DNA from: Heterodontus francisci
Lineage: Eukaryota
Assembly: GCF_036365525.1 (NCBI RefSeq)
Contig: NC_090376.1
Location: forward strand, 19,834,311-19,898,310
Reading direction: 5' to 3'
Length of the DNA: 64,000 nucleotides
Below are positions 1 through 64,000 of this stretch, in pieces (position 1 is the first letter of the stretch; each line of letters starts with the position of its first letter). The notes below the pieces were generated by a model. That model had not been told where the DNA came from, did no database searches, and saw only the letters and a program-made list of their open reading frames with translations. The position numbers were made by a program, and so were the translations under genes.

Positions 1-180
1 GTAGCCACAGAATTTATGTGGCTACTCCAGTTCAGTTTCTGGTCAATGGTAACCCCTAGGATGTTGATAGTGGGGGATTCAGCGATGGTAATGCCATTGA
101 ATGTCAAGGGGAGATGGTTAGATTCTCTCTTGTTTGAGATGGTCATTGCCTGGCACATGTGTGGTGCAAATGTTACTTGC
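1..180 (-). mobile_element. CR1/L2-group LINE RT fragment (same family as 29985-32203)
   Basis: Reverse complement closely matches 32050-32200. Confidence 0.8.
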
Positions 181-235
181 CGAAATGGATATATCCTGAG
201 GTCAACTGGAGCCAAACTACTGTTTCAATGTCAGC

Positions 236-390
236 TGTGGTAGCATTCTTGCCTCTGAGTCATAAAGTTCTGGGTTCAAATCCCACATTCAGCACTTAAG
301 CACAAAAATCAAGACTAACACTCCAGTGTAGTACTGAGGGGGCACTGCACTGCTGGAGGTGCCATCTTTTGGATGAGATGTTAAACTGGC
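236..390 (+). mobile_element. Deu/SacSINE-like tRNA SINE, 5' fragment
   Basis: gcctctgagtc...gggttcaaatccc B-box and cagtactgaggg..gctgcactg body shared with 12387-12830. Confidence 0.6.
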
Positions 391-779
391 TTTCTCTCTT
401 TTCGTATATATTCTTTAAGATTGCTCAAAGTTCTGGTTTGTGGGTGTTTTTCATGTCTAAACTGTGAAGGGCAAACGTCAATTATTTTTAAAATTCTATT
501 TATAAATACGTAGATTTATATGCAAACCGATAAGCAAATACTTACCATTATATTCCGAGTGCTGATGACATTGGGCTGAATTTTACCAGCCCCTCGATGC
601 CGCGGGTCGCGGAGGGAGGGCCGGTAAGATTCTACGGGGAGAGGCCCGCCTCGACCCATGACGCTGAGATGGCAAGCTGCTGCAGTGGATCTTATAGGCG
701 ATACACACTGCTGCCACTCTGCGTCTGTGGTGGAGGGAGTGAACATTTAAAGTGGTGTCTGCTATCCAGTGACCCTTGT

Positions 780-1142
780 GGCGGCACAGTGGCGCAGTGG
801 TTAGCACCGCAGCCTCACAGCTGCAGGGACCCGAGTTCGATTCTGGGTACTGCCTGTGTGGAGTTTGCAAGTTCTCCCTGTGTCTGCGTGGGTTTTCTCC
901 GGGTGCTCCGGTTTCCTCCCACAAGCCAAAAGACTTGCAGGTTGGTAGGTAAATTGGCCATTATAAATTGTCACTAGTATAGGTAGGTGGTAGGGAAAAT
1001 ATAGGGACATGTTTGGTAGAAATATGGGATTAGTGTAGGATTAGTATAAATGGGTGGTTGACGGTCGGCACAGACTCGGTGGGCCGAAGGGCCTGTTTCA
1101 GTGCTGTATCTCTAATCTAATCTAATCTAAAAAAAATCTAAT
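780..1142 (+). mobile_element. HE1-type tRNA-derived SINE, full length
   Basis: A-box tggcgcagtgg, B-box gttcgattc; CR1-like 3' tail gggccgaagggcctgtttcagtgctgtatctc plus (taatc)n; 5-bp flanking repeat cttgt (775-779, 1143-1147). Confidence 0.88.
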
Positions 1143-2319
1143 CTTGTTGGAATCAGGTAAGGAGATCATTAAACTCAACCACTATGTCCCTATCGTTGGA
1201 TTAGAAGACAATTATGAGCAAGCAGCCAATCCTGGATGAGGCCATAGTGAAGAATCTCATCTCAAGGAGTCTTTGGAGATACATTAGGCACAGGGCAATA
1301 TCAACAGAACAGCTTGTGGAATTTTAAAACTTAACAGAAAACAATTTCTGCAATGTTCTTCCAGTAAAAGGAGACAAACGGATTCATCACACAACAAAAG
1401 ACTGTGCACTTTCTCAATGAGTCATGTTGTGACTCACACGAATGTCAGAAACCATCAAGGGAATTCACTGAAAAGTTTTTGCAGAAGGAAGCCAATTTGG
1501 AACCATATAAAATTAATCAGAGGTTTAGTCATTTCTCTTGACTTGATTTTACGGGAAAAAAAAAATCAGCTTTTTCCTGTTTTGTCAGATAGCCATGTGA
1601 TTTTATTCTCAGCATTAGATTCCGACTGTACCTACGCTCCTGCAGAAGGTATCACCATTTTGGTTAGATATATGCCTAATCGAAATCTCACACTGCCAGC
1701 GGGAAATTGGATAGAAAATGGCTGTCCGTAGCCGTGCCCTTGATGCATCCCTTGCCAGCGCTGGCTCCATTCTGGTAGCATGGGATTGTGGAATCAGCCC
1801 TATAATTCTCTGGTATTCAATCAAAAAAAAATCATACACATGATTTAAAACATAGGAAATAGTTGACATTTTGGTTTAACCCCACTCCTTCCTCCTCAAC
1901 TGAAGACATTAACTCAATGCAGGGGTAAGATTCCAGGCCCAAAAAGCACCCCCAGTATCTTATTCAAGTGACTACTCATGAGTGGCAAATGGTCACTTGG
2001 GCTATTCAAGATGAGGTGCATTGCATCCTTAACTGGGGTCTGCAATATGTCTGTACACGGATACGAGTGTCCGTGGTAACATTTTTGAGGTCCGTGACTG
2101 GTAATTTCAGGAATGAGAAATTTCCCATTGATTTCTTCTTTCCAGACAAGTCCAACTTAAAAAAAATTCACAGCTGTCAGTTTCACAGCTGACAGGTGCC
2201 AGGAGTGGGACCAGCGGCTTCCGAACTCAGGACAAATTAGGGGTTTTCCGGTGGGTCCCAATTTTAAACTGACCAATTACAAAGCTGCTCTGGGTACAGT
2301 TGCCACTCTCTGCAACTGT

Positions 2320-2715
2320 CAGAGAGAGGGAGAGGGAGGGGGGAGGGATAGAGAGACAGGGAGGGGAGGGAGAGAGAGGAAGAGGGTGGGAGTAGAGAGG
2401 GAGGGAGAGGTAGAGGGAGAGGGAGGGGAGAGAGAGAGAGGGTGAGAGGGGGAAGAGAGAGGGAGAGAGAGGGGAAGAGAGAGGGAGAGAGAGGGTGAGA
2501 GAGAAGGGGAAAGAGATAGACACAGAGTGAGGGGGAGAGAGAGGGGGAGATGGATGGACACAGAGGGAGAGGAGGGAGGACAGAGACAGGGAGGGAAGAG
2601 AGATGGACACAGTGGGGAGAGAGAAGGGAGAGAGATGGACACAGAGAGGGGAGAAAGAGAGGAGTGAAAATGGACACAGAGAGGGAGAGAGAGCGCGAGA
2701 GGGGAGAGAAAGAGA
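2320..2715. repeat. GA-rich polypurine low-complexity tract
   Basis: About 400 bp of gag/ggga units with embedded gatggacacag repeats. Confidence 0.9.
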
Positions 2716-2917
2716 TCAAGATCACTCCTGACAAATGGACATCTATCCGGATTCTCTGCATAGCTACATCAAGTGTGTGGGCAGACATTGACGACTTGTG
2801 TAAGCAAAAACAATGCCAGGTATTCACTAAACAGGGAGAAATGCGTTTTAAATCGGACTGTGTTTTTATGGCATTAGGTTGGCTCTACACTTCATATACA
2901 ATTTAATTGCCCCCATG

Positions 2918-3231
2918 TAGAGCATGGCTACCTGACCCACACCCGACGGCACCTGATGACATGTGTCGGGATCGGGTCAGGTCGGGTCGCTCTTCTGGGT
3001 TTGGCATTCAGGCTCGGGTCGGGTCGAACGTAGTGACAATGCTGCCTTTTGGTTAGGGGGGGAAAGGGAAGTAAGAGTAACAGTAAGCGTCATTACTTTC
3101 CGGTAGTTGAGTCGGGTCGGGTCGGGCGCGGGAAAAAAACCAAAGGACTCGGGCCCGGGTAGGGTACGGTTAGATGTTGGCAGGTCGGGCCCGGGGGTCG
3201 GGTTTAAATTGTATACCCGAGCAGGCCTTTA
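2918..3231. mobile_element. Non-autonomous hAT-type DNA transposon (MITE)
   Basis: Perfect 8-bp TSD cccccatg (2910-2917, 3232-3239); TA...TA ends; subterminal acccg/cgggt arrays. Confidence 0.8.
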
Positions 3232-3470
3232 CCCCCATGTCCGTGGCTGAGTCAATAATTTTGTCAAATGATCATGATGTAACATGTTGATGCCTATCCC
3301 TGAGCCTTACCCGCTTATGTTCTCACCCAGCATCTATGCATGCATGCTCTCCAGCAGGAGTCAGTAGGCAGAAAACAGGAGAGGGAACTCAGTTATTTTC
3401 ACCCTTCCTAAACCTTGGGCACATAGACCAATTGTAACTGTCAAGCCAAGATCTTGGGTTCTTTGTCATT

Positions 3471-5239
3471 CATCTTTGGCCTCCTTGTCTCGAGAGACAA
3501 TGGGTAAGCGTCTGGAGGTGGTCAGTGGCTTGTGAAACAGTGCCTGGAGTGGCTATAAAGGCCAATTCTAGAGTGACAGACTCTTCCACAGGCGCTGCAG
3601 ATAAAATTGGTTGTCGGGACTGTTACACAGTTGGCTCTCCCCTTGCACTTCTGTCTTTTTTCCTGCCAACTGCTAAGTCTCTTCGACTCGCCACTCTTTA
3701 GCCCCGCCTTTATGGCTGTCTGCCAGCTCTGGCGATCACTGGCAACTGACTCCCATGACTTGCGGTCAATGTCACAGGACTTCATGTCGCATTTGCAGAC
3801 GTCTTTAAAGGGGTGACATGGACGGCTGGTGGGTCTGATACCAGTGACGAGCTCGCTGTACAATGTGTCTTTGGGGATCCTGCCATCTTCCATGCAGCTC
3901 ACATGGCCAAGCCACCTCAAGTGCCGCTGGCTCAGTAGGGCGTATATAGTGGGGATGTTGGCCGCCTCGAGGACTTCTGTGTTGGAGATACGGTCCTGCC
4001 ACCTGATGCCAAGGATTCTCCAGAGGCAGCGAAGATGGAATGAATTGAGACGTCGCTCTTGACTGACATACGTTGTCCAGGCCTCACTGTCGTAGAGCAA
4101 GGTACTGAGGACACAGGCTTGATACACTCGGACATTTGTGTTCCGTGTCAGTGCGCCATTTTTCCACACTCTCTTGGCCAGCAGTGGACGCCTTTCTCAT
4201 GCGCTTGTTGATTTCTGCATCGAGAAACAGGTTACTGGTGATAGTTGAGCCTAGGTAGGTGAACTCTTGAACCACTTCCAGAGCTTGGCCGCCGATATTG
4301 ACGGATGGAGCATTTCTGACGTCCTGTCCCATGATGTTCAATTTTTTCAGACTGATGGTTAGGCCAAATTCGCTGCAGGCAGCCGCAATCCTGTCCATGA
4401 GTCTCTGCAGACACTCTTCAGTGTGAGATGTTAATGCAGCATCATCAGCAAAGAGGAGGGTTCCCTGATGAGGACCTTCCGTGCTTTGCTCTTTGCTCTT
4501 AGACGGGCAAGGTTGAACAACCTGCCATCTGATCTTGTGTGGAGGAAAGTTCCTTCTTCTGAAGACTTGAACGCATGTGAGAGCAGCAGGGAGAAGAAGA
4601 TCCCAAACAGTGTAGGTGCGAGAACACAGTCCTGTTTCACGCCACTCAGGATAGGAAAGGGGTCTGATGAGGCGCCGCTATGCTGAATTGTGCCTTTCAT
4701 ATTGTCATGGAATGAGGTGATGATACTTAGTTGCTTTGGTGGACATCCGATCTTTGCTAGTAGTCTGAAGAGACCACGTCTGCTGACGAGGTCAAAGGCT
4801 TTGGTGAGATCTATGTAAGCAACGTAGAGGGGCATCTGTTGTTCGCGGCATTTCTCCTGTAGCTGGTGAAGGGAGAACAGCATGTTAATGGTGGATCTCT
4901 CGGCTCGAAAGCCACACTGTGCCTCAGGGTTGACACGCCCAGCCAGCTTCTGGAGTCTGTTTAAAACAACTCGAGTGAAGACTTTCCCCACTGTGCTGAG
5001 TAGGGAGTATCCACGGTAGTTGTTGCAGTCACCCTTGTTCTTATAGAGGGTGATGATATTGGCATAACGCATGTCCTGGGGTACTGCTCCCTCATCCTAG
5101 CACAGGCAAGGCAGTTCATGGAGTGCTGAGAGTATAGCAGGCTTGGCACTCTTGATTATTTCAGGGGTAATGCCGTCCTTTCCAGGGGCCTTTCCACTGG
5201 CTAGAGAATCAATGGCATTACTGAGTTCCGATTTTGTTG
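3471..5239 (-). mobile_element. RTE-clade LINE, 5'-truncated, frameshifted RT
   Basis: ORFs 4431-5072, 4084-4398 and 3522-4169 encode RT pieces (NYRGYSLLS, DLTKAFD, LRWLGHV) and a C-terminal C2H2; flanking repeat ttgtcatt (3463-3470, 5237-5244). Confidence 0.93.
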
Positions 5240-5494
5240 TCATTATGTTTGGCTTAATGTAGATTTTCCCTGTGGCAACACTTTCAGTGAAGACATTTGT
5301 TAAATGAATCACTTTTTGTTTATATATGGCCTCTTGTCAAAGTATTTCCTCTTTTTTGAGTCTCACCATACCACATATATTCCCAGGATATGAAAGCAGC
5401 TGAGTACTCTGATCCCAGGCTTGTGCTGGTGCTCCTCTGAAACTAGCTACTAAGTGATTCACAAGAGCAGCCTGTGGTGATTTTTCACACAGAG

Positions 5495-5790
5495 AGACTT
5501 GCATTTATATAGCACCTTTCACAACTGTGTTTTACAGCCAATTAAGTACTTTTGGAAGTGTAGTTACTGTTGTAATGTAGAAATTATGGCAATTTGTGCA
5601 CAGCAAGCTCCCATAAACAGCAATGTGATAATAACCAGATAACCTGTTTTCTTGTGATTTTGATTGAGGATAAATATTGGCCAAGACAACAGAGATAACT
5701 CCCATGCTGCTCTTCGAAATAGAGCCACGGGGTCTTTTACGTCCACCTGGGAGAGCAGACCTCAGTTTGCCTCAATTTAACGTCTGAAAT
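5495..5790 (-). mobile_element. Deu/SacSINE-like SINE fragment
   Basis: gacttgcatttatatagcacctttc tail plus body matching the reverse complement of 12560-12830. Confidence 0.7.
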
Positions 5791-6421
5791 TTCTTCCCAT
5801 TTCCCTCCTCCAAGCTTGGCCTGCCTGTAGCGTCTCGGGACAGAGGCACAGTTTGGCGTGTCGAAGGACAGGGGCAGAAACACTTCTCTTAGACCACTCT
5901 ACTACATCAGTTGGACTTCCATCACATTGTCTTGCTCCTTGACAAGCTGATGCATTTGCTTTGGGGTCAGACAGTGTTTGTGAAGAAATGATGCTCCAAA
6001 TCGCACTCCATCCAGCGAGCACAGCTAAAGACTAGTTAAAACTCACCTAACTGGGTGAACATTAGCCCTGTGCCTTCCACAAATGACTTTCCTACCAATT
6101 CTCAACACAGCACTGATTTCTAGAAAGTAGCACTTCATAAATATGCTGAAATATTTTCAGAGCAACAAATCAATCTAAAAAGGTATTAAAATATGGATAC
6201 TTTTAAAGATGAAAACACGTCTGCAAATGAAAATCAGCAAGTACAAGATAAGAAAAGTTTAAAGATATTAAGACAAAAGGTAAGGCCAATGAAATGTTAA
6301 ATAAGAAGGCTTCTTCAATGAACTATTACAATCGTAACATATGACAAGCAGAAGAAATGCAATAATAAAACCCAGGAGCTGTTTGGCTACTTTAATCACA
6401 TAGACATCTTCAATGTCATCT

Positions 6422-6622
6422 TTTAGATTTAGATTTAGAGATACAGCACTGAAACAGGCCCTTCGGCCCACCGAGTCTGTGCCGACCATGAACCACCCAT
6501 TTATACTAATCCTACACTAATCCCATATTCCTACCACATCCTCACCTGTCCCTATATTCCCCTACCACCTACCTATACTAGGGGCAATTTATAATGGCCA
6601 ATTTACCTATCAACCTGCAAGT
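6422..6622 (-). mobile_element. HE1-type SINE, 3' half
   Basis: Reverse complement of 935-1130, with (tttaga)n tail. Confidence 0.85.
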
Positions 6623-7297
6623 CTTAAGGAGTTATTTGCGGTTGGCTTTTTCCAGAACTCTCAGTGAACTCCTATGTAAGAAAAATATTCTTTTTTTTTT
6701 AATCTCCTGTTCTCTTTCAAATTATGTTTTAGTCATTGTTCTTAGTAACCAACTGAGAGTGCTAATCATTTCTGAAACTATTATCTGTAAAACACAAAGA
6801 AATTAAGTGTGTGGAAGAACAGGGGCAGAAACACTCGTTTGAACTATTGTCCATAGCCAGAAATTGAAAAATGATAAATCAAAGACTGAATGCTAGGGTC
6901 CGAGCCTTCCAGTTGTGAAGTTCACTGATAGAGACTATAAAACTGTGGAGAAACACCGGAAGAAAAGGAAAATCTACTAACAGTTCCCTGGAAACCATTG
7001 TTACTACTTTCAAGAACCCAAACTATTTTTATTCCATAGTCAGACAACAGTAGGCATGATCCAGAAAGCAACTACCACAATGAACAAACATGGGTCAGCA
7101 CACGGCAGTATATCCTTGCTTATATATTGACACACAGTGTCTCTCTACTGCATTTAATGGCACAAGGTGAAGACCCACCAAAAGGGAAATAAAGAGAAAA
7201 ATGTAACATATAATTTGAAAATTGCACAGATCAATAGTGTCACCAGTGCCAAACGAGAGTCCCAAAGGTTCGGGGAAAGTAGCACTTTTTTTTTGCA

Positions 7298-7450
7298 ACA
7301 GAAACAGGAAGTGCTGGAAATGTTTCTGATGAAAGGTCACTAACCTGAACCGTTAACTCTGCTTCTCTCTCTACAGATGCTGCCAGACCAGCCGAGCTTT
7401 TCTGTTTTTGCTTCAGATTTCCAGCATCTGCAGTATTTTGCTTTTATTTT
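7298..7450 (+). mobile_element. Short Penelope-derived element with degenerate hammerhead motif and inverted 5' piece
   Basis: ctgatga-a-aggtc-act-aacct-gaac; body matches 45861-45992; 7298-7321 is an inverted copy of the element's 3' part. Confidence 0.65.
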
Positions 7451-7869
7451 ACGGTTTTTTTTTGCAATGGGAGAGGGGAAGGGACCAATTAACCCCTCAT
7501 CAGACTTAGGTCAGTAATACAAAGGGGTCACTGTGATTGTCAGACATTTGACATGTTGTTGAAGCCGAAAGTGAAAATCATTTCAATCCACTAGATCCAG
7601 ACATAGGAAGTGTTCCTCGAAGTGACTAATCTAATCAAAACAATTCACATGGTATTCCCGATATCAAACTGCAACCTTTTTTTACCCAGCTCTGATGAAG
7701 AGTCTCACCCAGAATCTTCTTCAGATGCTGACTGACCTGCAGTGTACTTTCTGTCTTTATTTCCAGTTTTCATTGTTCGTGTTCATTGTTTCTTATTGCT
7801 GTAATTTTCTTTTTGCCTAATTTCTCTGTTTCACTTCTGAAGTAAATGACTTAAGCAGTTTTTTTTAAA

Positions 7870-8310
7870 TATTCATTCTTGAGAAGGCCAGCATTTATTG
7901 CCCATCTCTAATTGCCCTTGAGAAGGTGGTGGTGAGCTGCCTTCTTGGATTGCTGCAGTCTGTAAGGATTTTAGTTTTTTGTAGCAGTTTTGATACAACT
8001 GAGTGGCTTGCCAGGCTATTTCAGAGGGCAGTTAAGAGTCAAGCACATTGCCATGGGTCTGGAGTCACTTATAGGCCAGACCAGCTAAGGGCACAAATTT
8101 CCTTTCCTCGAGAAAAGGTTGGTTTTTTTTAATGACAATCCAGTAGTTTCGTGGTCACCATTATTGAAATACCTCAGAATTCTCTGATCTAGTTTGTTTA
8201 TTCCAGATTCATTTAACTAACTGAATTTTAAATTCCCAAGCAGCCATGGTAGGATTTGAACTCACATCTCCTGATTACTAGTCCAGCAATATTACCATTA
8301 TACTACCATA
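7870..8310 (-). mobile_element. CR1/L2-group LINE 3'UTR-derived repeat
   Basis: ggccagcatttattgcccatc.ctaattgcccttgagaaggtggtggtgagctgcc block, also at 36610-36935 and related to 33780-34050, 53540-53740 and 56990-57330. Confidence 0.65.
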
Positions 8311-8314
8311 CTCA

Positions 8315-8620
8315 CAGAATCACAGAATTGTTACAGCACAGACAGAGGCCATTTGGCCCATTGTGTCTGCACCAGCTCTCCAAATGAGCAATTCACTTAG
8401 TGTCATTCTCCCCATAACCCTGCACATTCTTCCTTTTCAGATAACTGTCTAATTCCCTTTTGAATGCCTCGATCGAACCTGCCTCCACCACACTCTCAGC
8501 CAGTGCATTCCAGATCCTAACCACTCACTGCGTAAAAATGTTTTTCCTCATGTCACCATTGCTTCTTTTGCCAATTACCTTAAGTTTGTGTCCTCTCGTT
8601 CTCGATTCTTTCATGAGTAA
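8315..8620 (-). mobile_element. CR1 LINE 3' end fragment
   Basis: (cacagaat)n tail; matches reverse complement of 21650-21940. Confidence 0.75.
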
Positions 8621-10073
8621 TATACAATGATTTATGATTGCGCTGTGCTCTGCTCATCAACTACAGATTATCATTTGATAAACTTGCAATTAATAAATCA
8701 CAATCATTAATTGTTCAGTGAAGGTATGACTATGCAAAGATAGTCTGCATCATCACAAAGTGTTCTAAACTAAAACAAAAGGAAAGCAAAATATAACTGC
8801 CACCTGTCAAATCTACAGTATGCCACAATGAGTGTGATTCATAGGCCATAACCTCAATATGAGGTTTCTGCCACATAATCTGTCACAGTAGCACTACTCT
8901 TCATATGTTATACTGTAAATTGGACAGTGCACTTTAATTCTGCTTTCAGTTTCTTTTTATTCCAACATTAGCACCAAAAAGCATCAGCCAGTGGGTACAA
9001 AAAGTGAGTGGTAACGTTCAAATTTATCAAGAAATCTTTGTGTTGGGAAATTTGGATGGGCAATAGATAGATATACATACTACACAGCTTTAAATAAGCA
9101 ACAATTGCTACCTTAATAATCATTAGTGATGGTTGGTACGTCATGCAATATTGTGATGTATCCAAGGGAAAATTTAATGATGTACTGCTTGCACACAGCT
9201 GGGAAGGTCCCATAATGCCATTCTCATTGCTTGGAGGAGGGTAATTCCACTGGGAATGTAATGCTTTTGATTTTCAGAGTGGTGGTGCAAATTGCTGCAA
9301 TGCACAGAAAACTAATACGCTCTCAATTACAAAACATCAACCTTCTCCACTAAGCCGTCTTCTGAGTTTGTTGCAGTCAACAGGGGAACTGTAAGGCTGC
9401 CTGGTCCCAAGGAGCACTATTTGTCTACTGCGTGGATCGAGATGAAAAGCTCACAATGTAACTGTGGTAACATTCACCTGCAATCGCACAGGTGTGCCAA
9501 AATGGCTGCTGGAATATCTCAGGATTCTCTAATCTATGGTATAACCTAAAAGGAAGCATGGCTAAAGCTGGTGGAGGTTTGTGAGTAATTTAATCTACAA
9601 TTCTTGTAACCGTTTCTTAAAAATTTAACAGGTAAAGTGCAGAATGCAAGCAGGGTAACCATAATCTATATATAAAGATTATACTGCGAAGTCTAATTTT
9701 TAACTTTATGATGGTGACAGGCCTCTAGAAAATAGAGTGATGTTGTTTGGGCAGAAAGTGACTATTTTTCCATAGAAACGGAAAGTAAGCAGTAAGGGAA
9801 ACATAACAGGAATGGTTTCCTCAAGTACTTCTTGTTATATACTTTAATAATAAAAAATAATTTTAAAATGTGCATCAAATGCATCATAAGTAAGAGAGTC
9901 TAGTTTTCTGTAAAGGAACTGGATGGCTGTGGTTTTAATAGTTACCCATCATTTCACAAATTGAAAATAAAATGTGACAAATTCTTAAAATAGTTATTTC
10001 AGTTGTTAATTATTATGAATCAATGTATTTGATTTTTCTTTGATGGTGACTAATTTTTGCAGCTTAACATGTG

Positions 10074-11420
10074 TGTCAAGCTAGAACCCCCACCTGCCAA
10101 GAATGAGGCATATTAATTTTGTCAGATGAACATTGATTTTAAACTGTTGCTGGAGCGAGCAAATGACTTGTTAAACAGATCAGCCGTGGCTGGGAAAAAT
10201 ATCTGCATACCAACAGACAGGGTTTGGAGGGACAAAGGGGCTATTCCCTACTCCAATTTAACCCACAATGGACTTTGAGCACAAGGTATTGTGTGTAAGA
10301 AGAGACATTCCAGGGTCAGCTAAGACAAGAGAATCCACAAATAGACGTGGTCAGACCAGCTAGTCACATGACTAACTTGCTTGGCAACCTGGGTTAGAGG
10401 CCTGCTCTGGTCGGGAAAAAAGAACCGGAGCCGAAACCGACCAAACCTCAGCGGACCCGAGCCCGACCAAGCCCAAGTCCCTCCCATTTTGCCCTGAGCC
10501 CGACCCAACCCAAACCCTCCCTGACTCAACCCGACCATCCCTTTACTTACCTTCCGACTGGGAAGCTCCACAAAGCTGCAGCGCATGTGTGATGACGTCA
10601 TAGTGATGTCACTCGCTCACTGCGTAGACCCAGACTCCCAGCTCAGTTAAGTTTTTTAATTTCAATACTTAACAGCAGAGCACTTACTGTGTGTGTCCGG
10701 CCCGACCCAACCCGACTGACCTGGACTCGGCCTGACCCGACCCGAGCCCAAAAGCCGTACCCTGAAGATGGGCCCGACCTGACCCGAACCCGACACGTCG
10801 TTGGGTTCGGGTCGGGTAGCAAGCCTCTAACCTGGATTTTTTCTGAATTGTACAAAGAGTTTGGACTCAGAAAAGACTGCTCCTGAAGCGAGAAGACCTC
10901 TCTTGTCTGCTCCCATCTCTTTCTCACAAGCCTCTGGACCCATTGAAGACACATGAACTTCAACCGAGAAAAGTCTCCTACATCGAACAATGTGTAAGAA
11001 GAATACTGGGCCCCAACAAAAGCAAGACCTACCTACAATCAAAGATTTTACAGCGAGTTCGAAGTACAGTAACCAAAACCATCTTCAGATATTGCCTCAA
11101 ACTTTTCCACTTTATTTCTTCTGCTCTTTTCTGTCTCTATCTGCATGTGTGCATCACGTATGCATGCTAGCATGGGTGCGTGGCGTATCCATAGGCGTTA
11201 ACCGAATTAGAGTTTAAGTTTAATAAAGTTCAACCTTTTTTCTTTAAACACAAGAAAACCTGTTTGACTAGTGTCTTTGCCTTATAATTGGAAGTTAGTG
11301 AACAAGAATTCACTCAGGGGGAACTAAAAGAACGGTGTGTTTAAAATTAACCCCTGTTGCTGTAAGACCAGGTGAAGGCTGAGATGGAACCCTAGACCCC
11401 TTTCTCACCTGGTCATAACA
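10074..11420 (+). mobile_element. Solo LTR (about 900 bp) interrupted by a hAT MITE
   Basis: TGTCA...TAACA termini; 5-bp TSD atgtg/acgtg (10069-10073, 11421-11425; one CpG-type transition); AATAAA at 11222. Confidence 0.72.
10395..10829. mobile_element. hAT-type MITE nested in the solo LTR
   Basis: TIR tagaggcctgct / agcaagcctcta (1 mismatch); 8-bp TSD acctgggt/acctggat; (acccg)n subterminal arrays. Confidence 0.85.
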
Positions 11421-11449
11421 ACGTGATACTACCAGAAAGCCAAAGACTA

Positions 11450-11625
11450 TTGAGGGGATTTGGTACACAATCACTCTCCTCGCATTCCTGGGTATGGGAT
11501 TTAATCCACTCCAGACCAACTGGATGGCAGTAAACCGCCTCCCTGTCAGCTGTGTGAGAGTCCCGTGTGAAATGAGTTGGTCAGGTCATAATGCATTTCT
11601 TGGTAAAGGTCCACAGCACAAAACA
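11450..11625 (+). mobile_element. Ancient LF-SINE-like fragment
   Basis: tgtgaaatgagttgg...gtccacagcacaaaac resembles the LF-SINE body as recalled; second fragment near 62430-62490. Confidence 0.45.
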
Positions 11626-12386
11626 GCTCATAAATTGGAAGGTTAACATTTTTACTTAAGAATGGCTGGTGTAGCAAATGGAAAGTTCACAATACACCAG
11701 TACTTTGATATTGTGTGATAAGGGACATGGATACAATATAGGCAGCCCTGCTTCATACCAGCACTGATTTTTTTTTTATAAGAGGAATTACACCTCCATA
11801 ACTGGATCAGCGTGAAGGGAAATTTATTCTGTAATCTTCATACAGCATAGTTTGAAGGCTTTTATCTGATAGCACTGCCATGTCTAATATCAGTCTCAAT
11901 GCAATGGTGGACTCATTCAAAAAAAAAAAATCAGGCGGTGTATAAAACAGGCTGCTGATTCACTATCGTTCACTTTGTGCTATTGCTGGACCAATTTTAC
12001 TTCCACTGGCTTCTGACAATGCAGCACTCCTTCAGTGCTGCACTGAAGCACCAAACTACAATATATGTTAGAATCGCAACCCTAAAATAGGATCTTGAAC
12101 CCACGATCTTCTGACTCAAGAATACGACCAACTGAGTCAAGCAGACTTTACTCAATTTCAGTTCACATGGGATCTTCACAGCCTACAACAAGAGGGCAAA
12201 TGCTGATTAATACAATTTGGATTTGGTCTCAGGAATCAGACAGCATGCAACCCAATGTGCCATGCTGGCCTCCTACTGGCTTAGTTTGTGCCAGTTCATG
12301 AGCTTCAGGAAGTCTGCAGGTTATTAATGCACAGTTTCTCTGCTGGTGCCATATGAATGAAAAGAGCTAGTCTAACACTGATTTCT

Positions 12387-12830
12387 GGCTCAGTTGGTAG
12401 CACTCTTGCCTCTGAGTCAGAAGACTGTGGGTTCAAGACCCACTCCAGTGTCTTGAGCACTAAAATCTAGGCTGATACTCCTGTGCAGTACTGAGAGAGT
12501 GCTGCACTGTTGGAGGAGCCACCTTTCGAATGAGACGTTAAACCAAAGCCCATCAATCACTCAGGTATATAGAAAAGATCCGATAGCACTAGTTCAAAGA
12601 GGGCAGGGGAGTTCTCTCCCTGGTGTTCTTGCCAATATTTGTCCCTCAATCAACATCACTAAAACAGATTGTCCCATTGTTATTACAATGCTGTTTGTGG
12701 GAGCTTGCTGTGTGCAATTGGTTGTCAGATTGCTGACAACAGTGACTGAAGTTCAAAAAAAAGTATTTCATTGGCTTTAAAGTGCTTTGGGATTTCCAGA
12801 GGTTGTAAAGGTGCTATATATATGCAAGCT
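12387..12830 (+). mobile_element. Deu/SacSINE1-like tRNA SINE, near full length
   Basis: A-box tggctcagttgg, B-box gggttcaagacc, central gtactgagagagtgctgcactg block, tail gtgctatata...atgcaag. Confidence 0.75.
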
Positions 12831-13023
12831 TTTTTTCTGATCAAGCCAAGGCTAGCTTAGTATGAATAAAGCTTACTGTGCAACACATGATGCATGGAAG
12901 GAAAACAAGAAAATGGAAATGGGACATGCTGGCAAAATGGTAAGACATTGGTAACATTGTCCCATCTCATTGACTGAGAATGATGGTTGGCACAATATGA
13001 TTAATGAGTTTAATTTTAATTAA

Positions 13024-16000
13024 TTTCTTTTTGCAGCGGCGACAGGGAGAGCGAGGTGGCAACTGGGTAAGTGAGTTTACAACTTATATAAACTTACCTT
13101 GTTGTTTTGGCGGTTTCTTTTTGCAGCGGCGACAGGGAGAGCGAGGTGGCAGCTGGGTAAGTCCTATATATTTGGGCAGCGGCTGAACCCGAGACACTAC
13201 ACCTGTAGTGTCTCCCACCCGCCCTCCTCCACTAACCAAAAAAAACCGACTCGGTGGTGTGCAGATAAGGTAAGGCTTTTTCTATTTTTTTTTTCCTGTG
13301 ATTGGTGAAAACTTTTCATTCCTTTTTCGTTTATCTAAGTTAAGAATAACTTAAGCTGAAGATTGAAAATGGCAGGAGATCTCAGACCCGTGTTATGCTC
13401 CTCTTGTTCAATGTGGGAGCTCAGGGACACGGCTGATGTCCCTGACTCCTTCACGTGCTGGAAGTGTGTCCAGCTGCAGCTCTTGTTAGACCGCATGACG
13501 GCTCTGGAGCTGCGGATGGACTCACTTTGGAGCATCCGCGATGCTGAGGAGGTCGTGGATAGCACGTTTAGCAAATTGGTCACACCGCAGATAAAGATTG
13601 CTGAGGGTGAAAGGGAATGGGTGACCAAAAGGCAGAGAAAGAGCAGGAAGGCAGCGCAGGTGTCCCCTGCGGTCATCTCCCTCCAAAACAGGTATACCGT
13701 TTTGGATACTGTTGAGGGAGATGGCTCACCAGGGGAAGGCAGCAGTAGCCAGGTTCATGGCACCGTGGCTGGCTCTGCTGTTCGGAAGGACGGGAAAAAG
13801 AGTGGAAGGGCTATAGTTATCGGGGATTCGATTGTAAGGGGAGTAGATAGGCGGTTCTGTGGTCGAAAACGAGACTCCCGAATGGTATGTTGCCTCCCAG
13901 GTGCACGGGTCAGGGATGTCTCAGATCGGCTGCACAGTGGCGCAGTGGTTAGCACCGCAGCCTCACAGCTCCAGGGACCCGGGTTCGATTCCAGGTACTG
14001 CCTGTGTGGAGTTTGCAAGTTCTCCCTGTGTCTGCGTGGGTTTTCTCCGGGTGCTCCGGTTTCCTCCCATAAGCCAAAAGACTTGCAGGTTGATAGGTAA
14101 ATTGGCCATTATAAATTGTCACTAGTGTAGGTAGGTAGGTGGTAGGGAAATATAGGGACAGGTGGGGATGTTTGGTAGGAATATGTGATTAGTGTATGAT
14201 TAGTATAAATGGGTGGTTGATGTTCGGCACAGACTCGGTGGGCCGAAGGGCCTGTTTCAGTGCTGTATCTCTAATCTAAAAAAAATTCTGAAAGGGGAGG
14301 GTGAACAGCCAGTTGTCGTTGTGCACATAGGCACCAATGATATAGGTAAAAAAACGGGATGAGGTCCTACAAGCAGAATTTAGGGAGTTAGGAGCCAAGT
14401 TAAAAAGTAGGACCTCAGAGGTAGTAATCTCAGGATTGCTACCAGTGCCACGTGATAGTCAGAGTAGAAATGAAAGAATAGTCAGGATGAATGCGTGGCT
14501 TGAGAGATGGTGCAGGAGGGAGGGGTTCAGATTTTTGGGACATTGGGACCGGTTCTGGGGGAGGTGGGACTATTACAAATTGGACGGTCTATACCTGGGC
14601 CGGACTGGAACCAATGTCCTTAGGGGTGCTTTTGCTAACGCTGTTGGGGAGGGTTTAAACTAATGTGGCAGGCGGATGGGAACCAAATGAGGAGGTCAGT
14701 GGACAGTAAGGAGGTAGTAACTAAAGCCTGTAAGGAACTAGATAATGAAGTCAGCGTGACTAAGGAAAAGAGTAGACAGGGAGCATATGATGAACGCAAA
14801 GGGACTGGTGGTCTGAGGTGCATTTGTTAATGCAAGAAGTGTAGTAGGTAAGGCAGATGAACTTAGGGCCTGGATTAGTAGTTGGGAGTATGATGTTATT
14901 GCTATTACTGAGACTTGGTTGAGGGAAGGGCATGATTGGCAACTAAATATCCCAGGATATCGATGCTTCCGGCGGGATAGAGAGGGAGGTAAAAGGGGTG
15001 GAGGAGTTGCAGTACTGGTCAAAGAGGATATCACAGCAGTGCTGAAGGAGGGCACTATGGAGGACTCGAGCAGTGAGGCAATATGGGCAGAACTCAGAAA
15101 TAGGAAGGGTGCGGTAACAATGTTGGGGCTGTACTACAGGCCTCCCAACAGCGAGCGTGAGATAGAGGTACAAATATGTAAACAGATTATGGAAAGATGT
15201 AGGAGCAACAGGGTGGTGGTGTTGGAGATTTTAATTTTCCCAACATTGACTGGGATTCACTTAGTGTTAGAGTCCAGATGGAGCAGAATTTGTAAGGAGC
15301 ATCCAGGAGGGTTTTCTAGAGCAGTATGTAAATAGTCCAACATGGGAAGGGGCCATACTGGACCTGGTGTTGGGGAATGAGCCCGGCCAGGTGGTTGAAG
15401 TTTCAGTAGGGGACTACTTTGGGAATAGTGATCACAATTCCGTAAGTTTTAGAATACTCATGGACAAAGACGAGAGTGGTCCCAATGGAAGAGTGCTAAA
15501 TTGGGGGAAGGCCAACTATACCAAAGTTCGGCAGGAGCTGGGGAATGTAGATTGGGAGCAGCTGTTTGAAGGTAAATCCACATTTGATATGTGGGAGGCT
15601 TTTAAAGAGAGGTTGATTAGCGTGCAGGAGAGACATGTTCCTGTGAAAATGAGAGAACCATGGATGACAGGTGAAATTGTGAGACTAGCTAAGAGGAAAA
15701 AGGAAGCATACATAAGGTCTAGGAGGCTGACGAAAGACGAAGCTTTGAAAGAATATCGGGAATTTAGGACCAATCTGAAACGAGGAATTAAGAGGGCGAA
15801 AAGGGGTCATGAAATATCTTTAGCAAACAGGGTTAAGGAAAATCCCAAAGCCTTTTATTCATATATAAGGAGCAAGAGGGTAACTAGAGAAAGGATTGGC
15901 CCACTCAAGGACAAAGGAGGAAAGTTATGCGTGGAGTCAGAGAAAATGGGTGAGATTCTAAACGAGTACTTTGTATCGGTATTCACCGAGGAGAGGGACA

Positions 16001-17680
16001 TGACGGATGTTGAGGTTAGGGACAGATGTTTGATTACTCTAGGTCAAGTCGGCATCAGGGTGGAGGAAGTGTTGGGTATTCCACAAGGCATTAAGGTGGA
16101 CAAGTCCCCAGGTCCGGATGGGATCTATCCCAGGTTACTGTGGGAAGCGAGAGAGGAAATAGCTGGGGCCTTAACAGATATCTTTGCAGCATCCTTAAAC
16201 ACGGGTGAGGTCCCGGAGGACTGGAGAATTGCTAATGTTGTCCCCTTGTTTAAGAAGGGTAGCAGGGATAATCCAGGTAATTATAGACCGGTGAGCCTGA
16301 CGTCAGTGGTAGGGAAGCTGCTGGAGAAGATACTGAGGGATAGGATCTATTCCCATTTGGAAGAAAATGGGCTTATCAGTGATAGGCAACGTGGTTTTGT
16401 GCAGGGTAGGTCATGTCTTCCCAACTTAATAGAATTCTTTGAGGAAGTGACAAAGTTGATTGATGAGGGAAGGGCTGTAGATGTCATATACATGGACTTC
16501 AGTAAGGCATTTGATAAGGTTCCCCATGGTAGGCTGATGGAGAAAGCGAAGTCGCATGGGGTCCAGGGTGTACTAGCCAGATGGATAAAGAACTGGCTGG
16601 GCAACAGGAGACAGAGAGTAGCAGTGGAAGGGAGTTTCTCAAAATGGAGACGTGTGACCAGTGGTGTTCCACAGGGATCCGTGCTGGGACCACTGTTGTT
16701 TGTGATATACATAAATGATTTGGAGGAAAGTATAGGTGGTCTGATTAGCAAGTTTGCAGACGACACTAAGATTGGTGGAGTAGCAGATAGTGAAGGGGAC
16801 TGTCAGAGAATACAGCAGAATATAAATAGATTGGAGAGTTGGGCAGAAAAATGGCAGATGGAGTTCAATCAGGGCAAATGCGAGGTGATGCATTTTGGAA
16901 GATCCAATTCAAGAGTGAATTATACAGTAAATGGAAAAGTCCTGGGGAAAATTGATGTACAGAGAGATTTGGGTGTTCAGGTCCATTGTTCCCTGAAGGT
17001 GGCAACGCAGGTCAATAGAGTGGTCAAGAAGGCACACGGCATGCTTTCCTTCATCGGACGGGGTATTGAGTACAAGAGTTGGCAGGTCATGTTACAGTTG
17101 TATAAGACTTTGGTGCGGCCACATTTGGAATACTGCGCGCAGTTCTGGTCGCCACATTACCAAAAGGATGTAGATGCTTTGGAGAGGGTGCAGAGGAGGT
17201 TCACCAGGACGTTGCCTGGTATGGAGGGCGCTAGCTATGAAGAGAGGTTGAGTAGATTAGGATTATTTTCATTAGAAAGACGGAGGTTGAGGGGGGACCT
17301 GATTGAGGTGTACAAAATCATGAGAGGTATCGACAGGGTGGATAGCAAGAAGCTTTTTCCCCCCAGAGTGGGGGATTCAATTACTAGGGGTCACGAGTTC
17401 AAAGTGAGAGGGGAAAAGTTTAGGGGGGATATGCGTGGAAAGTTCTTTACGCAGAGGGTGGTGGGTGCCTGGAATGCGTTGCCAGCGGAGGTGGTAGACG
17501 CGGGCACGATAGCATCTTTTAAGATGTATCTGGACAGATACATGAATGGGCAGGAAGCAAAGAGATACAGACCCTCAGAAAATAGGCGACATGTTCAGAT
17601 AGAGGATCTGGATCGGCGCAGGCTTGGAGGGCCGAAGGGCCTGTTCCTGTGCTGTAATTTTCTTTATTCTTTGTTCTTTG
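13024..17680 (+). mobile_element. Near-full-length CR1 (HER1-like) LINE: 5'UTR, ORF1 (Zn-finger plus SGNH/GDSL esterase), ORF2 (APE endonuclease plus RT)
   Basis: ORF1 13369-14663 (CxxC..CxxC, VIGDSIVR) disrupted by a SINE; ORF2 pieces 14919-15335 and 15367-17739 (PGNYRPVSLTS, YMDFSKAFD, GVPQGSVLGP, FADD); 3' tail ggccgaagggcctgttcctgtgctgt. Confidence 0.95.
13932..14284 (+). mobile_element. HE1-type SINE inserted into CR1 ORF1
   Basis: Near-identical to 783-1130; interrupts the ORF1 frame after DVSDRL. Confidence 0.9.
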
Positions 17681-17917
17681 TAATATCTGTGCTGAATATG
17701 ACTGGCATCATTGTTTCTAGCAGCAATTCCAATCTGTAACTAGTTCTAATCTTGTGTCTAGCAGTGATAAGAGGTCATTCAAACTCCTTTGCGAATGACA
17801 CAATTATTCAACGTGCTAGCTTTTTAAGTAATAAAGTCTTGTCACCATCTAGAAGACACATTTCTATTAGTTTATAGATTATGGTCAATGTGAGACAAGG
17901 CCAAAAGTAGCATATAG

Positions 17918-18334
17918 TGAAGGCCCGATAAAAAAACCCAACCCGAACCCAACAGAACCACATCAGACCCGAGCGCGACCCGGCCCGAATCCTTCCGCCG
18001 GCCCAAGTCCTTCCATTTTTTTCCCATGCCCGACCCGACCCGAGCCCGACCCGACCATAGTACACTCACGGTACTTATCACTTTTGGATGGATGGAATGG
18101 AAGGAAGCTGCACTGCTGCAGCATGAGCGCGATGATGTCATAGAGACACTCACTCACTCACTGCGCAGGCTCAGAGTCTGTGGAGTACTGTGGGTGTCCG
18201 AGTCGGACCCGGCCCGACCCAAGCCCGAAAGCCGGACCCGGAAGAGCAAGTTGACCCAACCAGAACCCGACACGACCAGAACCCGACACATGTCGTCGGG
18301 TCCCGTCAGGTTCGGGTCGGGTAGCAGGCCTTTA
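17918..18334. mobile_element. hAT-type MITE
   Basis: Perfect 8-bp TSD gcatatag (17910-17917, 18335-18342); 3' TIR agcaggccttta; (acccg)n arrays. Confidence 0.85.
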
Positions 18335-19373
18335 GCATATAGCATATGTGCAATACAGTGAAATAGTAGCTCAACTTTCGTGGCAATATGAAGCTAATCT
18401 TAACAGGTTTACAAAGTCTTTCATCTCCAATTATATTTTTCACATGAAATTATTTATTTTAGGATTTCCTGCAGTAGTCAGAAATAGGGACTATTGACTT
18501 GGCACCAGGATAGAAAGCAATAATGGATCGAGTCTTAAAGGTGAAGATAAGTGAGAATGGAAGATGGATGGGTTTAACATTTTTTCTTCACACCCACCTT
18601 CTTCTGTTTGTCTAAACCTTTGATTAGATTCATGCTGTTTTACTTGAATTATGAACATTTACATTAAAAAAGGCAGTACTGTGTAGCACCCATTGTGGAA
18701 AGGAAGATTGGTCAGTGTGCATAACGAGCAGTCAATTCCCCACCAACCATTTTATAGCTCCATCAAATATGAATTTCACTGGCCCTAATGGAACAAACAA
18801 TACTCAGTCAAATAATGTAATCCGTTAACTTCATGGCAGAGCTGTTATGTAAAAACCATGTATGGTAGGCAGGTTTGGAAATAATGTTTATCAGCTAATC
18901 CTGATGCAGCTCATGAGTTGTACATTTGGGAATACATTCTGCAGCTGATATACTTTGAGTTAATGAGTTACTGCTTACTATAATTTCACGCTTAGGTCAA
19001 ACTATAGACGTCAGCAGGTAATTGATGAGTAGCAGTTGCTGAATGGCACTACAGATAGCTCCTTCTGTCCCTTATCTGTTAGGAACAAAGGACTTAGAAG
19101 CAGGAGTAGGCCCTTCGAGCCTGCTCCGCCATTCAATAAGATCATGGCTGATCTGGTTTTAGTCTCAACTCCACTTTCCTTTCTGCACCCCCACTCCACC
19201 CCCCCCCCCCCACCCCCCATAACCCTTGACTCCCTTGCCTATTAAAAATCTATCTAACTCAGCCTTGAATAAATTCAATGTCCCAGCCATTGAAAAGAAT
19301 TCCACAGACTAACGACCCTTTGAGAAAAAAAATTCTCCTCATCTCCGTCTTATTCTTAAACTGTGTTCCCTAG

Positions 19374-19652
19374 TGTGGAGTTTGCAAGTTCTCCCTGTGT
19401 TTGCGTGGGTTTCCTCCGGGTGCTCCGGTTTCCTCCCACATGCCAAAGACTTGCAGGTTGATAGGTTAATTGGCCATTTTAAATTGCCCCTAGTATAGGT
19501 AGGTGGTAGGGAAATATAGGGACAGGTGGGGATGTGGTAGGAATATGGGATTAGTGTAGGATTAGTATAAATGGGTGGTTGATGTCGGCACAGACTCAGT
19601 GGGCCGAAGGGCCTGTTTCAGTGCTGTATCTTTAAACTAAACTAAACTAAAC
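19374..19652 (+). mobile_element. HE1-type SINE, 5'-truncated, nested in CR1
   Basis: Matches 857-1130; (aaact)n tail; flanking ctagtg repeat. Confidence 0.85.
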
Positions 19653-20455
19653 TAGTGCTAGTCTCCCCCACAAGGAAACATCCTCCCAGTATCCATTCTA
19701 TCAAGTCCCCTCGGGATCTTATATGTTTCAATAAGATCACCTCTCATTCTTCTAAACTCGAGTGGGCATAGGCCTTTCTTCATAAGCTAAGCCCTTCATC
19801 CCCGGAATTTGTCAAGTGAACCTTCATTGAACTGCTTCTAATCAACTATATCCTTTTTCAAATAAGGAGACCAAAACTGTACACAGTACTCCAGATGTGG
19901 TTTCACCAAGGTCCTGTACAGCTGCAGGAAAACTTCCCGACTTTTATATTTGATTTCTCTTGCAATAAATGCCAACATTCCATTTGTCTTCCTAAACACT
20001 TGCTGTACTTGCAGGCTAACCTTTTGTGATTCATGTACCAGGACACCCAGATCCCTCTGTACCACTGAGTTCTGCAATCTCTCTCCATTTAAATAGTATA
20101 CAGTTTTTCTATTCTTCCTGCCAAAGTAGACAAGTTCACATTTTCCCATATTATACTCCGTCTGCCAAATTTTTGCCCACTCACTTAACCTATCTATATC
20201 CTTTTGTAGTTTCTTTACCTCCTCTTGACAATTTACTTTCCTTCCTATCTTGATGTCATTGGAAAATTTAGCTACCATACATTCGATCCCTTCATCCACG
20301 TCATTGATATAAATTGTAAATAGTCGAGGCCCCAGCACTGATCACTGTGGCACTCCACTTGTTACAGTTTGCCAACTCAAAAAAGACCCATTTATCCCTA
20401 CTCTCTGCTTCCTGTTAGCTAACCAGTCCTTTATCCATGCTAATATGTAACCCCC

Positions 20456-21940
20456 AAAGGCATATAAATAGGAAAAGGTTGGTAAAAGGAGGAGTGGGGC
20501 CGATTACAGACCAGAAAGGAGATTTACACATGGAGGCAAAGGACATAGCTGAGGTATTAATTGAATACTTTGCATCTGTCTTTACCAAGGAAGAAGATGC
20601 AACCCAGGCAATGTTGAAATAGTCACATGGACAAATGCGAGTTAATTAAGGAAAGCCAGCATGGATTTCTTAAGGGAAAATCATGTTTAACTAATTTGCT
20701 GGAGTTTTTTGAGGAGGTAACAGAGAGGGTTGATGAGGGCAATGCTGTTGATGTGGTGTACATGGACTTTCAAAAGGCATTTGATATAGTGCCACACAAC
20801 AGACCTGTGAGCAAACTTGTAGCTCATGGAATAAAAGGGACAGTAGCAACATGGATATGAAATTGGCTGAGTGACAGGAAACAAAGAATAGTGGTTAATG
20901 GATGTTTTTTGGGCTGGAGGTCAGTTTGTAGTGGAGCTCCCCAGAAATCAGTGTTGGGACCCTTACTTTTCCTGATATATATTAATGACCTAGACCTTGG
21001 TGTACAGGGCACAATTTCAAAGTTTACAGATGATACAAAACTTGGAAGCACTGTGACCTGTGAGGAGGATAGTGTAGAATTTCAAAAGGACATAGACAAG
21101 TTGGTGGAATGAGCAGATAGGTGGCAGATGAGGTTCAATGCAGAGAAATGTGAGGTGATTCATTTTGGGAGGAAGAACATGGAGAGACAATATAGAATAA
21201 AGGGCACAATTCTAAAGGGGGTGCAGGAGCAGAGGGACCTAGGACCTATGTGCATAAGTCATGAAAGGTGGCAGGACAGGTTGAGAGAGCAGTTAATAAA
21301 GCATACAGTATCCTGGACTTTATTAATAGAGGCATAGAGTACAAGAGCAAGGAAGTTATGTTGAACTTGTATAAGACACTAGCTTGGCCTCAGCTGGACT
21401 ATTGCGTCCAATTCTGGGCGCCACACTTGAGGAACGAGGTGAGGGCATTGGAGAGAGTACAGAAGAGATTCACGAGAATGGTTCCAGGGATGAGGAGTTT
21501 CAGTTATGAAGATTGGAGAAGTTAGGACTGTTTTTCCTGGAGAAGAGAAGGCTGAGAGGTGATTTGATAGAGGTATTCAAAATAATGAGGGGTATGGACA
21601 GAGTAGATAGAGAGAAACTGTTCCCGCGCGTAAAAAGTTTGAGAATGAGAGGGCACAGATTTAAAGTATTTGGTAAAAGAAGCAAAAGTGACATGAGGAA
21701 AAACTTTTTCACGCAGCGAGTGGTTAAGGTCTGGAATGTGCTGTCCTAGAAAGTGATGGAAGCAGGTTCAATTGAAGCATTCAAAAGAGAATTAGACAGT
21801 TATATGAAAAGGAAGAATGTGCAGGGTTATGTGGAGAAGGCAGGGGAATGGGACTGAGGGAATAGCTCTTTCAGAGAGCCAGTGCAGACACGATGGGCCG
21901 AATGGCCTCCCTCTGCACTGTAACAATTCTGTGATTCTGT
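20456..21940 (+). mobile_element. CR1 LINE, 5'-truncated with internal deletion, nested in the minus-strand CR1
   Basis: ORFs 20627-20860, 20891-21112, 21268-21525 and 21513-21749 encode CR1 RT; (attctgtg)n tail. Confidence 0.9.
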
Positions 21941-23502
21941 AGTAACCTTTGATGTGGCACCTTATCAAATGCCTTTTGGAAATCCAAGTACACATCTACA
22001 GGTTCCCCTTTATCCACCCTGCTTATTACTTCCTCAAAGAATTCTAATAAATTAGTTAAACACGATTTCCCTTTCACAAAATCATGTTGACTCTGTCTGA
22101 TCCCATTATGATTTTCTAAGTATCCTGACATAACTTCCTTAATAATGGATTCTAGTAATTTCCCTATGACAGGTGTTAGGTTAACTGGCCTAATGTTTCC
22201 TGCTTTCTGTCTCCCTCCTTTCTTGAACAAAGGTGTTACATTTGTATTTTCCAATTCACTGGAACCCTTCCAGAATCTAAGGAATTTTGGAAAATTATAA
22301 TCAAAGCCTCTACTATCTCTGCAGCCACTTCTTTTACCAGCCTAGGATGCAGGTCATCTGGTCATGGGGACTTGTCAGTCTTAAGTCTAATAGTTTTCCC
22401 AGCACCTTTTTCCTGGTGATGCTGATTGTTCTAAGTTCCTACCACCCTTTCACCTCTTGTTTTTCAAGTATCTTTGACAGGTTTTCTAAGTCTTCTACAG
22501 TGAAAATAGACACAAAATACCTGCTCAACACATCCACCATTTCCTTGTTTTCCATTATCAATTCCCTAGACTCCCTCTCTAGAGGACCAACACTAGCTTT
22601 AGTTATTCTTTTCCTATTTAAATACTTGTAGAAATTTTTATTATCTATTTTTATATTACTAGCTAGCTCTCATATTCTACTTTCTCCCTCTTAATTATTA
22701 TTGTTGAATAGGAGGGGAAGGTAGAATGGTAATTAGTGGGTTACATTACTTGGTTAAGGGAGCAACTAGATCTTGTCAACCAGTCATGAGCATTATAGTC
22801 AGGATATTGTCAGGGTCTATAGCCTTTGTTGTGTCCAGTACCCTCACCCACTTCTTAATGTTACTTGGAGTGAACCGAGTTAGCTGGACACTATCATTCG
22901 TGATGGTGATGGTTCTGGGAGGAGTCCTAATGGAATTGTCCATTCCATACTTTTTCATCTCTTGCACTCAAATGGTTGAGGATGGGAATGTTCATCAAGC
23001 CTCCTCCTGCTAATTGCCTTATTGTCCACCAGCATTCTAGACTGAATGAGCTGACAAGTGATCGGTAATGTTTGTTTTGTCTTTTGACTTGGACATGGAT
23101 ACCAATCCAAGGTACAACTCCCTATGCGAGTCCATTCCGATGTGCCTTGTGCTTAGCTTTCAAGACACCAGTAAAATGCAGCATGGTGTTAGATAATGTG
23201 GTGAACAGAGGTGAGCTCTCAGGCAATCAAAGGAGGCAGCTAGTACTGGAACCACATAGTGGCAACTGAATTATCTCATGGCAGAATGGGACACTTAGGT
23301 ACACCAATACTTTCCTACAAAGGGGGAAAGAAATCATCAGCAGATGGTGGACACTAAATTATTGCCACATAGGCCTTCTTCTATTTGAAGAGCACTTGAG
23401 TTGAGTCCAAAGGGCCTAGATTTGAAGTCCTCCTTAAAAGAGTATTCTATCATAGTCTTGAAATATTGTGATATTCTGCAACCACAATGCTATCAAAATT
23501 GA

Positions 23503-26500
23503 GGCCTCAATCCAACCTCAATCCGACCTCTGTCGTCCTTCCGCCGTCACTGCTGGGAGCCGGGAAAAAACTTCTACCGTCAGCTGGATGGCGACCACGA
23601 GCGCAGCGTCAGCCTGGAGAACGCCGATATCGAGGACGCCGTGCAGGCTGTGGGCTGGCCCGCTCGCCAGGGTCACGAACCCCGCCGGAGGCCTCCCCCC
23701 TTCCCCCTTCACACCACCTTTCCCCAGCACCCCCTTCCCAGCTCACCCCCACAACCTCCCCCCCACCCCGCATGGAGAGTAAAAGGCATTAAAAGCCCCC
23801 GCCCCTCAAAATTCTTGGTGCAGCGAGTGAGGGGTAGACCTGGCAGGATCGATTTCATCCCAAAAATCCTTCGAAGAAAATATCGTAAATAAACCACGGT
23901 CGTAATTAGACCGGCAAAATTTTGTGTTGAGATTGAAACTACACAAGGCAACCCCAACTTTACAGGGGGACTGCATTGTGTGGGAGCTGATGAAATGATT
24001 TATTACCTGCAACCCCTTCCCCCACCCCCTCCCCCTCTCCACACCCCCTTCCTAGACCCCCTCCCCCTCTCCACACCCCCTTCTCAGCTCCCCCCTCACG
24101 CATCCCCTCCGAGCTCACCCCCCTCGCACCCCCTTCCCCCCATCCCCCTCGCACCCCCTTCCCCCTCGCACCCCCTTCCCAGCTCCCCCCTCGCACCCCC
24201 TTCCCAGCTCCCCCCTCGCACCCCCTTCCCCTGCACCCCCTCCTCCTCTCACCATCTTTCCCTTGCACCCCCTTCCCCTGCACCCCCTCCCCTACCCCCC
24301 TCACAACCCCTTCCCTCCACCCGCACCCATCCCCCTCCCACCCCCTCCCTCCGGCATCCACCTATCCCTGAGCAGGGGCCCTAACAACCCCACTGCCTTG
24401 TGGGCGTCTCTGGAGAGTCCAAGGCTAAGGGAGTAAACCCTAACAGAAAATCCGGAGCGGAACCCCGTAGGCGGTCATGTGTCACCTTTGGCATGTTTCC
24501 AGCAGTTCCTGCAGCCATACCGGTGCCAAACGTCGTGCTCTGCACTCCTTTGGACCCCACCAGGAAGGCCGAGAGGGGGGTTTTGACGCTTGGGCAACTC
24601 ACAACCTCCATACATCCGCCCAGGCATGCGTCATGGAGAGGTCACTTCATAGTTGCCTCACAGCGACCAAAACAACACGGAAGGCAGCAGTTAGGGGTTA
24701 TACGTCCAGCTCAATTGGCGTAGAGATTGGGCACCACGGATTGCCTTTGTCAGTGGGAGAGGTCATCACATCTCACTGGACAGCTACCGCCCGCTTTAAA
24801 CCGGGCAGCCCCCGGTCAGTAAGGTTCTGTCCCGCCACAGTCCACCTGCTTCAATGGGTGCTTGGAGCTCAGGGTCATTGCCCGACAAGTGGACTGTAAC
24901 ACTGCACCAAACAGCACGACAAAAAATGGAAAGAAGGTACCAGCTCTTCGTTTTGCAAGCTAGAACGTCAGAACAATGTGTCCTGGCCTGTCGGAAGACC
25001 TTACACAAATCAACGATTCTCGGAAGACCGCCATCATTAACAACGAGCTCAGTGGACTCAACGTGGACATTGCAGCACTTCAGGAGACATGCCTCCTTGC
25101 GAGCAGATCTCTAAGAGAGCAGGACTACGCCTTCTACTGGCAGGGTAGGGATCCTGAAGAACCAAGACAGCATGGAGTGGGCTTCACCATCAGAAACTCC
25201 TTGCTCAGCATGATAGAGCCACCTTCAAATGGCTCGGAACGCATACTGTCCATCCGACTGCTCACCGTCTCTGGTCCAGTACACCTACTCAGCATCTATG
25301 CTCCAACACTCTGCCCCCCACCTGAAGTTAAAGACCAGTTCCACGAGGAACTCCATTAGTAGCATCCTCAATACCGACCATCTATTCCTGCTGGGGGACT
25401 TTAATGCCAAGGTTGGGGCCGGCCATGACTCATGGCCCTCCTGCCTTGGGCGCTATGGCATTGGAAGGATGAATGAGAATGGACAGAGACTGCTTGAGTT
25501 GTGTACCTATCACAACCTCTGCATCACCAACTCGTTCTTTCACACTAAACCCTGTCACCAGGTTTCTTGGAGGCACCCAAGATCACGTCGCTGGCACCAG
25601 CTGGACCTCATCGTCACAAGGCGAGCCTCTTTAACAGCGTTCAAATCACACACAGCTTCCACAGTGCGGACTGCAACACCGACCACTCCCTGGTGTGCAG
25701 CAAGGTTAGCCTCAAACCAAAGAAGCTGCATCACTCCAAGCAGAAGGGCCGCCTGCGCATCAACACTAGCAGAAGTTCTTACCCACGGCTGTTACATATG
25801 TTTCTAAATTCACTTGAAAAAGCCCTTCAAAACACTCCCACAGGGGATGCAGAGACCAAGTGGGCCCACATCAGAGACGCCATCTATGACTCAGCAATGA
25901 CCACCTATGGCAAACATGTGAAGCAGAATGCAGACTGGTTTCAATCTCACTTTGAAGAGCTGGAACCTGTCATAGCCGCTAAGCGCATTGCACTGTTGAA
26001 CTACAAGAAAGCCCCCAGTGAGTTAACATCCGTAGCATTTAAAGCAGCCAGAAGCGCTGCACAAAGAACAGCCAGGTGGTGCGCAAATGACTACTAGCAA
26101 CACCTATGCAGTCATATTCAGCTGGCCTCCGACACTGGAAACATCAGAGGAATGTATGATGGCATTAAGAGAGCTTTTGGGCCAACCATCAGGAAGATCG
26201 CCCCCCTCAAGTCTAAATCAGGGGACACAATCACTGACCAACACAAGAAAATGTACTGCTGGGTGGAGCACTACCTAGAACTGTACTCCAGGGAAAATAT
26301 TGTCACTGAGACCGCCCTCAATGCAGTCCAGTCTCTGCCAGTCATGGATGAGCTGGACGAACAGCCAACAAAATCGGAACTCAGTGATGCCAATGATTCT
26401 CTAGCCAGTGGAAAAGCCCCTGGGAAGGACGGCATTACCCCTGAAATAATCAAGAGTGCCAACCCTGCTATACTTACAGCACTCTACGAACTGCTTTGCC

Positions 26501-28130
26501 TGTGCTGGGATGAGGGAGCAGTACCACAGGACATGCGCGAAGCCAACATCATCACCCTGTATAAGAACAAGGGTGACCAAGGTGATTGCAACAACTACCG
26601 TGGAATCTCCCTGCTCAGCACAGTGGGGAAAGTCTTCGCTCGAGTCGCTTTAAACAGGCTCCAGAAGCTGGCTGAGCATGTCTACCCTGAGGCACAGTGT
26701 GGATTTTGAGCAGGGAGATCCACCATTGACATGCTGTTCTCCCTTCGCCAGCTACAGCTACAAACAACAGATGCCCTCTACATTGCCTTCATAGATCTCA
26801 CCAAAGCCTTTGACCTTGTCTCTTCAGACTACTAGCAAAGATCGGATGTCCACCAAAGCTACTAAGTATCATCACCTCATTCCATGACAATATGAAAGGC
26901 ACAATTCAGCATAGCGGCGCCTCATCAGACCCCTTTCCTATCCTGAGTGGCGTGAAACAGGGCTGTGTTCTCGCACCTACACTGTTTGGGATCTTCTTCT
27001 CCCTGCTGCTCTCACATGCGTTCAAGTCTTCAGAAGAAGGAATTTTCCTCCACACAAGATCAGATGGCAGGTTGTTCAACCTTGCCTGTCTAAGAGCAAA
27101 GACCAAAGTGCGGAAAGTCTTCATCAGGGAACTCCTCTTTGCTGAAGATGCTGCATTAACATCTCACACTGAAGAGTGCCTGCAGAGACTCATCGACAGG
27201 ACTGCGGCTGCCTGCAACAAATTTGGCCTAACCATCAGCCTCAAGAAAACGCACAGCATGGGACAGGAGGTCAGAAATGCTCCATCCATCAATATCGGCG
27301 ACCACGCTCTGGAAGTGGTTCAAGAGTTCACCTACCTAGGCTCCACTATCACCAGTAACCTGTCTCTCGATGCAGAAATCAACAAGCGCATGGGGAAGGC
27401 GTCCGCTGCTATGTCCAGACTGGCCAAGAGAGTGTGGGAAAATGGCGCACTGACACGGAACACAAAAGTCCGAGTGTATCAAGCCTGTGTCCTCAGTACC
27501 TTGCTCTACGGCAGCGAGGCCTGGATAACGTATGTCAGCCAAGAGCGACGTCTCAATTCATTCCATCTTCGTTGCCTCCGGTGAATCCTTGGCATCAGGT
27601 GGCAGGACCGTATCTCCAACACAGAAGTCCTCGAGGCGGCCAACATCCCCAGCATATACACCCTACTGAGTCAGCGGCAGTTGAGATGGCTTGGCCATGT
27701 GAGCTGCATGGAAGATGGCAGGATCCCCAAGGACACATTGTACAGCGAGCCCGTCACTGGTATCAGACCCACCGGCCGTCCATGTCTCCGCTTTAAAGAC
27801 GTCTGCAAACGCGACATGAAGTTCTGTGACATTGATCACAAGTCGTGGGAGTCAGTTGCCAGTGATCGCCAGAGCTGGCGGGCAGCCAAACAGTGGCTAA
27901 AGTGTGGCGGGTCGAAGAGACTCAGCAGTTGGCAGGAGAAAAGACAGAAGCACAAGGGGAGAGCCAACTGTGTAACAGCCCCGACAACCAATTTTATCTG
28001 CAGCACCTGTGAAAGAGTCTGTCACTCTCGAATTGGCCTTTATAGCCACTCCAGGCGCTGCTTCACAAAATACTGACCACCTCCAGGCGCTTACCCATTG
28101 TCACTCGAGACAAGGAGGCCTAAGAAGAAG
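23503..28130 (+). mobile_element. RTE-clade LINE, near full length (5'UTR from about 24370, degenerate APE-RT ORF), carrying about 870 bp of foreign 5' sequence
   Basis: 19-bp TSD acaatgctatcaaaattga (23484-23502, 28131-28149); endonuclease motifs DIAALQET, IYAPT, LLGDFNAKVG; RT; (gaa)n tail; several stops and frameshifts. Confidence 0.92.
24012..24360. repeat. C-rich degenerate tandem repeat (cacccccttcccc/agctcccccctcg units)
   Basis: Directly visible; minus strand is rich in G-runs. Confidence 0.85.
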
Positions 28131-28907
28131 ACAATGCTATCAAAATTGATCGGAGCTGGAGAGAGACAGAAACAGCCATGTTCATTACCTAGTCCATTAG
28201 GAATTATTCACAGATAGCTAGTGTATCACGACTGACATATGATACAACACTGGTAATAGATGACAGGTTGCTCCAGAAGCAACAAATGTTTGCGTAATGC
28301 AAAGCATTATGTCCCAAAGTAGCTGCCAGTTGCCAACATACATACCCATCTATGCACCAAGTTAAATCCAAGATCAGACGGTTCAGTGGGCTTCCTTCCC
28401 CGAACAATAATTTGTGAAGTTGAGCCTGAAATGGATTACTAGGAGTACCCATGTGAATTTCGCTCCTCAGTCTCCTCACAATCGCTCCCAAGGTGGTTAA
28501 TTGCCAGCTGACTGGGCTGGGACTGCTAACTGAAGCTAATACAAGAGAGAGATGAGACAGCTTAACGAAGTTCATGTGAGCTGTCAAAAAGTATGTTGAT
28601 GACAAATATATAATATTTTTCCATCAAAAAAATCTACATACGGCACAAGTCAAGTTTCATAGCAAAACTATTTGCATAACACAATCTGGTTTGTTTTTTT
28701 CCCTCAATGGCAGTAATTCTAGCAGAAACATTTCATGCCCACTCATATCTACTGATACTGATTCAAGTGGATTTTCCCAGGTCAGCTAATTTAAATATCT
28801 TTGGACAATCTGGGGGATTCCCATCTGCACCAGGGGGTCTCTCCTTTTGAGAGAGTGGGCAAGGAGGCTAGCAAGAACATCACTGCTGCAGGCCACAAGA
28901 GCAGGAT

Positions 28908-29525
28908 TTTTTTCTTTTTCTTTTAAAGGTGACCTTTATACCCCAGGCCCCTTTTATATTTTTTCATAACGAGGGGGCCTTTATTCCTCAGGCCCCCTTT
29001 TTACATAATTTTAAAATAACTTTATTAAAAACAGATAAATAAACAAAAAACTCAAATTAAAATGCCATTCTCTGCGTCGATGATGCACTCCAGTCCCTGC
29101 GGTGCCCACCGGTCGCGGAAGGCTTCAAGCGCGCCGGCGGACACCGCACACTCCCTCTCCAGGGACACCCGGGCGCGAACGTAACCGCGGAAGAGAGGCA
29201 GGCAATCGGGGAGGACGGACCCCCCGACGGCCCGCAGGCTGGACCTGTGAATTGCCACCTTGGCCAGGCCCAGGAGCAGACCGACGAGGAGATCCTCCTC
29301 CCGGCCCACGCCCCTCCGCACCGGGTGCTCAAAGATCAGGAGCGTGGGACTGAAGTGCAGCCAGAAGTTGAGGAGCAGCCCCTTCAAATACTCAAATAGG
29401 GGCTGCAACCTCGCATACTCCGTTTCGATGTGAAACACGGACTCGTCCAGGCCGCAGAAAGTACAGGCGGCCTGGGAGTCCGTGAACCTACTTAAAAGCC
29501 TATTGCATGGGACTGCTCTCTGCAA
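28908..29525 (-). mobile_element. Tx1-clade (L1 group) LINE 3' end
   Basis: ORF 29052-29528 with the C-terminal Zn-knuckle region (CTFCGLDESVFH); poly-A tail (T-run on plus strand); 14-bp TSD cacaagagcaggat (28894-28907, 29526-29539). Confidence 0.85.
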
Positions 29526-29659
29526 CACAAGAGCAGGATGTCGTCATTGCCTCAGCATAGCTGAGAAAGGGCAGTCAGTTGTTTCAGTATGTTCAATTAA
29601 TTGATCCACCTTATGGTTAACTGTACTCGATTTGTGGATTATTTACAATTATTTTTAAT

Positions 29660-29970
29660 AGGCTCCAATTGGAGTATTGCATCCAGTTCTGATCACCACA
29701 CTTTAGGAAGGACGTGAGGGTCCTTGAGAGTGCAGAGGGGATTTACCAGAATGGTTCCAGGGATGGAAGATTTTAGTTACAAAGTTAGGTTGGAAAACCT
29801 CTGGTTGTTCTCTTTAGAGCACAGGAGACTGAGGGGAGACTTAAATAGTGGTATACAAGATTATGACAGGCTCAGATAAGTTGGACAAGGAAAAGTGTTC
29901 TCATTAGCTAATGGTACAAGGACTAGGGACACAGATTGAAGCTTTTGGGCAAGAGGAGCAGGGGAATAGG
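29660..29970 (+). mobile_element. CR1 LINE fragment
   Basis: Similar to 21390-21690 (LEYCIQF...RRLRGDL region). Confidence 0.75.
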
Positions 29971-29984
29971 AAGCCTGTCAACCC

Positions 29985-32203
29985 TGCAAAGTCCTCCTTA
30001 CTAACATCTGGGGGCTTGTGCCGAAGTTGGGAGAGCTGTCCCACAGACTAGTCAAGCAACAGCCTGACATACTCATACTCACGGAATCATACCTGACAAT
30101 GTCCCAGACACCGCCATCACCATCCCCGGGTATGTCCTGTCCCACCGGCAGGACAGACCCAGCAGAGGTGGTGGCACAGTGGTATACAGTAGGGAGGGAG
30201 TTGCCCTGGGAGTCCTCAACATCAACTCCGGTCCCCACGAAGTCTCATGGCATCAGGTCAATCATGGGCAAGGAAACCTCCTGCTGATTACCACCTACCG
30301 CCCTCCCTCAGCTGATGAATCAGTACTCCCCCATGATGATCACCACTTGGAAAAAGCACTGAGGGTGGCAAGGGTGCAGAATGTACTCTGGGTGGGGGAC
30401 TTCAAAGTCCATCACCAAGAGTGCCTCGGTAGCACCACAACTGACCGAGCTGGCCGAGTCCTAAAGGACATAGCTGCTAGACTGGGTCTGCGGCAGGTGG
30501 TGAGGGAACCAACAAGAGGGAAAAACATACTTGACCTCGTCCTCACCAATCTGCCTACCGCAGATGCATCTGTCCATGACAGTTTTGGTAGGAGTGACCA
30601 CCGCACAGTCCTTGTAGAGGCAAAGTCCCGCCTTCACATTGAGAATACCCTCCATCGTGTTGTGTGGCACGACCAGCGTGCTAAATGGGATAGATTTTGA
30701 ACAGATCTTGCAATGGGAAAACTGGGCATCCATGAGGAGCTGTGGGCCATCAGCAGCAGCAGAATTGTACTCAACCACTATCTGTAACCTCATGGCCCGG
30801 CATATCCCCCACTCTACCATTACCATCAAGCTGGGGGACCAACCCTGGTTCAATGAAAAGTGCAGGAGGGCATGCCAGGAGCGGCACCAGACATACCTCA
30901 AAATAAGGTATCAACCTGGTGAAGCTACAACACAGGACTATTTGCATGCCAAACTGTGTAAGCAGCATGCGATAGACAGAGCTAAGCGATCCCATAACCA
31001 ACGGATCAGATCGATGTTCTGCAGTCCTGCCACATCCAGTCATGAATGGTGGTGGATGATTAAACAACTAACAGGAGGAGGCGGCTCCACAAATATCCCC
31101 ATCCTCAATGAAGGGGGAGCCCAGCACATCAGTGCGAAAGATAAGGTTGAAGCATTTGCAAAAACCTTCATCCAGAAGTACCGAGTTGATGATCCATCTC
31201 AGTCTCCTCCTGAAGTCCCCAGCATCACAGATGCCAGACTTCAGCCAATTCAATTCACTCCTCTGATATCAAGAAAAGACTGAAGGCACTGGATACAGCA
31301 AAGACTATGGGCCCTGACAATATTCCAGCAATAGTACTGAAGACCTGTGCTCCAGAACATGCCGCACCCCTAGTCAAGCTGTTCCAGTCCAGCTCCAACA
31401 CTGGCATCTACCCTGCAATGCGGAAAATTGCCCAGGTATGTCCTGTACACAAAAAGCAGGACAAGTCCAACCCAGCCAATGGCCGCCCCATCAGTCTACT
31501 CTCAATCATCAGTAAAGTGATGGAAGGTGTCACCGACAGTGCTATCAAGCAGCACTTGCTTAGCAATAACCTGCTCAGTGACACTCGGTTTGGGTTCTGC
31601 CAGGCTCACTCAGCTCCTGACTTCATTACAGCCTTGGTTTAAACATAGGCAAAACAGCAGATCTCAAGAGGAGAGATGAGAGTTACTGCCCTTGACATCA
31701 AGGCAGTACGGCATCAAGGAACCCTAGCAAACTGAAGTCAATGGGAATCAGGGGGAAAACTCTACGCTGGTTGGAGTCATGCCTAGCGCAAAGGAAGATG
31801 GTTATGGTTGTTGGAGGTCAATCATCTGAGCTCCAGGACATCACTGCAGGAGTTCCTCAGGGTAGTGTCCTAGGCGCAACCATCTTCAGCTGCTTCACCA
31901 ATGACCTTCCTTCAATCATAAGGTCAGAAGTGGGGATGTTTGCTGATGATTGCACAATGTTCAGCACCATTCGTGACTCCTCAGATACTGAAGCAGTCCG
32001 TGTAGAAATGCAGCAAGACCTGGACAATATCCAGGCTTGGGCTGATAAGTGGCAAGTAACATTCACGCCACAAAAGTGCCAGGCAATGACCATCTCCAAC
32101 AAGAGAGAATCTAACCATCTTCTCTTGACATTCAATGGCATTACCATCACTGAATCCCACACTATCAACATCCTAGGGGCTACCATTGACCAGAAACTGA
32201 ACA
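29985..32203 (+). mobile_element. CR1/L2-group LINE ORF2 (APE plus RT), degenerate, 3'-truncated
   Basis: PDILILTESYL, YRPPS, VGDF, LDLVLTN, SDH, RPISLLS, GVPQGSVLG and FADD across frameshifted ORFs. Confidence 0.88.
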
Positions 32204-34954
32204 ACTTCTTCTGCGGCCTCCTTGCAGTGGTCGACCTCTCACATCCATGCCATGGTTTTGCCCACTCATTTAGTCTGTCTATGTCGTTTTGCAACTTCCA
32301 ACTGCCATCTACACAACTTACTGTGCCTCTTAACATAGTGTCACCTGCATTCATGGGAGTACAACTCTATTCCTTCATCCAAGTCATTAATTTATATGGT
32401 GAAAAGCTGAGGTCCCGATTTAAATTCCTGGAAAGCACAACTTACCACTGTCCGGGGGACATTGGACGCAGAGGGCGGAGATCAGAGCCCAGGGAGGAGG
32501 TGCAGTGACCCACATTCTTTAAATGTGAGGTCACGATGAGCATTCAGGAATAGTATATTTCAAAAGCTGGCCTTGTTGGAAGCAGGCAGTCCCAAGGCAT
32601 GATGTTCCTGAGTGCAGGTGGCATCCACAGGGAAATCCAAATTTGGAGTGCAGGCCTCAAAGGGCACGGGCCCCGCACAATTTATTTTGCTTTCCCAAGA
32701 TTGTGAGCAGCGCATTTCCAGCATGCACTTCCTTCCCACCATATTGAGGGCTTACTAGGCCGGTGAGCACCCAAGAAACTGCCGCTGCAGACCATCCATT
32801 TATATCCATAAGGAGCAGTATTGTGGCCTTCAGAATCTGTTCAGCCTATCTATCTATTCACCACCTACTTCACTGTTATCGTCGTCCTTTCAATCCAATT
32901 ATAATAAAGATGTTTTCATTGATTTGTCAAATTGTCTCATAGCATAATTGTGTTCACCTGCCATTCATAAAACCAAACAATTATACAGCAAAGAAGGCAG
33001 CCATTTGGCCCTTCCTGCTTTTGTTGGCTTTCATAGAACAGTCATCCATATAGTCACACTCCACTGCCCTTTCTCCATACCCTTTTAATTATTTTATTTT
33101 TCAACAAGATGGAAAAAGTAGAGGCAGGGATTCTCACCCAAAAGACAATCATTGGAAGGAAGGGTAGGCCGGAGAAAGTATTTGCTCGAATGCCAAGCCA
33201 AAGTGTCAGTACACAATGGAAGTGCGTTTTACAAAATAAATTGTAATCGTTTGTTAATAAAGGTGAATCTAATTGAAACAATGTGTTATAGAATTTTGCA
33301 GATCATTATCTGGGATTCGCTAAAAGACAGTGCGTCTTTAAGGAAAAAGCAAATTGGGTAAGTGATTTAGTTTAAGTCTCTATGATGAAGAGTCACAACC
33401 CTGGCGTTAATATGAAAAACCCTGGCGTTACTAACTGACCTACTTCACCTATCAAACTTTTCAGCTCTTATTTCAGATTCCCAGCATTCAGGAGTATTTT
33501 TCTTTTTTATCATTCCTTATCCCTCATTTTTTGACAATATATCTGAATCTAGTTTTTTTTAACCTCCCGCCAGCCCATCCAAACACATGAACATGTCCAA
33601 AACAAGAGGCCAAACGTCACATAAATCCAACAGGGAATCGAAAAGGGATATCGGGCCGGGCCCTCCCGAGGTCGGGCTGTGTGTCAGCCCTTTCCCGGAG
33701 GAATTTCCACCCACCCACCCCACCACGAACCCCGACAACAGGGGGGGGGGTCTGTAAAATTCTGCCCATAAGTTTGATTAATTAGTAAAAATTCTGAAAT
33801 TGAAAGCTAGTCTCAGTAATGGCGCCCTGAAACTATCAATTATTTTAAAAATCCATCTGGTCGCTTAGGGAAGGAAATCTGCTGTCCTTACCTGGTCTGG
33901 CCTACATGTGACTCCAGACCCACAGCAATGTGGTTGACTCTTAACTGCCCTCTGAAACGGCCTAGCAAGCCACTCAGTTCAAGGGCAATAAGGGATGGGC
34001 AACAAATGCTGGCCTTGCAGTGACGCCCACATCCCATGAAAGAATTAAAAAAATATGAAGATGGGAGGAGGCTCATGTGGAGCATAAACATTGGCATAGA
34101 CTTCAACCTCTTAGAAAACAGCACCAGCAACTCACCAGTTATTTCTTCTGAGGCTGGTAAATAAGATGTTTTTTGAACTGTATGTACCCTCTGTTTTCTG
34201 GAGTGAGATTGCGGTTCCCATCCACAAGACTCAAATACTAAAAATATCAAAAATCAGAATTTACTGGCAGCATGCATCCCCCTTTTCCAGAAATCATGTG
34301 CCTTGCATGCTCACAGGCTTCCTTCAGAAATTTCTAAATTCAGCATCCCAAAAAAATACATCTGTTTTTCAGCACAGCACAGGTTTTAGAAAATTTGGTC
34401 TACCTGCATCCAATGTTAAGGAAACCTTATGTACTTTCACTGTAACTACCTATTTTGGTCTGTCACGCAAGCAAGGGTTTGAGTTACACAGAGAAATAGA
34501 ACAAATCAGGGAATATCATCCTCTAAACATTGGTAACATTTCTGGAAGTCCATATAATAAAAACAGAATTTGACTTATTCAGTCAACATAAAGCAGTGGA
34601 TCTGGTCCTCGCGCTGTATTGCCAGTAATTTTTCCTTATGTTGTCAGCTTTATTTTTAGGGTGTAGTCTCAACTTTTTGTTAATTCTCTCAGTTGTGATG
34701 TTCTTTCCTCCACACTCAGCAATGACCCTTCCTGATTCTAAGTTTCCCAGCTCTCTGCACATTTTTAAAATCCCGTTCATGGGATGTGGATGTCACTGGC
34801 AAGATGGACTGGTGAGCAGCATTCTTGAGCCACTGCAGTCCTTGTGGAGAAGATACTGTAACAGTGCTGTTAGGTAGGGAGTTCCATTTGACATTCAGCA
34901 AAATGTCTATGGCAATTCAAAACTTTGCCACCCCAATTATTTTGTTATCTGAAA

Positions 34955-35230
34955 GGACTTGCATTTATATAGCACCTTTCACAACCTCAGAACGCCCCAA
35001 TGCGCTTTGAAGAGCTTCCCTGACGTTCTTTGAAATAGCACGGTGGGATCTTTTGCGTCCATCTGTGAAGGCAGACAGTGTATCGGTTTAAGGTCTCATA
35101 CGAAAGGCGGCATCTTCAACAAACTTGTGCTTTCTCAGTATGGCCTGGAATGTCAACCTAGAATTTGTGCTCAAGTCTCTACAGCAGGGGCCTGAACCCG
35201 GACCACTCAAAAGGCACGACTGCTGCTACT
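34955..35230 (-). mobile_element. Deu/SacSINE-like SINE, internally deleted
   Basis: gacttgcatttatatagcacctttcacaacctcag tail; body similar to the 12387 copy. Confidence 0.6.
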
Positions 35231-36139
35231 GACCTGCCAAAACTGTAGGTGATTTAAAAAACTGACACTTAAGGTGTCTGAATATTTGCTGCAGCATGTC
35301 AGAAAGCTGAACCAAACAAAGGAGCAACAATACAAATGTAATTTTAAATATTAGCAATTTGACAGGCTGTATGCTACACGACGCCAATATTAAATACCCT
35401 CTCTTAGGCCCCCAGTACAAAGTATCCAGACAGTAACAGGGAGTAGGATGGGTGATAATCGGGAACATGTATTGGCAACTTTTGCAGGGACAGTCCCTGA
35501 CGCTTCCGGTCAACCTAACTAGCTCAAAAATACTCCTGCCTAACGCCTGCTCTTATTGGTTGAAAGGATTTGCCTGCTCATTGTTGTGGCGTAGCCTTGC
35601 GCTCTGATTGCTTCGCCCTCATGTCCATCACACCAGCACGTTAGGCTTCCTCCCCCTTTGCCGTGTCTGGCTCTATTGATCTGACAGTGAGAAGGAATGC
35701 GGCCTTATGTCTGCAAAACAAACACACATATATGCACACACAAGGTGCATTAGGAATGCAAAAAATGTGCCACAATGACAAATGCAATGTTGTACAGGGA
35801 TGGCATTATTGCAATCGCATCACCGTAAAACAAAATAAGTAATTATTACCGTTTGAAAATGCCTCGTCGATTTTTCAATACCCACTTCTTTCTTGCTGCT
35901 GACGGACGGACCGACGCTGCCATCTGATGGGCTTGCACAAAGCAATGAAGGCTTTATTTCTAAATACATTTCCGCAACTCTGTCGCCCTCTGTTGTAAAA
36001 CTTGATCAATGAACTTTAGTGTAGTTACTGTGAGCAATTTTGTTTATTATAAAAACTACCACAAGCCCTAGTCGAAGCAGTCCAATCATTTTAAAAAGAT
36101 GAGAATTAGTTGCTTGCAAAAGAGTATTTCAATTTAAAA

Positions 36140-36350
36140 GACTTGCATTTATATAGCGCCTTTCACAACCTCAAAACATTTTACAACCAATTAAGTACTC
36201 ACATTTCTTGTTTTTATTTCAGATTTCCAGCCTCTGCAGTATTTTGCTTTTATTTAAGTACTGGATAAGTGCAGTCACTGTTGTACTGAACGCAGCAGCC
36301 AATTTGTGCACAGTAAGCTCCCTCAAACAACCATGATACTGATCATCTGT
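36140..36350 (-). mobile_element. Deu/SacSINE-like SINE with a nested 54-bp Penelope-derived tail (36200-36253)
   Basis: Nested piece flanked by the 9-bp repeat ttaagtact (36191-36199, 36254-36262). Confidence 0.65.
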
Positions 36351-36355
36351 TTTGG

Positions 36356-36600
36356 TGAAATAAAACAGAAAGTGCTGGAAATACTCAGCAGGGCTGGCAG
36401 CATCTGTGGAAAGACAAGCAGAGTTAATGTTTCAGGTCTGTGACCTTTCATCAGAACTGGCAAAGGTTAGAAATGTAATAGGCTTTGAGCAAGTGAAAGG
36501 GGGAGGGGGGGAAAGAAGAACGTAAGGGAAGGTGGAAATAGGGCAGAGGGCAGGAGATATTCAATGACAAAGATGTCATCGAACATGGGCAAAGGGAGTT
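36356..36600 (-). mobile_element. Penelope-derived element with hammerhead-like motif (36422-36458)
   Basis: Minus strand reads agtt-ctgatga-a-aggtc-aca-gacct-gaaa-ca-tt-aact; longest copy of the family in this window. Confidence 0.7.
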
Positions 36601-36609
36601 TTTTTTTTA

Positions 36610-36935
36610 AATTCATTCATGGGTTGTGGGCGTCGCTGGCTAGGCCAGCATTTATTACCCATCCCTAATTGCCCTTGAGAAGGTGGTGGTGAGCTGCCTT
36701 CTTGAACCGCTGCAGTCCATGGTGAGGTAGGTACATGCACAGTGCTGTTAGGGAGTTCCAGGATTTTGACCCAGCGACAGTGAAGGAATGGCGATAGAGT
36801 TCCAAGTCAGGATGGTATGTGACTTGGAGGGGAACATTGCAGGTAATGATGTTCCCATGCATTTGCTGCCCTTGTCCTTCTAGTTGGTAGAGGTCACGGG
36901 TTTGGAAGGTGCTGTCTAAGGAGCCTTGGTACGTT
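36610..36935 (-). mobile_element. CR1/L2-group LINE 3' end
   Basis: Same block as 7870-7960; ends in (attc)n on the plus strand. Confidence 0.7.
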
Positions 36936-38419
36936 GCTAACAGTTGTAGTAAAAGACGAAGTATTAGTCCAGACTGTTAATGGCAGAATAATGAACAGCT
37001 CTGTCGAAGAGGTTGTTTTGAATCCACAACCTTCTCACTCGGAAGCCAGAGTACGGTCATTGTCCAATTGTTCTGACCACACCAGGTTGAAGGGCCCATT
37101 CTCATTCCCTTTCCATTCTCAAAAAATAGGGGCAAGTGAACAAAAACACACTCCACCATATACAAACAACAACTTTATTCATAGGCTTGAAAAAATATCT
37201 GTTGTTCTACTGTAAACTTTAGACAATTCACAGGAGAAATAAAAAATACTTGCTGAAATAGTGTACTTTCCTATCTTTTACAAAGGAAACTCCACTTTTA
37301 AATTATGTACCACATAACTAATAGTACCAGTGCAATAAAACATAAGTATCATAGCTTTTTCTGTTTGGAAAGAAATGCAAATGTTAGGGACTATAATTTT
37401 GTTTTTAATGCTACACTATGCACCATCTAATTTACCTGATTCTGCACTATGCCCTGGTAGCTAACACCCACTGCCTGGGGTAATGCAGGCTGCATGTTGC
37501 TAAACTTCTGTGGCGACTGCAGTTCTGGGCCTCTTCCTCCTCTTGCTGCCAATGCCTACAACACCCATCCGCTGATGAAAGAAATCCTGTGTACTATTCA
37601 CTTCTATCACGGCTGTGTCCTTATTTTGAAATCTTCCTTCCATTAAATTAACCAACTACAGGTCTGATTTGCAACTGAATAATGCTCGACTCTGGAGCTG
37701 GAGAAGGCTGCATTAGTTTAGCTTTGATGACTTTTTAAATAGAGAATCATTATCATTTTGTGAAGTTTAATCAAACGTCCAATAACCCAATTTTGGAGCT
37801 GCAAGAATCCTCAGAACATTCCCAGATGAGAAAAAAAGCCCTTTTACATTTTTACTGATTTTACACACCTCGCTACTTGAATTTTACGACAAATTGCACA
37901 GAAGAAAATATGGTCATTGGAGTAAAATTTTCTCCCAATTAGAATGAAGAGACAAGGGTGGATGACTTGCTTCAGTGTTTGTCTCTGCAAATTTCCCTTT
38001 TATAAAATATAGGCGCATGAAGACATTTTGATGGGATATTCCTAATCCTTTAAAAAGAACTTAATCACAAACTCAAAAAGTAAAAGAAGTAAACTTGGCC
38101 CTGCATTTCTGTTTATCTTTTCATGCCAGCCAGAAAACTGACATCAAGTAAAAACAAAGTCTAATTGTTAGGAAACTGCTCAAAAGATCATCACTGGAAG
38201 CCTCTAAATTGCACTTGGAAACATGAGTTTTGTTCAGGCATTCCACCCAGACACAAACTTGCCTTTCATATTCTCATTGGCCTGTTTTGCATTTCCATCA
38301 TTGTTTGTTTTTGTTTCAGGAACTCAGTATTCACAGTATTTCTTTCTTTCTGTGCAATACATAAGCTTCAATATCAGGAAAGAGGTATCTCAGACAAAGA
38401 GCACCCATTACGGTCTCAG

Positions 38420-38800
38420 CCAGCAAAGTTTTTCTGAAGTTGAGTCACTTTTGTAATATAGGGACACCTGGCAGCCAAATTGCACATAGCAAGGATTTCA
38501 AAAAGGACAATAAAATAAACGACCAGCTGAACAGTTTTACGGATGTTGGCTGAGGGATAAACGTTGGCCAGGACATCTTGAGAACTCCATTGCTCTTCTC
38601 TAAATAGCACCATGGGATCTTTTAAGTCCACTATTGTTTAACATTTCATCCAAAAAACAGCACTTCTGACAGTGCAGCACTTCCTCAGTAGTGCCCTGAA
38701 GTGCTAGCCTAGATTAGTGTTCATGGCACTGGAGTTGAGCTTGAACACAAAACTCCTAATTCAGCGGCAGGAGTGCAGCCACTGAGCCGAGGTTGACAGT
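38420..38800 (-). mobile_element. Deu/SacSINE-like SINE
   Basis: Reverse complement similar to 12387-12760. Confidence 0.65.
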
Positions 38801-40466
38801 TAGCCTTCATAGGAGGTAATGAAGATACTTAACAGCACAAAGAAGATGAACAAGAAACTGTACTTTCAGATACACCAGGAGAGCAGAACAAGAAAGCACT
38901 GGTTCCGGTTGTGAAAGGCATATTTATGACAGTCAACCAGATCATTTCTTCTTTTACACACAAAGGGCTATCAACAGCTGGAACAGGTTGGAAGACCATG
39001 AGACTGGAATAATTTAAGGAGCAATGAGATGCCATAATAGTAACTAAGTACTCTGGAAAGATTAGATCATTTGGCTGAAGGCATTTTTCATCCAAACCTA
39101 TGCTGTGGTTAAACTGGATATGAACAATATTGGAGAGGGGAGGGGGGTATGTTAGATGACTAACTGCTTACAAATGAACCCCAGGTGGAGAATTTAAGTT
39201 ATAAGCAATTTTTGTTTTGCTATATATTTTTCCATATTTAAAAAATGAAATTATTGAAAACAGGTTTGGTTGTTTGAGATCAAGAACAGGAATAGTCCCA
39301 GCTGCCACAATTAAAGCCCAAAAATTATAACAGAAAAGAGTTGTTCTCCACTGACAGCTTGCTGATGCTTCGCACTACTCTGCTAAGGGTTAAAGTCGCA
39401 GCATTGATCAATGTTCAAATCTTCCAAAAGTGCATGTTAACTTTTGTCAGGACACTCTATGGGATGTTTCAAAGCTCAGCATCACATACAAGAGGTGAAA
39501 ACTATTTATAAATAATGTGTTTTTTTTCTCCATTTTGTTTTGCAGAGAACATATCCCTGACCATCATAGGATGGCCGAGGAAATTGTAGAGGAGTGAGCA
39601 ACCTATTTGTCCACCATGCAACCTGTGATGACACTGTCAACACTGGAATAAAAAAGGAAAGCATAGATGGAGAAGACAGAATAAATGTCAAATAAAGGAG
39701 AATTTAAGCATTAAAAACCTATCATTTTACTTCATTTGTTTTAAAATCAGTACCTGGCATAAAATGATTTTCATTGCTCTACAAATAGCTGGGTCAAGAC
39801 TCATTATATTTATGTAACTAGATAATAATGTTGCAAACATTCCTCCAATGGCTCAGTTGGCTAAATGCATTGTGGGACTGAGCTACACAAAACTACAAAG
39901 TCCCAGGTTTGATCCCTGAATTAGTTAATCTCAGCCGCAGTACCAAGTGGGGTGCTAAAGGTGATCTCAGTGCCATTGGGCTAGGAAGTGGCAGGAGGGA
40001 AAGCAACCACGATCCCTGCTCCTGATTGCCATCCAGTGACTCCTGTCAACAGGATCAACAACATAAACAATTTGCATTTATGTAGCACCTATTAACAGAG
40101 TAAAAAATCTCAAGGCGCTTGATTATGGCCATGCGTCTGTGTGCGTGTGGACAGAAATCAAGCTCAGCACCCATGATCTCCACCACCGCTACCAGCACCA
40201 CCCCACCCCCACACAGTCATAGAGACTGGCGACATTCTATATCTATACTCACTCGCAAAGAATGCATATTTGAATAAGGTTAACAGAGGCACCTAAACCA
40301 GCACGAGCCAGCACCTTCAGAAGAGGGAAGAAAACAGCAATGTTAAGCTTTTTTTTTTTAAAAGTGCACAACAAACTGTTGATTTGTTTCAGACTGATGT
40401 TCAGTGCAATATTACATATATTACTTCAGTTTCTTAGCATCATAAATGTGCTTGTGCAGGTTAGTA

Positions 40467-40572
40467 TTATCTCAGATTCATAACAAAAGACATGGCCAAA
40501 GATAGTTCTTCTGTAAGCTCTTCAGGAAGGGTAGTCACAATTGTAATAATACTCCGAGTAAGACAGAGTATC
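40467..40572 (-). CDS. Uncharacterised gene, terminal exon 8 (ILCLTRSIITIVTTLPEELTEELSLAMSFVMNLR*)
   Basis: Acceptor tttctttttcttttag; TAA stop at 40469-40467. Confidence 0.88.
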
Positions 40573-43500
40573 CTAAAAGAAAAAGAAACACATTTGAAAC
40601 ATTAACGATAAATTTTTTGAAATAATTCCTTTTTAACAATAACTATTCTCCCATGAGTTGTAAACTCTACCTTCTTCAAGGATGTCAGGACTGTCAAGAC
40701 ATTTCCCTGATGCTTTAGTGGATAAACATACTTTACGCTATGCTGCTGAACCCGAAAAAACAGCAAAATCCTAGGTTTGTGTCCTAGCTCGTGCCGGGTT
40801 GCCTCATTTTAGCCAAAGCAGCCCCAGTGCCCTGAAACTGGGGCTGGCCACGAGTCACAGTTGTGATGCCTATAAAGTTGAATAGCCTGCCAATACCTGC
40901 TGACCAGGCTCAATGATGAATAATCAGCAGCTAGCCAAGTGCTGGATACATCTGCAGCTCACTGATGCCATTTAAACAAGACCCAGGCCTCAAAATGTCT
41001 CCAGCCTCTTCACCCCAGAATGGGTGGGCTGACTGTACGCTCCATTGACATGCCACCCAAAAATCAGGAGAAAAAATTGCTGGCGAGGGAGAAATGAACA
41101 AGCACTAACTCAGTTTCAAAAGGAAACTCCAAGCATAATACCTCGCACTCAGCATTAATTCAATTTTCCTATCGACTTGGAACTCATTGAGATCAGCTGC
41201 TTGGCAAGATTGTTAAAGACATCATTATAAAGACTTTTAACTAATGAATTCTGAAACATCTCTTGCCCAGGAGGACCTTTTCCACCTGCTCTGAAGCTGC
41301 TTTGGAAGATCTGACACATATGATGACTTGTTTGGATGACATATTTCATCCATTCATTTCCAACTGGCTGCTAGTCATCTCTGTAAGGATAAGCTCCTCG
41401 TGCTAGATTCCAATCCAAGTACGCAAACCAGTGTAAAAATGGCTAGTATTGATTAGAACACAAGGCTAACAAGTAATAAACCTTTGATTTAGTTCAAGAA
41501 GCATCTAACTCTTTTCAAAGTTCATCACCAGTCAGTTAGATACAGACTCATTGAATAAGACATCCAAATGGATCAACCTGGTCCAGTGACTTGACATAGC
41601 ATATCTCCTGAGGCTAATTTCAAACGAGCATCAACTGAAGTATCTTCCTTCATGCAAGATATTTATTTACAAAGCAACCTTTTTTAAAAATAGTCCTTCA
41701 AGTGCTAGAGAGATCTGTACATTCAAATTATTTCATCAACCCAACCAAATGATACTCTACTTTCGCCCCTTTCTAACATTAATTATAAAAGGTTAACATA
41801 GTTACGTATTTCTTACGACTAACGAAAACACAACTCTATGGTGAATAAAAAGAACTTTACGTGCTTTAGTGACCACTGGAGATTTTTTTTTTAAACCTGC
41901 TTCAAGTTAAACTGAATTTTAATTGTTTTAATGCCTATCCTGGAATTTTACTTGCTTTAATTGTTATTTGATACTTTGATTAAAAGGCAGAGCAAAGCAA
42001 AGCCGGAGTGCTTCATTTATGTTACACCACCTGTAATCATACCCCAACACAAGTCACAGTCTTGACAAGAGATAAATGAAAAGTATCGGAAGACAAACTA
42101 GGATAAAACCCTTCTCTGTTTGAAGTTATGAAACTAGATTAATTGGTGTTGAGAGGAATGTTTAATGTTGCTTTGAATTCACAAAATGTATCATATAAAT
42201 AATTCTGCTTAATAAATCTCATGTAAAGCCTCCTGTTTAATGACCTGCTTTAAAATGTCACTTTAAAAAAGTAGTGCTAGGATTTAGTTTAAGCTATTTC
42301 ATGGACTCCTCAACATATATATTTTAAAACTGTTCAGTGATTCCCACAGAATACCATTCCAGAAATGCATCAGAAACAAACATTCTCCCATTAACTGCCA
42401 AACCCTTGGTTCCTGCCCATCCTACTCACCAGTTTACGTAATGATACGGTAGCACAGGCTCCTGCTCAGACCCCTCACCAACAGCCAGTCCAGATTTTAA
42501 AGCTTTGAAATTAGCTTCAATGTCTTTTTTTAGGACGTCCAAATTAACATATCCACTGAAATAATTTAGAACTTTCTGCAAGGAGAGAATAAAAGTACTT
42601 GAATGAAAAACAGCTCTCCTTCAATTGTCTAGTGGACAGTGCCACCATCCAGTGTAGTACTAAGCCATGCAGAACAGAAGATTACTGGTTTGATTCCTGG
42701 TCTCTGCAGCATTAACCTGCTTTTATATTACAGTGAAGGGGTTTCTTGTGCTTCTGGCTTCCAAAGTGTGATCTTGCACAACTGGTAGCAGCTCCAAACC
42801 AATTCATGAAAGCCAGTGTCCAGGCAGACCCAGTTAAAAACAGATCTTTCAGTAAAACCAGTAGATTTACACTGGGGTTGCCGCTGGTTACATGAGATCT
42901 GTGCTTCAGGAATTTTCAAAACCAAGATTGAGAGATTTTTGTGTGTAAGGGTATCAAGGCATAAGGAACAAAGGTGGGAAAATGGAGTTGAAATACAGAT
43001 CAATCATGATCTAACTGAATGGCTCAAGGGGCTAAAAATGCTATGTTCCGAATAGGCCGCACAAAGCTCAGTGGTATTTTATTAATGCGTCATGTTATAA
43101 ACATCAGTTAGCCTAGAAGGAGCAGAGTTTTTATTTTTAAAAAGGAATGCCTTTCTTTGTGTCTGTTTGCTAAGGATTTGCTCTGTCGCATCAAGTGATT
43201 GGACATCAGTGACGTTGATCAATTTGCCAATATTTCTAGATGAACTCGACTCTTCAATGTATGAGCTCTAACACCTACTTAGTACTCCATCACTTTTGTG
43301 CTTTAGCTTGGAATTTTTTTAAAACACGAACTATTGAAAGACGTAAAAAGGTGATTGGGAATAAATTACATGATTAATATAACTGGCTCAGACTACATTA
43401 CACACACAAAAAAAGCAGAGCATAATCTTTGACAGCCTCCATTCCCAAACCATCCTCAGTCAGTACAACATGAGAGAAAAGAAAATCACCAATAGGGCAG

Positions 43501-46500
43501 CAAAGTTTAACTTGGTTATTACTCAGGTCCTGCATGTTTTGTTGATAATTATTAAAGGCACCAGTCTGTGTTTAAACCTTCAAATACAATCTCACACACA
43601 CCTGATGTTTCACATAATCGCTGAATTCTTTTATTCCTTTGTGGAATTAATCATGGTCATATTTACCTCATGTGGGAGAGAAGGGGGAATAGGAGGAAAT
43701 ACAAGTAGTATGATAAAAATGCTTGCTGATACATCACATAATGGACAAAGTGTTACAAGGACAATTTTTATAATGTGTTCTGAGATTAACCATGATGATA
43801 CTCACATACAAGACTGAAAGCTGATGTGCTATGTACTTGTGGCTTCCCAGGTGCTGCACATCACCTTCCAACTGCTGGCTCAAAACCAGGAGCTGATTTA
43901 GTTTCCCAATGTGGGAAAAATAATCTGCATTGAAAGCACAAACAAAGCAATTTTAGTCTTCTTCCCTCTCTGCCTCTATGACATCCTAATTGGTGCAGTA
44001 CAGTGTGGCTTTCTTGAGGAGAAAGGCAGCCATTGGAGAAATAGGGAAGATCACATACCAAGTAGAATAGGTGAAGCTATACACAAAGCTGATCATGAAC
44101 TTAAGTGTTATCAAGGTATAATAAAGCTTCTTTAGCATGGTAAAAAAAGTAAAAATTTCCTCTGAATTTAATCAGGAAATAAGGGCTAAGGATTGTCAGA
44201 AATGTACTACAATTAGTGCAAATACAGCAGTAAATGTGTTGCAGACCTACAAATGCAGATAGAACAAACCCAATAAGTAATTCATTAGATACTCATAACA
44301 CATTGTCCAGAAAAGTTATATTTTAAAACATATGCTCAAACACAAAATTACTCAATCTATAACAGAGCACAAAATTAGGTAATACTATTGACTGAACCAT
44401 GCAAAATCACAGCACAGCACAGTAAGGAATTCACAGCTTCATCATATGGTTCAAGAACATTAAAAGAAACTGCTACATTTTCACTCACTGGTTCAAGTTG
44501 CTTCCTCAGTGAAGACCAAATGTTTCCCCTTCACGGAATATTTATGCATTATATACAAAATTTAAATAATAAAGACAGTCAGTCATTCACTGATCTGTTA
44601 TAAACTTTATTTGAAGAAGCTGTTATTCAAAGTAAACACTATTTGTGCACAGACAGTATCCAGGTTTGCTTTCCTACACATAAAATGACACATTTTCCCT
44701 GCTCTTTAAGATACTGCATGTTACGCACTATTCCCTGGATGAATAAACTGTTCCCAGGCCTCCACCGGTGCTGCAGAAAGCACTTTTACATTTTCTCAAG
44801 GGCTCAACCAGAGATTTGAGACTTCCATATGCCACTCTTCAGTTTGATTATTTTTCTGCCACCACTCCAAATCAAGACTGTTGGAGGGTCTAAAGCCATG
44901 ATTCAAGAACTCCCAGCAAGGAATCCAGCTCTGTATATTTAGGTATGAGGTGGAGACCTAATGAAAGCTCAGCAGCAAGGAACAAAAAAATGGAAGCCTC
45001 CAGGGCCGTCGGCTCTCTGAAAGTCAGGTTCTTTATGGTAGCCAGTGTTGCCAACAGGAGGAGTACCTCATGCCTGTTGTCCATAATACTTCTTGCAGCT
45101 AAAAGGCTTCGTAATAGCTGTTCAGAGGAGCTCAACAACAACCTAAGGCAATGTATACAGCTTTTCTTTAGTTCCTTGTGAGAGGTACAATACAGCATGA
45201 TAGAGGTTGAGAATGTAACGTGTGAGCAACCATGAATGCAAATCCATGTCGCGTTCCACCTTATAAAACTAATGCAAGCCACTGTTCTTTAAAAAAATAG
45301 GTGAAATTAGAAGCAGAGAAGGGTGGCACAAAATAAATTCGAAAAATAAAGATCTGTTAGCTATTAACTCACCTGAAGGCAAAACCCTCACAGTTCTTCA
45401 CACACTCAACAAAAAGAGCCATCTTTGACGCAAAAGCTATAGAAAACCATAGGGTTGAGTTTCAACTCTAAATGAAAATTAAGATAAATTTTTGAAAACA
45501 ATAAAATGAAAAAGCACCTTACAAACTGTTACTAAGAACTTAAAACCAAGAAAGAAAAACTAATACTTTTTGCTGCACAGCTTATGTGAATAATGCATCA
45601 CACATAATGCTTTCCAACCCCAAACTTATAAACCACTGTACAACCTCATTTTATAGCCAACTGCAATAATGTCGGTCATGCTTCTAAACAGTTCATTAGT
45701 CTCAGATATGGCATTTTAAAATATCTGACATCTTCATAGTAGAGAGATGGCGTTAACTGAATTGACAAACTTTGTATTCAAATCTGATGGAATATAGATA
45801 TATCTACATTAGCACTATGCAGCCCAGAGAAAACAACATGTTACATTTATATAATATAATAGTTCCGAAGAAGGGTCACTGACCCGAAACGTTAACTCTG
45901 CTTCTCTTTCCACAGATGCTGCCAGACCTGCTGAGTGGTTCCAGCATTTGTTTTTATTTCAGATTTCCAGCATCTGCAGTATTTTGCTTTTATAACGTTA
46001 CATTTGGTTTGTTAAGTAAATATTCACAGAAGGTAACAAAAAAAGGTAGCAAACAACCACTTTGTACTCCTTGCTAGCAAGTAACGAGAATACATTTAGG
46101 TTTTTCTAGACGCTTTGACCCCTATGGTATATTATCATTTCATTTAACTCCATTAACTAAAATTAAAATACATTTGAAGCCTTTGCACAAATTTTGATCC
46201 TGCTCAGCTTCAGAGAAGCAAATATTAGCAGAAGAAGGAAGAAGAACTGGAAAATATAGTAACACACTCACAATACAATTGAGTGTTTTACAGATTTTTG
46301 TGTCCAGAACTCTGATCAGTTTTACATGGAAACCTAAGGATTAAGTTTACAGAGCCAATTTGCCTGATCTTTGCTCCTGGAGAGAGGCTCTGGATCGGCG
46401 CAGGCTTGGAGGACCGAAGGGCCTGTTCCTGTGCTGTAATTATCTTTGTTCTTTTCTTTGTTTGTTCTTTGACCTACAGGAATTGTTGCCCTTTTTCCTG

Positions 46501-49500
46501 CAGCTTGTCCAGATAAATTGAAAGCAAACAATCTGAAATGGAGCAAGATGTGATTATGAACAGCCCAGGTGGTGGCTAATTATCAATCTGGCTATGATCC
46601 ATCCCCTTTCTCTAAGCATATTTCATATAAGGCAAATCTCAGCCTGTGTTCCTGGCACAAGCACTAATGGAATCATAGAATGGTTGCAGCACAGAATGAG
46701 GCTATTTGGTCAGTTGAGCCCAAGCTAGTTCTCTGCAAGAGCAATTTAGCTAGTCCCACTCCCCCGCCCTTTCCCTCTAGCCCTGCAAATATTTTTCCTT
46801 CAGGTGCTTATCCAATTCCCTTTTGAAAGCCACGATTGAATCTGCCTTTACCAGCCTTTCAGGCAGTACATTCCAGATTTTAATCACTCACTGAATAAAA
46901 AAAAAATCCTCATGTTCCCTTTGGTTCTTTTGCCAATCACCTTAAATCTGTGTCCTCTGGTTCTCAACCCCTCCGCCAATGAAAACAGTTTCTACCTATC
47001 TATTCTGTCTCTGACCCCTCATGATTTTGAACACCTCTAACAAATCTCCTCTCAACCTTCTCTTCTGTAAGGAGAGCAGCTCCAGCTTCTCCAATTTATC
47101 AACGTAACTGAAGTCTCTCATGCCTGGAACCATTCTCGTAAATCTTTTCTACGCCCTTCTAAAGCCTTAATATCTTTGCTCAAGTGCGGTGCCCAAAATT
47201 GGGCACAGAGCTCCAGTTGAGGCTGAACAAGTGTTTTATAAAGGTTCATCATAACTTCCTTACTGTTGTATTCTATGGGGAAATTTTATGCTCTCCCCTC
47301 CAGCAGGTTTGGAGGCAGGGAGAGCATATAATCGGGTGGGTGGGTGGCGGGGGGAACCCTGTCAACTTCCCGCCTCAGCTGAAATTAAATCCGATTAATG
47401 CCCAATTAAGGGCCTCATCCCGCCGCCGCAATTAGCCGAACAGGCGGGCAGCCCTGTCGACGCATGGGAAGCGCGGCAGGTAAAACAGTGCGGGCTGCTT
47501 GCCGACTCCTGGAGGGTGGGTGTTGGGAGGGTCCCTTGTTAAAAGGCTCTTAGTGCCTGAATGAAAGACCCAGCATTGGGAAGGGGGGCCCTCTGAGAGC
47601 CAGCCCCCTGTCCTTGCTGCTGACCCCTCTAAACACTCCCTCCCTGCGACCCCCACGCTACAAGGCCCCTCCTGTTCCACTGGCCGGCAGCTCTCAGGGG
47701 TCAGGACTTCCTTCACCAGGGTCCTTGATCCCATGGAAGGCCTGCCGCTGTCCATTCATGTGCCTAATTGGCACTTGATTCAGTGGAGCTCCCACAGAAG
47801 AGGTGACACCGGGTTCTTGGCGTCGCTTTTGCCAGACGTCGAGACCCCGTCGTCCAGATAAAATCCCAGCCTATGCTTCTATTTATAAAGCCCAGGATCC
47901 CGTATGCCTTTTGACCACTTTCTCAACCTACCCTGCCACCTTCAACAATTTGTGCTCATATACTCCCGGGTCTCTTTGGTCCTGCATGACCTTTAGTTTA
48001 TGTTGCCTCTTCTCATTCTTCCTACCAAAATGTATCAACTAGCATATTGTATTTTAATTACATCAACGTCCATCATCTCATTGTTACATTTTAACAGCAA
48101 AACCTTTCAATGTGTACGTTACCCTTTATTCAGTAATATACTTCATTTTAATCCATTTAATGTGATGTTACAGTTCTTCTGCAGAATTAAAAAAGAGACA
48201 CACAACCAAAATCGTTAAGAGCAAGACATTGATACAGATATCAGTTATTTGTAGAACATAGGTGAATGTATCAAGACAGGGGAGACCATTCTTACCATCC
48301 AAAGGAGGCCTTTCCAGCATGTCAACGGGTCTACCATGTATTACAAATATTTCAACACGGGGAAACAACGTCGACAATCCTTGAGAATCCAGATAGTCCT
48401 GTAAAAGACAGTTTACACTGTACTTTCAGACTTATGAAAAGGATGTAACATAGCAATAATACAGCAACAGCATCCTTTAGTTCCAGAGCACATTTTTTTT
48501 TAAAGAATAGTCGTTTGGTAATACAGAACTTGAGAATTGCTGAAAATAGAGACATGTTGTCGAAGCTTTTCGTCTTGCACTCATCAGGACAATACACAAG
48601 AATAATCAATGTAAGGGAAAAGCAACAACTTATACTGCATGAGAAGAGAGCTATTTTAGAATGGTAAAATCTATCAAATTCTTTCCAAAAACAGCTGTAT
48701 TTAAATAGCACCTTTGCTGTAGAAAATGTCTCAAAAGTGCTTCACAGACCTTTCCACTATTATCACTAGTGCATCAAGGCTACAGATTAAGGTACTTTAA
48801 TGCAAATATTTTTCAACCAAACAGATGTCTAAATAGGAACAACATTACATAAGAATCAACAATTAATTAGTTTTAAAAGATAGTAAAGCACATTACCTCC
48901 AGCTGTGGAACAGGGTCTGGCAGATGCTCCAGATATTGTTTAATTCTTTCAACATAATCTACACCTGTATGAGAATGAAAGAATAATTTGAAAAACAGCC
49001 AAGCAAATTGCTGAATTCCAATAGACCATTACTACACCCTGGATAAGTATTTAAAAATAAAGCATCTCTTCAGAATTAAATGCATCCCCTTTTGGAACCT
49101 GGACTGAAGTCCAGCCCAAACTGATCACTGTAAGGGTCCTATATGAAAAAGATATGGACGATAACAACCTATTTCATGGTAGATAAGGAGCCAAAATAGA
49201 AAACTGCTCCAGGTTAGCAACCTTATATAAGGGTTACAGGATGGCTGGTATTGAAAATGGGAAAAATGTTGCACTGGTGGCAGTACAAGCTACTTGCCTG
49301 CAACTGGGGCAGAGGCACATTTTTGGAACAGAGTTGAGAAAGCATTACTGTGCATTTAACCTTGCCTGGGAGTTTTTGACGCTGACAACAGGCATGCAAA
49401 ATGGGGGCAAGGGTGGCAGAAAAACTATTTTCTTTTTTCAAAACTTCATACTACTTCCAGATTTCGCCCGCCACCACCCCCCCCCCCCCCCCACCACAAC

Positions 49501-52500
49501 CCTCTTCTTTTGGGCCTCCTTATCTCGAGAGACAATGGATACGCGCCTGGAGGTGGTCAGTGGTTTGTGAAGCAGCGCCTGGAGTGGCTAGAAAGGCCAA
49601 TTCTGGAGTAACAGGCTCTTCCACAGGTGCTGCAGAGAAATTTGTTTGTTGGGGCTGTTGCACAGTTGGCTCTCCCCTTGCGCCTCTGTCTTTTTTCCTG
49701 CCAACTACTAAGTCTCTTCGACTCGCCACAATTTAGCCCTGTCTTTATGGCTGCCCGCCAGCTCTGGCGAATGCTGGCAACTGACTCCCACGACTTGTGA
49801 TCAATGTCACACGATTTCATGTCGCGTTTGCAGACGTCTTTATAGCGGAGACATGGACGGCCGGTGGGTCTGATACCAGTGGCGAGCTCGCTGTACAATG
49901 TGTCTTTGGGGATCCTGCCATCTTCCATGCGGCTCACATGGCCAAGCCATCTCAAGCGCCGCTGACTCAGTAGTGTGTATAAGCTGGGGATGTTGGCCGC
50001 TTCAAGGACTTCTGTGTTGGAGATATAGTCCTGCCACCTGATGCCAAGTATTCTCCGAAGGCAGCGAAGATGGAATGAATTGAGACGTCGCTCTTGGCTG
50101 GCATACGTTGTCCAGGCCTCGCTGCCGTAGAGCAAGGTACTGAGGACACAGGCCTGATACACTCGGACTTTTGTGTTCCGTGTCAGTGCGCCATTTTCCC
50201 ACACTCTCTTGGCCAGTCTGAACATAGCAGTGGAAGCCTTACCCATGCGCTTGTTGATTTCTGCATCTAGAGACAGGTTACTGGTGATAGTTGAGCCTAG
50301 GTAGGTGAACTCTTGAACCACTTCCAGAGCGTGGTCGCCAATATTGATGGATGGAGCATTTCTGACATCCTGCCCCATGATGTTCGTTTTCTTGAGGCTG
50401 ATGGTTAGGCCAAATTCATTGCAGGCAGACGCAAACCTGTCGATGAGACTCTGCAGGCATTCTTCAGTGTGAGATGTTAAAGCAGCATCGTCAGCAAAGA
50501 GGAGTTCTCTGATGAGGACTTTCCGTACTTTGGACTTCGCTCTTAGACGGGCAAGGTTGAACAACCTGCCCCCTGATCTTGTGTGGAGGAAAATTCCTTC
50601 TTCAGAGGATTTGAACGCATGTGAAAGCAGCAGGGAGAAGAAAATCCCAAGAAGTGTGGGTGCGAGAACACAGCCCTGTTTCACACCACTCAGGATAGGA
50701 AAGGGGTCTGATGAGGAGCCACCATGTTGAATTGTGCCTTTCATATTGTCATGGAATGAGGTGATGATACTTAGTAGCTTTGGTGGACATCCGATCTTTT
50801 CTAGTAGTCTGAAGAGACCACGTCTGCTGACGAGGTCAAAGGCTTTGGTGAGATCAATGAAAGCAATGTAGAGGGGCATCTGCTGTTCGCGGCATTTCTC
50901 CTGTATCTGACGAAGGGAGAACAGCATGTCAATAGTCGATCTCTCTGCACGAAAGCCACACTGTGCCTCAGGGTAGACGCGCTCGGCCAGCTTCTGGAGC
51001 CTGTTCAGAGCGACTCGAGCAAAGACTTTCCCCACTATGCTGAGCAGGGAGATTCCACGGTAGTTGTTGCAGTCACCGCGGTCACCTTTGTTTTTATAGA
51101 GGGTGATGATGTTGGCATCGCGCATGTCCTGGGGTACTGCTCCCTCGTCCCAGCACAGGCATAGCATAATTGTAGCTTGTTTTAACAATTATTTCTTAGA
51201 AATAAAAGTTCTAATTGTTATGAAGACAGCAACAAAGCATTCACACCTCAAAAGGCCATTGGGACCCAAGCTAGGTACTAACATACCATAGGTCTTAGCT
51301 GACAGTTCAGTTATACACCTCGCCTGAATGAAATCAATGGAAAAGACAGCTGCTATTTCACTATTGCCCATCTTGTGCTGCTGCCCAAGTCCATTTCATC
51401 ACCCACCACCCTACCCCCACTCCCCACATGGTTTCTGTGCCAGGCCCTCAACAACCATACAATAACTAGCAAAGAGGAAACGCAGCTTTGAATATCAACT
51501 TTCACTTTATGGACTTTGTTTTACAAAAATAGCACATATTTTATAACAATTTTTTTTTTGCAAAAGCCCATTGTTGAGACAGCTGTGGCTCCACTTGTCC
51601 CATACCTATTTACATTCCTAAACTAATTTTTTTTTTTTAAATGCAGTCTCAATGTAACAACCTTTCCTCACCCGGGTAATTTTATTTTCCATTAATCTAG
51701 ATTGTGGGATCGTTCAACCAAAGGGTTGCTCGCCAGGTTGTTGACACTTTGTTGACAAATGATAACCAAATCATAAAAGCTGCCACAAAATGGATATACT
51801 TTGAATGCAAATCTAACAACTCTATCCTTCTCCTGAAGGTTTAAATATAGTTTCCTGGACAGCAAGCATCCAACCAGTCATTATTTACTCTTGCGCCTGT
51901 TTGTAGTAGGTTGTCAGAATGCAGGACAAGTCTCTCCCAATGTCCACACTCACACAGTTCCAGCAGGGTTCACTTGATAAGAATCAGGAGTGGAAACCCT
52001 TGCCAATCTTTCCTCCCTCTATGATGGATGCTGAGATCAATGGAAACATACAGACCATACCTACCCCTTGGATGAGATCAGCTAATTGAGCACACCTTCC
52101 TTTCACTTTGAAGTTTTTTTAAATCTTGTTTCCTTTAGATTGCTCTTCACTGCTTACCCAAGATGGCAGAAATGCTGTGCAAAAATGGGTTCTGATGAAA
52201 GGTCACAGACCTGAAACATTAACTCTGTTTCTGTCTCCACAGATGCTACCTGACCTGCTATGCATTTCCAGCACTTTCTGTTTTCATTGGCAGAAATGCA
52301 ACCTGGCGCCCAGACCTCTGCCAATTCTGCAGCATATCAACTGCTGGGGAAGGTACAAGAGAACTGCAGGTTAACACAAATTACTGTTTTCCTTCTTTTA
52401 TGTTCTAAGGAAAGTGACTCACTTCTGCTGAACAGACTGAGCAAAGTTTTCCACTCATATGCTTGCACCCCACCCCACGCCACACCCACCTCCAATTTAT

Positions 52501-55500
52501 TATAATGGACAAAAAATTCACAGGCTAGTGAGCACAAACATAGAGTATAAATGTAGAAAACCCTAGTCACTGTTTCTTCTCTCTCTTTATTAATCCAGTT
52601 TACTATGGAAAATGAAGGATTATAGGTCTACCCATTACCCTGTGAAGTTGGTATACTTATACCACACCACTGCAATACGCCAGTCAACCCAAGAGTAAGG
52701 CATACACGACAGAATGCAATTTCAGTATACTGTGATTTTATGCAGAAAATTATCTTTCAATACTTATAAAAAGGAAAATTAGTACAATCATAAGAAAACT
52801 CTTGCCTAAACTGAAAAGGTGGGAGAAGTTAAAGTTATCTCAATTTACAAAGCAGCAGAGAGAACTCTACAGCTAGCAAAGTATCATTAATCAGTAAATC
52901 AATGGAGACTCACAGGTTGGATGTTACTTTCCCCCTCCCCACCTCCAGGTTAAGGTGATTCCATGGGGGACCATTGGGCACCTTGGAAATCAAATTGGAA
53001 TTTAAAAAATGCAACGCTGGACAGGAAAAGAACAGTAAAATAGAACCATTAAAAAAAAATCTTTGACCTTTCCCGGCTCTTTATTTTCACAGGTGAGCCT
53101 CTGCCTACCTTCACCTCTCGTTTCTAGCGCTGTTTACAAAAGATCTCCTAATCCTGCCAGTTTTTCTACTCCACGCAGCTGTGGGCAGCTACCCTCAAGA
53201 ATATCTGCTCCAGAAACCTTCTACTGGGACTGATTAAAGACTTCTCAAATACTACAGTTTTTTTTTTTACTTAAACAGAGTTACTGGACCTACCTTTTAT
53301 GTGAAAAGACTCTGACTCTACAGGGCTTTTATCGTCTCTAAGCTGTTCCTGTAACTAGAAATAACAACAGCTTTGATTAGCCAAATGATAATACAAACCT
53401 TTCCTAATTCAGAATAGAAATATATATTGCCCAAGTAACAATAAACAATTACCTGAACTGTACCAGGGAACTAAAGATTAAGTGAAAGAGGGACAAGGTA
53501 AAGAAGTTTAAAGGTGAGAGAGAAGATCTCCTCCAAGACACGTACCATCCTTGGTCATATATTGCTGTTCCTTCAGCATTGGTGGCTCAATATCTTGGAT
53601 GTCCAAACCTAACAGCATTGTGAGAGTACCTTCACCAGTAAAATGTTCAAGAAGGTGGCTCTCCACCACTTTCTCAAGGGCAACCATGGGTGGGCAATAA
53701 AAAAGTGCTGGCTTGCTCGCAATGCCCATATCTCAAGAATTAATCTTTAACAAAGCAAGGAAAAACGATTTAGAAAGAGAGTTTCATTGTAGAGAGGTGT
53801 CATAGCTTAAAGGTCTGACATTGGAGCAGTAGGTGTTGGGAGTGGGCTGGGCGGGGTGGGGGGAAGGTAGGATACACAAGAGACCCGAGTTAGAAGATTT
53901 CTTCATATGTGAGAATAGGCTGTAATTTTTGCAGGCTATTTAAACAGAGGCCATCATTACCAAACCTGATCCTGTCCTTGCCCAGTATTCACACAACACA
54001 CTTGTGGACAGGTGATACAGAACAAGCAGCAGAACAGTGCTGCAAATATTGTCCTGGCTGACAGTAATGTCAATGCAAACTGCAAATTGAATCTGGAACA
54101 TTCTGGTCCATATGCGGGATGCTGCCCATGGGATAAGATATACATCACACTTCATAACATTGGTCCTCCTGGCAGGTCATGCCACTTGTGGAATAAACAT
54201 TAAATGACTCATCTACCTCTATTTATATTACAGCTGTAGACGTGTAGCTGAACTTCAGCAAAAATGTATTCTATATGTATACTTCGTTCAGATCTACGTT
54301 ATGGGACATTCTCATGAGGCACTGACTTTTTTTTTAATTAAATTGTTAAACTATTTCTTGCCTATATCAGTGGGCAGTAAAAGACACACAGATTGTAACT
54401 GTAAACAGCAACGCTTGGAACTGGTTACTATTACTCTGTTCAAATTTCCTATAAAAAAAGACTTCCTACAGAATCCTAATAATCATACTGAAATAGAATA
54501 ACAGATTTTTTTTTAAGTAATGAATCGAGTCACAATTAAAAGAATTCTAACAAACTTGTTTTGCAGCTAATGTAATTATGGTCAGTCATTGATTGTCACA
54601 ATCAGTGATCACACCTCATTTAACTGACAGATTACGTACTTGATGCACCTCCGCTCGGATAAGGAGATCGAGCTGAAAACAGAGAGACCAGATCTCCACA
54701 GCCACTTGCTCACTGCTCAGCTGGATGGGTTGAAGGGGTTTCTTAATGTTAACATCCACTGGACACAAGGGAGGCAACAAATCACATGTTATATCATAGT
54801 TATGCCAAGTTAACCTATAAAACTCACAAACAGAAAACTGAACCAACTGAATTTAATTTATACAATTTTATTTCTTCACTGGATCTCCTATTCTCCCCTC
54901 CATATTCCAATTGTCTCAGTACATCAGGCTGAGATATAAAAACTTTAATTTTTACAAATTATTAACAATTCAACAGACATTTCCAAGTTTAGCCTTAGGT
55001 CATTGGTAGCATTCCCCTGAGGTTGTGGGTTCAATCCCCACTCCAGAGACGCAAGCACAAAATCTAAGTGCAGTACTTCACTGAAGTGCTAGCCATCAGA
55101 GTTACTGTGGACGCAAAAGATCCCACAACATTACATTGAAGAGGAGTGGGGTACTTTCAGCCCACCCATCCCTGTGTCCTCTTCGTAGAATATACCAACA
55201 TATCTTCCTTCTTGCACTTCTCTATATCCCTCTCTGGGTATAGGCTGTCCACAGACTACCTCGATTACACATGAGGCTAGAACTACTGCAAGCCGGATAC
55301 GGTCAGCTGGAACAATTAAATCAGCAGAATGGGAGTTGCTGCAGGTTGTAACTACACCAATAATGCCGTGGGATCTTTTACATCCACCCAACAGGGCACA
55401 CGGGGCCTCGGTTTAACATCTCATCCGAAAGACAGCACCTCTGACTGTACAGTACTCCATGAGTGTCAGCCTCGGTACTCAGATCCAGGAGTGAGACTTA

Positions 55501-55824
55501 AACCCCCGACCTTCTATATTACTGAGGTATGACAGTCTATCTTGCTGCCTCAACATTTTGGGGGCAACACCGTTATTATTAAATGCATTGTCCCATTTGC
55601 TGATATAATTAATTATTACACTGGGCGTCTCCCACCTCTGGATTGTCTTCGACAGATGCAAGAACATTGTTAGATATAATGCGTGGCATAACACAGGCTT
55701 TTTTTATATTTATAATCACAATGTTTATCACTGTAGTTGTCTTATCTAGGCCTTCCATACCTCTGAAGCGCCGCTGGTAGGTGCAGGGCTCCCGCAGCGG
55801 CTCCGTCCGCCCTACTGCTGCCAT
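40467..55824 (-). CDS. Uncharacterised conserved protein, 8 coding exons, 261 aa (resembles zebrafish si:ch211-218d20.15-like family)
   Basis: Hand-built model join(55761-55824, 54640-54758, 53294-53354, 48897-48964, 48296-48398, 43806-43924, 42430-42575, 40467-40572) = 786 nt. All introns are GT-AG and all phases match (1,0,1,0,1,0,2). Protein MAAVGRTEP...KPLQPIQLSSEQVAVEIWSLCFQLDLLIRAEVHQ...EHLPDPVPQLEDYLDSQGLSTLFPRVEIFVIHGRPVDMLERPPLDDYFSHIGKLNQLLVLSQQLEGDVQHLGSHKYIAHQLSVLY...LPEELTEELSLAMSFVMNLR*. Family name is from recall. Confidence 0.88.
42430..42575 (-). CDS. Uncharacterised gene, exon 7 (KVLNYFSGYVNLDVLKKDIEANFKALKSG...YHYVNW)
   Basis: Acceptor tctccttgcag; donor TG|GTGAGT; 146 nt. 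Confidence 0.88.
43806..43924 (-). CDS. Uncharacterised gene, exon 6 (DYFSHIGKLNQLLVLSQQLEGDVQHLGSHKYIAHQLSVLY)
   Basis: Acceptor tttcaatgcag; donor TAT|GTGAGT; 119 nt. Confidence 0.9.
45861..45992 (+). mobile_element. Short Penelope-derived element with minimal hammerhead-like motif (45861-45897)
   Basis: agtt-ccgaaga-a-gggtc-act-gaccc-gaaa-cg-tt-aact; nearly identical to 63847-63982; flanking gttacattt repeat. Confidence 0.72.
46390..46470 (+). mobile_element. CR1 extreme 3' end (same family as 13024-17680)
   Basis: tggatcggcgcaggcttggaggaccgaagggcctgttcctgtgctgtaat matches 17608-17660. Confidence 0.85.
46672..48035 (-). mobile_element. CR1 LINE 3' fragment interrupted by a MITE
   Basis: (atagaat) tail and CR1 RT C-terminal similarity; resumes after 47871. 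Confidence 0.75.
47277..47871. mobile_element. GC-rich MITE with 3-bp TSD (PIF/Harbinger-like)
   Basis: tat|gggg...agcc|tat splits the CR1 sequence ttctatgc; imperfect TIRs ggggaaattttat / ataaaatcccagcc. Confidence 0.65.
48296..48398 (-). CDS. Uncharacterised gene, exon 5 (DYLDSQGLSTLFPRVEIFVIHGRPVDMLERPPLD)
   Basis: Acceptor tcttttacag; donor G|GTAAGA; 103 nt. Confidence 0.9.
48500..48650 (-). mobile_element. Second Penelope-like terminal-repeat fragment containing a canonical minimal hammerhead
   Basis: Carries the hammerhead at 48557-48592; boundaries approximate; no clear TSD. Confidence 0.55.
48557..48592 (-). ncRNA. Minimal type I hammerhead ribozyme motif
   Basis: UUGUC-CUGAUGA-GU(GCAAG)AC-GAAA-AGCU-UC-GACAA: intact CUGANGA/GAAA/UH core, 5-bp stem I, palindromic AAGCUU stem III. 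Confidence 0.7.
48897..48964 (-). CDS. Uncharacterised gene, exon 4 (GVDYVERIKQYLEHLPDPVPQLE)
   Basis: Acceptor ttctcatacag; donor GAG|GTAATG; 68 nt. Confidence 0.88.
49503..51165 (-). mobile_element. RTE-clade LINE, 5'-truncated, uninterrupted RT frame (young copy) in intron 3 of the uncharacterised gene
   Basis: ORF 49557-51188 (543 aa): NYRGISLLS, FIDLTKAFD, GVKQG, LFADD, C2H2 end; (gaa) tail. Confidence 0.95.
52188..52285 (+). mobile_element. Short Penelope-derived element with hammerhead-like motif (52188-52224)
   Basis: ggtt-ctgatga-a-aggtc-aca-gacct-gaaa-ca-tt-aact plus family body. Confidence 0.68.
53294..53354 (-). CDS. Uncharacterised gene, exon 3 (LQEQLRDDKSPVESESFHIK)
   Basis: Acceptor gttatttctag; donor G|GTAGGT; 61 nt; phases fit neighbouring exons. 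Confidence 0.82.
54640..54758 (-). CDS. Uncharacterised gene, exon 2 (VDVNIKKPLQPIQLSSEQ...AEVHQ)
   Basis: Acceptor ttgcctcccttgtgtccag; donor CAA|GTACGT; 119 nt. Confidence 0.85.
55761..55824 (-). CDS. Uncharacterised gene, exon 1 (MAAVGRTEPLREPCTYQRRFR)
   Basis: ATG in a CpG-rich patch; donor G|GTATGG, phase 1, compatible with exon 2. Confidence 0.72.
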
Positions 55825-56477
55825 CGTTACCAGGACAACAGCAGCCGGACCCTAATGCGTGCCACACCAGGTCACCCAGGGGTTACGGTGGAACTCAACT
55901 CCTAATTTATAAATGAAAATTATGTTTTAATAATTTTTAAACATTTTAATCATTAATTAAATGTATCAAAACGATATTTATTTTTTAAAATGTTCAAGAA
56001 ATGTTCTTTTAAAAAAGCGTGTTGCAGTCTAATCGTTCCGTGGAGGAAACAGAAAAAGTAAAAGAAAAATTTAGGGACGGTTTTAGTTTCTGAAATGTTT
56101 AGCAGTAAGCGAAGTTCGTGCCTGCTCTGGTAAAGTCGTCAATGAAACAATCAGAGTTGGAGTTATGTTGTAACCGAAAGGGATTGGATTTAGAAAAAAA
56201 AATCCATCTGGGAAGCTCAGAGAACATTTTATTAAGCTCAAGACGCAGCCACATTTGCTGGGGATTTATGCTCTGTTTTAGGCCCCACTGATACTTCACT
56301 CTGTTAATGCAAATGTGGCAGTAAACTAAATAAGCAGATAACGGTATGTACAGGAATGAGGGTGAGCTGGAAAGTGTTAGCTGAATGTGTTTTCAACCCT
56401 CCAATCAGCACATTGTGTTGAAAACATTATGAATACAATTACCTGACTTGTAACTCTGGTGTCAGGTGTTCACAGTT
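55825..56477. promoter_or_regulatory. Putative bidirectional promoter between the two divergent genes, with RFX X-box motifs
   Basis: About 650 bp between divergent ATGs; CpG-rich patch 55770-55890; GTTACCAGGACAAC (55826-55839) and GTCACCCAGGGGTTAC (55871-55886). Confidence 0.6.
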
Positions 56478-56931
56478 ATGGAGTTACTGAGGAATATCTC
56501 GAAAATATTTTTACTACATCCCCTGAAAAAGTTCCAGCCTCGGAAAACATGTTTATCAACATTTGGCACAAAGATACCAGACTTCGTGTGTTTCCAGCCA
56601 AAACTGCCTTTGAGGAGCAGAAGTGTTTCTGATAGTTTAGGGAAAAATCAATGTACTGGAAATTTATTTTGCCATGACTTTCGGTATTTTGCCACAAGTA
56701 AATGTCTTTCAAAAAGCAGAAAAAGTACCAACAGCAGAAAGCCCTCAAGAAGTGGAAACCAAAGTGGGGAGAACGATGAGGTGACGACAGAAGACAAATT
56801 TGAATTGGAAGGTGCTGAATTTGAAGAACTGTTTCAAGAACAAATATCTCCTCTTCCTGAAGGAGGTCATAGAGTATTTATTGTCCATCCAGATGTAAAG
56901 TGGGGAGGAAAGAAACAACATCTCACAACAG
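56478..56931 (+). CDS. GTPBP6: GTPBP6 coding exon 1 (basic N-terminal extension, probable mitochondrial targeting peptide)
   Basis: ORF MELLRNISKIF...HRVFIVHPDVKWGGKKQHLTT; donor G|GTAAGA. Confidence 0.85.
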
Positions 56932-59900
56932 GTAAGATTGTTATTAACTAATTCAAACTGTTTCAATGTTCTGTAAGAGCATTCTAGCATAGTGGCAATG
57001 TTAGTGGACTGGTAGTCCTGAGGCCTCCACTAATGACTTGGTGACAAGAGTTCAACTCCCTCCACAGCAGCTGGGGAATTTAAATTCAGTTAATTAAATA
57101 AATATAGAATAAAAAAGCTTGCATCAATGATGGTGACCATGTAACTCTTGGAATGTCATTTAAAACTTCAGCTGGCTCTGCCATCGTTACCTCGTCTGAC
57201 CTATAGTGATTCCAGGCCTTCTGCAATGTGGTTGACTCTTAACTGACTCCTGAAATGGCCTAGCAAGCAATTCAGTTGTTAAGGTGGTTCACCACCACCT
57301 CCTTGAGGACAATTAGGGATGAGCACATGAACCTGAAATGTTTATGTTTCTCTCTCCACAGATGCTACCTGACTTTTTATCTACCCTATCTCATCCTTTC
57401 ATAATCTTAAAGACCTCGAACAGGTCATCCCACAGTCTTTTTGCAATGGAAAAGAGCCCCAGCCTATTCATTCTTTTTTGATAGGCATAACTTTTCAGTT
57501 CTGGTGTTATTATAATCATTTTTGCACCTTCTCCAGTCTCTCTATATCCTTTTTATAATATGCAGAGCAGAACTGTTCACAGTGCTCCAAGTATAGTCTG
57601 TACAAGTTTAACATAACTTCTCTGCATTTCAATTCTACCCAATGCTTTGTTTTTAATTACATTTTTAAACTGCATCACTCATTTTAGTGATTTATGTATG
57701 TGTGCCACCAGATCCATCTGCTGCTCTACCCACTAAGGCACCTATTTTCCAAGGAGTGTGTGACCTCCTTATTCTTTCTACCAAAATGTGCCACCTGTTA
57801 CGAATTCTGGAATTTGTACTGTAGTTATGTTTTAAAAACTGTGATCTTTAATGCAGTGTAAAATAGACATTCGGAGGAAACGTGTGACCTCATACAAAAT
57901 CTGCCAGAGGTCTTGGTTACCATGAGAACAGGGAACAAGACCGTTTTGAAAGCAGGGTGCTATGTTGTTTCACCTAAAGGACAATGGGTTTCGCTCTCCC
58001 AGACTCTCAGATTGTAAACAGGGAGTCAGGGGCTTTAAAATGCAGATTTGAGTTGCAATTTTTAACACCTGGAAACAAAGGAAGGCCCAGGTGGTTTTGC
58101 TATGGTCAGACTTATGGTCTTTGAAAAAATGTCAAAGGCAAATAACTATTGACTTTTGATCTGGATAAATTCGACAGGCTTTCCTAGGTTTAGGGCTGAA
58201 AGGAAGATACAAGGACTAGCAGTTCGCTGTGCTGCCTAAGAGAGAGACAGAGAGACCAGTGTGCTATTTCTGAGGAAACAGCTGCTCTCAAATCAACGAT
58301 ACAGAAAAAGGCTGCTAAGATTTGAACCCGGTTCGAAGGCTCGAGGTTTGCAGAGGAGAAAAGACCAACAGGTTCACCAGAGCTTGCTTTATTAACAGAA
58401 GTCCAGTCGAATGTACTCTGAAGAAGTGAGCGAAGAGGACGTTGTCTTTGAGAAGGACACTGGGAGATCCAACCCAATGCAACTGGGAGAAGTTTGGGAC
58501 TTTTAACAGCAAGGATGCCTTTTCCACTCAGAACGCTATAAATGTGGTGTGGGGTTTTCAAGTGTGTTAATATGTTAATGGGAAATACTTTTCTCTGTAA
58601 TTTGGTGTATTTGCTACCTATTAAGTACTGTCTAGTTAATGTTGATTTTTTTTGTTTAGTTATTAAAGTAAAAGTTTTAAAACGTGATATCTTGTCATGT
58701 GATTCTTTAATTGGTCACTGGGAAGTGCATATCTCTTGTTTTAAAGTGAACGGTGTCTACAGAGGTTATAACACACCGCACATTTATCCATAGGATTGAA
58801 GGCTGCAATACATCTGCAGTGGTTCAGATTATACTTTATTCATTTCACTTCTATATTTAAAATGATTGCTAACTTTTGTTAGAACAGAAAACTAAGAAAG
58901 GCTGTCTTACTGAATCGTAACTTTACCTGGATAATTTCAAGTGATAGTGGAATGAAATATGATTTGCGTATAACATTGGAGGTGCCTGGTGTAAGGGAAA
59001 GCGGAAGGAGGTGAAAAGTGGTCATGAAGAAAGACCACTTTTTATTCGAGCAGTAAAGGTAAAGAATGTTGGACATCTTCAAGATTATGAAGGATTATGA
59101 TGAGATAAATAGTGTTAGATTGTTTGCACTGGTGAGAGAGTAATGAGAGGGCACAGACTTGAGACAATCACAAAAGAATTAAAAGGGAGGGTAAAAGCTA
59201 TTTCTTTACACAGAGGGTGATTTAAGATGTGAAATTTCTTTTTAGCCACAAACTATTGTTGGAGGATAATACAGAAACAGAGTCTATAAATTAATTTAAA
59301 AGGAAATTAGATAGTTGTTTGAAAAAGAGAAATATTAAAGGATATACGGGAAACGGCAGAAGGGTGGATTTAAACTACGTGGCTCATGCAGAGAAATCAC
59401 GGGCACAGACATGAAAGGTGAAATGGTCTGTAACATTCAATGAATCTGTACTCCAGTGCAACATACTACAGAATTTGTGGCTGATCATGGCTGTGTTGTT
59501 GATGTGCATCAATCATCACTGTGCCTCATCGCACAATCTCCTACTGAAATTCCTTCTTTCTCAGTAATTCAAAACTGTAGACTTTCTTGCCTTGAGCAGT
59601 TTGTTGTTTTTCCCTTCTACAATCTTTTGTTTTTTTTAAAATCTTTTCAACCTTGTTAGTGGTCTGCAGCATAGATTGACTATTTAATATAAAATTAAAA
59701 TAGTAAGTGCTGGAAATACTCAGCAGGTCTGGCAGCATCTGTGGGGAAAGAAACAGAGTTAACATTTCAGGTCCATGAGCTTTCGTCGGTTAACTGTTTC
59801 TCTCGCCACAGGTGCTGCCTGAACCTGAGCATTCACAGCATTTTCTGTTTTTATTTCAGATTGCCAACGTCTGCAGCATTTGCTTTTGGATTGGCTTTTT

Positions 59901-62243
59901 GATTGGTTTCTCCTCTTTTAATAATAAGGAATGCTAACTCAGCAGGCTCTTCATTTGCCCTTGAGCATCTTCTAACAGGCTGTAATGTGTGCTGTATAGT
60001 TGCTCTGACCACCTCCAGGCGCGTATCCATTGTCTCTCGAGATAAGGAGGCCCAAAAGAAAAGAAAAAGAAAGAATAGTTGCTCTGTACCTTGAGATTAT
60101 ATTCACCTGGTGTCTCAATTCTTTCCTTCCTTTCTTCACAAGGTGAACTTCAGATGGCTGAAGCAGTTGCTCTAGTGAACACCCTGCCCAACTGGCATGT
60201 TGTTGATAAGATTATTCTTTCTACGAAAAGTCCAGACAACAAATTCATTTTTGGCAAGGGCAATTTTGAGACCCTTACAGGTAACTCAACTGACTTTTTA
60301 ATGACAAAATGTTGAAGCAGAATCTAGAGGACACTAAATTATATATCTTAAAAGGTATAATTTAAAATGGTGATCTGCAAGTATTTGTACCTTAATGTGA
60401 TATTTTCCAGTAGTGAAGAATTTTTTCTTTAAATGTCTTATCTCACCATATTAGAGTGCATTCAAAGAAAAATCAGGAAAAATCTATTTTTATGACGTCA
60501 CTGTAGTTTCATCACACAGAACTTACAAAGATATATTGGAACACTGTGGGCTGTTGGTACAGTTAAGCCTATTTAGAAAATTATGTCCTGTTAGTGATCA
60601 AGTTATTTTGGCAATGCTTTGTTAGAGTAAAAAAAAGTAATACCTTTCACAACCTCACTATGTCCCAAAGTACGTTACAGAAAATTAAGTGTTTTTGAAG
60701 TATAGTCATTGTTGTAATTTAAATATTACTGTTTTGCAGACAAATTAAAAGGGCTGCCACGGGTTACTGCAGTATTTATGAATGTTGAGCGACTGTCTGC
60801 ATTATCAGAGGTAAAGAAGTTTCACCCGAGCAAAGTATATGATGTGAAGTAATAATTAATCACAGTGTACTGTATAATACATAATAATTGATAGCAAGGA
60901 GTGGGGCAATATTTTCATCAGGTGATTAAATTGCAAACTAGAGGAGTGAAGCTCGTATAGTTCATACAGTGTCCTGGAATGGCAGAGATTAGAAAGCTGC
61001 TTTAAGCCACTATTTGGTGTCTGATAGTTTGTAATTTTCTGCACAGTTTTGGTAGTATTATTCTACCAGGAGGGGCTGTAAGAATAGATGTCAAGAGTTG
61101 ATGAGCTGCATGTTTCAGATGCATGGTGCTCATGCAAAAGTATTAATGCACATAATATTATTACTCAAGTCTATGAAAAAAAATTGTGATTAGTGGTGCA
61201 GTCTGGTATGATACTGAGTCATACAGATGAGATTGTCCTAAGTTTGACCTCAATTCTGTGCTAACATAGCTGATCACAGCCCTGGACATAATCGTGATGC
61301 CATAGCTGGACTTAAAGTTAGTGTTTCTGTGTCTGATCATTATCCAGCAGTCTCTGGTCAATGAAAAGTGCAGGTTTGTGGCCATCAGATGAGGACATGA
61401 TCAGGCTTAGTTGTGACGCCCCCAACCCCCCAAGCCCAAATAGCCTGACGTCAATCTGACTGGCTGGGCTTACACATTTGGGCAAGGTACTGAAGGTCAG
61501 CCGAAGGAACAATATACCAGAATTACTTGGTGCCTTTAGGAGAAAATTTGAGGAAAACAAAAAAAGGAAAATATGTTTATTTAAAGAAATAATGTAAAAC
61601 TGATTAAATTCTGAGCATAAATGCTACCATGCAGCATTCATTTCAATATTTTGGAGCAAGGCAGCAGTCTAATAAACTATAGAACTATGTATATTTTTAG
61701 AAACTTTGTGCTGCTGCAAGAATTTTTGGACATCCAGCAGCATTTAGATTAATTTGTACTGGCATTATTCTACTTATCTTTGTGCTGTGAGAAGCCATGG
61801 CTTAGATTTTATGAACACGGTGCAAATTAAAAATGGATTATAAAACCATTCAGGAGAAAAATAAAAATTGAAGTGTTAGATTTTTTTTTTCAAACTAGAG
61901 GTTTATGAGAAGTTTAGACTTTCTTCAAAGAGCTTTCATTTGCCAATATTCTTGGTTTCAAAAGTGTTCACACCATTCTTTGTCCCAGTGTTGGAGAATC
62001 ATACAGCACAGATAGAGCCATTTGGCCCATTGTGCCTGTTTAACATTTTATTGTGTTGACTATACTCTGTGTAAAAGGGAAAGAAGTAAAATATTTCCTT
62101 TGACCCTGTTAGAAAGAGTTGGAATCTGCCTGGGGAGTTAAAGTGTTGGACAGGTACTCAGTCGTCCTTCATATTTTCCGTTGCAATGCTCGGACTAAAG
62201 AGGCCAAACTGCAGATAGCACTCGCTGAGATCCCATACCTGAG
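56478..62243 (+). CDS. GTPBP6: GTP-binding protein 6 (mitochondrial HflX-family GTPase), first four coding exons; gene runs beyond the window
   Basis: join(56478-56931, 60143-60280, 60740-60810, 62113-62243), GT-AG introns, phases 1,1,0,2. Peptides VHPDVKWG, AEAVALVNTL, FIFGKGNFETLT and KELESAWGVKVLDRYSVVLHIFRCNARTKEAKLQIALAEIPYLR match the GTPBP6/HflX N-terminal domain as recalled. Confidence 0.93.
57796..58773 (+). mobile_element. Solo LTR (Gypsy/ERV-like) in GTPBP6 intron 1, inserted in an old CR1 remnant
   Basis: TGTTA...TAACA termini; 4-bp TSD cacc (57792-57795, 58774-58777); ATTAAA near 58662. Confidence 0.72.
59050..59445 (+). mobile_element. Old CR1 3' fragment
   Basis: Degenerate similarity to 21530-21930. 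Confidence 0.6.
59690..59890. mobile_element. Head-to-head inverted pair of Penelope-derived short elements
   Basis: 59697-59789 (minus) abuts 59790-59888 (plus) of the same family, giving a long imperfect inverted repeat. Confidence 0.7.
60008..60074 (+). mobile_element. Ultra-short RTE 3'-end insertion
   Basis: accacctccaggcgcgtatccattgtctctcgagataaggaggcccaaaagaa matches the reverse complement of 49505-49557; 12-bp TSD atagttgctctg (59996-60007, 60075-60086). Confidence 0.9.
60143..60280 (+). CDS. GTPBP6: GTPBP6 coding exon 2
   Basis: Pyrimidine tract then AAG|; ELQMAEAVALVNTLPNWHVVDKIILSTKSPDNKFIFGKGNFETLT; donor G|GTAACT. Confidence 0.92.
60740..60810 (+). CDS. GTPBP6: GTPBP6 coding exon 3
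   Basis: ttttgcag| DKLKGLPRVTAVFMNVERLSALSE |GTAAAG. Confidence 0.9.
62113..62243 (+). CDS. GTPBP6: GTPBP6 coding exon 4
   Basis: cctgttag| KELESAWGVKVLDRYSVVLHIFRCNARTKEAKLQIALAEIPYLR |GTAAGG. Confidence 0.92.
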
Positions 62244-63113
62244 GTAAGGGTTTGATTTCCTACAACTCCCCTAAAAATTTAACAGTATCACATAGACTGA
62301 CCATATCATGGGAGGAATACTTAGTTAATTGAGACAAGTTATTCCTCCGAGCTTCAAGACATGAGCATGAATCCAAATTGAAAGGAAGTTTGTTGGCACG
62401 CTATTTCCCTTTTAAAAAATTAGAAGAAAATTGAATTTGGATTGCTTCAAATCCAGTTCCTGGTTTGCATACGAGTTCACAGCACAGTTTGTAAATAGGC
62501 ATTATTAATATGTGTGTTTCACTCTGATGTCGTAAGGCTGTGTTTCCAGTTTGCCAAATGGGAAAAGATTTGGGAGTTTGGGCATGTTGTCAATGACGTC
62601 AGGGAAGCTTTGCTTTGCACTAGATCTGAGACTACAGTTAGAAGTTGAAATGTCTTACTTTGCTGCAGCACAGTATTGCCTATAAATCTAGATAACAAAT
62701 GCATTCAACAAATAGTTCGACAATGTTTGTCCTTGCATAAAACTTCCAGCAATCACAAAAAGAACTGATGAATATGGGGGAGTTTCTTTTGCAATTGGAA
62801 GTCACAGAATCCTGGCAAGCCCAGTTCACTGCATAAGAATGCTTCATAACTGGTTGCTGTCTCTCTGCCCTGGCTCTGCTGCATTTGGGATGTCATCGCT
62901 GATAGCAAGTCCTAATTTCTTTAAACTTCTCAGTTGCCCGATTGTGCTTCGCTGAAGGAATCTCGTGTGAGAGATTTCACATTAAAGTACAGCAACAGTA
63001 AGTACATAGCATCCATATTTTTTTTTTTAAAGGAATACTCTGCTATATAATGTAACTGTGGGGGGTGGTGGAATTCACTGATTTTTTAAATTTAATTTAT
63101 CCTTTGAAAATAT

Positions 63114-63771
63114 GGACCAGGATTTTCCCTATGGGTTTCAGGACCCTGCCGTCAGGCTCAAATGGGGGTCAGAAGCCTACACGGTGTGGGGAACACTCAT
63201 CTGTGATTTTCCCCGAATTGGCCAGTTAAGGATGGCAGGCGGGCTCTCGAAGCTGGAGGGCCAGTAGGAGGTTCTCCCAAAAAAAAAAAAAGCTTAGAAG
63301 CAGCAGCAGGATGTCTTTCAAGGTAAGTGAAGGAGAGTGCGCCCTAAGATGGCGGTGTCATCTCTACAACTTTCTAAAATCTGAAACAAAAAAAGGCCTT
63401 AGCAGCTGGGCTACCACAGTGCAGCTGAAGCGAGACAGAGGGAGGGCCTGTAAGCCTGCCTGTAGCACTGGTACCCCCGCTGGGAGGCCACCGCCAGACA
63501 GCTACAACTGTTCACTGATGCCTGTGGGGACCTGGAGGATGACTGGAAAATTCCAGATGGGTTCCGACAATAGGCCTTAATAAGCCATTAATTACTTGAA
63601 TCGCTACCTGCCGCATGTGGGTGGTAGCCCTGCTACTTCCCTGTCCCGCCTCTGGGAAAATTGGCCCGGGGGCAGGATGGAACCAGGGAATCGGCACGCC
63701 AGCCAGCAACGCAAATTTTCATGCCCGCCTGCGTCTGTTGACCATCCCCACCGGGAGCTAAAAATCCTCCC
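63114..63771. mobile_element. GC-rich MITE with 3-bp TSD tat (PIF/Harbinger-like), related to 47277-47871 in opposite orientation
   Basis: tat|ggaccaggattttcc...aaaaatcctccc|tat; shared attaatg..aattaaggcc internal motif. Confidence 0.6.
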
Positions 63772-63846
63772 TATGTGTTTTCTATTTTTGCAAAATGGTC
63801 CTACTATGGGCGTACTTTGCAGCATTGTGATTCAAACAGGACTTGC

Positions 63847-63982
63847 AGTTCCGAAGAAGGGTCACTGACCCGAAACGTTAACTCTGCTTCTCTTTTCACA
63901 GATGCTGCCAGACCTGCTGAGTGGTTCCAGCATTTCTTGTTTTTATTTCAGATTTCCAGCATCCGCAGTATTTTGCTTTTAT
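63847..63982 (+). mobile_element. Short Penelope-derived element with minimal hammerhead-like motif (63847-63883), in GTPBP6 intron 4
   Basis: Near-identical to 45861-45992; 8-bp TSD cttgcagt (63842-63849, 63983-63990). Confidence 0.75.
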
Positions 63983-64000
63983 CTTGCAGTAATATAGCTG

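Follow-up and report, generated by a model that had tools for sequence, protein, structure and literature searches.

A horn shark LINE lineage with an inherited 5′ leader that contains a piece of ARHGEF2 mRNA and, probably, spliced host first exons

The window copy and its leader

The window, by which we mean the whole 64,000-nucleotide stretch analysed (G000:C6:19834311-19898310, Heterodontus francisci), contains a LINE on its plus strand that is enclosed by a perfect 19-bp target-site duplication (TSD) at 23484-23502 and 28131-28149 (both plus strand). A preliminary description of this DNA had pointed to the TSD, to a reading frame starting at 23503 and to a double occurrence of cctcaatcc at the 5′ junction, and all three are as it described. 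The same holds for the retroelement between the TSDs (Pfam RVT_1, E 4.4e-11; the Exo_endo_phos match is weak, E 0.0087). We tentatively place this element in the RTE clade, the name used in the preliminary description and one that agrees with the general character of the clade; its traits are present here, namely an AP endonuclease (EN; weak match) and a reverse transcriptase (RT) in one frame, a short repeat tail and a TSD.

All the components of this copy lie on the plus strand. Immediately after the left TSD comes a 5′ truncation scar (23503-23515), consisting of 11 leader bases and AA, after which the leader restarts and so forms a short tandem duplication. It is followed by two pieces of the host gene ARHGEF2: the 3′ part of exon 2 (23516-23606; host G000:C46:9610183-9610093, minus strand) and, precisely joined to it, the 5′ part of exon 3 (23607-23693; host C46:9609798-9609703). 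A first C-rich tract (23694-23769), a module F that is confined to one subfamily (23770-23979), a 34-bp motif also found in the sister subfamilies X (BCL2) and Z (23980-24013) and a C-rich, VNTR-like tract of variable length (24014-24360) complete the leader. The core 5′ region of the LINE (24361-24900) matches the best 39 other copies of 1965 candidates at 96-98%. The EN-RT coding region (24900-28076, start approximate) has stops and frameshifts in the window copy, and the short 3′ end with its GAA-type tail (28077-28130) is like that of other copies. Three more copies in the window, at 3469-5239 and 49504-51166 (minus strand) and at 60005-60060, are 5′-truncated and leaderless.

The preliminary description saw about 870 bp of CpG-rich, foreign sequence upstream of the element. 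This sequence does lie inside the TSDs, but it is a family leader common to many copies, and only about 180 bp of it derive from ARHGEF2. The CpG richness applies to 23516-23693 (observed/expected 1.01, versus 0.12 in the 5′ flank) but not to 23694-23769 or 23980-24013 (both 0). The flank and junction (23300-23525) are covered with zero differences by a DNA contig from the public run X1, which may stem from the assembly's own sample. When 23503-23700 was used as a query, the best 39 other matches of 622 candidates had identities of 88-92%, and all 19 of the other loci that were fetched also contain at least 100 bp of the element core. Since recurrence in many copies is what the preliminary description had itself set against its reading of a one-off 5′ transduction private to the window copy or a small group, that reading is rejected.

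The upstream ends of the leader are staggered, as they are in 5′-truncated LINEs, and the longest copies of one group share a single start about 440 bp before 23516. Other copies thus extend further 5′, and the window copy is truncated inside the leader; the repeat at the scar (23503-23515) is absent from them, their leader being uninterrupted there with about 440 bp more 5′ sequence. Clear TSDs enclosing leader and element were found in five of 17 long loci (L125, L127, L132, L183, L184), the remaining 12 giving none, and in one of five further long loci (L409), hence in 6/22 combined. The majority sequence of 25 loci has an open frame of 859 aa with one break left in it, which suggests that the masters of the lineage were protein-coding. 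Leader-bearing forms probably make up the smaller part of the family, because summed contig depth, which is not a copy number, is much greater over the core than over the leader. A public sequence index, which detects only near-identical DNA, returned the leader from a single organism (4 rows, 1 study) and listed no RNA sample with it, and Rfam gave no RNA family in it.

Several copies are rearranged. Frequent 5′ inversions that reach far into the leader and resemble twin priming occur in L006, L007, L011, L019, L023, L032, L039 and others. One leader-bearing copy has been multiplied with its flanks by segmental or tandem duplication (L253, L261-L268, on C28, C42 and small contigs), and some of the copies in our counts are such segmental duplicates.

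Host-derived pieces in the leader

The preliminary description placed the donor among the Lbc-family RhoGEFs and recommended a BLAST-type check of the peptide. That class proved correct: the donor is ARHGEF2 (GEF-H1), the window peptide being 78% identical (42/54) to the horn shark ARHGEF2-like protein P0003, while the peptide of another copy matched this one protein only, at 87%. A search of a representative protein set with the window peptide gave two weak matches that we treated as chance. AKAP13 was rejected as the donor, the best PDB match being ARHGEF2 (163.8 bits, versus 136.3 for AKAP13). The host ARHGEF2 gene lies on C46, and its first three exons are 100% identical to P0003.

An exon-exon junction had been suspected within the segment and is indeed there: exons 2 and 3 are joined and the 294-bp GT-AG intron between them is gone. 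This spliced join occurs in 45 of 47 distinct loci (50 minus three duplicates) and the unspliced form in none. The ARHGEF2 piece is of RNA origin. In the window copy, 156 of the 178 aligned bases of 23516-23693 agree with the spliced host sequence, and the exon 3 part has a 9-bp deletion of a tandem repeat relative to the host. The piece stops in the middle of exon 3, at a point not followed by GT in the host, and gives way to C-rich element DNA. This C-rich DNA had been taken for donor intron, but the host ARHGEF2 intron is G-rich and the unspliced form is, as just noted, absent. Nor was the expected source RTE found directly downstream in the donor gene, element copies being absent from C46:9570001-9680000 (110 kb round the captured exons; the later exons fall outside this range). 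No selection on the captured frame was seen: 15 of 46 copies have a stop or a frameshift, pN/pS is 1.11, and the frame decays neutrally in the copies.

A search with the sequence of exon 2 upstream of the captured part (best 40 of 89 candidates) revealed a group of copies in which the ARHGEF2 piece is 34 bp longer, and in which three front ends recur. In the parent form, a pyrimidine tract and CAG stand immediately before the ARHGEF2 piece (12/14 matches, three of them duplicates on C22); a second CAG, without a pyrimidine tract, lies 29 bases downstream of the first, inside the ARHGEF2 piece. The second front end is exon 1 of TUBGCP4, identified by a peptide match to GCP4 in PDB (E 4e-10). 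The host exon, on C35, ends CAG|GTAAG, and the join is exact in all 21 copies tested (23 matches, minus the host and one inverted half). The third is exon 1 of a gene on C18 that we take to be MON2-like from a sub-cut-off Pfam DCB match (E 3e-4); this exon ends GAG|GTGAG in the host and is exactly joined in 4/5 copies. Both exons land on one and the same pyrimidine-tract CAG, with just 2-3 shared bases.

The larger group has a QSOX gene on C32 as its donor and contains the 3′ half of that gene's exon 1. The exon end, whose boundary is supported by RNA-type contigs and by the genomic exon 2, is joined to the second CAG in 33 of 36 QSOX-type copies, and intron read-through occurs in 0/36. The start of the QSOX intron resembles the leader (AGGTG, then eight more bases 2 nt away); an interpretation of the join as 12 bases of intron read-through was considered and was overturned by the older subfamily and by the 0/36 count. 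RNA-type contigs (a type that was guessed) cover parts of the host QSOX and ARHGEF2 genes, and among the matches listed none bridges the QSOX-ARHGEF2 join, a result that is neutral as evidence. No leader-bearing source copy was present in the whole QSOX intron 1, in the 40 kb after TUBGCP4 exon 1 or in about 59 kb after MON2-like exon 1; the donor regions read around the host first exons hold only 5′-truncated, leaderless copies of the element. The ARHGEF2 piece itself does not end at an exon-1 donor.

In three copies of the window's subfamily (L400, L401, L403), a different module takes the place of QSOX. Its last 43 bp match a locus on C1 (G000:C1:99206919-99206961; L402) that ends AAG|GTAAGT, the join having two extra bases, and the rest of the module is absent from the 30 kb upstream of the C1 locus. 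This module is possibly a fourth splice capture.

The subfamilies can be placed in a rough order. The MON2 group (4 copies) retains 9 bp of host sequence that the other groups miss. Four more substitutions relative to the host are common to the QSOX group (33 copies) and to group F, that of the window copy (17). The order is not strictly linear, since at one site group F agrees with the host and the older groups do not. Copies deviate by about 4-5% from their group majority at non-CpG sites, and a tree of a 620-bp core did not separate the leader types D, F and Z.

The leaders contain further modules. Upstream of QSOX there are about 110 bp that match one C27 locus, with 11 differences in 117 bases; the QSOX form opens with 180 bp that match the 5′ end of another repeat family, the closest copy of which is on C8 (9 differences in 180); the element is absent at both donor sites. 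A copy of this donor repeat (L117) has, by eye, motifs of an L2/CR1-type LINE, with no Pfam or protein match. In L185 (G000:C3:146619001-146628500), the boundary between the first two modules of a leader-bearing copy is the exact insertion point of a truncated element copy, and other copies also begin near this boundary. Module F was found only within the element (39/39 loci examined, from the best 40 each of 51 and 225 candidates) and has no significant Pfam or Rfam match. Module Z precedes the shared 34-bp motif in either orientation, each orientation marking a subfamily of its own (246 candidates; L370-L399). Genome searches found no donor for either module F or module Z.

Copies close to the window copy in their core carry other leader types as well (core search, 1965 candidates). 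In sister subfamily X (L188, L218-L247), 200 bp of BCL2 coding sequence are present in antisense in 30 of 30 loci (827 candidates), at 88-89% identity to the host segment on C2 (G000:C2:70329756-70329955). In X, the BCL2 piece follows the 5′ end of the repeat family that also opens the QSOX form, but in another variant: blastn of one X copy against the first variant, that of L023, gave no match. The cores of X and of the ARHGEF2 lineage differ at about 9 of 620 sites. Six of the 30 X loci have an extra 230-bp insert, CR1-like by eye. The 3′ join of ARHGEF2 and the joins of the antisense BCL2, C27 and repeat-derived pieces are not splice joins.

Routes of capture

We consider it likely that the segment is the inherited front of a LINE subfamily, built on a piece of ARHGEF2 mRNA to which host first exons were probably added by splicing into acceptors within the leader, each addition probably founding a subfamily. 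The ancestor would have gained the spliced ARHGEF2 exons 2-3 either by a template switch of the reverse transcriptase from the C-rich tract onto ARHGEF2 mRNA or from an insertion in ARHGEF2 exon 3 that was short-lived and gave read-through transcripts. A further module, as preserved in the parent form, set the pyrimidine tract and its CAG ahead of the ARHGEF2 piece, the second CAG being available 29 bases downstream. Exon 1 of TUBGCP4 and of the MON2-like gene became joined to the first site and exon 1 of a QSOX gene to the second, probably by splicing, the likely sources being intronic element copies that were never fixed. The QSOX form then acquired the C27-matching piece of about 110 bp and the first 180 bp of the other repeat family. 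The window copy belongs to a late subfamily that has module F, and it was truncated inside the ARHGEF2 piece. The idea, already put forward in the preliminary description, that a source element was transcribed from a host promoter fits the TUBGCP4, MON2-like and QSOX steps; for ARHGEF2 it is one of two routes. Promoter activity would come from the GC-rich 5′ ends that were captured, and such a gain may drive the spread of the leader-bearing forms.

Splicing in cis needs sources that have since been lost, because no leader-bearing source copy was found in the regions examined. If no intronic source is postulated, the exon-1 joins could come from trans-splicing of host pre-mRNAs with element RNA, which would account for joins that are exact at splice sites together with introns that, where examined, have no source copy; we nevertheless hold this to be very unlikely, since lost polymorphic sources suffice, an explanation accepted for SVA transductions (PMC12593883). 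A broader alternative dispenses with splicing of element RNA altogether and has all the modules arise by template switching of the reverse transcriptase between element RNA and host RNAs, the joins at exon ends being a coincidence or the product of microhomology. The mid-exon ARHGEF2 join, the antisense BCL2, the empty donor loci and the few bases in common at the repeat/C27 and QSOX joins can all be understood in this way, and the 5′ inversions of several copies indicate an enzyme prone to jumping. The QSOX join in particular also fits a template switch, given that the second acceptor lacks a pyrimidine tract and that the QSOX intron start resembles the leader. However, the TUBGCP4 and MON2-like exons both end exactly at GT and meet the same pyrimidine-tract CAG with only those 2-3 bases in common, and as an account of all the modules template switching seems to us unlikely.

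The spliced sequence and the mid-exon join of ARHGEF2 would also be expected, with the gene itself unharmed, if a processed retrocopy had come first and the element had inserted into it and been transcribed through it. Yet no free retrocopy was seen: the residues downstream of the captured part match the gene only (2 matches of 12 candidates), and among the best 40 of 89 candidates for upstream exon 2 the gene alone matches beyond base 144; this route is in our view a highly improbable one. As for the single-copy scenario of the preliminary description, in which an exon and intron were carried along by a source element lying within an intron of a RhoGEF gene, the TSD does enclose the segment and the donor is a RhoGEF gene; but many copies share the segment, others are longer, the intron is absent and the examined region has no source, so that its probability is now practically nil.

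Returning to splicing into the leader as the preferred reading, we suggest, tentatively, that the arrangement of modules reflects a self-renewing exon trap in a coding LINE lineage. Captures would bring in new acceptors and promoter sequence. The 5′ end would be exchanged for CpG-island first exons of the host (MON2-like, TUBGCP4, QSOX) and, on two independent occasions, for the front of another LINE family, and turnover would be quicker in the leaders than in the coding core.

Comparison with known systems

The nearest parallels are found in primate SVA elements. As described in PMC6139936 and PMC12593883, SVA_F1 (MAST2 exon 1) and pt_SVA_D6 (STK40 exon 1) are subfamilies that began with the splicing of a GC-rich host first exon into a cryptic acceptor; more 5′ pieces are added in front, the sources may be lost, and for pt_SVA_D6 of the chimpanzee the acceptor is suggested to come from an earlier capture. 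The shark element resembles SVA_F1 and pt_SVA_D6 in its exon-1 capture at an acceptor, its stacked 5′ pieces and its VNTR-like tract. Exon-1-donor ends, an AG acceptor in the parent and expansion with its own TSDs are all present, whereas a source in intron 1 is absent from the regions examined. SVAs, which are built of hexamer, Alu-like, VNTR and SINE-R parts, are non-autonomous and moved by L1, whereas the shark element has a full EN-RT LINE body and no Alu or SINE-R part; moreover its leader, in contrast to those of SVA_F1 and pt_SVA_D6, has trapped three genes at two sites, one of which lies inside an earlier captured mRNA piece. Membership of the SVA family is ruled out, the element encoding EN-RT. 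First-exon trapping is known for primate SVAs, and by analogy it appears to work in the shark as in SVA_F1/MAST2 but in a long protein-coding LINE. The same signature occurs three times in this coding LINE, whose parental, intermediate and derived forms all survive, and it may offer a natural series for how LINEs replace their promoters, by splicing versus template switching.

Template-switch chimeras and 5′ end replacement are familiar from L1, where a host RNA or the 5′ end of another element is fused before the LINE; replacement turns promoters over between subfamilies, and the chimeras are mostly single dead copies. The shark leader likewise has host RNA fused ahead of a LINE, but its fragments of coding genes have multiplied within nested subfamilies. 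Retroelements that combine spliced pieces from several genes are known among LTR elements, maize Bs1 being one; Bs1 resembles our element in holding fragments of several spliced host mRNAs, but it is an LTR element with internal cargo whereas the shark element is non-LTR with cargo at its 5′ end. Host-derived 5′ heads moved by RTE machinery are also a feature of the platypus snoRTE (named in PMC5381603) and of RTE-derived SINEs, but these are short and non-coding, and no Rfam RNA family was found in the shark leader. Within a limited literature coverage, mostly without subscription papers, we found no report of such exon capture in RTE elements or in sharks, and no paper to cite for L1 template switching or 5′ end replacement.

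The element has left many nearly identical fragments of host genes across the genome, from ARHGEF2, QSOX, TUBGCP4 and the MON2-like gene and, in antisense, from BCL2; these could mislead annotation or give rise to putative regulatory RNAs. In two copies (L203, L211) the leader is a patchwork of short pieces, among them a BCL2-like stretch in sense orientation and a piece of the ARHGEF2-derived leader, which is inverted in L211.

Follow-up and report, generated by a model that had tools for sequence, protein, structure and literature searches.

The locus examined here raises the question of whether a hammerhead ribozyme that lies in the sense orientation within an intron of a shark gene can cut the pre-mRNA of that gene. 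In the window, by which we mean the whole 64,000-nucleotide stretch of Heterodontus francisci DNA that was analysed, the original prediction placed an intact minimal hammerhead in an intron of an uncharacterised gene, described it as a Penelope terminal-repeat remnant and held that it could cut the host transcript. We conclude with considerable confidence that the hammerhead sits in a 144-bp truncated 3' end of a Penelope/Poseidon element and is likely an inert passenger, spliced out uncut with intron 4.

The minus strand of 48592-48557 reads UUGUC CUGAUGA GU GCAAG AC GAAA AGCU UC GACAA and carries all the core positions of a type I hammerhead (C3-U4-G5-A6-N7-G8-A9, G12-A13-A14, A15.1-U16.1 and H17), with an open-ended helix I of 5 bp and a 2-bp helix II closed by G10.1-C11.1 (Table 1). 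The full core, 5-bp stem I, short stem II and palindromic stem III are exactly as originally described, and the word intact holds at the level of sequence, activity being predicted. The bare core pattern occurs 10 times in the window against 6.5 expected, which is no enrichment, and 4% of dinucleotide shuffles yield a motif when only a stem I of 5 bp or more is asked for. The strict descriptor that joins a stem I of at least 5 bp to a palindromic helix III, the kind of motif search that had been recommended, was matched in 0 of 200 such shuffles. The other recommended check, with the Rfam hammerhead models, lent no support: hammerhead matches were absent from the whole window at the gathering score and from 47500-49500 at E<=5, and the scans gave three weak matches, all unrelated to the hammerhead. 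Presumably the Rfam hammerhead models are not built on the minimal forms of Penelope-like elements (PLEs).

Table 1. Features of the hammerhead locus, in window positions.
Feature	Position	Strand	Basis
Host gene, si:ch211-218d20.15 homologue; 8 coding exons, 261 aa	40470..55824	-	matches XP_067889328.1
Host coding exon 4	48897..48964	-	exon mapping
Host intron 4, 498 nt, GT-AG, phase 0	48399..48896	-	exon mapping of the 261-aa protein
Host coding exon 5	48296..48398	-	exon mapping and protein matches
5'-truncated Penelope/Poseidon-type 3' end (pseudo-LTR plus tail), 144 bp, solo, in AT-rich DNA	48507..48650	-	BLAST, copy alignments, junctions
First 16 codons of the element ORF (MSLFSAILKFCITKRL), including the optional tail	48507..48555	-	same sequence runs into the ORF in L084, L088 and L099
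Minimal type I hammerhead motif	48557..48592	-	read from sequence; the 36-mer has 586 exact genomic matches
Stem I, 5 Watson-Crick pairs	48592-48588/48561-48557	-	5 Watson-Crick pairs
Core CUGAUGA	48587-48581	-	read from sequence
Helix II (2 bp: G10.1-C11.1 plus U-A) and 5-nt loop GCAAG	48580-48572	-	2 bp plus 5-nt loop
GAAA	48571-48568	-	read from sequence
Palindrome AAGCUU (A15.1 to U16.1)	48568-48563	-	read from sequence
C17	48562	-	read from sequence
Predicted self-cleavage site after UUC (C17), 48562/48561	48561..48562	-	standard hammerhead numbering

The host gene is defined by a 261-residue H. francisci protein, XP_067889328.1, which maps letter for letter onto 8 minus-strand exons from 55824 to 40470. 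The si:ch211-218d20.15 proteins matched by the exon at 48398-48296 come from sharks, a ray and bichir; they are uncharacterised, as the host gene had been called, and the host protein contains no Pfam domain. The exon mapping places the hammerhead in the sense orientation in intron 4, 304 nt past the donor, with its 3' end 159 nt (about 160 nt had been estimated) and its predicted cut 163 nt upstream of the exon 5 acceptor. An ORF at 44893-45183 was rejected as a host exon, having no homologue and falling outside the mapped exons. Four sequencing runs that are guessed to be RNA gave contigs which, on 43000-62900, are swamped by repeats; among the joints listed none shows the exon 4-5 junction, and piled-up starts or ends, a signal that contigs would in any case not reveal, were not reported. 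An acceptor-like site (a pyrimidine tract plus CAG) lies within the element at 48551-48540 (-), 141 nt upstream of the true acceptor of exon 5; splicing to it would lengthen exon 5 in frame and run it into a stop codon, and we found no evidence of its use. A plus-strand gene at ~56000-60300 stands head-to-head with the start of the host gene at 55824 (-), a few hundred bases away. It shows a weak N-terminal match to HflX-type GTPases (PF13167, E=0.0008, 60079-60312), and may be GTPBP6-like. Contigs cover this neighbour at 56006-56932 and extend to 60197 and 60768.

The motif-bearing fragment could be traced to its source through its relatives elsewhere in the genome. The 144 bp of 48650-48507 match the 3' ends of loci L001-L010 at 84-94% identity (BLAST, best match per locus). 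In three near-full-length copies (L084, L088 and L099) the AUG of the element ORF follows the predicted cut by 6 nt, and the ORF carries DKG and a reverse transcriptase (RT). Since the pseudo-LTR (pLTR) repeat precedes the ORF and the AUG is 6 nt past the cut, the tail of the window copy is the start of the ORF. Longer family copies contain a decayed ORF with DKG, the RT motifs GVAMGSPLG and YVDD, and a C-terminal VIYEFQCQCDARYIG endonuclease. Among decayed copies, 3 of 4 fragments gave Pfam matches, to RVT_1 (E=6.7e-5) and GIY-YIG (E=0.0018), both below the curated cut-offs. The ORF features of an EN+ PLE, namely an RT with DKG plus, at the C-terminus, a GIY-YIG that has two Cys between GIY and YIG, are found in these other copies only, the window fragment being without them. 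Neither phage records nor the PDB gave a match to the PLE protein.

The arrangement of the family copies also agrees with an EN+ PLE. The structural hallmarks given in PMC8557442 are partial tandems of the pLTR, an inverted truncated partner and an optional tail of 30-40 bp, and the shark family shows pLTR partial tandems, an inverted 5'-truncated partner (in many copies) and an optional tail of ~30 nt. In genomic copies the motif lies in the pLTR, downstream of the end of the GIY-YIG ORF and upstream of the ORF start. Copies end at their 3' side ~20-30 or ~50 nt past the motif, and in 17 of 61 the end coincides with that of the window copy. Judged by these sequence features, the motif-bearing fragment is the end of an EN+ Penelope-like element, and the claim of a Penelope terminal-repeat remnant is upheld both by the 144-bp match to element 3' ends and by the PLE RT and GIY-YIG of other copies. 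Moreover, translations read by eye contain no CX2-5CxxC Zn-finger in the RT-EN linker, the property by which PMC8557442 distinguishes the Penelope/Poseidon clade, and this missing finger points to a placement of the family there.

The closest published counterparts are the hammerheads that Cervera and De la Pena described in 2014 from the pLTRs of metazoan PLEs (PMC4209133), which, by that account, share with the shark motif the CUGANGA plus GAAA type I core, the 5-bp helix I, G10.1-C11.1, a dimer-type palindromic 15/16 region, the position in the pLTR and an occurrence as thousands of mostly solo genomic copies. The earlier statement that PLEs carry minimal palindromic hammerheads of dimer type agrees with this architecture (PMC4209133). 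In build the shark motif is nearest to the variants with six-nucleotide palindromes in that study (AGCGCU in shrimp, AGAUCU in Oikopleura and AUAUAU in D. virilis), its own palindrome being AAGCUU. Its helix II, in contrast, is 2 bp with a 5-nt loop, whereas helix II spans 3-8 bp among the 56 alignment rows of Fig. S3 of PMC4209133, none of which is from a shark. The motif also lacks the extra base between A9 and G10.1, as do the shrimp and one Saccoglossus row, and exceptions for the extra base and 3-bp helices are on record among PLE hammerheads (PMC4209133). The shark motif, with 2 bp and no extra base, therefore departs from the PLE consensus of a long helix II and an extra base at 9/10.1. 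The report of Lunse, Weinberg and Breaker, RNA Biol 14:1499, is said to include very short stem II variants, and the 2-bp form of helix II may already be in print. By its title and a review (PMC6765202), that report concerns the same association with PLEs, and the review states that small PLE-associated hammerheads cleave as dimers. Poseidon_Ac (PAc) of Anolis carolinensis (Frangieh et al. 2024, PMC11167929) resembles the shark family, by its described features, in the Penelope/Poseidon domain order, the hammerhead at the pLTR-ORF junction, the optional tail of ~30 nt within the ORF start and the AT-rich insertion site.

Identity as a tandem retrozyme was rejected: a non-LTR retrozyme consists of tandem repeats, each with a hammerhead (bioRxiv 10.64898/2026.07.22.740005), and the shark motif is a single copy in the 64-kb window. 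The same survey, as described, included one chondrichthyan genome and placed ~42-44% of its Xenopus copies in introns. A search of literature open without subscription found no paper on shark PLE hammerheads.

The family is large. The 20-mer of core and helix II has 2,610 exact matches in the 6.0-Gb genome and the whole 36-mer has 586, with 0 for the reversed-pattern control in both searches. The exact 20-mer is present in 16 of 61 sampled copies, a sample that leans young, and together with the 2,610 matches this suggests a Penelope family of ~10,000 copies or more. None of them is a neighbour, as the 64-kb window contains no second copy of the AAGCUU family. Among 100 listed of 676 AAGCUU-type matches we found no sister family with another helix II; those listed are for the most part members of the AAGCUU family mutated at G10.1, alongside scattered sequences unrelated to it. 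In the family majority none of the 11 invariant core bases is changed, G10.1-C11.1 is retained, and both the 5-bp stem I and the palindrome are perfect.

The original prediction had offered preferential conservation of the core and covariation of the stems as tests, and neither was seen among 61 copies of the family. These copies were picked by ORF similarity or upstream flank, independently of the motif; the selection gave 77 segments, of which 76 were unique and 61 spanned the motif. With alignment columns removed by the analyst's own choice, non-CpG core positions are changed in 23/605 cases (3.8%) vs 104/2549 in the flanks (4.1%; Fisher p=0.82). G12, which lies in a CpG, is changed in 13 of 61 copies, and other CpG guanines in 31 of 114 (p=0.47). 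A first pass on 35 copies had given 4.9% for the core vs 9.1% for the flanks (p=0.006); this apparent conservation was gone once indel, subfamily and CpG columns were dropped and copies were added. No compensatory change was found at the 10 helix pairs across the 61 copies, a result that is expected for dead copies of one family and is therefore weak evidence. By a loose rule the motif is intact in 23 of the 61, and 5 have the 36-mer of the window. Genome-wide, otherwise exact 23-mers number 1,045 with G12A vs 2,152 intact. The family copies, G12 included, decay neutrally. The lack of core conservation and covariation argues against a function of the dispersed copies, not against ribozyme identity in the source element.

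The window copy differs from the family majority at 1 of 84 columns, and only 1 of the 61 copies is as close. This closeness could reflect youth, ascertainment (the copy was picked as intact) or selection. We also considered domestication of the copy, as an intronic ribozyme with a regulatory role, on the pattern of the amniote RECK, CTCL and DTNB hammerheads, which as described in PMC6155905 are likewise sense type I motifs in vertebrate introns, derived from retroelements. Besides this precedent and the low divergence, such a reading could draw on the sense orientation, the nearness to the 3' splice site and the conservation of the gene. The amniote examples, however, have been conserved between species and are built like canonical type I ribozymes with tertiary contacts (PMC6155905), whereas the shark copy is a dispersed repeat with a minimal fold, one of thousands of equivalent copies, that keeps ordinary element boundaries and has gained neither a helix III nor a longer helix II. 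We see no sign in it of a conserved intronic ribozyme of the RECK type, as such ribozymes are described in PMC6155905 and PMC6765202, and regard domestication as extremely unlikely.

Whether a lone copy can adopt the active fold was examined with nearest-neighbour energies. The monomer hammerhead fold is at +3.9 kcal/mol vs an MFE of -4.3, in keeping with a palindromic 15/16 region (AAGCUU) that forms no stable helix III, and the probability of stem I is 0.000 in 144-, 200- and 498-nt contexts. The double hammerhead is at -7.7 vs -15.2 kcal/mol for the best dimer. We consider the folding result weak evidence, as the energies ignore tertiary contacts in the core and also disfavour the hammerhead dimer of a second family in the window (-13.7 vs -24.8).

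This second family is a short repeat with minimal-hammerhead motifs, present in 5 window copies at 45865 (+), 63851 (+), 52192 (+), 36454 (-) and ~59787 (-); it probably represents the ends of another Penelope family. Its motif has an extra base after A9, a 5-bp helix II and an ACGU-type palindrome, and in every window copy the core or the palindrome is altered (U4C, or ACAU in place of ACGU).

Published work on related motifs agrees with an inactive single copy. Single minimal hammerheads did not cleave and dimers cleaved slowly and to a low extent in PMC4209133, and the Anolis PLE hammerhead is reported to cleave only with the element protein, to be dispensable for insertion and to leave no RNA-seq read ends at the cut site (PMC11167929). 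The insertion record of the shark family also bears on cleavage. Of 41 ORF-start loci, 25 are joined to an upstream repeat, and 16 with an alignment score <30 were set aside; L126, L133 and L138, among the ORF-start loci, look like duplicates. Of the 25, 22 run 5' past the cut and 3 begin <=7 nt from it. As 22 of 25 copies read through the cut site, their templates were mostly uncut or religated, and religated circular RNA could be an alternative source of the read-through copies. A start of full-length copies at the cut was considered as a sign of cleavage in vivo and rejected: L084 and an inverted piece in L028 do start there, yet only 3 of the 25 copies begin within 7 nt of it.

The same record could mean that the 2-bp motif is a degenerate relic, inactive even in its source element, a reading that overlaps partly with that of an inert passenger. 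A helix II shorter than in all 56 rows of Fig. S3 of PMC4209133 (minimum 3 bp), the missing covariation and the 22 read-through copies speak for such a relic. In the family majority, however, the motif stands at the usual position of PLE hammerheads with its 11 invariant core bases, its G10.1-C11.1, its stem I and its palindrome all unbroken; in a lineage that replicates without selection, some of these would be expected to be lost before long. We think a relic unlikely.

It is the remaining claim, that the ribozyme could cut the host pre-mRNA, that the analysis disfavours: the copy is solo in the window, its fold is not predicted in the intron, its family decays neutrally and published single motifs are inactive. 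Cutting by the lone intronic copy is unlikely. A version of the claim in which the copy cuts at a low but real rate and lowers gene output, through trans pairing of AAGCUU or the element protein, has in its favour that the core, G10.1-C11.1, stem I and palindrome are all intact, that the intact core 23-mer occurs in ~2,000 other copies, and that contigs of the four guessed-RNA runs pile up on the bin of the repeat, strand and level being invisible in contigs. With the acceptor only 163 nt downstream, however, cleavage would have to outpace splicing within the seconds to minutes that the speed of the polymerase allows. Moreover, the family is represented in the window by this copy alone, and other hammerhead-like motifs inside the host gene are of the second family only, with a different, ACGU-type palindrome and in antisense, so that the intronic hammerhead has no cis partner. 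G12 is lost in a third of otherwise exact copies and published dimers are slow (PMC4209133), against which stands the protein assistance of the Anolis hammerhead (PMC11167929). We hold low-rate cutting to be distinctly improbable. A broader proposal, that the thousands of intact dispersed copies act as half-ribozymes and that sense intronic ones are cut in trans by a family transcript or the element protein, dampening many host genes, has in our estimate only a very slim chance.

For the favoured reading, an inert passenger, we propose the following history. In the source element, two tandem pLTR motifs would pair through AAGCUU into a slow double hammerhead, possibly aided by the element protein. 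Reverse transcription of the element may have started within the tail, at 20-50 nt on the 3' side of the motif, a behaviour reported for the Anolis element, and target-primed copying would have passed through the uncut ribozyme and stopped after ~144 nt. With a helix III of <=1 bp and a helix II of 2 bp, the lone copy is predicted to remain uncut up to the splicing of intron 4.

Vertebrate genomes are known to contain PLE terminal hammerheads by the thousand, and the shark intronic motif is one ordinary copy. The family is nonetheless of modest use as a test sequence: its helix II is very short, its start codon comes 6 nt past the predicted cut, and its copy number allows a genome-wide comparison of sense and antisense copies in introns as a test of PLE hammerhead cleavage in vivo. 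If solo copies do cut host pre-mRNA in trans, this would be a new route from retrotransposons to effects on gene expression.

Several further features of the repeats were noted. Very short inverted pairs of the element end place two opposed motifs within ~30-120 bp of each other (G000:C1:50255515-50255597, C3:35324944-35325096 and C1:6449926-6450045). A strong donor-like CAG/GTAAGT stands ~120 nt into the ORF in L084 (512-640), L088 and L099 and may mark a PLE intron. An RTE-like element occupies 49560-51188 of the window; its short end recurs, 98% identical, as a small insertion (49502-49560 and 60005-60063) and is found again inside the PLE copy L088.
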